A DNA stretch of 64,000 bases. Origin: Macrostomum lignano. Lineage: Eukaryota. The first letter of the stretch is position 1, and every line of letters begins with the position of its first letter. The notes under the pieces were generated by a model. That model did no database searches, was not told the origin of the DNA, and was given only the letters and a program-made list of their open reading frames with translations. Below are positions 1 to 64,000 of the stretch, one piece after another. The stretch spans positions 62,001 through 126,000 of the forward strand of contig NIVC01001424.1 in the NCBI GenBank assembly GCA_002269645.1. Reading direction: 5' to 3'. The translations under genes and the position numbers were made by a program.

Positions 1-731
1 TTTTTTTCCTTTCTGCAAGTGGAAGCAACCGTGATTGATTGGATCAGTTACAGCTCTGGCCCAAATCTTATGTTACTGGGACTCTGATAACTGCTGGACT
101 TGCTCCCAATGAAACTAGATCAGGTAAGCCTGAAATTCAACGCTACCCACGGTTCGAGCAATAAGTTGCTGGGTTAATTTAATTAACGAAAGTTTCTAGT
201 GGTCCTCGGGCTTGGCTTTCCTAGAAGAAACGAGTCGAAATTCAGCTGCGGAATGAACACCCGGTCAGGGAGATGTCAAATATATTTGGTTGGTTTCTTG
301 ACCTAACAAACGTAAAGCGTAATTTTAGCTTTATTGGGTCACTGTCTTTAAGACTTCAATTCAATATCACCCATTGAACTTAATGCATAGCTTGTAGGCT
401 CGTAGGCTACCATTTTTTTATTTTTTCAAGCGTAAATCAGGGAGCAGCGACGAATAACGGTGGAAAGTTTGGGTGCTACTTTACACTAACAAAACAACGG
501 CAAGACAGAGACAGCATGGAGAGATTTAAGCCACATATAGCCTGCAAAGAGGTTAGCAGAGCAGAAAAAAACAAGAAAGACAGCAGACTTTCTTGACAGC
601 TCAAACAGCTCTCACAGACAGCGAGACACGCTTAAGTGTCAAAACGACAGTCAAAACCAATTAACACCTTCAGCAACCGGCCAGTGAAGTATGCAGAAAA
701 AATGATAGAACTGCCTAGAAAAAACTATCTA

Positions 732-1294
732 TACTCAGTAACAGTCCAAAGTTCCACCCTCCAAATGGGATGATTTTTTCTCACTTACTGAAAGTGACGC
801 GAAACTTATTGCCACTTGGAGGTTGTCCAGGATGACAACGCGCCGCCACACCTGAACTGAAGAAAAGAGCTACAGCTGCGCACTCTGCGCTGGCCTTCAT
901 GCAGAGTTCCCAGACATGAATCCCATTGAGCATGTCTGAGACTTCCTAAATCGAAAAGAGAATCCACTGCAGAATGTTGCGTAGCTTGGCAGCAGCTTCC
1001 CCAGGACTTTCTTCGCCCCCTCATCCTGGGGATGCCCTGCAGAGTCGCCTCACTTTTTCGTGCAAGGGGATCCCGCACGAGTTATTAAGCATCGCGATTC
1101 TAACTGCATATTTCGTAAAAAATAAATTGTTATAATTTTTCCACTGACGTTTATTATTGATTCATCAGCTTTCCCTTCTTCGCGGCGGCTTAGCTACGTA
1201 ACTTCAGAGTTGAATTGTGAGTGAGAAGTTGTCGCAATAAGTCAGAAAATTTTCATCTCTTCTGGAGGGTGGAACTTTTGACTGTTGTTGAGTA
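732..1294 (+). mobile_element. Internally deleted Tc1-family DNA transposon with a decayed catalytic C-terminus
   Basis: Imperfect ~45-bp terminal inverted repeats (tactcagtaacagtccaaagttccaccctcc / ggagggtggaacttttgactgttgttgagta) flanked by TA. The plus strand at ~822-1089 reads VVQDDNAPPH...LRWPS..PDMNPIEHV*DFLNRK...LILGMPCRVASLFRARGSRTSY*, which are Tc1 DD34E motifs with stops and frameshifts. Confidence 0.8.
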
Positions 1295-1385
1295 TATCTG
1301 AATTCTATCTAATAAGATTTTAATATTTACGAGTACATTATACATTAAATCACGTCTTAATTTTCTCAATCGACAAGGGTAAAAA

Positions 1386-1815
1386 TTATGGACAAGTTTT
1401 TAACTTTTCAAGGACTGACATTTCTTGCAGCAACACCGAGTTTCGCTTGGAGCCTCCGCACTTCTGCAGCAAATTTTCTGAGCACGTGTGGCTGCAGTCG
1501 CTGTCATTGGCTTTGCCATAGTTTCCATGAGAGTGACTGCAGAAGCACTCGATTTTTTTGCAGACCAAAGTACGGAAAGCTGCCAAGAGAGCAGATGGCG
1601 CCACAGAACTCATGCGAAGCTTCACTACCAGTGTTTACAAATCCTGTGACACTGACGGCAAAGTCTCCAATTGAGCTCATTCCTTCGAGCCCGTTTAAGT
1701 CTCTTGACGCAGGCTTGTCGATATAGCAACCCAAGTAGGTAAAGCGAGCCAAACCGAAAGTCACTGTGGTCAGGACGGCACAGTAGAATACGAAAATTAC
1801 CGTTAAATGCGGCAT
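1386..1815 (-). pseudogene. WSC-domain secreted protein paralog G1 (frameshifted; no PAN exon found)
   Basis: Signal peptide MPHLTVIFVFYCAVLTTVTFG, then YLGCYID..RDLNGL...FCGAICSLGSFPYFGLQ. The frame shifts in an A7 run (~1553-1559) and continues ECFCSHSHG...DCSHTCSENLLQKCGG. The conserved YPG|GT donor is absent. Confidence 0.75.
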
Positions 1816-1974
1816 GCCAAGATTTCGATGATTTCACTGCTTGAGAATCACGTCGTCACTTGATTTATCGAAAAGCAGTGGGAGCCAATTACCAGCGGTT
1901 TTGTAGTCCTGAATGTACAGTAATTACTGTCGGAACTGCAGCTGGTCCAATGAAATCCGTCCAACTGTCTATCT

Positions 1975-2369
<395 letters not shown>

Positions 2370-3079
2370 GCGGTTACGAGTGGCACCGGAGCGGTTACGA
2401 AAATTAGATTTCTCGGTAGTTGCACGCACTCTTTTGCACTACTTGAGTAGTCTGATTTTCGTTCTTCATGGCTGGTTCCAGCAGGTAGTTCCTCTGGATA
2501 AAAGCGCTTACCGTGCCCATTGGCTTTCCAGCTGCCTTAATCGTTTCCGGTGATCTTGTGTGCGTGCTTTTAGCTTGATTGGCTGCGGCAAGCAAGCTCG
2601 AAAGAGCTCGCTTCGCTCGCCCTTTCTCGCTATCTACTATCTATCTATCTATGTTCTATGTATTCCGTGTACTGCACGTAGAGCACTGCCATATTGTTAT
2701 AGTTAAGTTAAGAAAAATTAACCAACCACAAAGATTGAGTCATTCAGGTTCAAATCCAGTAGAACAGAAGTCAGACCAACCCATTGACGAACTTTCATTT
2801 TCACTTTCTTCATTGAATGCTTTCCTTTATTATTCTGGTTTCCACAAGTTGAGCATTTTTGGGGCTGAACCTGTAAATCGTACAAATTGCCCTGGAGGGC
2901 CTGTGCAGGTTTCCGGACTTCAATACATTCTTCTCTCCAAGATTTTACCTTGATAAACTTGCAAATCAGAAAGTGAAACAAAAAAGACATGCATATTGTA
3001 AACTTCTGACGATACTGTGAGTCCTTGTCTAGTATGCTTTATTAGTCCTTGGTCAGCTCTTGACTTCGCCTGCGTGTTG

Positions 3080-3240
3080 TAGCCTATTGCTTAGAGCGTC
3101 GGACTCATGACTAAAAGGTTGGAGGTTCGATTTTCGACCCACTCGGAGCAATTTGTGTCCTTGAGCAAGACTCTTAAATCAGCATTGCTTCAGTTCACAC
3201 AGCTGTAAAATGGGCGCCAGCATTAGCTGGGGTAATTGAG
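3080..3240 (+). mobile_element. tRNA-derived SINE
   Basis: A-box-like tagcctattgcttagagcg and B-box-like ggttcgattttc, followed by the body aatttgtgtccttgagcaagac...cttcagttcac. A second copy lies in reverse at ~52990-53125. Confidence 0.7.
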
Positions 3241-3849
3241 GGTGTTTCCTGGGACCCCCCTCCAGTCCTTCAGTTGCCAAGCCTTCATAGACTTTGATGC
3301 CAAAGCTCACAGGTGATGCTGACATCTTGGACTCCATAGCTGAATTTTTGAGCTGATGCTTTGCTCTAGACATCAGTTTCCTGAGGATACTACCAAATAG
3401 CAACCTAAATGGTCAAAACCAAAATTTAGTTGATTAAAAAATTATATTGCTTTCTTAAATTGTTGCCTCCCAACAGGGGACGGCGCAGATTGCTAGCGGG
3501 AGGCTACACAGGGGGTTTGTTCCAGCGGCCCAGGCTCGATTCCAAATGCAGTCACATTGGAATCTTGGCTTGGCTCTGCTCGTGCAATTAACGTCCTTGC
3601 GGGCCAACCCCCGAGGCATACTGCATCCTAACGATAATAAAGTTCTGTGTGAGTGCATATGTGCCTCTGCGTATGACTGCGTACGTATCCGCGTGTTGCC
3701 TTTTCTGCATTGGAAAAATGGAGAATTTCCTGCAAAGCTTCGCTAGGGTTTCTCAAATTTTGACAATTCATTTCACTTTCTTGAAAAAAGTATACCCAAT
3801 ATTAATTTTTATATTCTCCACCAGTCTCTAAATTTACTTTGTAGAAGCC

Positions 3850-4200
3850 ACGCAACTTTATCCAGAAATGTAGAGAGAGAATTGTGCAACTACCTTTAGA
3901 TTCATTTGTTCCCATTCTACTGTAAACCAGGTCGGGCTTCATTATTTGAGCCAAATTCAGATCCGGTTGTGAAACTTAATAAGAAATCAACATGCAACAG
4001 CGACTTGTGTGAGAGTTTGCATTCGGCCATCATCGGGTTTGGTGCGACATGTAAACATTTATCTTGGCAACTGGAAACTCTGATATTTAACGCTGATTTA
4101 GTCGGGGCTAACAAAAAGTTTTCCCAGCGAGTTCAGTTTTCATTGAACTCTAAAAAAATGAAGGATTTGTCTTTTATCAAAATTAAAACTAGTCTGCTAA
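3850..4200. repeat. Diverged direct duplication of the sequence downstream of WSC paralogs (partner ~8885-9130)
   Basis: Shared blocks ctttatccagaaatgtagaga, aattcagatccggt.gtgaaact, aagaaatcaacatg and aaacatttatcttggcaact. A second shared block pairs ~4600-4730 with ~9370-9500. Confidence 0.7.
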
Positions 4201-5041
4201 ATCGTCTGAACAGCACTGCAGGGGCTCTGCGAAATGCTTTGGCTCATGGTGGGAATAGCTGAGATGTCAAGGGGGACATTGCTGAAATGCTGTGGCTCAT
4301 AGGGGGAGGAGTTGCTCAGATGCCGAGGGTTAATTTGGAATTTTTGGTATTCCTTTATTTGTTGCCTCCCCAAACAAAAATGAAGGCGCCGATTGATAGT
4401 ATCTTCTATTTGCTGATTGAGAAAGGGTTTTGGGTAGATGAAGGAAACTTTTTTGGCTCATGAAATTTTTATTCATGGCAACTTGGCGTCATTTTTAAGG
4501 CCCCCCAGCGGGGGGCTAAATGGCTAGTCTAAATTTCTAAATCTTTCCGGGTGATGCATTGTCAGTGTTACATGTAGAATTATAGGTGCTAAAAAACTTA
4601 AACCTTTGCAATGATCAGTTTCAGGCTGAACTACAATTAGTCTATGGTTCAAATGCTCCACTACAGCTCTTATAATTTTTGTCTATGGTAAATTCGCCAA
4701 TATGACGACTCTTCGTGTTGTTTTATCCGATTTTATTCAGGCTTGTCAGTTTGAACAAGCAGTGACAGTGGGAAAAACCTCGAAATTAACAAAACTTCAT
4801 GGCTTTGAAGTTACGAGGGTATTTTTGGAGCTTACTTGTACTGTGTTACTTGAGGAGTAGTTTGCTGGGAGTACATGTAGTTTAAAGTGGAAAACTTCTA
4901 AAAAATTAATTTCTAAATTAAAACCTTATTGTTTCAAAGCCAATTTAAAAACAATTATCTTCCCTTCCATCTGAAAAATTAGCTAGAAGTTTTGGTTTCT
5001 TTTTCACATCGGATCGATAGCCTGGCAGGATAAAAAGTCAG

Positions 5042-5735
5042 TCAGCAACGCACGAAGTAGTCTCCATCGGTGCTGCTCAGACTGGCAGGCGGGTAGGCGA
5101 ACCTCAGCAGGTGGCACAGACGCTGCTGGCCAGAGAAAATCGCAGCCTGGCAGTCAGCTGAGGCCTCGCACAGCCCCATGCACTCGATGTCGGTTCGCGC
5201 AGCGCTGGTCCAGTAGGTGCTCTGGGTGGACTCCACCGTCTGGTTGGGCATCTGCGACTGCTTGAAATACTTTTTATCTGTAAAAATACAAACTTGGCAA
5301 AAATTTGTTTGAAAATTCTTTAAAAATTGTAGAAGGCCCACCTGGGTAGGCCAAAGCGAACATGGAGTTGCGCCACCGACCCCCACATTTAGCAGCTCCG
5401 TTCCCAGTGCAGACGCGGTTGCAGTCGGTCTCGCTAGCAGCTCCCAGAGATCCGTAGGAGGTGCCGCAGGAGCAAAACAGACCGAACTGCACCCCGAAGT
5501 ACGGGAAGCCGCCGAGAGAGCAGACGCTGCTGCAGAGCTCATTCGTCATACTGGCGCTTCTCACCCCAAGACTGTCAGTGCTAAACTGTCCAATTCTGCT
5601 CACTCCAGTGAGTCCTCTCAGGTCTCTGCCTCGATTGTCCACAAAGCAGCCAATGTAGGACACCTGAGTTACTCTATTGGCGGCACAAAGCACCTTGACG
5701 GCGAGACCCACAATGCAGACGAAAGTCTTGAGCAT
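5042..5735 (-). CDS. Secreted WSC + PAN/Apple-like protein G2 (2 exons: 5735-5342, 5277-5042; ~209 aa)
   Basis: Signal peptide; WSC Cys pattern (GCFVD..LCSSVCSLGGFPYFGVQFGLFCSCG..DCNRVCTGNGAAKCGG). A 64-nt phase-1 GT-AG intron joins in frame to DKKYFKQSQ...ECMGLCEASADCQAAIF..QRLCHLL. Confidence 0.88.
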
Positions 5736-6978
5736 TGCTACTTGAGTAGCTGGGATTTTAGTTCTGCCGTTGGTCTTACTAGTGCAGTAGGCGATAAAAG
5801 CTGTGTTTGTCTGCTTTTATAGCAGTTTTTAGAGACAATCTGGTTGGTTAAAAGCCAGTAAACTAATGAGCTCAATGTACTACTTAAAGTGGCATATCTA
5901 TAAATTGATATTGATGGTAGTTTTAACTTCAGTTGATGAGATTCTCTGACCATCAGGTTCAAGCAGTGGCTTTTGATTCTCGCAAGTAAAATACAATGCT
6001 TTTTTCGTTTGTGTTTCGTCCAAATGAACGATTCAAGAAACAACTTGATGCAATAACTAAAAAGAGCAATGGTAGATTGTATAGTATGCAACTGAGTTGA
6101 ATAATGGCCAAAACTCGAGTGCGCGTAGCGCACGAGTGTCTATGGCCATTATTCAACGAAGTTTACTATACAAGTGCATTGTATTGATACTTTCACTCAG
6201 CGCTCAGTCATTATTCCACACTTTTGCGGCATTATTCCACACTTTTGTCGCTGTCATTATTCCACACTTTTTATCATGCTTCGTTTGGCTGTTTTAAGAG
6301 TTGTTTTACCCATAGACGACTGAGTTGTGTGGCTTAGTTTGACCATAGACAACACTGTGATGAGTGCTGATTTTGCTTGGGTCTTGCAAGAAATCAGGAA
6401 AGCGAGTAGTGGGAGAAAAAGCTATTTGTCTTGTCAAACAACTATGGCTCTAGTGCATCTCGTCAAACAGCCGCGCTTATTAATTGAAAAAATCTTCCTG
6501 TCGACGACTGAACGAACCATGCGGCGCTACCTAGGAAGAAAACGCGACCATGCAGTCTTCAACGCCTCGACGGCTATAAACGATGCCTGAAAGCGGCCAA
6601 TCGATTCAGTCGAGCAGCCGACAGTCCCAAAGAATCCCAGCTTGGATACTGCGGTACCAAAGAAGCTCATCAGACGAAGCTCATCAGTCGCATGCCAACT
6701 AAACCAAGACGTGCATCTTCAAATGGTAAGTTCGGCAACTATACTTGAGCACCTGTATTCCTCTTTCATAGAAAACATTCAACATAGACCAACTCCTTTT
6801 GCAGTGCCAAATCATCAGGCTAAAGTGTCGAGCATCTTTGGAAACTGAACTGCGGCTTTGAGAACTGTGCATGTTTCACTTTGGGTGACAAATTGATTTT
6901 TACATTGTCAAATTTCGACTACAAACTGATGAACTGCACTAGCTGTGACATTTATTATTAACTCTTTTCGTGTAGCTG

Positions 6979-7542
6979 GTATCGCTTTTGACGCTCTAGA
7001 TAAGACTTTAGACATTCAAAATAAGACTGCATAGGATCGCAAGCAAGGCCAGGCTAGCCACGGCCAGAGCAAGCCCAGTCTTGGCTGCAGGGATGGCTTG
7101 GCCATAGACTAAAAAATGGAATATCAAAATGAGAATAAGACGCTCAATATGAGACTGAGTGTGAAAGCCTTCAGATATCGCTCTAACCCTCTGACCCTCA
7201 GCCAGCTCTCCTTCTTCACCCCTTGGGTTGCATCTGACCCCTTGAATTTCACTGTGATGGCACCATCGATTCGATATGCTATTCTGCTTCTTGTTTATTG
7301 CCTAATTTCTCCTTAGCTGTTTGTATGCTGACTGCCAAAAAGCAAATAAATTACGTTCACTCCCGGTCTCATATTGAGCGTCTTATTCTCATTTTGATAT
7401 TCCATTTTTTAGTCTATGGCCAAGCCATCCCTGCAGCCAAGACTGGGCTTGCTCTGGCCGTGGCTAGCCTGGCCTTGCTTGCGATCCTATGCAGTCTTAT
7501 TTTGAATGTCTAAAGTCTTATCTAGAGCGTCAAAAGCGATAC
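6979..7542. mobile_element. Foldback/MITE-like element with ~177-bp near-perfect inverted arms
   Basis: 6979-7155 is the reverse complement of 7366-7542, around a ~210-bp spacer. No coding capacity recognised. Confidence 0.85.
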
Positions 7543-7680
7543 TTTATTTTAATGATTTTTCCTTTTTGTTCATTTACTTCTTGTTGTTCTGTATTTATTA
7601 ACAAAAATACTGAGCGATGGATTTTTTCAATCCAAATGTCTATGGTACACATCAAAACTGTGGAATAATGGTATATTCTT

Positions 7681-7747
7681 CTGCAGTCGGGGTGCATGAT
7701 ATTGGTATAACACGCGTTATTCCAATATCATGCAACCCCGACTGCAG
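7681..7747. other. ~67-bp near-perfect hairpin
   Basis: ctgcagtcggggtgcatgatattggtataac-acgc-gttattccaatatcatgcaaccccgactgcag; one mismatch and one bulge. Confidence 0.85.
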
Positions 7748-7959
7748 ATGAGTGCATTGACTAGCGTTTCCCTATAGGCTAGCAGTCTATGGTCAAGAAA
7801 GACAATAACACGCAGTCTCGTAAGAAGTCTCTTTGGCCATAGACAATTTGAACAGAACAGTCATTTAAGCGAGCATCAGTAATAACTGTTTGCTGCGAGA
7901 TATAAAGCTTGGGCAAATGCTACTTGAGTATGCAGAACTAAATTAATTAAAAGCGAGAC

Positions 7960-8328
7960 ATGTCTACATCTACTAAACTTCTACCGCCGTTACTTAACTA
8001 CAACGCTCTGCCGACGGATGAGATTAGTGGCGTCAGTGATGTAGAGTTAAACGTAATTACGAGACTTTCGTCGAACGGCGATGAATGTCGGGAGCTTATC
8101 GACGACTTCATGAGCTTCATCGCAAATGACACCGAACAACTTGACAATTTAGAGGAGTTCGAAGAACAACTAACTGCTTGTGGCGATCTGAGTGCTGAGT
8201 TGCTCCAGTTAGATGGCATCGAGATCGAAGGACTGCCCGCGAGCACCAGGCGCCAAATGGAAGAGAACGGTAAACGTTTTTTCGAATTTTGTATGAATAG
8301 AAACCTACGCACCGACTGCCTCTGGTGA
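7960..8328 (+). CDS. Acidic 122-aa ORF of unknown function, possibly a transposon-protein fragment
   Basis: True ATG start and a strongly D/E-biased composition. The C-terminal PASTRRQMEENGKRFFEFCMNRN loosely recalls the N-terminal helix of Crypton/DUF3504-type proteins (weak). Confidence 0.35.
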   Translation: MSTSTKLLPPLLNYNALPTDEISGVSDVELNVITRLSSNGDECRELIDDFMSFIANDTEQLDNLEEFEEQLTACGDLSAELLQLDGIEIEGLPASTRRQMEENGKRFFEFCMNRNLRTDCLW

Positions 8329-9666
8329 ACAGGCCTCTGGTTCCGGCTTGTGTGCTGCTGAAAAATTTGATAAACCTACCGCCTGCACATCCGTGTTGAC
8401 TGTCGCCAGCAGCAGTGTCGCTACGGTATCGTACAACAAACCTGTTCAAATCCAAGCTAGCCCGGCAAAAAAAATGCGTGTCAATATCGATGGCAGTAAT
8501 AATTTGATATGTATTGAATTTGAGTAACGACTTTTTTGACAAGGATTTTAAACAATTTGTTGCTCGAAAAGGCTATTAACAAAAAACGTTTAATTGTGTT
8601 AAATACGTTTTTTTAACTCCGTATCGTTTGCACGTTTGTCAGTTTTTCGTTATTATGAAATAAAAACCATAGACTATAACTTGCATACATGTCGACTTTT
8701 TATCTATGGACAATAACACGCAAGTGTGGACAATAACACGCATCCCAAATGCGTGTTAATGGGTAGCGAAATGCTTGTCAATGGCCAAAATATTTTTTCA
8801 TTGCGTCTGGGTAAAAGTATAATTACAATGAGACAGCAATGATTTACATTGTAGGACCTGATCTGTATGCTGCAGTGCACGCCCACGCAGCTTTATCCAG
8901 AAATGTAGAGAAAGTGTGCAAATCATGTTTGAGTAATTTTTCCTATATAAACCCAAGTAAGGCTTCGCTATTTGAGCAAAATTCAGATCCGGTCGTGAAA
9001 CTCGAATAAGAAATCAACATGTAGCAGCAGCTCTACTTGTGAGAGTTCGCATCCGACCTCGGGGTTGGTGCGATTTGCAAACATTTATCTTGGCAACTGC
9101 AAACTCTGGTACGAATATCGCAAGGGGGGAGTTGCTGAGATTCCTCCATTTTTTAGCACACTTCTATATGAATAGAAACTGTACAAGGTCAAAATCTGCA
9201 TGTAGTTTATTCAAACATTTTATTCCTTTCTTTGTTGACTCCCTAACACAGGAAGGCAGATTGCTAGTATCTTCTATAAGCTTTCTTTAATCTTTTAGAA
9301 GACGATTGAACAGAAAATTTCAAAAATTCAGAAGGTGATTTAGCTACTCGTACATGTAGCTAGTAGGTGCTAAACAACTTAAATCTCTGCGATTATCAAT
9401 TTCAGACTTTATTTCAATCAGTCTATGGTTCAAAGGCTCCGCACTGCTGTTATAATTTCTTGTCTATGGTAAATTCACAAATATGGCGACTCTTCCTGTT
9501 GTTTTATCCATGAATGATTTGGTCAAATCTGAACCAATCTGCACCAACCACACCAATTTAAATAAAGAAAAAAGCAAATCACGTTTAAGTTTAATCAAGT
9601 GTAAGTTTGTTTTAGGCTTAATTTTATCAGCATTATTGTCCAATGTTTATCGAGTACGAGTCCCTA

Positions 9667-10416
9667 CTATGAAGCCATCAAGCGCGGGGGGAAGAACTCC
9701 CCAGTCACGTTCGCCAGAGACGGCGGCACTCCAGCAAACGGCAGCAGGTAGCACAGGCGCTGATGCTGGTTGGTTGTGCTGCACTCATTCAGGCAGGTCA
9801 TCAGACTGCATGCCGCGGTAAGCCGGTCGAGGGAAAGAATCTCAGACAGTGAAGCTGGCGCGATGCACAGCGACGTTGAAGCTCGACGTTGAAGCTTTTC
9901 ATTGCTGAAAAGTGGCAGTATACTGGTAGTTCTTGTATAGTAATTATATATTCTGTAACAGTTCTTGACAATCTTGAGAGAAGACATTGGACGAAGCAAA
10001 ATATTTACAATGCTATAAGCGATTCTTGGATCTGGTCCGCCGCAGATGTCGCTCGATTGACTGGCGCAGTTCACGAAGCATTGGTCTGTGCTGGCCGCTC
10101 CTTGCGAGCCGTACGAGAGCCCGCAGTAGCACTCCTTGCCGAACTGCACGCCGAAGTACGGGAAGCCGCCCAGAGAGCAGATGCGGCTGCACAGTTCCAG
10201 AGTCATGGACGTGTTGGAGACGCGGCCGGTGGAGTGCACGGAAAACTCGGCCAGGCTCTGCACTCCCCGCAGTCCGTGAAGGTCCCTGGCACCGTCTCTC
10301 GCGTCTACGCAGCATCCGAGATATTCAAATCGGGCGAGTCTCCTAGCAGCGCACAGAAGCAAGAGGCACAGGGACAGCGCCATGAAAATCAATTGCGAGT
10401 TTCCCAGTGCCTTCAT
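9667..10416 (-). CDS. WSC + degenerate PAN-like protein G3 (divergent paralog, possibly decaying)
   Basis: MKALGNSQLIFMALSLCLLLLC signal, a full WSC Cys set, then TCLNECSTTNQHQRLCYLLPFAGVPPSLANVTGEFF (PAN-like, with a ~8-codon deletion that removes one Cys). The intron-equivalent region stays in frame; exact splice sites are uncertain. Confidence 0.7.
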   Translation of the reverse strand: MKALGNSQLIFMALSLCLLLLCAARRLARFEYLGCCVDARDGARDLHGLRGVQSLAEFSVHSTGRVSNTSMTLELCSRICSLGGFPYFGVQFGKECYCGLSYGSQGAASTDQCFVNCASQSSDICGGPDPRIAYSIVNILLRPMSSLKIVKNCYRIYNYYTRTTSILPLFSNEKLQRRASTSLCIAPASLSEILSLDRLTAACSLMTCLNECSTTNQHQRLCYLLPFAGVPPSLANVTGEFFPPRLMAS

Positions 10417-12351
10417 GGTCTCCAGCGACAAGCAGCAGTGCTGCGTTTTGTCCTGTTTCTCTGGAGAAGCTTCTGTCAAATCAGCTCGGGAGTGAAGCGA
10501 ATTTATCCCCAACAGCCGAATGAGTGAAAGACCACGGTAAACAACTCAAACCTACTGGCTGACGAGTTCGTTAATCCAAATGGATGGTAAAAAAGTCACT
10601 TACGAAAAACAAAAGGAGACAATTCTGATAGAATTAATTTGCATATCTACTAATAAAGGACTGATTATAATATTTGCTGCATGTTTTTAGTTAAGTAACC
10701 TAAAAGCCGGAGGTTTGCATTCCAATCGATTAGCTCGCATGGCGGCCTCTCAGACGCGTCAATATCTTTCCCAAGCTCCAGATGCTTGTATTCCACTCTA
10801 GTAGCTCGAATGACTGCCTCTCAGGTGCGTTAATGTATTTCTCAAGCTCCAGAACCTTGATGCCAATTAAAATGGAGTGTGCTATTCATCGCATTCAGCT
10901 GACTTGCAGAACTTTTTTTTGTAATTCTAAAGCAGCTCATAATGAAAGCTCGCTCTGGAAGAGTGACTATCGAAATGAAGCCAACGCTTCAAAGTCCAGA
11001 ACTTTTTATCCTTAGTGGACTCTTGAGTATAGCAAATTATAGGCTGAGCCCATTTGAGTGTGAGAAGTCGTTTCGACAGAGTTGCATTCGAAGCACCTTT
11101 TATCGAGGGAGCACTTTAATCATCTTTCATCATTTTGGATTTCGGTTGAAGTTCGGTTGCGAGCATATAGCGCACACTGATAACAATACGAGCGTAATGT
11201 AGCAAATTGTACACATCATGCGACGGCCATGGACACAGGCACAGCACATGACAAGACTATAGAGAGCAACTTCATTCTAATTGAAACTAAGAGAAACACA
11301 CTGGAAAATCACGTGATTTGATATTTCAGTTTTTTGGGGTCCTGTTGTCTTATGCTTGTCTTACGTTCTCGTTATCCTATTCTCTTGATCGCTTGAAGAA
11401 ATCTTGTTTTCTTTATCTATATTGTTCGCTAGCTCCCTCAAGTAGGTCCGACTTTGACTTGTGATAGCAGTATTGCTTCCATATTTTCAATCCAAAGCCT
11501 ATTAAATAGAAAAAAGATGCACCTCCCGAGTTTTTAGTCTCTACTGTATACGCTTATAATTGGTAATTTGGCCCATAGAAACGCAATCTGAAATCAATCT
11601 TTAGGCCTTAGACAGCAAATCTGAGAGCTAAGAGTATAAACATTGATATAACCGCAATGTGACGCAGTCCAGTGTCCTTCAGGCCATAGACAGCAAATCT
11701 GAGAGCTAAGAGTATAAACATGATATGCGACGCAGTCCAGTGTCGATGGGAATCACAGTTTTTAATTTATTGGAAAATTTCATGGCCAGTCCAGAAAATC
11801 AACCAGTTAAAAAACGTGAATAAAAAAGTTAAAACGCGTCAATTCCGAATCAGCAACTTGCAGCCAGAAATTAATCATGGAAACAGGGAGTCAGAGTAAA
11901 GTCAAAGTTTATTCGAATTTCAAGAGACTCATATTCTGCCTCTTCACAGCACTTTTGACCGATTTGACAGCTTAACATATGGAGGCTGAAAATTTCCAAG
12001 TTTGGAAAGCAAACTTGTTAATTCCACGTTGAATTGAAATTGCCAGAAACTATGGTACGATGTAAGTCTAATAAATTTGCTGTTTGAGATTGGGGTTAGT
12101 TTAATATGGTACGATATGACATAGGTCCCCTTCTGTCTGAGGAACAGTGAATCTGCATCAAGGACCACTGTCAGTAGAACATTCAGCTTCATCTGAATAG
12201 ATAGGTCCAAAAATCATCTTAACACCTCTAAGATATTTTACTAAATTGATTGAAGCCTTTAAAATATTTTGGGTGCAATGGTAACCTTGTTTTAGCATTA
12301 GTTTCAGCCCGAATTCGGCTCCAATTTCGAATCAACGTCTTTTCCAGAGAC

Positions 12352-13467
12352 TCAGCCACGCAGAAAGTACACTCCGATGGTGCTGTTAAAGCTGGCAGGC
12401 GGGTAGGCGAACCTCAGCAAGTAGCAGAGACGCTGCTGGGCAGCGAAGATCAAGGCTGGACAGGCCTCGCACAGGGACAGGCACTCGAATACTGTCTCGG
12501 CAGTTCTGATCCAGTGCGTTGGTTTCGTGGATTCGACAGTCAAAGTAGGCAGGCTCTGCTTAGTGAAGAGGTTTTTCTCTGGAATAATAATGCGCGTCGC
12601 TTGTATGTTGAGGTCGTTTCAGACATTTCTTAAGTCAGCGCCCCCCCCCCCTGCAGATACCAGATTCGCAATGGAAATACAAAGGCTGAAGTTGAGTCTG
12701 CACTGTGCAAACTCTGCCACCAGCAACTGAAGGAGGGGGAATTCAGTTTGCGTTTTCACTACAAAATAACTTACATGACCTTTATTTAACCTTTTATCCA
12801 GAAGAAAAAAATTGATCATCGAACAGAGAAAATACGAGTACATTGTTAATTTTTCAATTTTCAAAAATAATGCATTGTTAACGATAGGCGACAAAGTGAC
12901 TACCTAAACTCTAACAAAACTGTACCATTAACCAAACACAAAACCTAACCTAAAACCTAACCTAAACCCTATCCCAAACCCTTATCTAAACCCTAACCTA
13001 AACCGCCGGCAGTCAAAAGCCTGAATCCCCAGTAAAGCAACTTCGCTCACCCGGGTAGGTCAGTGCGTACACCGAACTGCGCCAGGAGGCTCCGCACATT
13101 CGACCTGGGTTGCCGCGGCAGGGAGTGTTGCAGTCGGTCTCGCTGGCCGGTCCCAGCGATCCATAAGAGGTGCCGCACATGCACTGCGACCCAGTCTGCA
13201 CTCCCAGGTAGGGAAATCCACCGAGCGAGCAGACTTCGGCGCAGTACTCGGGCGTCATCAGGGAGCCGCTGCTCACCAACAGACTAAAAACGGTGGTGAA
13301 GGTTCCAATTCTGGTGACTCCAATTGGATGCCAGTGAGGTCTCTTTTCGAGCCATCCTTAAAGCAGCCAAGGTACGACAGTCGGACCGCTCTGGAGTCCG
13401 CACAGGATGTCAGCAGAGCAGTGCACAGTGCCAGAGCCACAAGAGTAACCAATTTGGACTGTTGCAT
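12352..13467 (-). pseudogene. WSC + PAN-like paralog G4 (exons 13467-13051, 12578-12352), frameshifted in exon 1
   Basis: Signal peptide, YLGCFKDGSKRDLTGI, a frameshift at ~13320-13330, then GVTRIGTF...YCAEVCSLGGFPYLG...YPG|gtgag. Exon 2 EKNLFTKQSLP...ECLSLCEACPALIF..QRLCYLL lacks the SAD tripeptide. The frameshift could be a sequencing error. Confidence 0.75.
12905..13003. repeat. Degenerate (CCTAAA/CCTAAC)n tract inside the G4 intron
   Basis: aacctaacctaaaacctaacctaaaccctatcccaaacccttatctaaaccctaacctaaacc. Confidence 0.75.
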
Positions 13468-14097
13468 TGCTCCGCAAATAACTCTTTCGAACTCAACTTC
13501 TACGAATGCAACGGAATAGCTCGTATTGAGAAACTTTCTTCCTATCTTTTCTCGTGAGAAGTTATGCTCTCTAATTGTGTATGGCGCAAGGCTCAGTTTT
13601 ACCTAAACAGCCTCTCTGAGGGCTTCTTCCTCAAACAGGAAAATAGTAAAAAAACCTTGGCTTTTGTCAATATTCTTCACACCACATTGGAGCAGCTGTG
13701 AGTCTCCTGAACTCTCCCAAGGCATTGTTTGAGTTTTCAGGTGTTTGCAGGTGTTAGGATTAAATAAAATCGTTTTTACATAGCGACAGTCGAAAGCTGG
13801 TAAGACTCTCCCATGCTGACCCCGGAATTGTTAGCTGAACGCTGCATCTAAGTTTTCATGCCGATTAAGAAAGTTTTTGACAATTTCCCTGGAAATTTTT
13901 GAGACAAAAATATGCTAGTGGGAAGTCTGAGTCATTTGACCATGCAGCTGACTTTTCTGAGACCCCTTGTAGGCATTACTTAAGAGATGTAAAATCACAT
14001 CGGGCTACTCATGAAAAGGTTATCTGTAAAATGGACAGTTCTTTTCTTGACTTAAATTTCGTATCTATCTCTAACAACCCACGTGTGAAGCAGTGGA

Positions 14098-14430
14098 AAT
14101 TTGTCTATGGGCATTTGTCTATGGGCATTTGTCTATGGGCATTTGTCTATTGGCATTCGTCTATGGGCATTTGTCTATGGGCATTTGTCTATGGGCATTT
14201 GTCTATGGGCATTTGTCTATGGGCATTTGTCTATGGGCATTTGTCTATGGGCATTTGTCTATGGGCATTTGTCTATGGGCATTTGTCTATGGGCATTTGT
14301 CTATGGGCATTTGTCTATGGGCATTTGTCTATGGGCATTTGTCTATGTGCATTTGTCTATGGGCATTTGTCTATGGGCATTCGTCAATGGGCATTTTTCT
14401 ATGGGCATTTGTCTATGGCTATTTATCTAT
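14098..14430. repeat. 14-bp minisatellite (GGGCATTTGTCTAT)n
   Basis: ~23 tandem copies; the source of the spurious MGICLWAFVYGHLS ORFs. Confidence 0.97.
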
Positions 14431-15243
14431 GGTTGATGTTCACGTGATTCTGGCTTCCCTTAGGCCGCCTACCAAAACTGAGCAGAATGCTATTCTAAAC
14501 TTTTAAAATATATTTTAATTTATCACTACAATTTACACCATCTATAGTAGTTCAAATGGGAAATAGTGTTCTAAAATGATTTTTTTAGCTAATTGAGTAA
14601 AATAGGTAAGTCAATAGGAGTGATATTTTTCGTGCAGTTGCAACGTAATTCTCTATTTTCTAATCCCTAACTATAGTAGAGTCACGTATGCCCTGCCAGC
14701 AGACGTCTTTCTAAATGTGCTGTCATCTCAGCCCCTGGGGCAGAGTAGGTCTGACTCCAGCGCAGCGAGCTCTGGGTTCGATTCTTTCGATTCTGCAAAA
14801 TCTTTAGAAGTCTGCTTACTGTTGATTCCTCTCCAGAAACTAGTTGACAGCCGAAAACTTGGAAGCCAGAAACAAGTTAAAGCAATTCTATTAGTACAAA
14901 GTCAAGTATCCATGGTATTGGTTTATAGTTAAAAAATGTTCAATCCAGCATTGCAATAACTGTGCTGGATTGCTTCGTATTGAGAGCTGATTGAGTAGAA
15001 AATCGATTACCCAGCTGACCTTTGAATTACAGGAGAGTACGAATCAAGTCTTTCCTTCGTCAGGCTGAACGAAAAGCAACCACTGAGCCAGGGACCAACA
15101 CCGTAATGAACTGGCATAGAGACCTTCACTTGCACCAGAAAGCAGTCCTTCATGCACATGGTAAATTACTCACAGTTTCACTTTTGAAAATCCAAAACAT
15201 AGCTGGGCACAAAAAACTGCAGCTGGAAAGTCTACCGCCCACT

Positions 15244-15703
15244 TGACTTACTTGACTTAGCTAAAGGGGCCTCCGTGCATCCGGATGCAGCGAGGAGGCG
15301 TTGCCGGTGGTGCCGGTGTCCGCAGCGCGGTCCCCCTCCGAAGAGTCCAGGAGGTGGATGGTCGCTCGCCCGGTAGCCCTTAGGTAGCGTCGGAGAGGTC
15401 CGGGTTTGGGCCGAGATAGGTGAGCCTGTCCTGGTGAAGGCGGGGCATTCTCGACACCAGAGAGGCAGAAAGGGCATTCCTCGCTACAGATTTTTCCCTG
15501 GAGGTAACGATGCCTGGCAAGCAGCCATGACCTGAGACCACCCTGATGTCACCGCCCTGATGTCCCTGCGGCTGAGTCCAAGCAGGGCCCTGCGCAGGGG
15601 AGGAATTAGGGACAGGGGACAGCCGCGCGGGATTGCCTGCAGTCGGAGGCATTAGCCCACCTCTCCCTGTGCTTTGAAGCCATCCACTGGCTGATCCGAG
15701 TCC
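15244..15703 (-). mobile_element. 5'-truncated LINE fragment with a 10-bp TSD
   Basis: accgcccact is duplicated at 15234-15243 and 15704-15713. The 3' tail is ctaagtcaagtaagtcaagt. The remnant RLTYLGPNPDLSD is homologous to the 17697-18110 copy. Confidence 0.8.
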
Positions 15704-15759
15704 ACCGCCCACTGGTTATTTAACAAATTCTCAAATTCCTTCAAAATTTTAGGCTTAGA

Positions 15760-15985
15760 TACTCCAAAGTTTAATGCTTGACAGCGAGCTCAGCCGCGCA
15801 CAAAGTAGTCTCCATCGATGCTGCTCAGACTGGCAGGCGGGTAGGCGAACCTCAGCAGGTGGCACAGGCGCTGCTGGCCAGAGAAAATCACAGCCTGGCA
15901 GTCAGCTGAGGCCTCGCACAGCATCAAAAACTCGGCCTTGATTTTGGCAGCGATGGTCCAGTAGGTGCTCTGGGTGGACTCTAAC
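15760..15985 (-). pseudogene. Orphan PAN-like exon plus 3' flank (inverted partial duplicate of G6/G7 exon 2)
   Basis: ESTQSTYWTIAAKIKAEFLMLCEASADCQAVIF...DGDYFVRG* and the 3' flank match G6; there is no WSC exon, and the first PAN Cys is changed to Phe. Confidence 0.85.
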
Positions 15986-16333
15986 TTTATTATAACATTG
16001 TTCACTCTAAAAATGCACGAAATTTAGGAGCTAAGCGCAATTTACAGATGGCATGTAACTGTAAATCAACTGACCTGCACTTTAGGGTTGGGGTCAGGGA
16101 TAACTGACCCCGTTAGGTTTTATGTGGGTTGTCAATCTAGTCTACTCACCGATGGTCTCGATAACTTTATGAAATTATTTTAATAATGTATTTTTAATGC
16201 TAGATAGGTTACTATGAGCAGTACCCTGAGCACATTACGAAATATCTGATTACGCAAAAATCTTTCCTAAAAAACGACTATAAAAGCCCTACGAGGAAAC
16301 ACTTCCTAGCAGCTCCCTTCCGCCAAGCCCAAA

Positions 16334-17066
16334 ATGCTCAAGACGATTTCATTTTTTACAAACTTTGCTGTTCTGGTTGTTAGCATTTCTGGCAGGGCAA
16401 CTCAGGTGTCCTACATTGGCTGCTTTGTGGACAATGAGACCAGAGATCTGAGAGGACTCACTGGAGTGAGCAGAATCGGACAGTTCAGCATCGAAAGCTT
16501 CACGCTGAGCAGCCTTAATATGACACACGAGCTCTGCAGCAGCGTCTGCTCTCTGGGCGGCTTCCCGTACTTCAGTGTGCAGGCCAATTATCATTGTTTC
16601 TGCGGCAGCTCCTACGGGTCTCTCGGAACTGCAAACGAGACCGACTGCAACGGCGTCTGCGGTGGAAACGGAGCTCAAATGTGCGGAGCCTCGTGGCGAA
16701 ACTCAGTCTTCGCCCTAACCTACCCGGGTGAGTGAGCTCAGTGTGAGCAGTTCTGATTTTACCTCTATGTTTTAAGCGTCTTTAAGTAGAATTTATGATC
16801 AACTCTAACAGAAATTTTCTACACTTTCAGGCAAAAAGTATTTTGAGCAGACGCAGATGCCAAACTAGACGGTGGAGTCCACCCAGAGCACCTACTGGAC
16901 CAGCGCTGCCAAAATCAAGGCCGAGTGCTTGATGATGTGCGAGGCCTCAGCTGACTGCCAGGCTGTGATTTTCTCTGGCCAGCAGCACCTGTGCCACCTG
17001 CTGAGGTTCGCCTACCCGCCTGCCAGTCTGAGCAGCACCGATGGAGACTTCTTCGTGCGAGGCTGA
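16334..17066 (+). pseudogene. WSC + PAN-like paralog G6 (exons 16334-16727, 16831-17066) with an in-frame TAG in exon 2
   Basis: Intact signal and WSC exon with a YPG|gtgagt donor. Exon 2 reads GKKYFEQTQMPN*TVE (TAG at 16866-16868, where paralogs have CAG). Either a pseudogene or a WSC-only protein. Confidence 0.82.
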
Positions 17067-17189
17067 GCTCGCTGTCAAGCATTTAGCGTTGGAGTAACTC
17101 AGCCTAGCTTCTAGACGATACGCTCGTACAGAACATTTGGAACGGATTTAAAAATTTTAGTTTTAGACACAGCCATATGTAAAAGACTT

Positions 17190-17690
17190 AATGAAACTGT
17201 TGGAATGTATACCATGGATAAGGACTTTAACACCTTCATTGAACACTTTGACCTTGTAACTCGCGAAAACGGACTACTACAAAATCTAGAAAAGGCACTT
17301 CTTCTTCCTCCACTGCTAGAAGGTACTGCTCGAAAAATTTATGGCAAACTAAATGCTCCTGCCCAGCAATTCGCCAGATGTGGAACCAATCTATCTGTGC
17401 TTCTACACAAACTTCATTATCGAAAAATGAGTCCGACGGAATCCTAGCTTCCAATTACCTTCGTCGATGATGTTCGCAAAATTATTAAAGCGTTGCAATT
17501 GCACCAGCCACCACCACCGAACCCATGAGCTCAACCTATCGGACCAGCAAAACTAGCTGCACGAGAAAGACAACGCCTTGCTGATCGAGAACAAAGCCTA
17601 ATCCTCCAAGTCATTAATAATGCTCAACCTTGTCTGCGAGACAGGTTGTTAAGAGAAACTATTGAGACAGAGGAACAGAAAGTTGAGAAG
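17190..17690 (+). mobile_element. Decayed LTR-retrotransposon gag-like fragment
   Basis: FNTFIEHFDLVTRENG..KALLLPPLLEGTARKIY...LHYRKMSPTES*...FVDDVRKIIKAL resembles retrotransposon gag; it contains stops. Confidence 0.5.
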
Positions 17691-17696
17691 CAAGTT

Positions 17697-18110
17697 CCCC
17701 ACGGGGCGCTTGGCTGCTTCTCTCGCCACCGCTTCCTTCAGGGCCAAGTACCCGAGGAGCGGTGCCCCTTCTGCCGCTCAGGCAGTGAAAACGCCGAGCA
17801 TTTTATCTGCCACTGCCCGGTTTTCACCAGGGCCCGGCTTACTCACCTCGGGCCAAACCCGGTTCTTTCCGACGTTTGCAGGCCCGAGAGCATCCCGCTG
17901 CTCGCCCGGTACCTCAGGGACACCGGACGAGCTGATTTCTTCCCCACCGTCGGTGAGGAGGACCGCGCTGCAGGCGAGACCGACGGGTCCCCCTGAGCGA
18001 CACCACTTCAACGGAAGTCGTTGGTCGCCAGGGGCTAGCGGAATGGGCGGTCTCCTCCGTCTCCTCGCTGCATCCGCCGGACGCCCCCTGCAGCTAAGTC
18101 AAGTAAGTCG
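17697..18110 (+). mobile_element. 5'-truncated LINE 3' end (C-terminal CCHC knuckle)
   Basis: CPFCRSGSENAEHFICHCPVFTRARLTHLG followed by the tail ctaagtcaagtaagtc; same family as 15244-15703. Confidence 0.8.
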
Positions 18111-18489
18111 GGGCGCTATCACAAACCCTAAAAATCACATTCTCTAAAAGCAACCTACATCACAAACCCTAAATATCATAACCCCTAAATATCACATTCT
18201 CTAAATTCCAAAATTCCAAATTCCAGATATTTAGGGGGTTATTGTATTTAGGGTTTGTGCAGCTGATGTGTCTTGTAAAATTATAGATTCAATTGTTTAA
18301 GAATTTACGTACTTAGCTCGTATGCTCTTTTTCCATCAGATGCTACTTGAAGTATAATTCAACATGACCAATACCACGCGCTGCTCATAAAAATATGTAA
18401 ATACCTCGTACACTATTCCTCTACCTACGGTTCTAGGTGCTACATCTATTATCCTTACAAGAAATTAAAAATGAACTCTTCCAATACGT

Positions 18490-19940
18490 TAACGATATGG
18501 TCCTTCACCCATGCCCCATTGACTGTACAACGCATTGGAGCAGCTGCGGATCTCCTGAACTCTCCCAAGGCTTGGGTTTGAGTTGTCAGGTGTTGGCAGG
18601 TGTTTAGGGATAAAAAATGTCGTGCTACATAGCGGCAGTCAAAAGCTGGTAAGACTTTCGCCCGCACGCAGACCCCGGAATTGTTTGCTGAACGCTGTTT
18701 CATGCCAACTAAGAAAGTTTTAGACAATTTCCTAACTTTTCTGAAACACCTTTTAGGCCTTACTATAGAGTTGGAACCATTATAGACAGATGTAGAAGTA
18801 TATTGGGCTACTCATGAAAAGGTTATTGAGGCCGTCCTATTCATGGCATCTCTTTGAAATTTGAGCACAAATCAACTACATGGTCTATAGGCATTTTTCT
18901 ACAGGCATTAGTATACGGGCATTTGTCTAATGGGCATTTGTCTATGGGCATTTGTCTATGGGCATTTGTCTATGGGCATTTGTCTATGGGCATTTGTCTA
19001 TGGGCATTTGTCTATGGGCATTTGTCTATGGGCATTTGTCTATGGGCATTTGTCTATGGGCATTTGTCTATGGGCATTTGTCTATGGGCATTTGTCTATG
19101 GGCATTTGTCTACGGGCATTTGTCTATGGACATTTGTCTATGGCTATTTATCTGTGGATGATTTTTACGTCATTCTGGCTTCACTTCGGCCGCCTATCAA
19201 AACTCAACACAAACCTGAACAAATGGAATGAAAAAAATCACGCAGGTAAATACTTATTCAACATGCTCTACATAATCTAAACTTAAATTTAAATATTTTT
19301 ATTACTACAATCTATATTACTTATAATAGTTTAAACGGGTAACGCGATTATCTAAAGTCACGTGTGCCCTGCCAGCTTCCAACTTTCCGCACAGCATGTA
19401 CTTTTATCTCAGCCCCGGGGGCAGAGCCGGTCGCCTGTACGAAATGCGTCTGGCTCTAGCTCAACGAGTTCCTGGGCTCGATTCCGTGAGCAGCCACATT
19501 CTGTAGAATCTTAAAAAAGCTGCTTAGGGTTTATTCCTCCCAGAGAAACTGGTTGACAACAAAAAACGCAAAACACTGCTTTGCAATTACAGAGTCAAGC
19601 AGCCATAGCATTGTCTTATTGTTGACAAAATGTTCAATTGCTTTGCATTGAGAGCTGATTGAATAGAAAATTGCTGTAACCCGAAAGACTTTGAAATTAC
19701 AGGAGAGGAAAATAGAATTCTTGTTTTCTACCAGTTGAACCAGTTTTTTACCCTAAATATTTTAAGAGGGAACAAAAATTCCAGACTGAACGATAAGCAA
19801 CCTCTGAGCTAGACACCAACACCGTAGTTGACTGGCATTGAACTTTACTCACTATTACATTTTTTTAAAGCCCACAAAACCTAGAAACACAACACTTCAG
19901 CTGGAAAGTCAACCGGTTATTTAAAAAATTCTTTCAAAAG
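18490..19940. repeat. Segmental direct duplication, copy 2 (partner ~13590-15740)
   Basis: Same collinear blocks as copy 1, but without the LINE insertion present at 15244-15703. Confidence 0.8.
18915..19150. repeat. 14-bp minisatellite (GGGCATTTGTCTAT)n, second array
   Basis: ~16 tandem copies inside duplicated segment 2. Confidence 0.97.
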
Positions 19941-20629
19941 TTCGTCTCTTCCTCTGCCTTCTTACAGCTCCACAACAACGTAAGGATAAAAACAGCCAAG
20001 CAAAGAGACGATAAAACTGAGCAATGAGAGATGTCCTGAGATCACTTCTCAAAATCCATACCGGTATAAAGAAGAATTACCATAGTAACCACTCGAGACT
20101 GATTGCATCCGACTCAGATAGCTAGTAGCACATATGAACTACTCTTTTGTTGCAATGAATTGAGTAGTATGACATTCTTGCTTTCAATTTGTAGCGCCTG
20201 GACAACAGATTGCGTATTCTGTGAAGATTCTGTGTTTGCAGATCCCCCTGGCAACGGGACGAGATCGGGCCGGCCGGGAGACAGCTTAGACGACAATGGA
20301 TATGGCCCCGGACCCCGGAGATGAGCAGCAGAACGCACAGTTGACGGGAAATTGACGATAAGTTCAGCGAGAGACAGAAACCCAGGAAAGGGAGCGCCGC
20401 ATCAAACTCAACCAATGCTTTAAACTCGCCACTCCACCGCCCCTGCGAGGGCAGAGCGCTCTGGGGCTGCGTCCTTAACCAGAGGCGTCGCCAACGGGAG
20501 GGGGGACAGGGGGACATGTCGCCTCCAGTAAAAGATCTGAGGGGACATGCCAATGCTTTGTCCCCCCACCCCTACCTTGTGGCCCGTTGTGAAAATCAAT
20601 AACAATTGCTGCATGGTGACAAAATAGCG

Positions 20630-21500
20630 CCTGCGGCGCTGAAATGAGTGCCTGCGGCGCTGAAATGAGTGCCTGCCGCGCTAAAATGAGTGCCTGCGGC
20701 GCTAAAATGAGTGCCTGCCGCGCTAAAATGAGTGCCTGCCGCGCTAAAATGAGTGCCTGCGGCGCTAAAATGAGTGCCTGCGGCGCTGAAATGAGTGCCT
20801 GCCGCGCTGAAATGAGTGCCTGCCGCGCTAAAACGAGTGCCTGCCGCGCTAAAATGAGTGCCTGCCGCGCTAAAATGAGTGCCTGCGGCGCTAAAATGAG
20901 TGCCTGCCGCGCTAAAATGAGTGCCTGCGGCGCTAAAATGAGTGCCTGCGGCGCTGAAATGAGTGCCTGCGGCGCTAAAATGAGTGCCTGCGGCGCTAAA
21001 ATGAGTGCCTGCGGCGCTGAAATGAGTGCCTGCGGCGCTAAAATGAGTGCCTGCCGCGCTAAAATGAGTGCCTGCGGCGCTAAAATGAGTGCCTGCCGCG
21101 CTAAAATGAGTGCCTGCGGCGCTAAAATGAGTGCCTGCCGCGCTAAAATGAGTGCCTGCCGCGCTAAAATGAGTGCCTGCGGCGCTGAAATGAGTGCCTG
21201 CCGCGCTGAAATGAGTGCCTGCGGCGCTGAAATGAGTGCCTGCAATGCTAAAATGAGTGCCTGCCGCGCTGAAATGAGTGCCTGCGGCGCTGAAATGAGT
21301 GCCTGCAATGCTAAAATGAGTGCCTGCAATGCTAAAATGAGTGCCTGCAATGCTAAAATGAGTGCCTGCAATGCTAAAATGAGTGCCTGCAATGCTAAAA
21401 TGAGTGCCTGCAATGCTAAAATGAGTGCCTGCAATGCTAAAATGAGTGCCTGCAATGCTAAAATGAGTGCCTGCAATGCTAAAATGAGTGCCTGCAATGC
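20630..21500. repeat. 21-bp minisatellite GCT(G)AAAATGAGTGCCTGC(CGC/GGC/AAT)
   Basis: ~41 copies; the unit is a multiple of 3, which explains the 311-340 aa repeat ORFs. Confidence 0.97.
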
Positions 21501-21821
21501 CGATTCCGAAAATAATGTAAGTAGTATGCATGAGGGGGCTTCCAGGACAATTTTTGTTAAATCTCCCCTTAGATCAACATCTACTAAGATTTATTCATAC
21601 ACAATGCGCTTACATCTAAAATCAGCTATCACAATGCAATACCTACAACCACTCATCTAAGGGGGATAAAAAAGTCACCCACCCCTTCCATAAAACAACC
21701 TAATCCCATTTAGATCGACATCTACTACGATCTATTCATATGCAATGCACTGACAGTTATAATCAGCTATCACCATGCAATACCTACACCTGTTTATCTT
21801 AAATGGGAAAACTAGTCGATT

Positions 21822-22007
21822 CCATAATCGATTCTAGCTAGCATGACTAAGCATTTTTTAGCCTGAACTGAACTGCGCATAACCATAATCGATTCTAGCT
21901 AGCATGACTAAGCATTTTTTAGCCTGAACTTAACTGCGCATAACCATAATCGATTCTAGCTAGCATGACTAAGCATTTTTTAGCCTGAACTGAACTGCGC
22001 ATAACCA
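21822..22007. repeat. Three tandem 61-bp repeats
   Basis: ccataatcgattctagctagcatgactaagcattttttagcctgaactgaactgcgcataa at 21822, 21883 and 21944. Confidence 0.95.
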
Positions 22008-22039
22008 AGGCTCCTCAACCACAACCGCTACTGAACTAC

Positions 22040-22442
22040 CTAAACCATCCTTAGACTTAAAATAATTTCCTTGTAGCTCATTCTGGTTTTCGTCATCGCA
22101 TATAAAAAAGTCATGCACAGCTCTCCACAGGTGTCACTGTTAAGATCTTGAAGTATAAAGTCTAAGCGGTAAATTTTTGCCCTTTAAAGTAATTTCTCAA
22201 TTCTTCAGGTGGGGCTGTTCCATAGCTATCAAAGTAGTATTATGTATGCTTGCGATCAGGATCAATCAACCAACAGACCCAATGAGAACCTGGTTTGTCA
22301 AAAGTGTCAAAGTTCATGATACCGCATTCCTTTTTTATGGTATTGATTGATTTTGGAAGCGTATCTCTCATAAAGACCCCTCGGAAGCTTGGAATATCTC
22401 AAATTCATTAGCTAAATCTTGAAGAAAAGTATACGTTGTCAT
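22040..22442 (-). pseudogene. Polinton/Maverick adenain-like cysteine protease relic
   Basis: FRGVFMRDTLPKS...ECGIMNFDTFDKPGSHWVCW...YYFDSYGTAPPEE...QDLNSDTCGELC: adenovirus-protease-like His/Asp/Gln/Cys motifs, with stops and frameshifts. Confidence 0.8.
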
Positions 22443-22459
22443 TTTTAGATTTTATTAAA

Positions 22460-23200
22460 TAAAAACCTTTTTCTCGCCACCTCCAATGACCAAAGGGTAG
22501 ACTTTCAATGTTGCCATCTAAGACAAATCGTTTGTTGTCTGCACCTGAAAGACCAATCTTCTTTCTTTGAATTGTATAAACTACGAGTACATGGTCTTCT
22601 GACTGCAGTTTGGAGAATTTTGCCAGGCCAGGTCTCTATATTCGACTTCTTTTAACTCATTTTGAACTACATGCTTGGGAATACCTTTCGATCTTTTAAT
22701 AGGTTCTGAGTCCTCACATTTTATAAAGTAGGACTTTGCCCTCAGACCGATGAATTCGCTGATGATGTCCCCAGCCTTTTCATCTTTCATTTTCCCTAGG
22801 ATTTTTTTATTTTGGGTGGAAAGTCAGAGAAGTAGTTATGCAGTTCTGTTGGGATCTCTACATCCACCTCATAAATTGCAGGTGCTGAGAAGTCCCATTC
22901 AATTTTTTCAAGCCACCTGAAATTTCCAACGGGTAACTCCTGATTCATTGCCCAACCATGGAGATTATTAGCATCTAGGTAGCTAATATAATTTAAGGGT
23001 TGTTCCTTATTATAATCTTCAATGTAGGGGTTATTCGCTTTAGCATGCCTATGGAGGACACAGACAGAGATGCCCCCTCTTTTCGAACTTTCGACAAAAT
23101 TGTACATATCTATATCCGTTAAGAGTTCAATGTACCAATCTGTATCTTGATCCCATTTCATTTTCAACAATGATTCCCAGCTAGTGACAGGCAAAGACAC
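22460..23200 (-). pseudogene. Polinton/Maverick protein-primed DNA polymerase B relic (internally deleted)
   Basis: IELLTDIDMYNFVESSKRGGIS..AKANNPY...YLDANNLHGWAMNQELPVGNFRW; then KMKDEKAGDIISEFIGLRAKSY..KRSKGI; then KKIGLSGADNKRFVLDGNIESLPFGH. These are pPolB motifs with the middle missing. Confidence 0.85.
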
Positions 23201-23762
23201 AAAATGCGCAGGGAAGAAGTTTATCCAAGAAGTTTAACCAAGAAGTTTAGCATTATGAGCAATTGTAATAACCATCCTGAGAAGCTTTGCTTAGTGTAGA
23301 ATTCTGACACTGTCCATCCGTAAACTAAACCATTGCTGATCGAGACGGGAGTCAGATCCTCTTCCTATGAGACACTGCACAAACGACTGCCACCCAATAG
23401 CCGTGGCTTCCCCAAGCGTTGATTCCCAAAGCAGCTAGCGGGAAAATGAAAGCCCCAGCAGTCAGAAACAATAGCAGCTGAGACTGGGGTGGGTGGTGGG
23501 AGCCTGGGTCATGGCTTAGAAGAGTTCTCTTTCTCTCTGTGGCTAAGAGCCGCCCCTGAGTCAGTCTAGTAGCAAAATCCCCTCCCCTAGTTGATCATTG
23601 CCATTGCTTCCATCCCCGAACAGCCACCCCTGCCGGCGCCCCAACCCCCAGGTTCTCAATCTGCATCCGCGCCGCTCCCGGGATTCTGGGCCACCGACGC
23701 AGGTTTCAACTCCGCTTCATTGTCGCCTAATTGCCACAGGAATCGCTGAATACGCTGCCAAA

Positions 23763-24389
23763 ATGCTGAGCAAGACCAACTCAATCTTTCTCGGACTTGG
23801 CGTCCTCGCTTTCTTAGTTGGTAAGCTGGCTGAAGCATGTAAAATATACAGTCGTTTGTACTCCAATAAAGTAAACAGATTTTATTATTATCAGCTAAAT
23901 CTGTTCACACGCAGGTGTCGGACACGCCATTAAGTGTCTGGCATACACCCACGCGGGCATTGAAGACCTTCGCGGCACCCCCATTGTACTGGAGTGCGGT
24001 AGCAACGTGACCACCTGCAACAAGATGATTTCTGTTCAAAATCACACGGCTTCGAGCATGACCTTTAAATTCAATGTCAGCTTTACTGTGAGTAATCGAT
24101 GAATGAGCTGATTAAGTTAGTTCTGTCTCAGAATTTTCGCCCCCATCCAAAACAGCTGTGAACTCAACCGCACTCGCATTCTCAGGTCTACTCTGGCTTT
24201 TGCGGTGGCTGCCCTTCCAGCTTGCCGTCTGGTTTCACCTGCACCACCTGCAACACCGACCAGTGCAACTCCGTCTTCGCCGCTGTGCTGACTGCGCCGT
24301 GCAACTCCGATTTCGCCTCTGTGCGCGCCGCCGCCCCGCTGACCCTGGCTCTGCCGCTGCTGATGGCCGCCGCCCTGCGCAGCTTCTGA
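23763..24389 (+). CDS. GPI-anchored Ly6/uPAR (three-finger) protein; exons 23763-23820, 23915-24087, 24186-24389; 144 aa
   Basis: Canonical GT-AG sites with matching phases give MLSKTNSIFLGLGVLAFLVGVGHAIKCLAY...ECGSNVTTCNK...FCGGC...CTTCNTDQCN, plus a hydrophobic C-terminal tail (APLTLALPLLMAAALRSF). This gene is not visible in the ORF track. Confidence 0.82.
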
Positions 24390-24504
24390 AAGCAGCACGC
24401 GAACCCGAGAGTTCTAAGAGAGAATGAAACGCTTTGAAATGTTCCACAAAAACTTTGATAGCGTTCCCTGATATTCAACATCGATTTCTGTTACACAAAG
24501 CAAA

Positions 24505-26060
24505 TTACACTCCGAATCTCTCCTGACATTCACTCCGAATCCCTGAAGACATTCACTCCGAATCTCTCCTGACATTCACTCCGAATCCCTGCAGACATTC
24601 ACTCCGAATCTCTCCTGACATTCACTCCGAATCCTTGCTGACATTCACTCCGAATCTCTCCTGACATTCACTCCGAATCCCTGAAGACATTCACTCCGAA
24701 TCTCTCCTGACATTCACTCCGAATCCTTGCTGACATTCACTCCGAATCTCTCCTGACATTCACTCCGAATCCCTGCTGACATTCACTCCGAATCTCTCCT
24801 GACATTCACTCCGAATCCTTGCTGACATTCACTCCGAATCTCTCCTGACATTCACTCCGAATCCCTGCTGACATTCACTCCGAATCCCTGCAGACATTCA
24901 CTCCGAATCCCTGCTGACATTCACTCCGAATCCCTGCTGACATTCACTCCGAATCTCTCCTGACATTCACTCTGAATCTCTCCTGACATTCACTCCGAAT
25001 CCCTGCTGACATTCACTCCGAATCTCTCCTGACATTCACTCCGAATCCCTGCTGACATTCACTCCGAATCCCTGCAGACATTCATTCCGAATCCCTGCTG
25101 ACATTCACTCCGAATCCCTGCTGACATTCACTCCGAATCCTTGCTGACATTCACTCCGAATCCCTGCAGACATTCACTCCGAATCTCTCCTGACATTCAC
25201 TCCGAATCCCTGCTGACATTCACTCCGAATCTCTCCTGACATTCACTCCGAATCTCTCCTGACATTCACTCCGAATCCTTGCTGACATTCACTCCGAATC
25301 CCTGCTGACATTCACTCCGAATCCCTGCTGACATTCACTCCGAATCTCTCCTGACATTCACTCCGAATCCTTGCTGACATTCACTCCGAATCCCTGCAGA
25401 CATTCACTCCGAATCCCTGCAGACATTCACTCCGAATCCCTGCAGACATTCACTCCGAATCCCTGCTGACATTCACTCCGAATCTCTCCTGACATTCACT
25501 CCGAATCCCTGTTGACATTCACTCCGAATCTCTCCTGACATTCACTCCGAATCTCTCCTGACATTCACTCCGAATCTCTCCTGACATTCACTCCGAATCT
25601 CTCCTGACATTCACTCCGAATCCCTGCAGACATTCACTCCGAATCTCTCCTGACATTCACTCCGAATCCTTGCTGACATTCACTCCGAATCTCTCCTGAC
25701 ATTCACTCCGAATCCCTGCTGACATTCACTCCGAATCTCTCCTGACATTCACTCCGAATCCCTGCTGACATTCACTCCGAATCTCTGCTGACATTCACTC
25801 CGAATCCCTGCAGACATTCACTCCGAATCCCTGCTGACATTCACTCCGAATCTCTCCTGACATTCACTCCGAATCTCTCCTGACATTCACTCCGAATCTC
25901 TCCTGACATTCACTCCGAATCTCTCCTGACATTCACTCCGAATCTCTCCTGACATTCACTCCGAATCTCTCCTGACATTCACTCCGAATCTCTCCTGACA
26001 TTCACTCCGAATCTCTCCTGACATTCACTCCGAATCTCTCCTGACACTCACTCCAAATCT
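24505..26060. repeat. 23-bp minisatellite GACATTCACTCCGAATC(TCTCCT/CCTGCT/CCTGCA/CTTGCT)
   Basis: ~67 tandem copies with a constant 17-bp core and a variable 6-bp tail. Confidence 0.97.
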
Positions 26061-27072
26061 CTTTTGGCCTTCACTCCGAAGTGGTATAGGGAATTTACGA
26101 GTATAGCAAACCATCACTTTATTTTGAAAAAATACTTTTTCTTATGACCCCCACACCAGAGCATTTTTTGCTTTTTTCAAACTTCATATTTTACTCTTGA
26201 TTCCATATTTAAACTATCCTTACTTCCTTTTTTCAATTTTGAAAAGTTAAAATTGCGCTGCGGGGGGTCATAAGAAAAAGTATTTTTTTCAAAATAAAGT
26301 GATGGTGTGCTTTAACGTAAGGTTACGCTTACTCTATACTACTACTCTCAAAAACTCGTACTATTCTAAGTCTAGATGCAGACATCAACTGATTCTCACA
26401 TCAGTACGTACCTTTTGGATGAAGGGAGAACTTACAATCCCCAACACTGCTCTGTACAGCTTCTATTGTTCTAAAAAATAGGGAACTTCCCCACAGCTTC
26501 TATTGTACCCAGGAAGGGAGAACTACGTTTGTCTATACGTGGATCCAACAGTACTCTAAAAATCTCTTACCCAATCTAGTTGCTAGAATGGGAAATTGAC
26601 GCGGCGCACACTGACCAGTTGCAGGCCGCCCTCAAGATAAGCAACGACGGAGTCAAACACTCCGTCGTTTACTTCCATGCCGCCTAGCCTGATCCGTTCA
26701 AGTGAACTCGTGACAGGCATTCGAGTTGTACTGTCAGTAGCCGCTGTAGGAGGTGCTGCGGTGCTGCGGTGCCCAGATTTTCCTTGTTGAGTGTTTTCTG
26801 GGCAACCATCAACCCCTTACCTTTCGTACCTTTGGTCTTACCTCTACTGAACCAGTCTAGTGATCTAGATCTACTGATCGATGGTCTCGATAACTATACG
26901 AAATGATTATAATAATGAATTTTAAATGCCAGAAACGCTACTTTAAGCAGTACCCTCAGCACATTACAATATAACTGATTCCGCGAAGATCTTTGCTAAA
27001 AAACGACTATAAAAGCCCAAGGAAGAAACACTTTCTAGCAGCTGCCTTCCTTCCCGGCCCAAAAATGCTCAA

Positions 27073-27796
27073 ATGATTTCATACTTTGCAAGCCTCGCTG
27101 TCCTGGTGGCCTGCGTTGCCAGCAGGTCAACCCAGGTGTCCTACATTGGCTGCTTTGTGGACAATGAGGCCAGAGACCTGAGAGGACTCACTGGAGTGAG
27201 CAGAATCGGTCAGTTCAGCATCGGCAGCCTCATGCTGAGCAGCCTTAACATGACACACGAGCTCTGTAGCAGCGTCTGCTCTCTGGGCGGCTTCCCGTAC
27301 TTCAGTGTGCAGGCCAATTATCATTGTTTCTGCGGCAGCTCCTACGGATCTCTCGGAACTGCAAACGAGACCGACTGCAACGGCGTCTGCGGTGGAAACG
27401 GAGCTCAAATGTGCGGAGCCTCGTGGCGAAACTCAGTCTTCGCCCTAACCTACCCGGGTGAGTGAGCTCAGTGTGAGCAGTTCTGATTTTGCCTCTATGT
27501 TTTCAGCGTTTTTAAGTAACAATTATGGCCAACTCTAACAGAATATTTCTAAATTTTTAGATAGAAAGTATTTTGAGCAGACGCCAAGGACCAACCAGAC
27601 GGTGGAGTCCACCCAGAGCACCTACTGGACCAGCGCTGCCAAAATCAAGGCCGAGTGTTTGATGCTGTGCGAGGCCTCAGCTGACTGCCAGGCTGTGATT
27701 TTCTCTGGCCAGCAGCGCCTGTGCCACCTGCTGAGGTTCGCCTACCCGCCTGCCAGTCTGAGCAGCACCGATGGAGACTACTTTGTGCGCGGCTGA
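27073..27796 (+). CDS. Secreted WSC + PAN-like protein G7 (exons 27073-27457, 27561-27796)
   Basis: Open, in-phase two-exon model, near-identical to G6 from QVSYIG onward. A 1-nt deletion relative to G6 moves the start to the ATG at 27073, which still gives a signal peptide. Confidence 0.88.
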
Positions 27797-28488
27797 GCTC
27801 GCTGTCCAGCATTCAGCGTTGGAATAATTCAGCTCCTGGGGCTTCTAGACTAGACAAAATATTTTGAAAGAATTTGAAAATTTGTCTAAACTACTTCATT
27901 GGGAGTTTTTTAAAGAAAAAAATGTAATAATTAACTTGCTAACTTCATATTCGGTTTTAAGCAACATGAAAGAAGGAAATACACAGTGCGTGACAAGCTT
28001 CAACCAGCTACAGCAAGCAATACTCTTCAAAATATGCATCTTTTTTCAGTGCCAAAAGTGTACTGCCTTGTAAAGCATATAGTTAAACAAAAGCGTCCTA
28101 GAATCCCTTGGGCATCCCTGCCCACCGCCATTGTTACCTAACTAGCTGGCGGAGTCTTCTCCTGAAAGCTAAATTGTGCTTGCCTAGCTTTGGAACGTTG
28201 GAAGTAATTAATTATTAATCTGTGAGTTTCTTGACAACGCTGAGCTGCAAAACTCTTCGGGGGCCTTACTGTTGATTAGCAACTAAGTGGCTCTGTGAAT
28301 TGGGAGAGCTTTTTCCAGCTCAGTAAGCAATCTTTTGCTAATTAATGGACACCTGACGCACTCCTTGTTTTCTGCAGCAGCAGCAACAGCAGCAGCAGCA
28401 GCAGTAGTAGTATAGCTTTTTCCAGCTCAGTAAGCAATCTTTTGCTAATTAATGGACAACTGACGCACTCCTTGTTTTCTGCAGCAGA

Positions 28489-28519
<31 letters not shown>

Positions 28520-28587
28520 TAGCTTTTTCCAGCTCAGTAAGCAATCTTTTGCTAATTAATGGACAACTGACGCACTCCTTGTTTTCT

Positions 28588-28622
<35 letters not shown>

Positions 28623-31600
28623 CCCGACTCCCGGTCAGGGAACCTTGGGGGCTTGGAGACGACGTCCACGACGTGCCCCTGGACCGACCGAGAAATCGCG
28701 TCGGAGTACCGACTAACGGTCTCCCCTACCACCGAACCTGCGAAGAGATGCACACGGTGCTCAGGCTGCGAGGCGGCGACTCCACCATCGCCCCAGCCAA
28801 CCACCGCAAGACACGCCGTAGCGCCCGGAAACGTCGAGACGGACGGCCCAGCGCAGAGCCGGATCAAGAGCTCCGAGCACTTCAGTTCAACGCCAACGGA
28901 CTGAAAGCACGCCTCACAGAGCTGACCCATTGGCTCGCCAAGAACCGCCCGGCCCTCGTCCTCATCCAGGAGACAAAGCTCGTGCCCGACGAGGAGTTCA
29001 CCCCCCCAACCGACTACTGCATCGCAGCGCGAGTCGACGGACTCCCCTACAACGAGGAAACGGAGAGCGCTCGAGACGACAACATGGACACCAACAATAC
29101 CGGCACCCAACAACAGCAACAGCAACGACCTGTGGCCCGCACCGCGACCAGGCGAGTGACGAGACCACGGTGCCGCCTCCGCTTTCCAGACGATCGGGCC
29201 AGATGGTGCCGCGGATGCCGCAGTGGACGTACCGCCTGTACCGAACGCGACGCCCCGTGGCCAGGCACAGATGCAGGCCCCGAGCAAACCGAGGCCGGAG
29301 AACGAGAGGAGACGGGCGCGCCACTAGCCGGGAGAAAACCAAAAAGGCAAAAAAAACCAACCGGCAGGGGCGGCGTCCTGATCATGACTCGCTCGGACGT
29401 GAGGTACAGCACACTACCCACGATCCCACAGGACCAAGGCAAACTCGATGCGGCCGCCATCGTCCTTCACATCACCGGCAAGTCCCCCATCACCGTCGTT
29501 AATATCTACGCCCCGCCAACCAGCGCCCAGCGCCAGGACACTTGGACTCCGAACTTCGACACCCTGCCCGTGGGCCCCAACTCCATCATCTGTGGCGATT
29601 TCAACGGCCACGGCTGCTGGGACAGGTGGACCGATGAAGACGCTAGGGGACACCTCATCGAACACTGGAGTGCGACTAAAGGCCTCCACGTCTGTAACGG
29701 AACCAGCCACACCAGGAGCAGCCCGAGCAGCGGATCCCGGAGCTCACCCGATCTGACGCTGGCAAAGGGATTCCTGACCGCGATCATCCCGGCGGGTTGG
29801 AGGACCGAAAAGGATATGGGCAGCGACCATCTCCCCATCACCTTCCCGCTGGCAATGGCAAGGCGCGAACTCAAGCACGGTATCACTCGCTGGAGCTTCG
29901 CCAAGGCCGACTGGCCCGCTTTCAGACAACATCTAGCCGACATCCAAGGACCCCAGGACTGGGGTGACGTGGACCCTGAACACGCGGCCCTCTGCGCCGA
30001 CATCATCGAGGCCGCCACTCAGGCGATCCCCAGAGGCAGCCCCAAAAACAACCGCTGCCCTTTCTGGACCCCAGACTGTGAAATCAGCCGACAAGCCTGC
30101 ATCAGAGCAAGGGCGACGGCCGAGTCCGACCCGACTCCAGAAAACCTCGCGGCCTACAACGCAGCTCGACATACCGCCAGCAATACCATCCGCAAAGAGC
30201 GCAGAGGCTTCCTGGAAGACCGCGCCAGCGAAATGACGGTTGATAGCAACCTCTTCCGGCTCCTGCGCGCAGCCAGAGGAGATACGCCAGTCCCGCGCGG
30301 CAAAGTCGACATCACCCGGAAGTCGGTCGACGGCGTCGAGCTCCGACCGGCGCGCACCGACAAAGAAAAGGCAGACACTTTCTGCCAAATCTACGCCGCT
30401 GCCGCCAGGGTCCCCCGCCGACAGGAGGACTACAAGATCCGCTACGAGGCAAGACGCGCCAGGAGACGACCAGCCCAGCCGCCGGTACCCTTCACTCTCC
30501 TGGAGCTCAGATCAGCGATCCGACAACTCAAATCCGGCAAAAGCGCCGGGGAAGACGGCGTTACCAACGAGATGCTCAAACGCCTCCCACCGGCCACCGA
30601 CCAACGCCTCCTGGACCTCATCAACCGCACGTGGATACAACAGCGCTGCCCCAGAAGCTGGAGGTCGGCAATCATCATCCCAATTGCCAAAAAAGGAAAA
30701 GACGCCACCCTCCCAACATCCTACCGACCGGTGGCCCTTACGAGCTGCATCGCCAAATGTGCGGAGAGGATGGTGCTCCAAAGACTCAACCGCCAGCTCG
30801 AAACCAACGGCTCCCTGTCCCCGGCACAAGCCGGATTCCGCAGAGGCCGCAGCACCGAGGAGCAGCTCGCCAGGGTCTGTCAGGACATCTTCGACGGCCT
30901 GGAACGCTCTCCACCGCACAGGAGCATCCTCGCGTGCATGGACTTCAAAGGAGCCTACGAAACGGTCTGGAAGGAAGGCCTCGTTGTGAAGATGACTCGA
31001 GTAAAGATCGACCAGAACACCATCGGCTGGACGGAGGCCTTCCTTTCCGACCGACGCGCAAGAGTCCGTTTCGGGCGCACCCTGAGCCGCCAGCGCGTCT
31101 TCCGAGAGGGACTCCCACAAGGCTCGGTCCTGGCGCCAACTCTCTGGAACATCTACGTGAATGACCTAGAGGAGGCAGTCACGACAGCAGCGCCGGACTG
31201 CGGCATCAGCCTCTACGCCGATGATTCGGCTGTCCTCAGCACCCAGCCCTCACTGGCGAGCTGCGGAGCCAGGATACAACCGGCACTCGACGCTATAGCC
31301 AACTGGACCAAAGAGTGGAAAATCACCCTGAGTACCAGCAAGTGCAACTACTCAACATTCACGCTCGCCCCCAACGAGGTGAATGGCAAGCTCCGGGTCC
31401 CGCTCGAGCTAGCCGGCGAGCCACTCCAGTTTGAAGAACACCCAACCTTCCTGGGCCTCATCCTGGACTGCCAGCTGAACTTCGCCCAGCACGCAGCCAA
31501 TGTCTGCCGCCGCATGAGCCGACGCCGACGCGCTCTCGCCGACCTCGCGAACCGCGCGGTAGGAGCCACCCAGGAGGTGCTCCGGACGGCCTACCAGGCA

Positions 31601-33020
31601 ACCATCCGCGCCGTGGCCGAATACGGATGCGGGTCTGGGGAGCCAGCGCGGCACCGAGTACCAAACTGCTTATCGAACAGCAACAGAACAGCTGCGCAAG
31701 AATCATCACCGGATGTATGCTCCCAACTCGAACCACGGAGCTGCTTCGGACGGCCAACCTCCCCCCTTTGGCCACACCATCCTGGAACGCGCCGCCTGCC
31801 TCCGAGAACGGGTGCTGCGCCTCCCGGAGGACGTCCCAGCACACCGGACTGCGGCCAGAGACACCACCAGCAGACTACGAAACCGCGCCTACGAGAGCGC
31901 CCGCCGACAAGAAGAGGCAAATTTTAACGCGCTACTAGACAATGATTACAAGCGCCCTTTCCGCGGCTGCTGGCGGCGAATCGCGAGAGAAATCACCGGT
32001 CCCTGCGGCCTCGAAGACCGGCCCAGGGAGCCGTTCCCGCCACCGCCGCCCGACCTGGCACACCTCGCGCTCAACCGGTACAGCCAGACTTTCGACCTCA
32101 CCCTCGCCGACGGCTGCGGCAGAGCAGTCCCGACGAGCGTCCGCCGCGACAGGGCGATGTCAGCTCTCGAGCAGCTAACACCCTGTGACATCGACGCGTG
32201 GACGGACGGCAGCGTCAAGGAGGGCATCCACGACGCATGGGGTGCCGCGGTGGTCTGCACCCGCCTCTGGTGCCAAAAGATCACCGCCCCGGCCGGCCGG
32301 ATCGCATGCAGCTTCCAGGCGGAGATGGTCGCGATCAGCGCCGCCCTCGACTACATTACTCAACTCCCGCCAGAGCACGGCCTTACAGTGCGGATCCTCA
32401 GCGACTCCAAATCAGCACTCACGGCCCTCCAGAGCGGCCCCAGTAGGCAGGTCACCGCCGCCGGAAGCCGCTGCTGGGAGGTACTGGCCCACATGTCGCG
32501 CCCGTGCGACTTCGTCTGGGTCCCGGCCCACTGCGACGTCCCGGGCAACGAGCAAGCAGACCGCTGCGCCAACGAAGCTAGACGCGGCCAACAGCAGGAC
32601 GAACCCATTACGCTGCAGGCCGCCAAGGCCGCCATCCGACGCGCGCGGTCCGCCCGCGACCAGGAACTGCTTGGACGCCCCTGGCAACGACCACCACGAC
32701 ACCTGACCAGGAAAGAAACGGTGGCGATTAACCAACTCAGAGCCGGGTGCTCCACCCTGGCCGGGGCCACACGTCACCGGGTCGGCCTGACTGAGAACGC
32801 CAGCTGTCCCGATTGCGGGGCGCCCGACACGGAGGAGCATATCATCCTTGAATGCCCACGCGGCGACGCCCTTCGGGCGAGCACTGAGGACGAGAGGGAC
32901 ACCCGCGACGACCCGGAGCGTCTTCTCGCCCTCCTTCGCAGGTTGGGGCGCCTCTGAGCGCCCTCCCCCCAGCTGCCAGCGGCAGCGTTGTGGGGCGGTG
33001 GAAGAAAAGAAAAGAAAAAG
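28623..33020 (+). mobile_element. Near-full-length single-ORF non-LTR retrotransposon (APE-RT-RNase H; I-group/Ingi-like)
   Basis: TSD (a)gcagcagtagt at 28611/12-28622 and 33019/20-33030; (GAAAA)n 3' tail. The frame is open up to the 5' junction, so the copy may be slightly 5'-truncated. Confidence 0.93.
28673..32957 (+). CDS. LINE polyprotein: APE endonuclease, reverse transcriptase, RNase H, CCHC knuckle (two 1-nt frameshifts at ~31631 and ~31775)
   Basis: APE: QFNANG, IQETK, NIYAPP, GDFNGH, PDLT, SDHLPI. RT: SYRPVALTSC, QAGFR, GLPQGSVLAPTLW, YADD, FLGL. RNase H: WTDGS, AEMVAI, SDSKS, WVPAH..GNEQAD. Knuckle: CPDCGAPDTEEHIILEC. Adding one G and one C at the two sites joins the ORFs into ~1,430 codons. 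Confidence 0.92.
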
Positions 33021-33102
33021 CAGCAGTAGTAGTATAGCTTTTTCCAGCTCAGTAAGCAATCTTTTGCTAATTAATGGACAACTGACGCACTCCTTGTTTT
33101 CT

Positions 33103-33141
<39 letters not shown>

Positions 33142-33209
33142 TAGCTTTTTCCAGCTCAGTAAGCAATCTTTTGCTAATTAATGGACACCTGACGCACTCC
33201 TTGTTTTCT

Positions 33210-33248
<39 letters not shown>

Positions 33249-33423
33249 TAGCTTTTTCCAGCTCAGTAAGCAATCTTTTGCTAATTAATGGACACCTGAC
33301 GCACTCCTTGTTTTCTGCAGCAGCAGCAACAGCAGCAGCAGCAGCAGTAGTAGTATAGCTTTTTCCAGCTCAGTAAGCAATCTTTTGCTAATTAATGAAC
33401 ACCTGACGCACTCCTTGTTTTCT

Positions 33424-33462
<39 letters not shown>

Positions 33463-33530
33463 TAGCTTTTTCCAGCTCAGTAAGCAATCTTTTGCTAATT
33501 AATGGACACCTGACGCACTCCTTGTTTTCT

Positions 33531-33569
<39 letters not shown>

Positions 33570-33638
33570 TAGCTTTTTCCAGCTCAGTAAGCAATCTTTT
33601 GCTAATTAATGGACACCTGACGCACTCCTTGTTTTCTG

Positions 33639-33673
<35 letters not shown>

Positions 33674-33747
33674 GTAGTATAGCTTTTTCCAGCTCAGTAA
33701 GCAATCTTTTGCTAATTAATGGACACCTGACGCACTCCTTGTTTTCT

Positions 33748-33786
<39 letters not shown>

Positions 33787-33967
33787 TAGCTTTTTGCAGC
33801 GCATTTGGGCTTTCGTGCATTGAATTTAATCCAAAATGCGTTTGCCAATGCAACGGAGATTCAAAATTCAAAATGAGAAACACTCGAATGGCCAATGGCT
33901 GCTGCAGCTCGCTGTATGCGTTTCTCATTTTGAATGTCCAAATGATCATTTAGATTGTCAAAAACAA

Positions 33968-34194
<227 letters not shown>

Positions 34195-34745
34195 CTTAGT
34201 TTATACTAAACTAAGTGCTATCTTTATAAGAGTGCACTGCCATTCTCTACAAACTGTAAGATGTTTCTTCACAAAAATTCCTTTTTAGCTACTATACAGT
34301 AGACGGTCTCTCATGTTATTGACATTTCTTCTCAGAGAATAGAGCAGCAGACGTGTAGAATTCCATCGTACACAGGCCAAGCGTTTCCAAAAGTGTCTTA
34401 AGTTTAAGAACGTTGATGGAGTTTCCATCTTAGACAATTAGTACCCAAGAGCGAACCAAGGCAGTACACTGCTGTGTACAAATGTTTTTAAAATGAGACT
34501 AAAAATCTTACGTAGCTACTGACTAGAAGCAGCACGTCCTGAAAATCGTTGAAAAACAGACAGACAAAAGTGCTATAAAATCAAGGTAGGCTGGACCATA
34601 GAAGCAGGCGAGTTGTTTCTGACTGATAGATAAGCAAGCCTAGGTTGCGAGGCCCCTATCGCAACCCCAAGATAAAGGAACCAAGGTTCAACCTCGGGGG
34701 TGCGCCCAGCTCACGCCAGCAGTAAACAGGTTTGCAGGGGAGACA

Positions 34746-34979
34746 TCAGCGACCCATATCCGGCCGGTATCTCGGACGAAAGCGTGAAGGAAGGTCACGG
34801 ATGTTGTCCGGGATGGTCAGCTCGTTCATCCACTTGGGGTGGCCGAGGTATTTGTGCCTCGCCTTATTGAGGTAAGGGCAGAAGGTGACGTGATGCTCCG
34901 TAGTCTCCTCTCCTATGCCACAGAAGGGACAAGTGGGGGCTGGAACCGGTTTGCAACGAGATGGTTGCACGTAGCCCAT
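34746..34979 (-). mobile_element. LINE 3'-end fragment (CCHC knuckle)
   Basis: [30 protein letters not shown] resembles the 17697 fragment. Confidence 0.65.
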
Positions 34980-35106
34980 CTAGGCCGTTAATTATAGCCT
35001 AGGCGTGTTGAAACGGGGTGAAACGCACGGCATCCGCCCGCTGCAATTATCTATGGCCGACTTCCATAAGTAAAAAACTCGTATGCATATAAGTATCTAG
35101 TTAATA

Positions 35107-35813
35107 TACCTTTTTACGTTCTATTTGATAAAAACTGCAACCAATTTGGCCACGGCTCAGCCTGACGCAGCCGCAGCAATTTTCCATAGACATCCACCGC
35201 TAGCGGCAACCAATTCGGTAAAAACTGCGAGCTATTTTGCCAGCTTGAAGATAGCAGCTCAATAGCATAACAATAACGATAAAGAATGTTAACAATACAT
35301 GCACGAAGTCAGAACATTATGTCCTCAGCATTCAAGCACCGATTGAAGTACGTCTGGGAATGGTTGATCCAGCGCAGGCACTTGAGAGGCGTGAGAGGCA
35401 GTAGGTTGACCTTCGACGAATTGAACAATGGTGTCCACCATAGCCTCCGTCAGCGCCATCCTCTTCACTCCTTGTTTTGGCAGAGTGCCAACTCTACCAG
35501 TTCGTTCATACGTGGTCACGATGTTCCTCACTGTCGGTTTCTTCATCCCCATCATTCTGCCAAGCTCTCCCCGGTCGTCGCCACTCCTGTACGCTCTCAC
35601 GATTCGCTCTCGATCCAGCTGACTTATCTTTTGGTACGGCCCACGATTCGCCATCAGAGCAGCTGCTATCTTCAAGCTGGCAAAATAGCTCGCAGTTTTT
35701 ACCAAATTGGTTGCCGCTAGCGGTGGCTGTCTATGGAAAATTCTATGTCTATGGTCAGGCTGAGCCGTGGCCAAATTAGTTGCAGTTTTTATCAAATAGA
35801 ACGTAAAAAGGTA
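35107..35813 (-). mobile_element. Non-autonomous Tc1/IS630-like element with ~150-bp TIRs, retaining only the HTH region
   Basis: tacctttttacgttctatttgataaaaactgcaac... mirrored at 35813, with TA flanks. The internal minus frame reads MANRGPYQKISQLDRERIVRAYRSG..LGRMMGMKKPTVRNIVTTYERTG (paired-like HTH); no DDE domain. Confidence 0.82.
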
Positions 35814-36777
35814 TATTTCTAAAACTTGTATATTTTAAAAGTAAAGCTTAGTACTGCTTAATAATGCTTAGTATCAGTTACTATACCTTTTTGTTTCCTA
35901 TTTGGTTTTTACTGCGTCCAATTTGGTGCGTTGCAAATAGCCCAGCAGAAGTCATGTTCACCAAAGACTAAGAACTGAAGTCACCGACCAATTTGGTTTA
36001 TTTCACGTCACGTATGCATTCACTATCCTCTCTCTGTCCACCAGACGGATTTTAGCGTATGGTCCTCTCTGCGCCATTCTTTGCTTCAGCTATGCCTTCC
36101 ACCTATGGCCCAAATTGCTCGCAGTTAAAACCAAATTGATTTCTGTTGTCTATGGCTTTCTATGGTTTGTCTATGCAGAATCTCGTACTACGCTGCCACG
36201 TCAGACTGCTGACGGCCACGCACCAATTTGCATGATGAAAAAACCAAATAGGAAGCAAAAAAGTATATTTTTTAAATTCAAAGAATAAGGAGTTTTGGCC
36301 AGAGACAATTTTTAAGATTTCATTCTTTCTTTCTTTGTCTAGAGTGCTGGTGTGCAAATGTGGGGGTTCCGCCCCAACACCCCCGCAAGGGGCTCAGCGC
36401 CCCCTTGACCCCACTCTCTTCTGACTTTGCCATAGACATTTTGACTGAATACATTGGAGTAAATGGGATTTTACCATAGACAGTCTCGAAAATCCCTCAA
36501 ATTTTGCTGGATGCAAAGCGCTTTTATAGCGCAGTGAAAAAATCTGAATTAAATGGCGTGATTTCGACTTGTTTCGAATTTGTGAATTTGAATTGCATTC
36601 AACTACCAGAAAACCTGTGCTTGCTGTACCTTGGCAGGGTTGTACCCTGGGACCTCTGATTGGTCGAACAGCGATGCGCCATCTCTTAATTGCGCACATT
36701 AAAGTCTGTTGGCTCTTATCTGCCTGGCAATTCACAACTGCCGAATTCGTGCTTCAAGTTCCTCTCCTAGCAGAGAA

Positions 36778-37518
36778 ATGTTCCGCCCAGCAGCGACTCT
36801 CTCCGTTCTGTTCTGCACTGCATTCCTGCTGACTTGCGTCACCTGCAGACTCGTCAGCTTCTCCTACCTGGGCTGCTATAAAGACAATCCGTCCACCAGA
36901 GATCTGAACGGGCTCAGTGGAGTCAGCAAGATCGGCGGGTTCAGTGTCCATCAACCTTCTGGTAGTGTCTATTTGAGCATGATGTCGCACAAGCTGTGCA
37001 GCAGCATCTGCTCGATCGGCAGCTTCTCGTACTTTGGGGTGCAGTACGGGGATGAGTGCTACTGCGGCAACTCCTTCGGATCCCATGGCTTGGCGAGCGA
37101 AGCCGACTGCAGCATGGATTGCCCAGGAAACGCGGTGCAGAAATGCGGCGGGTCCAACAGAAACTCCGTGTTCTCCCTGAGCTACCCAGGTAACTGTTCT
37201 GATTTCTACAGCTCAGTGCCTAGTCAGTTTAAAAACATGTTTACTAATGAGAAGCTGCATCTACCTCCAATTTCAGTTTCGGACAACAACACCTACACGG
37301 TAGTGAAGCAGTCCAGCCCTCCCGTGACATCCGGTGCCACTTCCGTCTGGCCTGTCGCTGCCCAGTCCGTCGAGGACTGCCTGCTCCGGTGCAGCGCCAG
37401 AGCCGACTGCCGGGCCGCCGTTTTCTCCCGACAGGAGCTCGCCTGCCGCCTGCTGGAGTTCGTGTACCCGCCTGGCCACCTGAGCGGGCCCGAGTGGACT
37501 CTGTTCGTGCGTGGCTGA
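36778..37518 (+). CDS. Secreted WSC + PAN-like protein G8 (exons 36778-37189, 37277-37518; ~217 aa)
   Basis: MFRPAATLSVLFCTAFLLTCVTC signal, WSC domain, YPG|gtaact donor and an 87-nt in-frame intron. Exon 2: VSDNNTY...DCLLRCSARADCRAAVF..LACRLL. Confidence 0.88.
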   Translation: MFRPAATLSVLFCTAFLLTCVTCRLVSFSYLGCYKDNPSTRDLNGLSGVSKIGGFSVHQPSGSVYLSMMSHKLCSSICSIGSFSYFGVQYGDECYCGNSFGSHGLASEADCSMDCPGNAVQKCGGSNRNSVFSLSYPGNCSDFYSSVPSQFKNMFTNEKLHLPPISVSDNNTYTVVKQSSPPVTSGATSVWPVAAQSVEDCLLRCSARADCRAAVFSRQELACRLLEFVYPPGHLSGPEWTLFVRG

Positions 37519-37982
37519 GCTGGAGCGGTGCGGTGACCGACTGGCTCAGCTGATGAGCTGAGCATGGACTCAAGCAAACCGTATCAAACCGTCTTTGATG
37601 CGAAGTCCCACAGCCCTGATCTAACTAAAAATAAAAGCCTTAAAAATATTTGTGACGCTACAGGCATGACTAAATTCGGTAGATTGCTTTCGCCCTACCG
37701 GTACAGTCACTCAAAGTCAATGTGTAACTGACTTTACGTTTACTAACTCATCGTGTAACCAACCGAAGGTTGCAGGAGCAAGTACTCAACGCCACCGAGT
37801 GTTTGAGTTGCTAACGCTCAATTAGCTAATGGGCGTTACTTTGCAGAATTAGAAGTAATCATTAGGAATGAATGTGTATACTGCATTAGCAAATGATGCA
37901 TTGCATTAATTAATGCATTTCAGCTGGGAGATATTCCTGTTGCTACCCAAATTATGTTTCAGTCACAGTGGACTTTAATTCG

Positions 37983-38023
<41 letters not shown>

Positions 38024-38639
38024 TGCACGAGGCACTTATTGGCCAAGTGTGCAAAAGCTTGCACATATTGGGACTGCTTCGACACACGAAAAATCACACA
38101 CACACACGTCCCCACACAGGCAATTTTCAACCCACCAAATCGATTTTTATTGACAACATGCTTTTGGCTTACTGAAAACAGTTGGAAAGCATTTTTCGAG
38201 GTGCATTGAACTCACAACAGATTGTACATGTATACTTGTCTAAAACAGAATTAAAAAACCCTGGTGTCTTGCTGAATTCCACTAAGGCAATAATATCAGC
38301 GCGTCAAATTTCACCAGATAATTTCAGCGATCATAGATTATAGAAGACAGGATGGTAAATGGCAAGGGACTTTAAGGTTATCGAAAACAAACGACATTGA
38401 CACATATCAAAAAAATTTTACGATCTGAATAAACAAAATTTGCTACATTTAGTGCCACTGGGAAAAAACAATTCTGTAGCGAAACTCCACTGTTCATAAA
38501 AATGTACTTTATTGATTATGACACAATCACTAGAATTACTCAAAAGGTACATGTCAGCTATTCGGACCCACAGAATGCTACGTAAAAGGATGCGGAAATG
38601 AACCACACTATAGCAGAAGCAGAAGCCAGCACACACTAT

Positions 38640-39085
38640 AGTATAGGGCTGTCCCAACAATTCCAGCATAGCCAGTGTACATAGGGCTGTCCCAACAATT
38701 CCAGCATAGCCAGTGTACATAGGGCTGTCCCAACAATTCCACCATAGCCAGTGTACATAGGGCTGTCCCAACAATTCCAGCATAGCCAGTGTACATAGGG
38801 CTGTCCCAACAATTCCACCATAGCCAGTGTGCATAGGGCTGTCCCAACAATTCCACCAAAGCTAGTGTGGATAGAGCTGTCCCAACAATCCCACCATAGC
38901 CAGTGTGCATAGGGCTGTCCCAACAATCCCACCATAGCCAGTGTGCATAGGGCTGTCCCAACAATCCCACCATAGCCAGTGTGCATAGGGCTGTCCCAAC
39001 AATCCCACCATAGCCAGTGTGCATAGGGCTGTCCCAACAATCCCACCATAGCTAGTGTGGAAGGGCTGCCCTAACAATTTTACCA
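38640..39085. repeat. 37/38-bp minisatellite (agggctgtcccaacaattccagcatagccagtgtacat)
   Basis: ~12 tandem copies. Confidence 0.95.
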
Positions 39086-39093
39086 TAGAAGTA

Positions 39094-40087
39094 CGAGGGG
39101 TGTCCAAAAAGTAGTGATACTTTTAACCGTAGCTCTCGTTCTGTAGCTTCCTGTGATTTAAAATTTTATGAACTGATAGCGGAAAATCTCTTCTACAGAC
39201 TGCTTTTTGAATTTTTAAAATTGATACTAGAGAACAAAAGTTATACCCACGAAAGTAACAGTACCTGTACCATAGAGTTACACAAATTATATCGAAATTT
39301 ATAGTAGTTGACTTCTGCACTCATTCATTAAGAAGGCATCGATAAATGTCTTGTTTAAGCAATACCAAACCCCAATTGCAAAATGTTGCTCACTGTGACT
39401 GACTGAAATTTATCTATGGACGGGATCAGGCGCAGAAAAATAAAGCATTAAATGCATTACTTTACTTGCAAACAGAGGATCGCTTGCATTTTGCGATTCG
39501 TTCATGATTTCATTGCCCATACTCGACAACACACATGAATGTGCACTCAGTTGTTGCTCAGCAAAGTACTATCTTCACTCTTTGGGGCGCTGGCCATGGT
39601 GCCTCAGAAATTCACGCAAAACTTTGCTCTGCGCACGGATCCTCTGCGGTCAGCAAAATGACAGTTTATCGATGGATGGAGCAGTTCAGCGAGGGAAGGA
39701 TTGACTTGGCAGATCAGCATTGGACGGGGCGGCCATACGTTCATCGACCTGATGTACTGGCGGACTCCATTCTGAATCTTCTTGACGAGGACTCCCGAAT
39801 GACCATTAGAGAGATCGCTGACAGGTTGGACAAGCCGAAATCAACAATTCATCGAAGCTTACTCGGCATGGATCTCGTGAAGCTCAGCCTATAATTTGTG
39901 TAACTCTATGGTACAGGTACTGTTACTTTTGTGGGTATAACTTTTGTTCTCTGGGATCAATTTTAAAAATTCAAAAAGCAGTCTGTAGAAGAGATTTTCC
40001 GCTATCAGTTCATAAAATTTTAAATCACAGGAAGCTACAGAACGAGAGCTACGGTTAAAAGTATCACTATTTTTTGGACACCCCTCG
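39094..40087 (+). mobile_element. Internally deleted mariner element with ~198-bp TIRs, retaining only the DNA-binding N-terminus
   Basis: TA|cgaggggtgtccaaaaa...tttttggacacccctcg|TA; arms 39094-39291 and 39890-40087. The ORF at 39535-39894 (ASEIHAKL..HGSSAVSKMTVYRWMEQFSEGR..GRP..DSRMTIREIA) is a mariner double HTH; no DDD domain. Confidence 0.9.
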
Positions 40088-40317
40088 TATATCTAGGCCT
40101 ATAAATAACCAGTGGATGTATCAACCAGATAGAAGAATTTCTGAACGCTTCCATCATTTTATATGCGAATGTTTAATTCATAAAGTAAAATAAAGAGGCA
40201 CCACAAATAAAGAGGCTTTTGGAAAACGGAACAAAACTGAAGGGAAACAAATTTATTTTTTTTAAAAAGTTGCAACTTATGTTTGAATGTTTGTAATAAA
40301 AAAGTTTTGAATAAATA

Positions 40318-40728
40318 AAAACAATGTTTAGAGCAGGTGGCGAATAAAATGGTTGAATAAATAGAAACACAATGTTTAGAGCAGGTGGCGAATAAAATGG
40401 TTGAATAAGTAGAAACACAATGTTTAGAGCAGGTGGCGAATAAAATGGTTGAATAAGTAGAAACACAATGTTTAGAGCAGGTGGCGAATAAAATGGTTGA
40501 ATAAGTAGAAACACAATGTTTAGAGCAGGTGGCGAATAAAATGGTTGAATAAGTAGAAACACAATGTTTAGAGCAGGTGGCGAATAAAATGGTTGAATAA
40601 GTAGAAACACAATGTTTAGAGCAGGTGGCGAATAAAATGGTTGAATAAGTAGAAACACAATGTTTAGAGCAGGTGGCGAATAAAATGGTTGAATAAGTAG
40701 AAACACAATGTTTAGAGCAGGTGGTGAT
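40318..40728. repeat. 48-bp tandem repeat
   Basis: acaatgtttagagcaggtggcgaataaaatggttgaataagtagaaac, ~8.5 near-identical copies. Confidence 0.97.
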
Positions 40729-41421
40729 AAAATTTTTGAATGAATGACAACACAGTTTTTAAGCCAGGTGGCTATTAAAAAAAACAAATTAGAGAATTGT
40801 GCTCGACACGCGGAATCAACGACCTAATAGTAGCTTCGAGCTATGCAACTAGTATCTAGTAACTAGTTATTTCAGCCGCAAAAAGTTTTTGATCCAAGGA
40901 TTTTTACAAATTTTGCCTGTCTTCCATTAAGCTTTAATTAGTAATTAAACCACAGATACTAGAACAAACTAGATGATTCACTCAGCACATTTGCCTGCAA
41001 GGTACTTTCAGTTTAGTAGTTTAAGTTAACCGAGGCATTTTAATGAAGTTTTGAAGACAAACTAAGGCAAGGTTTATTTATTGGCTTTTACCCCCCAAGC
41101 TTAAACCCTCAAATTCCACACAGAACCTCTACCCCCGCCCCGCCACCCAATTTTTATTGCCTTTCTCGGTAGTTCCAGGGTAAATCTGCCATGTACATTT
41201 CAGTGGCTAATGTACATTATGGCTGGACCAATCAGCAAGTTGTTTACGCCTGCAAGCTTGGGCTTCTAAAGTTATCAAAGTCATTTATTTCAGCTGTTGT
41301 ATATAGCTGTGCTTCAGTGGCTCATCTAGCTGTTCTAGAATCTGTGAGCTAAAGTAAGCCAATTAGCTAAAATTAGCTAAAGTTAAATATTTGCTTTTCT
41401 TAAAATAGAAATTTCGACTAG

Positions 41422-44400
41422 CTATTTCTTTTTTGAAAGCGCAACGCGCAAATTGTCTTTAATTTGGCGCCAGTCAACAGCAGCAACAGATTCGGGTCGA
41501 AGCTCTAAAATGACTTGCTTGCCAGGAAGATCCCCGCTGGCTAGAAAGCTGGCAAATGCCTTGCGCAAGTCGCTTTTTTGGCTGTCGGTCAGCTTCTTTG
41601 CTGTAATGGTAGCACATATTTTATAGACTAAGAGGTTGCTGCTTACGTTCACAGAAAGTATGCAAAACATGTCCACAAAAAGTTTTAATTCTTATAATTA
41701 ACTTAGCATACAATTAAAAGGGCCAAATGATTTGGAAATTTTAAGATGTGCATTGTGCACTCTGCTTAGAAATGTTTGCATTTGCATAAGTTTTTTTTGG
41801 ACAGTAAAAGCCCCAGGCAAAATGAACTTATACGAGTATCTATGCGATGTTCACGCGATTTCTTTTTTCTTCAACTCCAGTAAATGCATGTACTTTGACT
41901 GAGTTAATCGCATACGATTCGCTAGACACTATGCGATTATATACCGTTAACATATGATAAAATGCGATCAGAAAAATATATCTAACCTCTTATAAACAAT
42001 CTATTTGAGCAGTAAAAAATATTTGTATCTGCATGAATCAAATTAAGCTATATACTGACTCACCAGATTTTGTGCGTCTCTTTGCGCTTGTTTTAGTTGT
42101 AGCGGCTGAACCAGTTCCCAAAGCGAAAGTTGGCGAAGTCGAAACAACTGTTGTGGCCGAAGTCGAAGCAGCTGTTGTGGCCGAAGTCGAAGCAGCTGTT
42201 GTGGCCGAAGTGTCCGGCACCGCCGATAACTCTGCTGTCTCATCATGGTCATCCAACGGCGGCTCTGATAAATCTTCTAATGTTATTTCTTCCAGACCCT
42301 TTCCTTTAAATTTCTTCAGGTTCCCACTCTCCATCAACTCCAAAATCTTCGAAACCTTTGCTAGCTCGAGAGTATTTTGATGTAATCTGTAGAACTGTCT
42401 GTGGACAGTAATATCATGGCCGAGATGGCGAGCTAGCCAATCTAGCTCATTGTCTTTTAAGTCAAGAAGTTGCGAAACAGTCGCACAATGCTTCCTTAAA
42501 AATCTTGAGCGAAGGAGATCCGCTCGTTGCAGTTGGAGTGAGCTCATTTTCACTACTTTGTCGATTGCCACAGGACATCTGTAGACGGATTGTTCATAGC
42601 CAGGAATCGCAAACACAAATACGTTCTTTCGGCTTACACCGGCAGCCTCGCGACAGTCTTTTAGGCACATCAGTCCATCCCAACAAATTCGATCGATAAC
42701 GATAGGCACAGATCGTCCTCTTTTGCCTGATATATTTATGACCTTTAACCTGCTGGCGAGTTCCTTCTCGAGTGGCGTCAAATACTGATGCAGGTCATCC
42801 TGCGTGTGAGATGCCGAAGCTGCATCTAACATCGCCATTACCATTTGAGAAATCTCACTGGATCGGCGCCGGTTGAAAAAAGTTAGTTTTGTCATGATTA
42901 GGTAGACTAGTTCACGGTACAACAAAGGAACATTTGAATCCAATGTTCCTGTCTTGAGCTCTTCGATTTTATCGACAATCGCCGACTTCATAAAAGTGGA
43001 AAGTTTTACTATGTCGTCCGTCAGCGGTACACAGTCCTGCACAAGTGCTGCTCTTTCACTTATTGTCTTGAGGCTCTTCGCAGTAACGAGATGGTGGTAC
43101 TCAGTATTTTTCAGCTCAAGAAAGTCAGATGCGGACTTTTTAAGGCCATCATTAGAAGTCCTAATCGCTTCACCGATTAGGATATTGCACAGATGCGGTA
43201 TTGAATGACCCATGCGTAGTGCGAATGTTGGGGCCTCATTCGATAACTTTCGGATAACTTCGATCCAATCATCAAAATACTGTGGTTGCAGAAAGTGTCT
43301 TAAGCTATAATCACCATGCAACTGCTGTAGCTGAATAAAAACACGAGCTGCATCCCTGATTTTACTAGACACGTGCTGCCGGTTCACCTTTTTTTGCTTA
43401 GACAAATAACGATCACCTAAACGAAGTAAGAGCTCATCTTTGCAGATTGTATCAAACAGATCATCACAAATGAGTCTTGAGAGAACTGTCTTAAAGAGTT
43501 CCGAATCTGGTTCCAGAAGTTTTGAAGCAGGCTCTGGATTTTTTAGCAGAATTCGAGACAGCTGCACGTAGTGATTGTTCGTAGGATTTTTTAGGCGCGC
43601 TTCTGCACTCTCTGACTCGGAGGGCGAAGAGTTCTCAGTGTCTTCATCGGAGTCATTCTCGTCTTCCTTAATAATTTCAGATAGGCTACCGGAGCATGCA
43701 TTTCTGTGGCGGTAGAGAAGATCCTTCTTTATGAATTGAAAGCATCGATGACAGGGAAGAAAACTCCCAGGAGAATTTTCATCGTCCTTTTGTCTCCTTG
43801 CAATTATTAATTCACCTTCTCGTTTTGCCAAAACCATTTTATTGTGAATATAATCGCCTTCGCTTTCAAGGGCCTTAAATGCCTTTCTACGAATGGACTT
43901 ACGGCGGATCTGCTGCAAGCGCTTAACGTCAGACTCTGCTTTATGAGCGGTTTTGTAGTGCCGAGAGATTTTCGTCAACATTTTGCCACAATATTTGCAG
44001 TAATGAAGCTTTGTCGTCGAACTGACAAGCTTCTGCAAAACAACACTGCATCCTGCGTCATCCTCAGGCTTCAAGGAAACAGGTAGAGTAACTGAGACAC
44101 TTTCTTCTTCAATCCGCGCGGAACTAACATTGACATTAGCCGAAAAGGTCACTTGATCACCATCTTCAGCTTTCGCAGTTACAAAATCAACGAGTTGGGA
44201 CGGCATCGAATGCGCAGAAAAATCTTGAACCACAGACAAGGCATTCATCTGAGGATAAAAATTCGAATTGTCGGCGGCCAAATTCTCGTAATTTGAGCAA
44301 CCCACTACAGCTCCAGCTGAACAATCGGTTCCAGTATTGCTTTCCAGATGATATGGATCACTATCATCAGCAGCAAAAGCCAGAGCCCCAAAATGTGGCT

Positions 44401-44711
44401 CACAGCACGACTTCGGATTCGAGACCGGTTTTAAAATCGCAAAGTTTGCATCTTCAGAACAATACGCCACAGGTGCACAAAGGAACTGATCGATTTCGCG
44501 ACAACCTTGGGGCTGATTAACTGTCTGGCTGAAGCCGGCTGGAGGCTGCTGTTGAGCAGGCTGAATGGCACTAGCTAGTTCAGCGACAAGGCTTGAACCA
44601 GTGGCGTCTGTGCTTGCGGAGACCGCATTCAAGTTGGGCTCAATCCGCGACGCGTCAGCGGAACTCTCGACTTCAGAAGCTGTGTCAAAGGAGTTGTGTA
44701 GTGTAGACACA
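41422..44711 (-). CDS. Tyrosine recombinase (Crypton-like) protein: main exon 44711-42064 and terminal exon ~41600-41422
   Basis: N-terminal Cys/His clusters (CKYC..RHYKTAH; FLPCHRC..RHRNAC). YR core: FFNRRRSSE (Arg), SGKRGRSVP (Lys), LRSRFLRKH, HLGHDITVHRQFY (His...Tyr at integrase-like spacing). The donor KSG|gtgagt splices in phase to AKKLTDSQ..LPGKQ..WRQIKDNL. Confidence 0.78.
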
Positions 44712-47700
44712 CTTCATGAACGTAATCATTGGCTGAGCAAAGTTTCACAGATTCCCAAACTCAAACTCGAGCTACTTAGAAAGCTACTATTCTGTTTTGT
44801 TTATTTAGAGAGAGCTATGCTTTGCTGGCTCAACTACAAGAACCATTTTCTAGTCACAGCCAGAGCCGCGTTAAAAATAACAGACTCCATGTCCCATTAA
44901 GTGCGTCCCAATAAATGCCTCAAACATCACATCCGCACAATGTTGTCCCAATAAGTGCCCAAGTGTATGTGTTTTTCTGTCCTGCCGATGCCCGCCCAAA
45001 ATATCCATTGCCTTATTTGCCAAGGCTCCCAAACACTCCCGCTTAAAGTACATGTACCTTCATGCAGACAAAGCAATGCTCATGCAGTGCTCACCTTGAG
45101 CAGATCGCCGTTTCCTCTTAGCATTTGCACTTTCGCTTGAATGACTTTCTGTAGCACCACTTGGGAGCTGACTAACTGTCTGGCTGAAGCCGGCTGGAGG
45201 CTGCTGTTGAGCAGGCGGAATGGCACTAGCTAGTTCAGCGACAAGGCTTGAACCAGTGGCGTCTGTGCTTGCGGAGACCGCATTCAAGTTGGGCTCAATC
45301 CGCGACGCGTCAGCGGAACTCTCGACTTCAGAAGCTGTGTGAAAGGAGTTGTGTAGTGTAGACACACTTCATGAACGTAATCATTGGCTGAGCAAAGTTT
45401 CACAGATTCCCAAACTCAAACTCGAGCTACTTAGAAAGCTACTATTCTGTTTTGTTTATTTAGAGAGAGCTATGCTTTGCTGGCTCAACTACAAGAACCA
45501 TTTTCTAGTCACAGCCAGAGCCGCGTTAAAAATAACAGACTCCATGTCCCATTAAGTGCGTCCCAATAAATGCCTCAAACATCACATCCGCACAATGTTG
45601 TCCCAATAAGTGCCCAAGTGTATGTGTTTTTCTGTCCTGCCGATGCCCGCCCAAAATATCCATTGCCTTATTTGCCAAGGCTCCCAAACACTCCCGCTTA
45701 AAGTACATGTACCTTCATGCAGACAAAGCAATGCTCATGCAGTGCTCACCTTGAGCAGATCGCCGTTTCCTCTTAGCATTTGCACTTTCGCTTGAATGAC
45801 TTTCTGTAGCACCACTTGGGAGCTGACTAACTGTCTGGCTGAAGCCGGCTGGAGGCTGCTGTTGAGCAGGCGGAATGGCACTAGCTAGTTCAGCGACAAG
45901 GCTTGAACCAGTGGCGTCTGTGCTTGCGGAGACCGCATTCAAGTTGGGCTCAATCCGCGACGCGTCAGCGGAACTCTCGACTTCAGAAGCTGTGTCAAAG
46001 GAGTTGTGTAGTGTAGACACACTTCATGAACGTAATCATTGGCTGAGCAAAGTTTCACAGATTCCCAAACTCAAACTCGAGCTACTTAGAAAGCTACTAT
46101 TCTGTTTTGTTTATTTAGAGAGAGCTATGCTTTGCTGGCTCAACTACAAGAACCATTTTCTAGTCACAGCCAGAGCCGCGTTAAAAATAACAGACTCCAT
46201 GTCCCATTAAGTGCGTCCCAATAAATGCCTCAAACATCACATCCGCACAATGTTGTCCCAATAAGTGCCCAAGTGTATGTGTTTTTCTGTCCTGCCGATG
46301 CCCGCCCAAAATATCCATTGCCTTATTTGCCAAGGCTCCCAAACACTCCCGCTTAAAGTACATGTACCTTCATGCAGACAAAGCAATGCTCATGCAGTGC
46401 TCACCTTGAGCAGATCGCCGTTTCCTCTTAGCATTTGCACTTTCGCTTGAATGACTTTCTGTAGCACCACTTGGGAGCTGACTAACTGTCTGGCTGAAGC
46501 CGGCTGGAGGCTGCTGTTGAGCAGGCGGAATGGCACTAGCTAGTTCAGCGACAAGGCTTGAACCAGTGGCGTCTGTGCTTGCGGAGACCGCATTCAAGTT
46601 GGGCTCAATCCGCGACGCGTCAGCGGAACTCTCGACTTCAGAAGCTGTGTCAAAGGAGTTGTGTAGTGTAGACACACTTCATGAACGTAATCATTGGCTG
46701 AGCAAAGTTTCACAGATTCCCAAACTCAAACTCGAGCTACTTAGAAAGCTACTATTCTGTTTTGTTTATTTAGAGAGAGCTATGCTTTGCTGGCTCAACT
46801 ACAAGAACCATTTTCTAGTCACAGCCAGAGCCGCGTTAAAAATAACAGACTCCATGTCCCATTAAGTGCGTCCCAATAAATGCCTCAAACATCACATCCG
46901 CACAATGTTGTCCCAATAAGTGCCCAAGTGTATGTGTTTTTCTGTCCTGCCGATGCCCGCCCAAAATATCCATTGCCTTATTTGCCAAGGCTCCCAAACA
47001 CTCCCGCTTAAAGTACATGTACCTTCATGCAGACAAAGCAATGCTCATGCAGTGCTCACCTTGAGCAGATCGCCGTTTCCTCTTAGCATTTGCACTTTCG
47101 CTTGAATGACTTTCTGTAGCACCACTTGGGAGCTGACTAACTGTCTGGCTGAAGCCGGCTGGAGGCTGCTGTTGAGCAGGCGGAATGGCACTAGCTAGTT
47201 CAGCGACAAGGCTTGAACCAGTGGCGTCTGTGCTTGCGGAGACCGCATTCAAGTTGGGCTCAATCCGCGACGCGTCAGCGGAACTCTCGACTTCAGAAGC
47301 TGTGTCAAAGGAGTTGTGTAGTGTAGACACACTTCATGAACGTAATCATTGGCTGAGCAAAGTTTCACAGATTCCCAAACTCAAACTCGAGCTACTTAGA
47401 AAGCTACTATTCTGTTTTGTTTATTTAGAGAGAGCTATGCTTTGCTGGCTCAACTACAAGAACCATTTTCTAGTCACAGCCAGAGCCGCGTTAAAAATAA
47501 CAGACTCCATGTCCCATTAAGTGCGTCCCAATAAATGCCTCAAACATCACATCCGCACAATGTTGTCCCAATAAGTGCCCAAGTGTATGTGTTTTTCTGT
47601 CCTGCCGATGCCCGCCCAAAATATCCATTGCCTTATTTGCCAAGGCTCCCAAACACTCCCGCTTAAAGTACATGTACCTTCATGCAGACAAAGCAATGCT

Positions 47701-50700
47701 CATGCAGTGCTCACCTTGAGCAGATCGCCGTTTCCTCTTAGCATTTGCACTTTCGCTTGAATGACTTTCTGTAGCACCACTTGGGAGCTGACTAACTGTC
47801 TGGCTGAAGCCGGCTGGAGGCTGCTGTTGAGCAGGCGGAATGGCACTAGCTAGTTCAGCGACAAGGCTTGAACCAGTGGCGTCTGTGCTTGCGGAGACCG
47901 CATTCAAGTTGGGCTCAATCCGCGACGCGTCAGCGGAACTCTCGACTTCAGAAGCTGTGTCAAAGGAGTTGTGTAGTGTAGACACACTTCATGAACGTAA
48001 TCATTGGCTGAGCAAAGTTTCACAGATTCCCAAACTCAAACTCGAGCTACTTAGAAAGCTACTATTCTGTTTTGTTTATTTAGAGAGAGCTATGCTTTGC
48101 TGGCTCAACTACAAGAACCATTTTCTAGTCACAGCCAGAGCCGCGTTAAAAATAACAGACTCCATGTCCCATTAAGTGCGTCCCAATAAATGCCTCAAAC
48201 ATCACATCCGCACAATGTTGTCCCAATAAGTGCCCAAGTGTATGTGTTTTTCTGTCCTGCCGATGCCCGCCCAAAATATCCATTGCCTTATTTGCCAAGG
48301 CTCCCAAACACTCCCGCTTAAAGTACATGTACCTTCATGCAGACAAAGCAATGCTCATGCAGTGCTCACCTTGAGCAGATCGCCGTTTCCTCTTAGCATT
48401 TGCACTTTCGCTTGAATGACTTTCTGTAGCACCACTTGGGAGCTGACTAACTGTCTGGCTGAAGCCGGCTGGAGGCTGCTGTTGAGCAGGCGGAATGGCA
48501 CTAGCTAGTTCAGCGACAAGGCTTGAACCAGTGGCGTCTGTGCTTGCGGAGACCGCATTCAAGTTGGGCTCAATCCGCGACGCGTCAGCGGAACTCTCGA
48601 CTTCAGAAGCTGTGTGAAAGGAGTTGTGTAGTGTAGACACACTTCATGAACGTAATCATTGGCTGAGCAAAGTTTCACAGATTCCCAAACTCAAACTCGA
48701 GCTACTTAGAAAGCTACTATTCTGTTTTGTTTATTTAGAGAGAGCTATGCTTTGCTGGCTCAACTACAAGAACCATTTTCTAGTCACAGCCAGAGCCGCG
48801 TTAAAAATAACAGACTCCATGTCCCATTAAGTGCGTCCCAATAAATGCCTCAAACATCACATCCGCACAATGTTGTCCCAATAAGTGCCCAAGTGTATGT
48901 GTTTTTCTGTCCTGCCGATGCCCGCCCAAAATATCCATTGCCTTATTTGCCAAGGCTCCCAAACACTCCCGCTTAAAGTACATGTACCTTCATGCAGACA
49001 AAGCAATGCTCATGCAGTGCTCACCTTGAGCAGATCGCCGTTTCCTCTTAGCATTTGCACTTTCGCTTGAATGACTTTCTGTAGCACCACTTGGGAGCTG
49101 ACTAACTGTCTGGCTGAAGCCGGCTGGAGGCTGCTGTTGAGCAGGCGGAATGGCACTAGCTAGTTCAGCGACAAGGCTTGAACCAGTGGCGTCTGTGCTT
49201 GCGGAGACCGCATTCAAGTTGGGCTCAATCCGCGACGCGTCAGCGGAACTCTCGACTTCAGAAGCTGTGTCAAAGGAGTTGTGTAGTGTAGACACACTTC
49301 ATGAACGTAATCATTGGCTGAGCAAAGTTTCACAGATTCCCAAACTCAAACTCGAGCTACTTAGAAAGCTACTATTCTGTTTTGTTTATTTAGAGAGAGC
49401 TATGCTTTGCTGGCTCAACTACAAGAACCATTTTCTAGTCACAGCCAGAGCCGCGTTAAAAATAACAGACTCCATGTCCCATTAAGTGCGTCCCAATAAA
49501 TGCCTCAAACATCACATCCGCACAATGTTGTCCCAATAAGTGCCCAAGTGTATGTGTTTTTCTGTCCTGCCGATGCCCGCCCAAAATATCCATTGCCTTA
49601 TTTGCCAAGGCTCCCAAACACTCCCGCTTAAAGTACATGTACCTTCATGCAGACAAAGCAATGCTCATGCAGTGCTCACCTTGAGCAGATCGCCGTTTCC
49701 TCTTAGCATTTGCACTTTCGCTTGAATGACTTTCTGTAGCACCACTTGGGAGCTGACTAACTGTCTGGCTGAAGCCGGCTGGAGGCTGCTGTTGAGCAGG
49801 CTGAATGGCACTAGCTAGTTCAGCGACAAGGCTTGAACCAGTGGCGTCTGTGCTTGCGGAGACCGCATTCAAGTTGGGCTCAATCCGCGACGCGTCAGCG
49901 GAACTCTCGACTTCAGAAGCTGTGTGAAAGGAGTTGTGTAGTGTAGACACACTTCATGAACGTAATCATTGGCTGAGCAAAGTTTCACAGATTCCCAAAC
50001 TCAAACTCGAGCTACTTAGAAAGCTACTATTCTGTTTTGTTTATTTAGAGAGAGCTATGCTTTGCTGGCTCAACTACAAGAACCATTTTCTAGTCACAGC
50101 CAGAGCCGCGTTAAAAATAACAGACTCCATGTCCCATTAAGTGCGTCCCAATAAATGCCTCAAACATCACATCCGCACAATGTTGTCCCAATAAGTGCCC
50201 AAGTGTATGTGTTTTTCTGTCCTGCCGATGCCCGCCCAAAATATCCATTGCCTTATTTGCCAAGGCTCCCAAACACTCCCGCTTAAAGTACATGTACCTT
50301 CATGCAGACAAAGCAATGCTCATGCAGTGCTCACCTTGAGCAGATCGCCGTTTCCTCTTAGCATTTGCACTTTCGCTTGAATGACTTTCTGTAGCACCAC
50401 TTGGGAGCTGACTAACTGTCTGGCTGAAGCCGGCTGGAGGCTGCTGTTGAGCAGGCTGAATGGCACTAGCTAGTTCAGCGACAAGGCTTGAACCAGTGGC
50501 GTCTGTGCTTGCGGAGACCGCATTCAAGTTGGGCTCAATCCGCGACGCGTCAGCGGAACTCTCGACTTCAGAAGCTGTGTGAAAGGAGTTGTGTAGTGTA
50601 GACACACTTCATGAACGTAATCATTGGCTGAGCAAAGTTTCACAGATTCCCAAACTCAAACTCGAGCTACTTAGAAAGCTACTATTCTGTTTTGTTTATT

Positions 50701-50847
50701 TAGAGAGAGCTATGCTTTGCTGGCTCAACTACAAGAACCATTTTCTAGTCACAGCCAGAGCCGCGTTAAAAATAACAGACTCCATGTCCCATTAAGTGCG
50801 TCCCAATAAATGCCTCAAACATCACATCCGCACAATGTTGTCCCAAT
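44512..50847. repeat. 655-bp tandem array, ~9.7 near-identical copies, overlapping the 5' part of the recombinase gene
   Basis: The marker gtgtagacac recurs at 44701, 45356, 46011 ... 50596 (exact 655 period). I saw only two variable sites (D/H and P/Q codons). Confidence 0.98.
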
Positions 50848-51806
50848 GATTGCTCCACATTTGAGCTTTGCTTGTATATACCAGTGCAATGTGTTTGTTT
50901 TTCTGTCCGACCGTTGCCACTAAAAATGTTTTTTTTGTGCTTTTCTTTTCTACGTTTGATGTGTAAATAATATAGGTAATATGTGCTTTTCTATGTGAAA
51001 TACAGTTTCTGCAGTCAAAGTACCTGCATTGGATCGATGTTTTTTAAGCTTGAAGATGCTGCGAAATTGCTTTTCTTCCATCTCTACAAAGTTTTAGTTT
51101 TCGCTTTCAAGGGAATTTCAAGGCTTTTACGGAGGTACATTTAAGATTTAGAGTATTATGTTTTTTCTTACCAATGTAGTATTTTTCAAACGCACGGCCA
51201 CTATATGAGACGTTTCGATTTGCTAATTGTTCCTCTATAAAATTGAAAATTGATTTAAGGGATCTCTTTTCACCTAAACATCATTGCTATTTTTTCGGGC
51301 ATTGATAAGTAAGAAGTAAGATTGATAGTCTTTATGAGTATACTCTTCGTGGATAAGTAATTGAATGTTTAACATATGCATACATACCTGTTAGAGTTGG
51401 TAGCCCTTTAGTAACGGCTTCAAACGGTAGTGGGTCTGCATCAATGTATCTGCAGTAAATTACATATTTGTGTTAATTTACGCAAAGTACAGTGTGCACG
51501 TAATTGTGTTATTTAGAAATCAATAAGACTAGTATAGGAAGATATAGTTTTTTTTAATGTCACTTACATGTTAGTCACCGTGCCGCTCCACTCCTTTCCC
51601 TTCCACTGCATCACGACTCGTGTTCCATGGCATAGTTGACCTTTAAACTTTAGGTCGCTTAGATATACAACGTTGGTCTGGCCGTAGGCGGGATGCCTTT
51701 TATCAAATTTCACTTCCACTCTTCGGTTGGCATGGCCATTAACCTCTAGTGGCCTCTTTCTTACTTTTCTTTGGGCCTTCAGCTTCTTAGCGGCCTTCTG
51801 CCGCAT
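50826..51806 (-). CDS. Putative 5' exons of the recombinase gene (51806-51568, 51449-51388, 51083-51024, 50919-50826)
   Basis: ATG at 51806 in an AACA context; donors GTAAGT, GTATGT and GTACTT with AG acceptors. The phases chain without stops: MRQKAAKKL...WKGKEWSGTVTNI-YIDADPLPF...-EMEEKQFRSIFKLKKHRSNA-. The fourth exon's donor (GTGATG) is weak. Confidence 0.5.
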
Positions 51807-52924
51807 TGTTTTAAGTATGTAGCTACGAGTATTTTGACTAGATCAAATTCAGAATGGCTTATAGTAAATAGAATAGTATCGGGAAGTCAATGTATTGTAC
51901 AAAATTGTCTCAATCTAGATTTAGTTTGGTTCTTCCGATTGGCCTTTGAAAGAGGTTTGTGGGGGCTCTAAATAGGGGTGGCTTGGCTGTCCTAACACTT
52001 CTGAATGTACACTCAATTGGCCTGGAGAGAAGGTTGATTGGGTTTTATTTGTGCGTGTCCCCACACTTCAGAATGTACACACGCGCGTTAGCTCGATTAT
52101 CGATCGAAGCTGGGACAAAGTTCTTTACCAAGCTGTTTAGCCTGGCCAAAACGTTTTGTGAGAGAGGGATTGAGGCCTAGGGGCTTATTTTGCTCTGTAA
52201 TCTCTCCGTAAGAAAAAGAATGCAAGAATTTTAATTGTGGTTGTTAAAATTTTAAGCTCTATATTAATATGCTCGCGAATCGCTGATAGGTGAAATAGGG
52301 AGAAGAGTACGTTGGAACAATAGAAACAATACACCTGTAGTGGAGCGATAAAGTTACTAAGTGTTAGTAGTGTTGAACATTGTCCCAATTTTAGTATACT
52401 TCAGAGTTGAAAATTTTACAATTAGAATGTAGAATTTTATAGATTAGAGTGTATATGAGATAAACTAACAGTTCTTACAGCAAAACATCCTGGAAAACTT
52501 ATGTAGCCACGACCACGCTGCCAAATGATATCTGATCTCTTCAGCTTTAGACAGGCTCCTTATTAAGCATTCAGCTTTACTTTAAGTAGACCTTTTAGAA
52601 TATTACATGATAAAAAGACGAGACATGAAAGTATGATTAAAGTCCCAATTGTTCTATTGAACCAAAAATGGTTTTGCATGATTTTCCTAACCTGTTGGGA
52701 CATTGTTAATCGCTAAATTACTCATGTATCGTAAGAAATATGGTTTCTGTTGTTTGGTTTCTGAAAAGGGAATCGAACGACGGTTCGAACGAATATTTTT
52801 TTAATTTAGTAGCCTTGATTTTTAGAAGTGTCGGGACGCACATATTGGGCCTGGCCCAACACATTTTTGGTCCTAATAGCACGGGTCAGTTTATACACGC
52901 TTGTCCCAAGAAATGCCTAATGCA

Positions 52925-52974
<50 letters not shown>

Positions 52975-52989
52975 TAATTCAGCCAATAC

Positions 52990-53125
52990 TGGTACCATTT
53001 TACGGCTAGGTGAACTGAAGAAATGCGGAGTGAAGTGTCTTGCTGTCAAGGACACAAATTGTTCCGATTGGGTTGAGAATCGAAGCCCCGACCTTTCAGT
53101 CGTGAGTTGTGAGCGCGGTGTGAAT
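52990..53125 (-). mobile_element. tRNA-derived SINE, second copy
   Basis: The reverse complement reads ..gaaaggtcggggcttcgattctcaacccaatcggaacaatttgtgtccttgacagcaagacacttcactccgcatttcttcagttcac, homologous to 3080-3240. Confidence 0.7.
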
Positions 53126-54184
53126 TTATTTCCACAATGTATGCTTCTCAGTGCACTATAGCTTTGAGAGAAAATTCATTAGAGAAATAGCTGAATGATC
53201 AGGTACCATAAGCACTCACTGATTTGCAACGGTATTAAAAATCCAATGTCATAAAGCAACTGCACGGTAACTTGGTGGGCCGCGGACTTCTATTTTAGAC
53301 TGGACGAATTTCATTTAGAAGACTACATGTAGATCATAAATTTCTGCAGCTAGTAAATAAATAATGTAGCTATCAATAGTAGTTTTCAGCTCGTTAATAG
53401 GGGTCACCTAATCTGACGAACTCGGTGCTTTCGTATCTTTTGTATTCGTATTCATTTCCCGTATCTTTTGTATTCTTTCTTTGTTATAGAAAACACAACG
53501 CAGTTGACTGTGAATGTGGCTACCCCCAGAGTCCGGACCTTCTCAGGATAGATATTGCAAACAAATCCTACAGAAAGCAATCAACATAAAGACAGTCTTA
53601 CTCTCGACGTACGTCTCGCATCAAAGCAGCTCAAGAGCTGAGTAAACTATTGTTTGCCATTGTCGCTGACTTCAGGCAGACCAGATAGCTCAGTTGCGTT
53701 TTGTGAAGCTCCCTAGCAATCTGCCTCCCCGTTGGGAAGGCAACAAAAGAAAGGAAAAAAATATCTGAATAACCTACATTTCCAGTTTTCCCTGTGTGCT
53801 CACCATTGTTATTCTCTCAGGAAAATGATTTTTAAAGGAAAAAAGCATCCACCCTGAAAGACAGCTATCTGGCCTACGATATCAGGTCTACCAGGAGCTT
53901 TGGCTCAAAGCAGATGAGAAACCCCGATGAGCCAACGCATTTCAGCACTTCCACCCGTTAGCCTTGACATCTCAGCAATTTCTAACGAGCATTGATCGCC
54001 ACAGCAATTCAGCAATCCCCCCATGAACCTTGACATTGCATCGAGTCCGCTGAGCCCAAGAACTTCATGGCAATTTCTCTGAGTCTTTGAAATCTTAGAA
54101 ATTCCACCAACAGCCCTGACAATTCAGCAATTCACACCCATCAGCTTTGACATCTTTGCGATTTCCGATGAGTCTTTACGGTTG

Positions 54185-54965
54185 AATGGGCGCTTCTTTT
54201 ATGGTTGACATGTCGTGTGTTTTATGTTTCACATAATCCTCTTTTATGGTTTACATGGCGATTCCTTTATGGTTGACATATCATGTCTTTTATGCTTCAC
54301 ATAACCCTTTTTATGGTCGACATGTCGTGTTTTTTATGTTTCACATAACCCTTTTTTATGTTTGACATGTCGCTTCTTTGACGATTGACATGTCGCTTCT
54401 TTTATGTTTGACATGTCGCTTCTTTTATGTTTGACATGTCGATTCTTTCAAGGTTGACATGTCGCTTCTTTTATGGTTTAGATGTCGATTATTTTATGGT
54501 TGACATGGCGATTCTTTTATGTTTGACATGTCGATTCTATCAAGGTTGACATGTCGCTTCTTTTATGGTTTAGATGTCGATTATTTTATGGTTGACATGG
54601 CGATTCTTTTATGTTTGACATGACGCTTCTTTTATGTTTGATATGTAACTTCTTCTCTATGTTTGACATGTCGCTTCTTTTATGTTTGACATATCGATTC
54701 TTTTATGTTTGACATGTCGATTTTTTATGGTTGACATGGCGATCCTTTTATGGTTGACACGTCGCTTCTTTTATGGGTGAAATGTAACTTCTTCTATGTT
54801 TGACATGACGCTTCTTCTGTGTTTGACATGTCGCTTCTTTTATGTTTGACATATCGATTCTTTTATGTTTGACATGTCGATTCTTTTATGTTTGACATAT
54901 CGATTCTTTTATGTTTGACATGTCGATTTTTTATGGTTGACATGGCGATCCTTTTATGGTTGACA
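54185..54965. repeat. Degenerate ~23-bp minisatellite (ttttatgtttgacatgtcgcttc)
   Basis: >25 imperfect copies around the core TTGACATGTCG. Confidence 0.9.
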
Positions 54966-56571
54966 AGCGCTCTTATGTGACTCGGTAGCCGCTGATGAAC
55001 TGCTCTGCCAAATTTCTTACCAGCTCGTAGTTTAACTGATCGGAATGTAACCAGCAGTGCTTACTTACGAGTAGTCTAATTCGGACAACTGCAGTCGCAT
55101 AATATATTGTATTTCTTTAACTTCATACATGTAGACGATATTATATCTTTAAAAAAATGCATATTACAAAAGCATTAGTTGGCCCCTGCAGTCAGATATT
55201 GTTACAGCAGACGGTTGTCAAGACCCTTTCAATCTACGTCATCTAAAACCGGGATGAGCTGCAGGATGTCCTGCGACGCTGCTTTTACAACTTTGAGGTG
55301 GAATCATGGTGTTGTAAGATTTTCACCCTCGTTTATGCCAATGTTTAAGCCACTTTAATTTAGTTTATGACATGAAAATTAGACTCTGACTTAGTTGCAA
55401 ATTGCACAGCGAGAAGTCCAAGATCAGATAAGATTTGGAGGAGCGCACAGGATCGTGTCTTAAAAATGAGATCTTTCGGGTATAGCCGCAGAGTGCACGT
55501 TAAACAACGGCTCAATGCCTAGCAAACTTTTATAGTTCTACAGTTGGAATCACGGAAGCGATTTCCAGGCAAACTAGGATGATTGTGACTGTGCTAGGAA
55601 GATAGTTCTGAACAATAGCTTTTCTATTCTATTGTTTATTAGTCGTCTTTGAAGCCATGGATGTTTTGATTTCAAAGTTAGCCAACACATTGACGGAAGT
55701 TAAGCATGGGCGATCTACAGGAAATCAAGCGAAAATCCCACAGGAAGCGAGCAACTGTATTGATCCATTGTTAACCATCATCGACTGTTTCCGCACCTGC
55801 ACTGCAACGTTGCTTATCGTGCAAGGGTCCGCTACGATCGGACTCGATCGCGCCTCTGTCTACAGCTGCTCTGCTGTCTGCTGTCAGCGCTGGTTGTGAG
55901 ACGATATGTCGCCAAGAAGGCGTTGCAAAATGTTTGAATAAAATTTCCAGACTTTTTTTACCAAGCATAGAGTTGCTGGAGTCATGGACAAACTGTACAG
56001 TCATGGAAGAACGTAAAGGTGCAATGAAGGGCGGATGTTCTTTAATTAGTCTAAAACTCCTCTTGGAAAGGCAACAGTTTACAAACGAGATGTCGGTCGG
56101 CTAATGTGCCAAAAGAAACAGAAAACTTCTTGCATCGACTTTCCACTTTAGTTGCCAGTGTGTGTGTGACGCTCTTCCACAAATCCTATAGAAGAAAAAG
56201 CCCACAGAAAAATACAATGAAAGCAGAAATCCATAATTTTGAAATTAATCTCTTTTGTGTTGAAAATCAGGCAGGAAAAAATCCGGAAAATTTCTAACCA
56301 ATTGCTGATGAATTTTCAAGAGGAAGTTTGTCTGCAACCATAGGCATTTTTTATTTCTTTTTTTTCTGAAGCACACGGCGCAAAAAACAGCACGAGTGCA
56401 AAAACTAACAGAACCCCTGAATAAAAGAGTTTCTGTAATGAAACCAACACAGCTTTTTAGCTTAAACTTTTATTTGTCTCGAGGATGTGGGACTTCGCAT
56501 CAAAGATTCAGTTTGCTGGAGTCCCTGTTCAGCTCATCAGCTGAGCCAGTCGGTCACCGCACGGCTCAAGC

Positions 56572-57315
56572 TCAGCCACGCACGAACAGAGTCCACTCGG
56601 GTCCGCTCAGGTGGCCAGGCGGGTACACGAACTCCAGCAGGTGGCAGGCGAGCTCCTGTCGGGAGAAAACGGCGGCCTGGCAGTCGGCTCTGGCGCTGCA
56701 CCGGAGCAGGCAGTCCTCGACGGACTGGGCAGCGACAGGCCAGACGGAGGTGGTACCGGATGTCACGGGAGGGCTGGACTGCTTCACTACCGTGTAGGTG
56801 TTGTTGTCCGAAACTGAGAAATTGCACGATAAATCAGCTTTTCAATAATTAGCATGCTTTCATTCTGACTAAAGGTACAGGGATTTAGAAATCAGAATAT
56901 TTGTACCTGGGTAGCTCAGGGAGAACACGGAGTTTCTGACGGGGCCGCCACACTTCTGCATCGCGTTTCCCGAGCAATCCATGCTGCAGTCGGCTTCGCT
57001 CACCGGGCCATGGGATCCGAAGGAGTTGCCGCAGTAGCACTCTTTACTGTACTGCACCCCGAAGTACGGGAAGCTGCCGATCGAGCAGATGCCGCTGCAC
57101 AGCTCGTGCGACATCTCCGCGCTGCGGACTCTCTTGTAATTTTCGACATCGAATCCACCGATCCTGCTGCCTCCACTGAGCCCGTTCAGGTCTCTGGGTG
57201 ACACACGGTCTTTATAGCAGCCCAGGTATTCGAAGCGGACGAACCTGCAGGTGACGCAAGTCAGCAAGAGTGCAGTGCAGAACAGAACGGAGAGAGCCGC
57301 TGTTGGGCGGAACAT
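56572..57315 (-). CDS. Secreted WSC + PAN-like protein G9 (exons 57315-56907, 56813-56572)
   Basis: Close paralog of G8 in inverted orientation; YPG|gtacaa donor, 93-nt intron and an open in-phase exon 2. Confidence 0.88.
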
Positions 57316-57639
57316 TTCTCTGCTAGGAGAGGAACTTGGAACAGCTGAGTTAAGCAGTTCTGCATCTCAAGTCAGAAAAGATTCAGCTTTATTATAGCAA
57401 CTCTGACTGGCAAACATAAAATCCGCCTTTGGACCAATCAGGTCCGTTAGCAACGGTCGTCGAACACAGGTTTTTTGACGAGAAAATTTTTTGACCTTAC
57501 AATCAAGACTTTTTGTAATCCAATCGGGACGCTAGGAGTACGGGCTATGAGCTGCAAGCTAGTAAGCTACATGCGTCATTCGGGACTCCTGTGGCCTTCC
57601 CTTCGCGTTGGGAGGACAACAGGACACAGCATCTCCGAA

Positions 57640-58460
57640 TGTGTACTCACTGTGTCACAGATTCTAGGTACTCACAGGTGGACAATGTGTGCTCATTTGG
57701 TCACAGATTCTAGGTACTCACAGGTGGACAATGTGTGCTCATTTGGTCACAGATTCTGAGTACTCAATGGTGGACGATGTGTGCTCACTGTGTCACAGAT
57801 TCTGAGTACTCAATGGTGGACGATGTGTGCTCACTGTGTCACAGATTCTGAGTACTCAATGGTGGACAATGTGTGCTCACTGTGTCACAGATTCTGAGTA
57901 CTCACAGGTGGACAATGTGTGCTCATTTGGTCACAGATACTGGGGTACTCAATGGTGGACAATGTGTGCTCACTGTGTCACAGATTCTGAGTACTCAATG
58001 GTGGACGATGTGTGCTCACTGTGTCACAGATTCTGAGTACTCAATGGTGGACAATGTGTGCTCACTGTGTCACAGATTCTGAGTACTCAATGGTGGACAA
58101 TGTGTGCTCACTGTGTCACAGATTCTGAGTACTCAATGGTGGACGATGTGTGCTCACTGTGTCACAGATTCTGAGTACTCAATGGTGGACGATGTGTGCT
58201 CACTGTGTCACAGATTCTGAGTACTCAATGGTGGACAATGTGTGCTCACTGTGTCACAGATTCTGAGTACTCACAGGTGGACAATGTGTGCTCATTTGGT
58301 CACAGATACTGGGGTACTCAATGGTGGACAATGTGTGCTCACTGTGTCACAGATTCTGAGTACTCAATGGTGGACGATGTGTGCTCACTGTGTCACAGAT
58401 TCTGAGTACTCAATGGTGGACAATGTGTGCTCACTGTGTCACAGATTCTGAGTACTTAAT
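57640..58460. repeat. 46-bp minisatellite (tgtcacagattctgagtactcaatggtggacaatgtgtgctcactg)
   Basis: ~17 copies, with a higher-order repeat of variant units (the 57827 block recurs at 58196). Confidence 0.95.
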
Positions 58461-59084
58461 GGTACCACGTAGTTACACTATTTGCACCTCGATAGTTTAA
58501 CACAGTCTGCGAGTATACAAAGACTAAAGTAAGACAAAGGCAAGCATTAATGATTAAATTTATAAACCTCAAAAAATCAGGTCAACTTCTGTCAGGTGTT
58601 TATTTTTAACGCTGTGCTTATTTATTAACAGGCCCGACAATCATTGCCACTATATAATTATTATTTAAGTTATAGTACAAGCACAGAAAAGTAATTATAG
58701 ACAAGCAGACTAAAAACAAAGGAGGCTTTAAGAAACGAATTGGTCTCGTCGCCGCGACTGGTACAGTCGGCCGCTACTTACCAGTCTTTCTTATTACTAC
58801 TGACATTGATAAGTAGTAAAAACACGCATCCAATAAAAAATATTACAATTGTAAAAAATAATTCAGAGTTGCACTTAACGGAAAGTCTAAGTCTGAATAA
58901 ATAATTAGGTGAGCGCCTCGCATTGAAAGCGATGCAGCATGACATGAAGGCATCTGGATCTTGCTGATTTTCTATACATATCGTTTATTATTTTTTATGA
59001 TACAATACTTATGTACTTTACGCGGTGATACCTGATGAAGCATCTTTACGCGGTGATACCTGATGAAGCATCCGGGAGTATGGG

Positions 59085-59470
59085 CTCATGTGAGATCTGA
59101 GCTCATTTGGGATCTTGAGCTCATGTGGGATCTGAGATCATGTGGGATCTGAGCACATTTGGGATCTGAGCTCATTTGGGATCTGGGCTTATTTGGGATC
59201 TGGGCTTATTTGGGATCTGGGCTTATTTGGGATCTGAGCTCATTTGGGATCTGAGCTCATTTGGGATCTGGGCTTATTTGGGATCTGAGCTCATTTGGGA
59301 TCTGAGCTCATTTGGGATCTGGGCTTATTTGGGATCTGAGCTTATTTGGGATCTGGGCTTATTTGGGATCTGGGCTAATTTGGGATCTGGGCTTATTTGG
59401 GATCTGGGCTTATTTGGGATCTGGGCTCATGTGGGATCTGATGAAGCACCAAGCAAGAATCTGAGCTCAT
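59085..59470. repeat. 17-bp minisatellite (atttgggatctg(a/g)gct(c/t)) just 3' of the HECT gene
   Basis: ~21 copies. Confidence 0.95.
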
Positions 59471-59518
59471 GCAGCCGTATCTACCGTATCTATCAGCTCA
59501 GCTTAAAAGCTACTTGAG

Positions 59519-62500
59519 TTAACTGAGCTCAAATCCGCTATTAGACTCCACAGCTAGCATGAGCTTCTGCTTGAGCGTGTCCATGTCACCATAGTCGGGC
59601 AGCTTCAGCAGGTTGATGCAGGTGCTGGCGGTGGGCAGACGGTCGGTCTCGGGCACCAGCGCCAGCGTGAAGGCCGGCTGCAGCTCTTGCCAGCCGTACA
59701 GAGGCGCCCGAGTCAGCGAGGTGACAAACCGCAGGACGGCCCGACGCTGGCGTTCGTCGAAGTCGTCCAGCATGAGTCGCCAGAAAGCGGCTACGGTGTC
59801 GGACTCGGCGGAGCAGTTCTGGTACTGCGTGTGTCGGCGAAGGTCCAGCACGTCTATCGGACTGTCGGAGCCGCTGATGAGCAGCTGCAGCTCGTTGTGG
59901 GAGAAGAAGGCCAGCCAGTCGCTGCAGGGGATCACCGACACGAGGCCCTGGGCGAAGGCCTGCGTCTGGGCGGCGGTCTGCCTGCGGAGCCGGTAGTCGG
60001 CGAGCAGCAGCTGGTACTCGGTGACATTGTCCGGCGTCACCTGGACACTGCTGCCGTCCGGTTTGAGTTCCACGGTCTCCGAGCGGCCGAGACGGTCCTC
60101 GGTGAGGCTGAAGTCCAACTCCATAGCTTCGAGGTCCTCGGCGCTTGCCGAGCTTAGGGCTAGCACGTTTCTAGGGAAAGGGGGGGGGGCAATTTTCCGA
60201 TACATATCGGCGATTCTGATTATTTTTACTTTCGATACATATCGGCGATTCTGGTTATTTATACTTTTGATACATATCGGCGATTCTGATTATTTTTACT
60301 TTCGATACATATCGGCGATTCTGATTATTCGTATTTTCGATACATATCGGCGATTCTGATTATTCGTATTTTCGATACATATCGGCGATCCTGATTATTC
60401 GTATTTTCGATACATATCGGCGATTCCGATTATTTTTACTTTCGATACATATCGGCGATTCTGATTATTCGTATTTTCGACACATATCGGCGATTCTGAT
60501 TATTCGTATTTTCGATACATATCGGCGATTCTGATTATTCGTATTTTCGATACATATCGGCGATTCTGATTATTCGTATTTTCGATACATACCGGCGATT
60601 CTGATTATTTGTACTTTCGATTCAAATAGGCAACTTCGATTATTTGTACTTTCGATACATATCGGCAACTTTGATTATTTGTACTTTCGATTCAAATAGG
60701 CAACTTTGATTATTTATACTTCAAATAAATAAAGTATTTATTTATACTTTATTTATAAAGGCAATAAATAAAGTTGCCTTCTGATTGCCTTCAGAATAAA
60801 GGCAATTCTGATCATTTTTACTTTCGATACATATTGACAATCGTCATTTGTTGTACTATCAATGCATATCAGCGCTGGACATAACAATTATTTTTTAGTT
60901 TATACTGACCCTAAAAACTCAAACTCAAAAATCTTCAGCTCACCTATACAGCTCAGCATCGAGCTCTTCAAGCTCGTCAAGACTGGCCGCCGCCCGCTGC
61001 TGGGCGTCCCTCGCCCCGCTGGCGTAGATGATCACCCGCCGGAGGAAGAACGGCGCCAACGGCAGGTCAATGAGCAGCCGTTCGAACAACAGTTTGCCCA
61101 GCAGGCGGCCGTGAAAGAAATAGTGCGACGTGAATTCCGAATTGATGGCGGCGCTCAACGGGTTCGGGTACAGCGCGCCGGAGCTCGCCTGGCTGTAGAA
61201 GCCGCGCTGCGGATCAAAGGCTGCCGACAGCACCAGGGCAAGGAACTCCCGCATCAGCCCGCCACCGTCTATGCCGGCCTCCTGCGGCACCGTGGGATAG
61301 TTGAAAGCATGTGTGAGATATGGGATCAGAGAGTGAGATATGGGATCAGAGAGTGAGATATGGGATCAGAGAGTGAGATATGGGATCAGAGAGTGAGATA
61401 TGGGATCCGAGAGAGATATGGGATCAGAGAGTGAGATATGGGATCCGAGAGTGAGATATGGGATCAGAGAGTGAGATATGGGATCAGAGAGTGAGATATG
61501 GGATCAGAGAGTGAGATATGGGATCAGAGAGTGAGATATGGGATCAGAGAGTGAGATATGGGATCAGAGAGTGAGATATGGGATCAGAGAGTGAGATATG
61601 GGATCAGAGAGTGAGATATGGGATCCGAGAGTGAGATATGGGATCAGAGAGTGAGATATGGGATCAGAGAGTGAGATATGGGATCCGAGAGTGAGATATG
61701 GGATCAGAGAGTGAGATATGGGATCAGAGAGTGAGATATGGGATCCGAGAGTGAGATATGGGATCAGAGAGTGAGATATGGGATCCGAGAGATATGGGAT
61801 CATAGGAGATATGGAATTATATAGTGAGATATGGGATCAGAGAGTGAGATATGGGATCAGAGTGAGATATGCGATCCGAGAGTGAGATATGGGATCAGAG
61901 AGAGATATGGGATCAGAGAGTGAGATATGGGATCAGAGAGAGATATGGGATCAGAGAGTGAGATATGGGATCCGAGAGTGTGATATAGGATCATAGAAGG
62001 AGATATGGGATCATAGAAGGAGATATGGGATCATAGAAGGAGATATGGGATCATAGAAGGAGTATATGGGATCATAGAAGGAGCATATGGGATCATAGAA
62101 GGAGATATGGGATCATAGAAGGAGTATATGGGATCATAGGAGTATATGGGATCATAGGAGTATATGGGATCATAGGAGATATGGGATCAGAGCCTTAGCT
62201 AGAGTCTCTCAAATCGATGGAATTATTGGAATGCTCACCTCCAGGCCCAGCTCGTTGCGAAACGACACCTTAAGCCTGGGATAGAGATTCTCCTCCCCAT
62301 ACAGTTGGCTGAAGGCGTCCTCATAGATTTTGTCTCGCCTAGCGGTGACCCTGATACCGGAGGCGCCAAACTCGTGCCTATCATAATCAATAGAAGCTTT
62401 GTAGGCGTGCAGCAGTGAATAGAATAGGCGAACTCGGTCCCAGAAGTTGATGAGGTAGGGCGCCTCGGTGAGAATGGCCAGCTGTAGCCGCTCAGTAGAG

Positions 62501-64000
62501 GACAGGTAAGGAATGCTGATTGAGTCATTCAGCACAGAATAGTAGCCAAAACTGTTGGAAGCCTCGCGCTCCAACCAGTAGGCCGGCTGCAGCGACTTGA
62601 TGGGCGGAATGCGGCCCTGCACAGACCAGTGCGAGGAGGTGCCCGAAGATTCCAGGCTTGCGTTTGACGAGGCCGGAGTGAACTTGCGCAGCTGGTCCAG
62701 GCTGTACAGGCGGCTCACCAGGAGCTTCACGCTGGAGAACAAGCTGGAGTAAAGCTGGAGTAGCTCCCTGAGGGTGTGAGAATCCGATTGGGATATTGTC
62801 AGACTGGGGATTTGAGCCCAATCGGGATATTGTCAGACTGGGGATTTGGGTCCGATTGGGATATTGTCAGACTGGGGATTTGAGTCCGATTGGGATATTG
62901 TCAGACTGGGGATTTGAAATTGATTGGGATATTGTCAGACTGGGGATTTGAGCCCGATTGGGATATTGTCAGACTGGGGATTTGAGTCCGATTGGGATAT
63001 TGTCAGACTGGGGATTTGGGTCCGATTGGGATATTGTCAGACTGGGGATTTGAGCCCGATTGGGATATTGTCAGACTGGGGATTTGAAACCGATTGGGAT
63101 ATTGTCAGACTGGGGATTTGAGCCCGATTGGGATATTGTCAGACTGGGGATTTGAAACCGATTGGGATATTGTCAGACTGGGGATTTAAGTCCAATTGGG
63201 ATATTGTCAGACTAGGGATTTGAAACCCATTGGGATATTGTCAGACTGGGGATTTAAGTCCGATTGGGATATTGTCAGACTAGGGATTTGAAACCGATTG
63301 GGATATTGTCAGACTAGGGATTTGAAACCGATTGGGATATTGTCAGACTAGAGATCTGAAACCGATTGGGATATTGTCAGACTAGGGATTTGAAACCGAT
63401 TGGAATATTATCAGACTGGGGATTTCAACCCGATTGGGATATTGTCAGACTAGGGATTTGAAACCGATTGGGATATTGTCAGACTAGGGATTTGACCCTG
63501 ATTGGGATATTGTCAGAATGGGGATTTGAACCTGATTGGGATATTGTCAGACTGGGGATTTGACCCTGATTGAGATATTGTCAGACTGGGGATTTGACAC
63601 TGATTGAGATATTGTCAGACTGGGGATTTCAACCCGATTGGGATATTGTCAGACTGGGGATCTAAACCAGACAGGGGATTCCAACCTGATTGGGATATTG
63701 TCAGACTGGGGATTTCAACCTGATTGGGATATTATCAGATTGGGGGCCGCACCTGGAGCCGCTGCCAGCTCCGCTATTGTCAGCACCAGCAGCAGCTTCG
63801 GATCCCACAGCGCCGCCTAGAGACCGCAGAGCTCGCACATAGTCAGCATTGAGCAGGTCGGGCCTCGTGTCAGGATGTGACAGCAGCAGCAGGCCCAGCA
63901 GAAGGTCGCGCAGGTCGCCAGACAGGCCCAGCAGGCACTGGCGAGTCAGCGGCTCCGGCGAGAAAAGTCTGGCGAAGGCGGCCAGCAGCGGCTGCAGGGC
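59519..64000 (-). CDS. UBE3C: HECT E3 ubiquitin ligase, UBE3C-like, 3' part (exons >64000-63753, 62767-62239, 61281-60944, 60170-59519)
   Basis: In-phase GT-AG model: ILTEAPYLINFWDRVRLF..RRDKIYEDAF..LE|EAGIDGGGLMREFL..FDP..LYPNP..FHGRLLGKLLFE..LPLAPFF...RLPTASTCINLLKLP..GFELS*. The catalytic Cys is present. UBE3C over UBE3B is judged from remembered motifs only. Confidence 0.85.
60200..60720. repeat. 35-bp intronic minisatellite (ttttcgatacatatcggcgattctgattattcgta)
   Basis: ~12-14 copies filling most of HECT intron 60171-60943. Confidence 0.93.
61308..62190. repeat. 20-bp intronic minisatellite (gagtgagatatgggatcaga)
   Basis: ~40 copies filling HECT intron 61282-62238; drifts to atatgggatcatagaagg variants. 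Confidence 0.95.
62785..63740. repeat. 34-bp intronic minisatellite (ccgattgggatattgtcagactggggatttgagt)
   Basis: ~28 copies filling HECT intron 62768-63752. Confidence 0.95.

Follow-up and report, generated by a model that had tools for sequence, protein, structure and literature searches.

2A/StopGo peptides are found at the N-terminus of the polyproteins of APE-type LINEs, among them L1Tc, ingi and members of Rex1/CR1/L2/Crack (Heras 2006; Odon et al. 2013; PMC3708506). Although such peptides occur widely in LINEs, their role at the N-terminus is debated, the proposals being separation of the leader and down-regulation of ORF2p (PMC3708506). HDV-like ribozymes have been described at LINE 5' ends, namely in L1Tc (Pr77/L1TcRz; PMC3383444, PMC4035085) and in R2 (PMC3774820).

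Natural ubiquitin fusions (polyubiquitin, Ub-L40, Ub-S27a) are processed by host deubiquitinases (DUBs). In cytopathogenic pestiviruses a captured host ubiquitin is cut by host ubiquitin hydrolases, releasing NS3; the inserted sequences are whole or near-whole folds that were gained by recombination. Viral papain-like proteases, which in coronaviruses and arteriviruses are virus-encoded and act on LXGG sites, cleave LXGG within polyprotein linkers that are unfolded and lack a ubiquitin fold.

The LINE described here lies in a 64,000-nucleotide stretch of Macrostomum lignano DNA, called the window below, and the N-terminal leader of its polyprotein contains the ubiquitin tail VLRLRGG. With the 2A-bearing LINEs it shares the order of leader, signal, basic linker and APE domain, and such LINEs are sister families in the same clade. 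It differs in that NPGP and (V/I)E are absent from the families carrying the tail (Ub-tail families), in which the retained half is invariant and equals the ubiquitin tail; any separation would here be post-translational and 8 residues further upstream. Compared with the natural ubiquitin fusions, the VLRLRGG is identical and is likewise followed by a non-Pro residue, whereas the LINE leader (6–90 residues) is unconserved, predicted to be disordered and without a beta-grasp domain, and the motif does not stem from a ubiquitin gene. The likeness to the pestiviruses would be that of a genetic parasite using host DUBs on its polyprotein, as is proposed here; the difference is that the LINE has the tail alone, which evolved in situ from 2A. 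The coronavirus and arterivirus sites are also of the LRGG type, in an unfolded linker without a ubiquitin fold, but the LINE has no protease. Like L1Tc, the element has a candidate nested double pseudoknot in its 5' leader, overlapped by the ORF and upstream of a 2A-type signal; it differs from the described LINE ribozymes in having no Rfam match, in its long J4/2 and in a predicted cut that falls 24 nt within the element instead of at the first base. Our literature search found no paper linking LRLRGG with retrotransposons or a ubiquitin-tail site in a LINE.

The retrotransposon and its leader

The window contains only one copy of the LINE, the features of which are listed in Table 1. It is an APE-type non-LTR retrotransposon, with APE and reverse transcriptase (RT) domains, an A-rich tail and an 11-bp target-site duplication (TSD). 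The Pfam matches (Exo_endo_phos, RVT_1 and RNase_H) bear out the placement of the motif in a LINE polyprotein leader by the preliminary description of this DNA. A single ORF comprises APE, RT and RNase H and a separate ORF1 is absent, as in L1Tc/ingi-like elements, a clade name that we use provisionally. The 5' copy of the TSD falls within (CAG)n(TAG)n, which belongs to a tandem repeat of ~113 bp (28300–28621); this satellite resumes 3' of the LINE and runs to about 33790, the LINE flanks being the two halves of one satellite. The 5' end of the LINE is fixed only to within 1 nt, since T28622 could instead be part of the TSD.

Within the APE domain there is a long low-complexity, Cys-rich insertion (about 29036–29341). 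The insert C-x11-W-C-x2-C-x6-C (29171–29248) of this domain is kept across the whole clade, 2A-type relatives included. Alignment by tblastn with P0178 and P0007 as queries switches frame twice between RT and RNase H, and either the window copy is defective or the assembly contains indels in this segment. No protease domain was found in the LINE by Pfam; any cleavage of the polyprotein would therefore need a host enzyme.

Table 1. Features of the LINE copy in the window and of its insertion site (window coordinates).
Feature	Position	Strand	Evidence or remark
5' target-site duplication copy, GCAGCAGTAGT	28612..28622	+	direct reading
Non-LTR (LINE) retrotransposon copy, 4.4 kb	28622..33019	+	Pfam; leader-APE-RT-RNase H-zinc knuckle, single polyprotein
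Candidate HDV-like self-cleaving ribozyme, within open leader	28646..28724	+	descriptor search
VLRLRGG, mimic of ubiquitin V70-G76, conserved core	28757..28777	+	putative cleavage 28777/28778
P1'-P2' residues D-S	28778..28783	+	after VLRLRGG
Basic linker between motif and APE, predicted disordered, HRKTRRSARKRRDGR	28784..28879	+	AlphaFold2 pLDDT <50
APE (exonuclease-endonuclease-phosphatase) domain	28880..29830	+	Pfam PF03372/PF14529
Cys-rich insert in APE, C-x11-W-C-x2-C-x6-C, RPRCRLRFPDDRARWCRGCRSGRTAC	29171..29248	+	
Reverse transcriptase domain	30686..31387	+	Pfam RVT_1 (PF00078), E=4.6e-36
Frameshift-bounded segment between RT and RNase H	31633..31773	+	frameshifts at about 31633 and about 31770
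RNase H domain, 3' of RT	32196..32579	+	Pfam PF00075
C-terminal zinc knuckle, CPDCGAPDTEEHIILECP	32806..32858	+	
A/G-rich 3' tail, GGAAGAAAAGAAAAGAAAAA	33000..33019	+	
3' target-site duplication copy, GCAGCAGTAGT	33020..33030	+	same 11-mer, after A-rich tail

The reading frame is open from 28622, where the element begins, and its first in-frame ATG is at 28748, as had been stated earlier. Positions 28748–28780 of the forward strand (ATG CAC ACG GTG CTC AGG CTG CGA GGC GGC GAC) encode MHTVLRLRGGD, and 8 of 9 residues match ubiquitin H68–G76 in register. From GG to QFNANG, the first APE motif, the distance is 36 residues and not the approximately 30 given previously. A six-frame translation of the window contains LRLRGG once; in block-shuffled windows (200 shuffles) it was found 0.02 times per window, and VLRLRGG 0 times. 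Chance is irrelevant in this case, since the motif is conserved in three other diverged families (see below).

When the leader was compared with the PDB by phmmer, the only matches were polyubiquitin chains, aligned over ubiquitin residues 64/66–76. A beta-grasp fold of about 76 residues was not found upstream of the tail, the leader of the window copy comprising no more than 52 residues, and the leaders of the three other families (L001, P0178 and L015) showed no similarity to ubiquitin beyond the tail. AlphaFold2, with a shallow alignment, gave residues 1–80 a pLDDT below 50 and no secondary structure, and the APE core was predicted confidently from residue 84 on. The absence of a ubiquitin fold, noted before from the letters, thus agrees with an alignment confined to the tail and with the predicted disorder. 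That an entire ubiquitin domain might be concealed upstream, or be present in full-length copies, was rejected on account of this disorder and of a frame that opens only with the first base of the LINE. According to the model, the disordered leader supports an accessible motif. The basic linker that follows looks like a nuclear localisation signal in its sequence, and a basic stretch is present after RLR in all four families.

Much of the leader upstream of the motif is occupied by the candidate ribozyme, the region of which codes for a VHDVPLD peptide block. The predicted stems are P1 (28646–52/28675–81), P2 (28655–60/28719–24) and P3 (28662–64/28672–74), with TCCACGA as L3, GA (28682–83) as P1.1, a P4 (28684–28704) with a GAAA loop, and a long J4/2 ending in ...CTAACG. 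The descriptor used is loose and gives about 40 matches per strand in the window. The descriptor also matches in L013 (L013:125–190), and the same fold lies at the corresponding place there and in L014 and L001. Over hand-picked segments of the 4 loci, pairing holds in 96.7% of cells, with compensatory change in 9 of 15 pairs; C-N-A-A stands directly before P2' in all of them. Between the window and L001 the core of the VHDVPLD block is identical at 24 of 29 nt and shows no synonymous change, which indicates an RNA constraint there. An Rfam search of the leader gave no match in either the window or L013, the RNAfold z-score of the candidate region was not significant, and the predicted cut (28645/28646) does not coincide with the element's 5' end (28622/3). 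For the most part the leader upstream of the motif is not a protein domain but a conserved RNA element, with the ribozyme as a candidate.

Conservation of the motif and its relation to 2A

The four Ub-tail families are represented by the window, L001 (a Macrostomum lignano locus), P0178 (a UniParc protein) and L015 (a metagenome contig). Their enzymatic domains share only 38–54% protein identity, and the leader outside the motif is almost unalignable, with large indels. Nevertheless, V[L/M]RLRGG[D/N] is invariant in all four, each of them known from defective copies or gene models and probably all belonging to a single group of flatworms. The core is VLRLRGG in the window, L001 and L015 and VMRLRGG in P0178, so that entropy is 0 at six of the seven motif positions. 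After the motif, P1' reads D, D, N, D and P2' reads S, S, S, G in the four families. The proposed mimic MHTVLRLRGGD accordingly stands in this part, whereas its Met and His (His68) are not conserved. The window ATG is replaced by Leu (CTA) in L001, by Leu in P0178 and by Ile in L015, which rules out a conserved start codon at 28748.

Over the motif, window and L001 are identical at 18 of 27 nt with 0 amino-acid changes; codon switches in this region include AGG/CGT and TCC/AGT, and the codons of L015 differ again (AGA, GGA). Because codons differ without amino-acid change, the constraint is on the peptide and not on the nucleic acid. Conservation of the motif at the RNA level is ruled out by the same silent differences, and RNAfold detected no significant local structure (z-scores 0.21 and −0.65). 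The preliminary description had looked to sister families for an LRLRGG conserved at the protein level while synonymous sites and flanks vary, and this pattern, with different codons and an invariant motif, is what the four families show. Relatives were inspected among the best 150 of 2747 representative matches. A metagenome scan for further copies returned unrelated jockey-like LINEs only, and word-indexed protein searches returned few relatives; for the proteins P0003, P0184 and P0178 no contig is recorded.

The closest other lineages carry a canonical 2A/StopGo in the same leader slot. GD(V/I)ExNPGP is present in 14 of the 71 related proteins whose leader has 30 residues or more, as well as in P0181, L012 and L016, and in degenerate form in L014. 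A neighbor-joining tree groups the window with P0178 and P0003 in a clade that falls among lineages with 2A. With at least 17 related leaders containing GD(V/I)ExNPGP and the Ub-tail families as a clade nested among them, the earlier suggestion of a tail in place of 2A is well matched.

Both BLASTP and MAFFT align VLRLRGGD on the N-terminal half of the L012/L016 2A (LVRLRAGD-IEMNPGP). The C-terminal D(V/I)ExNPGP was found neither in the window (GGDSTIAPAN) nor in L001, P0178 and L015, and with NPGP lost, ribosome skipping is impossible. From the alignment of RLRGGD on RLRAGD, the motif comes from a 2A that lost NPGP and exchanged A for G. Judged by these sequences, it has its positional homologue in the N-terminal half of 2A and was not captured from ubiquitin; capture from a host ubiquitin mRNA was set aside for descent from 2A on the basis of the two alignments.

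Working 2A peptides have 0.6–2.5 bits at six of the same seven positions and are far less constrained than the motif. This stronger constraint would fit recognition by the cleft of an enzyme better than a general need for a helix. The D at P1' aligns with the invariant D of the 2A GD(V/I)E. The occurrence of D in three families and of N in one is compatible with an Arg/N-degron, but the D is also an inheritance from the GD of 2A.

Possible functions of the conserved tail

We tentatively favor, at somewhat less than even confidence, the reading that the motif replaces 2A as a site for removing the leader, at which a host protease of the deubiquitinase type would cut after GG. V[L/M]RLRGG together with D/N would then be a functional peptide signal in a disordered N-terminal leader, belonging to a single-ORF APE-RT-RNase H LINE lineage of Macrostomum-type flatworms. 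The motif has kept the 2A slot while LVRLRAGD-IEMNPGP changed to VLRLRGGD-STIAP, and the remaining sequence, now identical to the ubiquitin tail, would take over the job of 2A post-translationally. Cutting behind Gly-Gly, a host cysteine protease of the deubiquitinase type would detach the short variable leader, itself encoded by a 5' RNA element (the candidate HDV-like ribozyme). The mature enzyme would begin with Asp or Asn, residues that may be destabilising through the Arg/N-degron pathway. The fuller scheme, in which a co-translational 2A became a post-translational DUB site consisting of the bare tail, and the exposed degron self-limits the half-life of the endonuclease/RT, is conceivable though doubtful.

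Most USP and UCH enzymes bind the globular body of ubiquitin, and they cleave ubiquitin fusions better than LRGG-type peptides by orders of magnitude; the lack of a ubiquitin fold in the LINE leader is therefore an argument against cleavage by DUBs. The non-conservation of His68 would also speak against a DUB site. Few changes from an L012-like 2A are needed, so the ubiquitin identity could be partly coincidental. Moreover, with a start at the nearest Met the leader has just 6–40 residues, and it is unclear what would be gained by removing it, which also counts against cleavage.

A different explanation, possible but rather doubtful in our judgement, is that the motif is a relic of 2A kept for a function other than cleavage and that its identity with ubiquitin is a stepwise convergence without mechanistic meaning. 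It could tune translation via the nascent chain, form a bipartite import or nucleic-acid-binding signal with the R/K-rich linker, or make contact with the APE domain or with the RNA of the element itself. The homology to 2A, the basic stretch after RLR in all families, the one or two substitutions that lead from an L012-type 2A to RLRGG and the absence of a ubiquitin fold are all in keeping with such a relic, and translational down-regulation has been proposed for LINE 2A peptides (PMC3708506). However, the same positions are highly variable in working 2A peptides, so the ancestors give no sign of a second function that depends on the sequence. Invariant V, L and GG would not be required for import or in an RGG-type motif, and the exact seven-residue ubiquitin identity in three of the four families would be left as a coincidence without explanation. 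The evidence for a processing site, for its part, applies equally to a cut after GG or nearby by a non-canonical protease, either a NEDD8-/ISG15-type Ubl protease or an LXGG-specific enzyme supplied in trans by a mobile element or virus. The viral papain-like proteases set a precedent for fold-independent cutting of LXGG; but the element has no protease domain, a trans-acting candidate was not identified and ubiquitous host DUBs are more parsimonious, and we regard such a protease as unlikely. The insertion sites raise yet another explanation, a release site for read-in products: the element would insert in the Gln frame of (CAG)n, be translated as a fusion from host polyQ exons and be freed by the motif. 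In the window and L001 it does begin directly after (CAG)n, the LINE frame, open from base one, carries on the CAG=Gln frame, and L001 lies within a C2H2-zinc-finger/polyQ coding exon annotated as one fused protein. Yet this is seen at just two loci, the window frame is closed by a satellite TAG, and any active 5' ribozyme would cut off the host RNA that precedes it. L015, with a 13-bp TSD, is inserted antisense within the 3' end of an snRNP-G gene and outside (CAG)n, which weakens (CAG)n-specific read-in in the Gln frame as a general rule, and the explanation is very unlikely.

A motif without function, inherited by recent common descent or a chance likeness, is disfavored and in our view highly improbable. 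It is true that the motif is short, that only four families from probably related hosts are at hand and that all examined copies are defective; yet the block is invariant, with differing codons, at the 38–54% identity of the enzymatic domains and next to an unalignable leader, and chance would give 0.02 LRLRGG per window. L71, L73 and R72–G76 of the ubiquitin tail sit in DUB clefts (PMC4822132). As the mimic contains these residues, an uncleaved tail might serve as a decoy or ligand for DUBs or ubiquitin-tail-binding domains, modulating host ubiquitin signalling or protecting the LINE protein. Readers of the ZnF-UBP type, however, require a free GG carboxylate. We consider this role extremely improbable, together with its variant of conservation at the RNA level, against which stand 9 of 27 nt that differ without amino-acid change and the lack of significant local structure.

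Implications for the N-terminus of LINEs

In the Ub-tail lineage another, strictly conserved signal that equals the ubiquitin tail has taken over the slot of 2A. If the site is cleaved, selection would maintain the release or definition of the N-terminus, and host deubiquitinases would join the short list of maturation routes for mobile-element proteins. The tail would then also be a minimal, 7-residue, fold-independent DUB substrate, which may be of biotechnological interest. If the site is not cleaved, a second function would lie hidden in the upstream region of 2A. A working transgenesis method exists for M. lignano (PMC5730564). Should host deubiquitinases indeed act at this site, the element would be the first retrotransposon shown to mature its polyprotein via the host ubiquitin-processing machinery, and its lineage would provide a natural experiment on the purpose for which selection keeps the N-terminal 2A of LINEs.

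Structure and setting of the LINE

The motif-bearing frame encodes the APE endonuclease and reverse transcriptase (see the table), and reading of the window sequence confirmed the peptide MHTVLRLRGGD, as given in the preliminary description. Two frameshifts between the reverse transcriptase and RNase H interrupt the polyprotein, and hence the copy is either defective or contains assembly indels; as assembled, it is unable to make the full polyprotein. The LINE is present as a single copy within the window, its nearest homologues being the Macrostomum lignano proteins P0001 (NCBI name) and P0003 (UniRef A0A1I8I140), which makes a flatworm of Macrostomum type the probable source. No protease domain was found in it by Pfam.

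The insertion lies in a tandem repeat with units of ~113 bp, within its (CAG)n(TAG)n part; just upstream of the repeat is a host gene fragment with a signal-peptide-like start. A long pure microsatellite adjoins the array, and an ORF beyond it has a helix-turn-helix-like N-terminus (…RIVRAYRSGDDRGELGRMMGMKKPTVRNIVTTYERTGRV…) recalling Tc1/mariner-type transposases. Within the APE endonuclease, a Cys-rich insert is kept in the inspected relatives of both the ubiquitin-tail and the 2A type (e.g. P0005, P0007, P0009, P0011, P0017) and may represent a zinc-binding, target-recognition module.

Features of the LINE and its neighbourhood (window coordinates)
Feature	Position	Strand	Basis
Host gene fragment, WSC domain	27073–27790	+	Pfam PF01822, E=1e-13
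Apparent intron of this fragment	27459–27560	+	
Tandem repeat, both sides of LINE	28300–28621; 33020–33790		
11-bp target-site duplication GCAGCAGTAGT	28612–28622 and 33020–33030		flanks LINE
Motif-bearing frame, open	28622–31927	+	
Candidate HDV-like ribozyme, overlapping open leader	28646–28724	+	descriptor search
P1 TGGGGGC/GCCCCTG	candidate ribozyme	+	descriptor search
P2 GGAGAC/GTCTCC	candidate ribozyme	+	descriptor search
P3 ACG/CGT; L3 TCCACGA	candidate ribozyme	+	descriptor search
P4 with GAAA loop; J4/2 …CTAACG	candidate ribozyme	+	descriptor search
ATG CAC ACG GTG CTC AGG CTG CGA GGC GGC GAC (MHTVLRLRGGD)	28748–28780	+	direct translation
APE endonuclease	motif frame	+	Pfam PF03372/PF14529
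Cys-rich insert C-x11-W-C-x2-C-x6-C, in long low-complexity APE insertion	29171–29248	+	
Reverse transcriptase	motif frame	+	Pfam PF00078, E=4.6e-36
Two frameshifts	~31633 and ~31770		tblastn, intact relatives as queries
RNase H	next frame		Pfam PF00075
3' tail GGAAGAAAAGAAAAGAAAAA	33000–33019	+	end of element
(GTA)n/(TAG)n microsatellite, ~75 units	33970–34195		
ORF, helix-turn-helix-like N-terminus	35325–35795	-	ORF list

Conservation of the motif and its relation to 2A peptides

The window, translated in six frames, contains LRLRGG a single time, against 0.02 times in shuffled windows; a stronger argument against chance is its conservation. The motif recurs in three further families: L001 (M. 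lignano contig NIVC01002647.1; 45–47% identity over APE/RT; …NLHRVLRLRGGDS…), the protein P0178 (UniParc UPI0007A11279; 42–55% identity; …LLSVMRLRGGNS…) and L015 (a JGI metagenome contig; 38–61% identity; …INKVLRLRGGDG…). In the leader alignments A2 and A6, V-RLRGG never varies, whereas the surrounding sequence can hardly be aligned and contains long indels. The codons differ (V: GTG, GTT or GTC; first R: AGG, CGT or AGA; second R: CGA, CGC or AGA; L: CTG, CTA or CTC; G: GGC or GGA; S after the motif: TCC or AGT), with no amino-acid change between the window and L001, indicating that constraint acts on the peptide. Neither the Met at 28748 nor the His is conserved across families, and the selected unit is V[L/M]RLRGG[D/N]. 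A HMMER scan of 1.84 billion representatives yielded 2747 relatives, and among the best 150 of these the motif was absent outside the four families. A PLRLRGGGD stretch close to the N-terminus (residues 64–69) of the distant LINE protein P0184 (24% identity; APE and RT preceded by a gag-like part, without RNase H) may be an independent site of this kind, or its retrieval may reflect a bias of the word index towards shared pentamers.

A canonical StopGo/2A occupies the same leader in 14 of the 71 relatives with leaders of at least 30 residues among those best 150, e.g. LLLIRAGDIETNPGP (P0005) and LLMRAGDVESNPGP (P0016). Further 2A-type leaders are those of P0181 and of the loci L012 (LVRLRAGDIEMNPGP), L016 (LLLLRAGDVERNPGP) and L014, the last degenerate. 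In a neighbour-joining tree built from the APE domain's C-terminal half, the window LINE, P0178 and P0003 form one clade nested among 2A-bearing lineages. Decisive for the relation is the BLASTP comparison with L012, in which the APE alignment runs back through the leader and pairs TVLRLRGGDSTIAPA with ALVRLRAGDIEMNPG. MAFFT alignment of all six leaders gave the same pairing: L-R-x-G does not vary, five of the six have the D, and upstream of the motif a common GF.T.G / TNG block also aligns. According to these alignments the ubiquitin-like tail descends from a 2A, of which it is the N-terminal half with Ala changed to Gly, the (V/I)ExNPGP half having decayed. The proposal that it stands in place of 2A was right as to position; in addition, the tail arose out of 2A rather than by capture from ubiquitin.

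A sister lineage (L017/L018, ~5440–5470; P0004, P0006) carries divergent 2A-like sequences, LIMTGIEPKPGP and IDHGWHRNKPGP, with a PHD-type zinc finger behind them, so that canonical NPGP has been abandoned here too.

A candidate ribozyme in the leader

Upstream of the motif the leader may be mostly an RNA element. The block encoding VHD(V/A)PLD is identical at 24 of 29 nucleotides between the window and L001 with no synonymous differences, a pattern opposite to that of the motif. A loose descriptor (~40 matches per strand in the window) found HDV-like ribozyme topology here and, in compact and perfect form, at the equivalent place in the 2A-type relative L013 (125–190); the L001 core (~2004–2079) and L014 (~7590–7680) match the fold by eye. 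In the segments picked by hand from these four loci, 96.7% of cells are paired and compensatory changes affect 9 of 15 pairs; A-U of P3 in the window, for instance, is G-C in L001, and P2 also covaries. C-N-A-A precedes P2' in all four. Rfam gave no match for the window leader or L013, and RNAfold z-scores of the leader were not significant. LINE 5' ends with HDV-like ribozymes are known; one is that of L1Tc, where an N-terminal 2A is likewise present (PMC3383444, PMC4035085, PMC3774820). The predicted cut (28645/28646) lies 24 nt inside the element, a location not accounted for by simple processing of the 5' end, and those 24 nt are partly conserved in L001. A genuine ribozyme would make the leader peptide largely a by-product of translation through it, which would give a reason for a signal that removes the leader, be it 2A or the ubiquitin-like tail.

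Possible function of the ubiquitin-like tail

With NPGP gone, ribosome skipping is lost, and without other selection the remnant should have decayed like the remaining leader; since it was kept, it still looks functional. Entropy is 0 at six of seven motif positions across the four families, versus 0.6–2.5 bits at six of the seven equivalent positions in 17 2A leaders, a tighter constraint than on the same stretch of working 2As. The invariant residues correspond to V70, R72, L73, R74, G75 and G76 of ubiquitin's flexible tail, which a review (PMC4822132) regards as possibly the feature that matters most when ubiquitin and Ubl proteases recognise their targets. AlphaFold2 (shallow alignment) gave pLDDT below 50 for residues 1–80, with the APE core from ~residue 84, and the motif segment is therefore predicted to be disordered and exposed. 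For a lost co-translational separation signal, a post-translational one would be the simplest functional replacement: the tail would be read by ubiquitous host enzymes and the leader detached after translation. We tentatively regard this as the best explanation, though the odds are somewhat against it; cleavage by host enzymes is plausible but unproven. The interpretation given in the preliminary description is partly supported, as to leader slot and peptide-level conservation.

Several observations count against cleavage. No ubiquitin fold was found in the leader (phmmer against PDB; AlphaFold2 model), and for most USP and UCH enzymes LRGG-type peptides are much poorer substrates than ubiquitin fusions are. 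From the nearest Met the removable leader is short, 10 residues in the window, ~40 in L001 and ~20 in L015; there are four families only, and all copies seen are dead. An L012-like 2A is only one or two steps from ubiquitin identity, and the resemblance may therefore be partly fortuitous.

The main rival, somewhat less probable than cleavage, is that the tail is a 2A relic with another role: it might, for example, tune translation, or act in import or in binding nucleic acid jointly with the basic linker found behind it in every family in the leader alignment. That the motif reflects chance or hitch-hiking is very improbable given its conservation, and constraint at the RNA level is contradicted by the window and L001, which share 18 of 27 motif nucleotides and differ at nine with no amino-acid change. 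As a minor rival, the motif might release the LINE protein from host-fusion translation: in the window and L001 the element starts directly after (CAG)n with the LINE frame continuing the Gln frame, and L001 (1850–1910) does so within a host polyQ/C2H2 zinc-finger coding exon annotated as a single fused protein. Against this as a general rule, the L015 copy interrupts an snRNP-G (LSM) gene in antisense orientation within its final codons and is flanked by 13-bp target-site duplications (AGGATGATGCTGT; L015:1061–1073 and 5806–5818), and its excision restores the ORF end (…RGDSIILLEALEPVN, then stop; canonical C-terminus …LLEALEPVN, then stop).

Among known systems, the proposed cleavage signal comes closest to the 2A at the N-terminus of L1Tc/ingi and further APE-type LINEs (PMC3708506), with which the tail shares position and homologous sequence but not the defining motif. 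It would resemble a ubiquitin fusion in its working, but has only the tail and lacks the fold. In full-text searches, no account of a ubiquitin-tail site turned up for any retrotransposon, and no paper combined 'LRLRGG' with 'retrotransposon'. The tail would be a leader-processing signal of LINEs in a variant form for which no earlier description was found, and, should cleavage be shown, potentially of wider significance.
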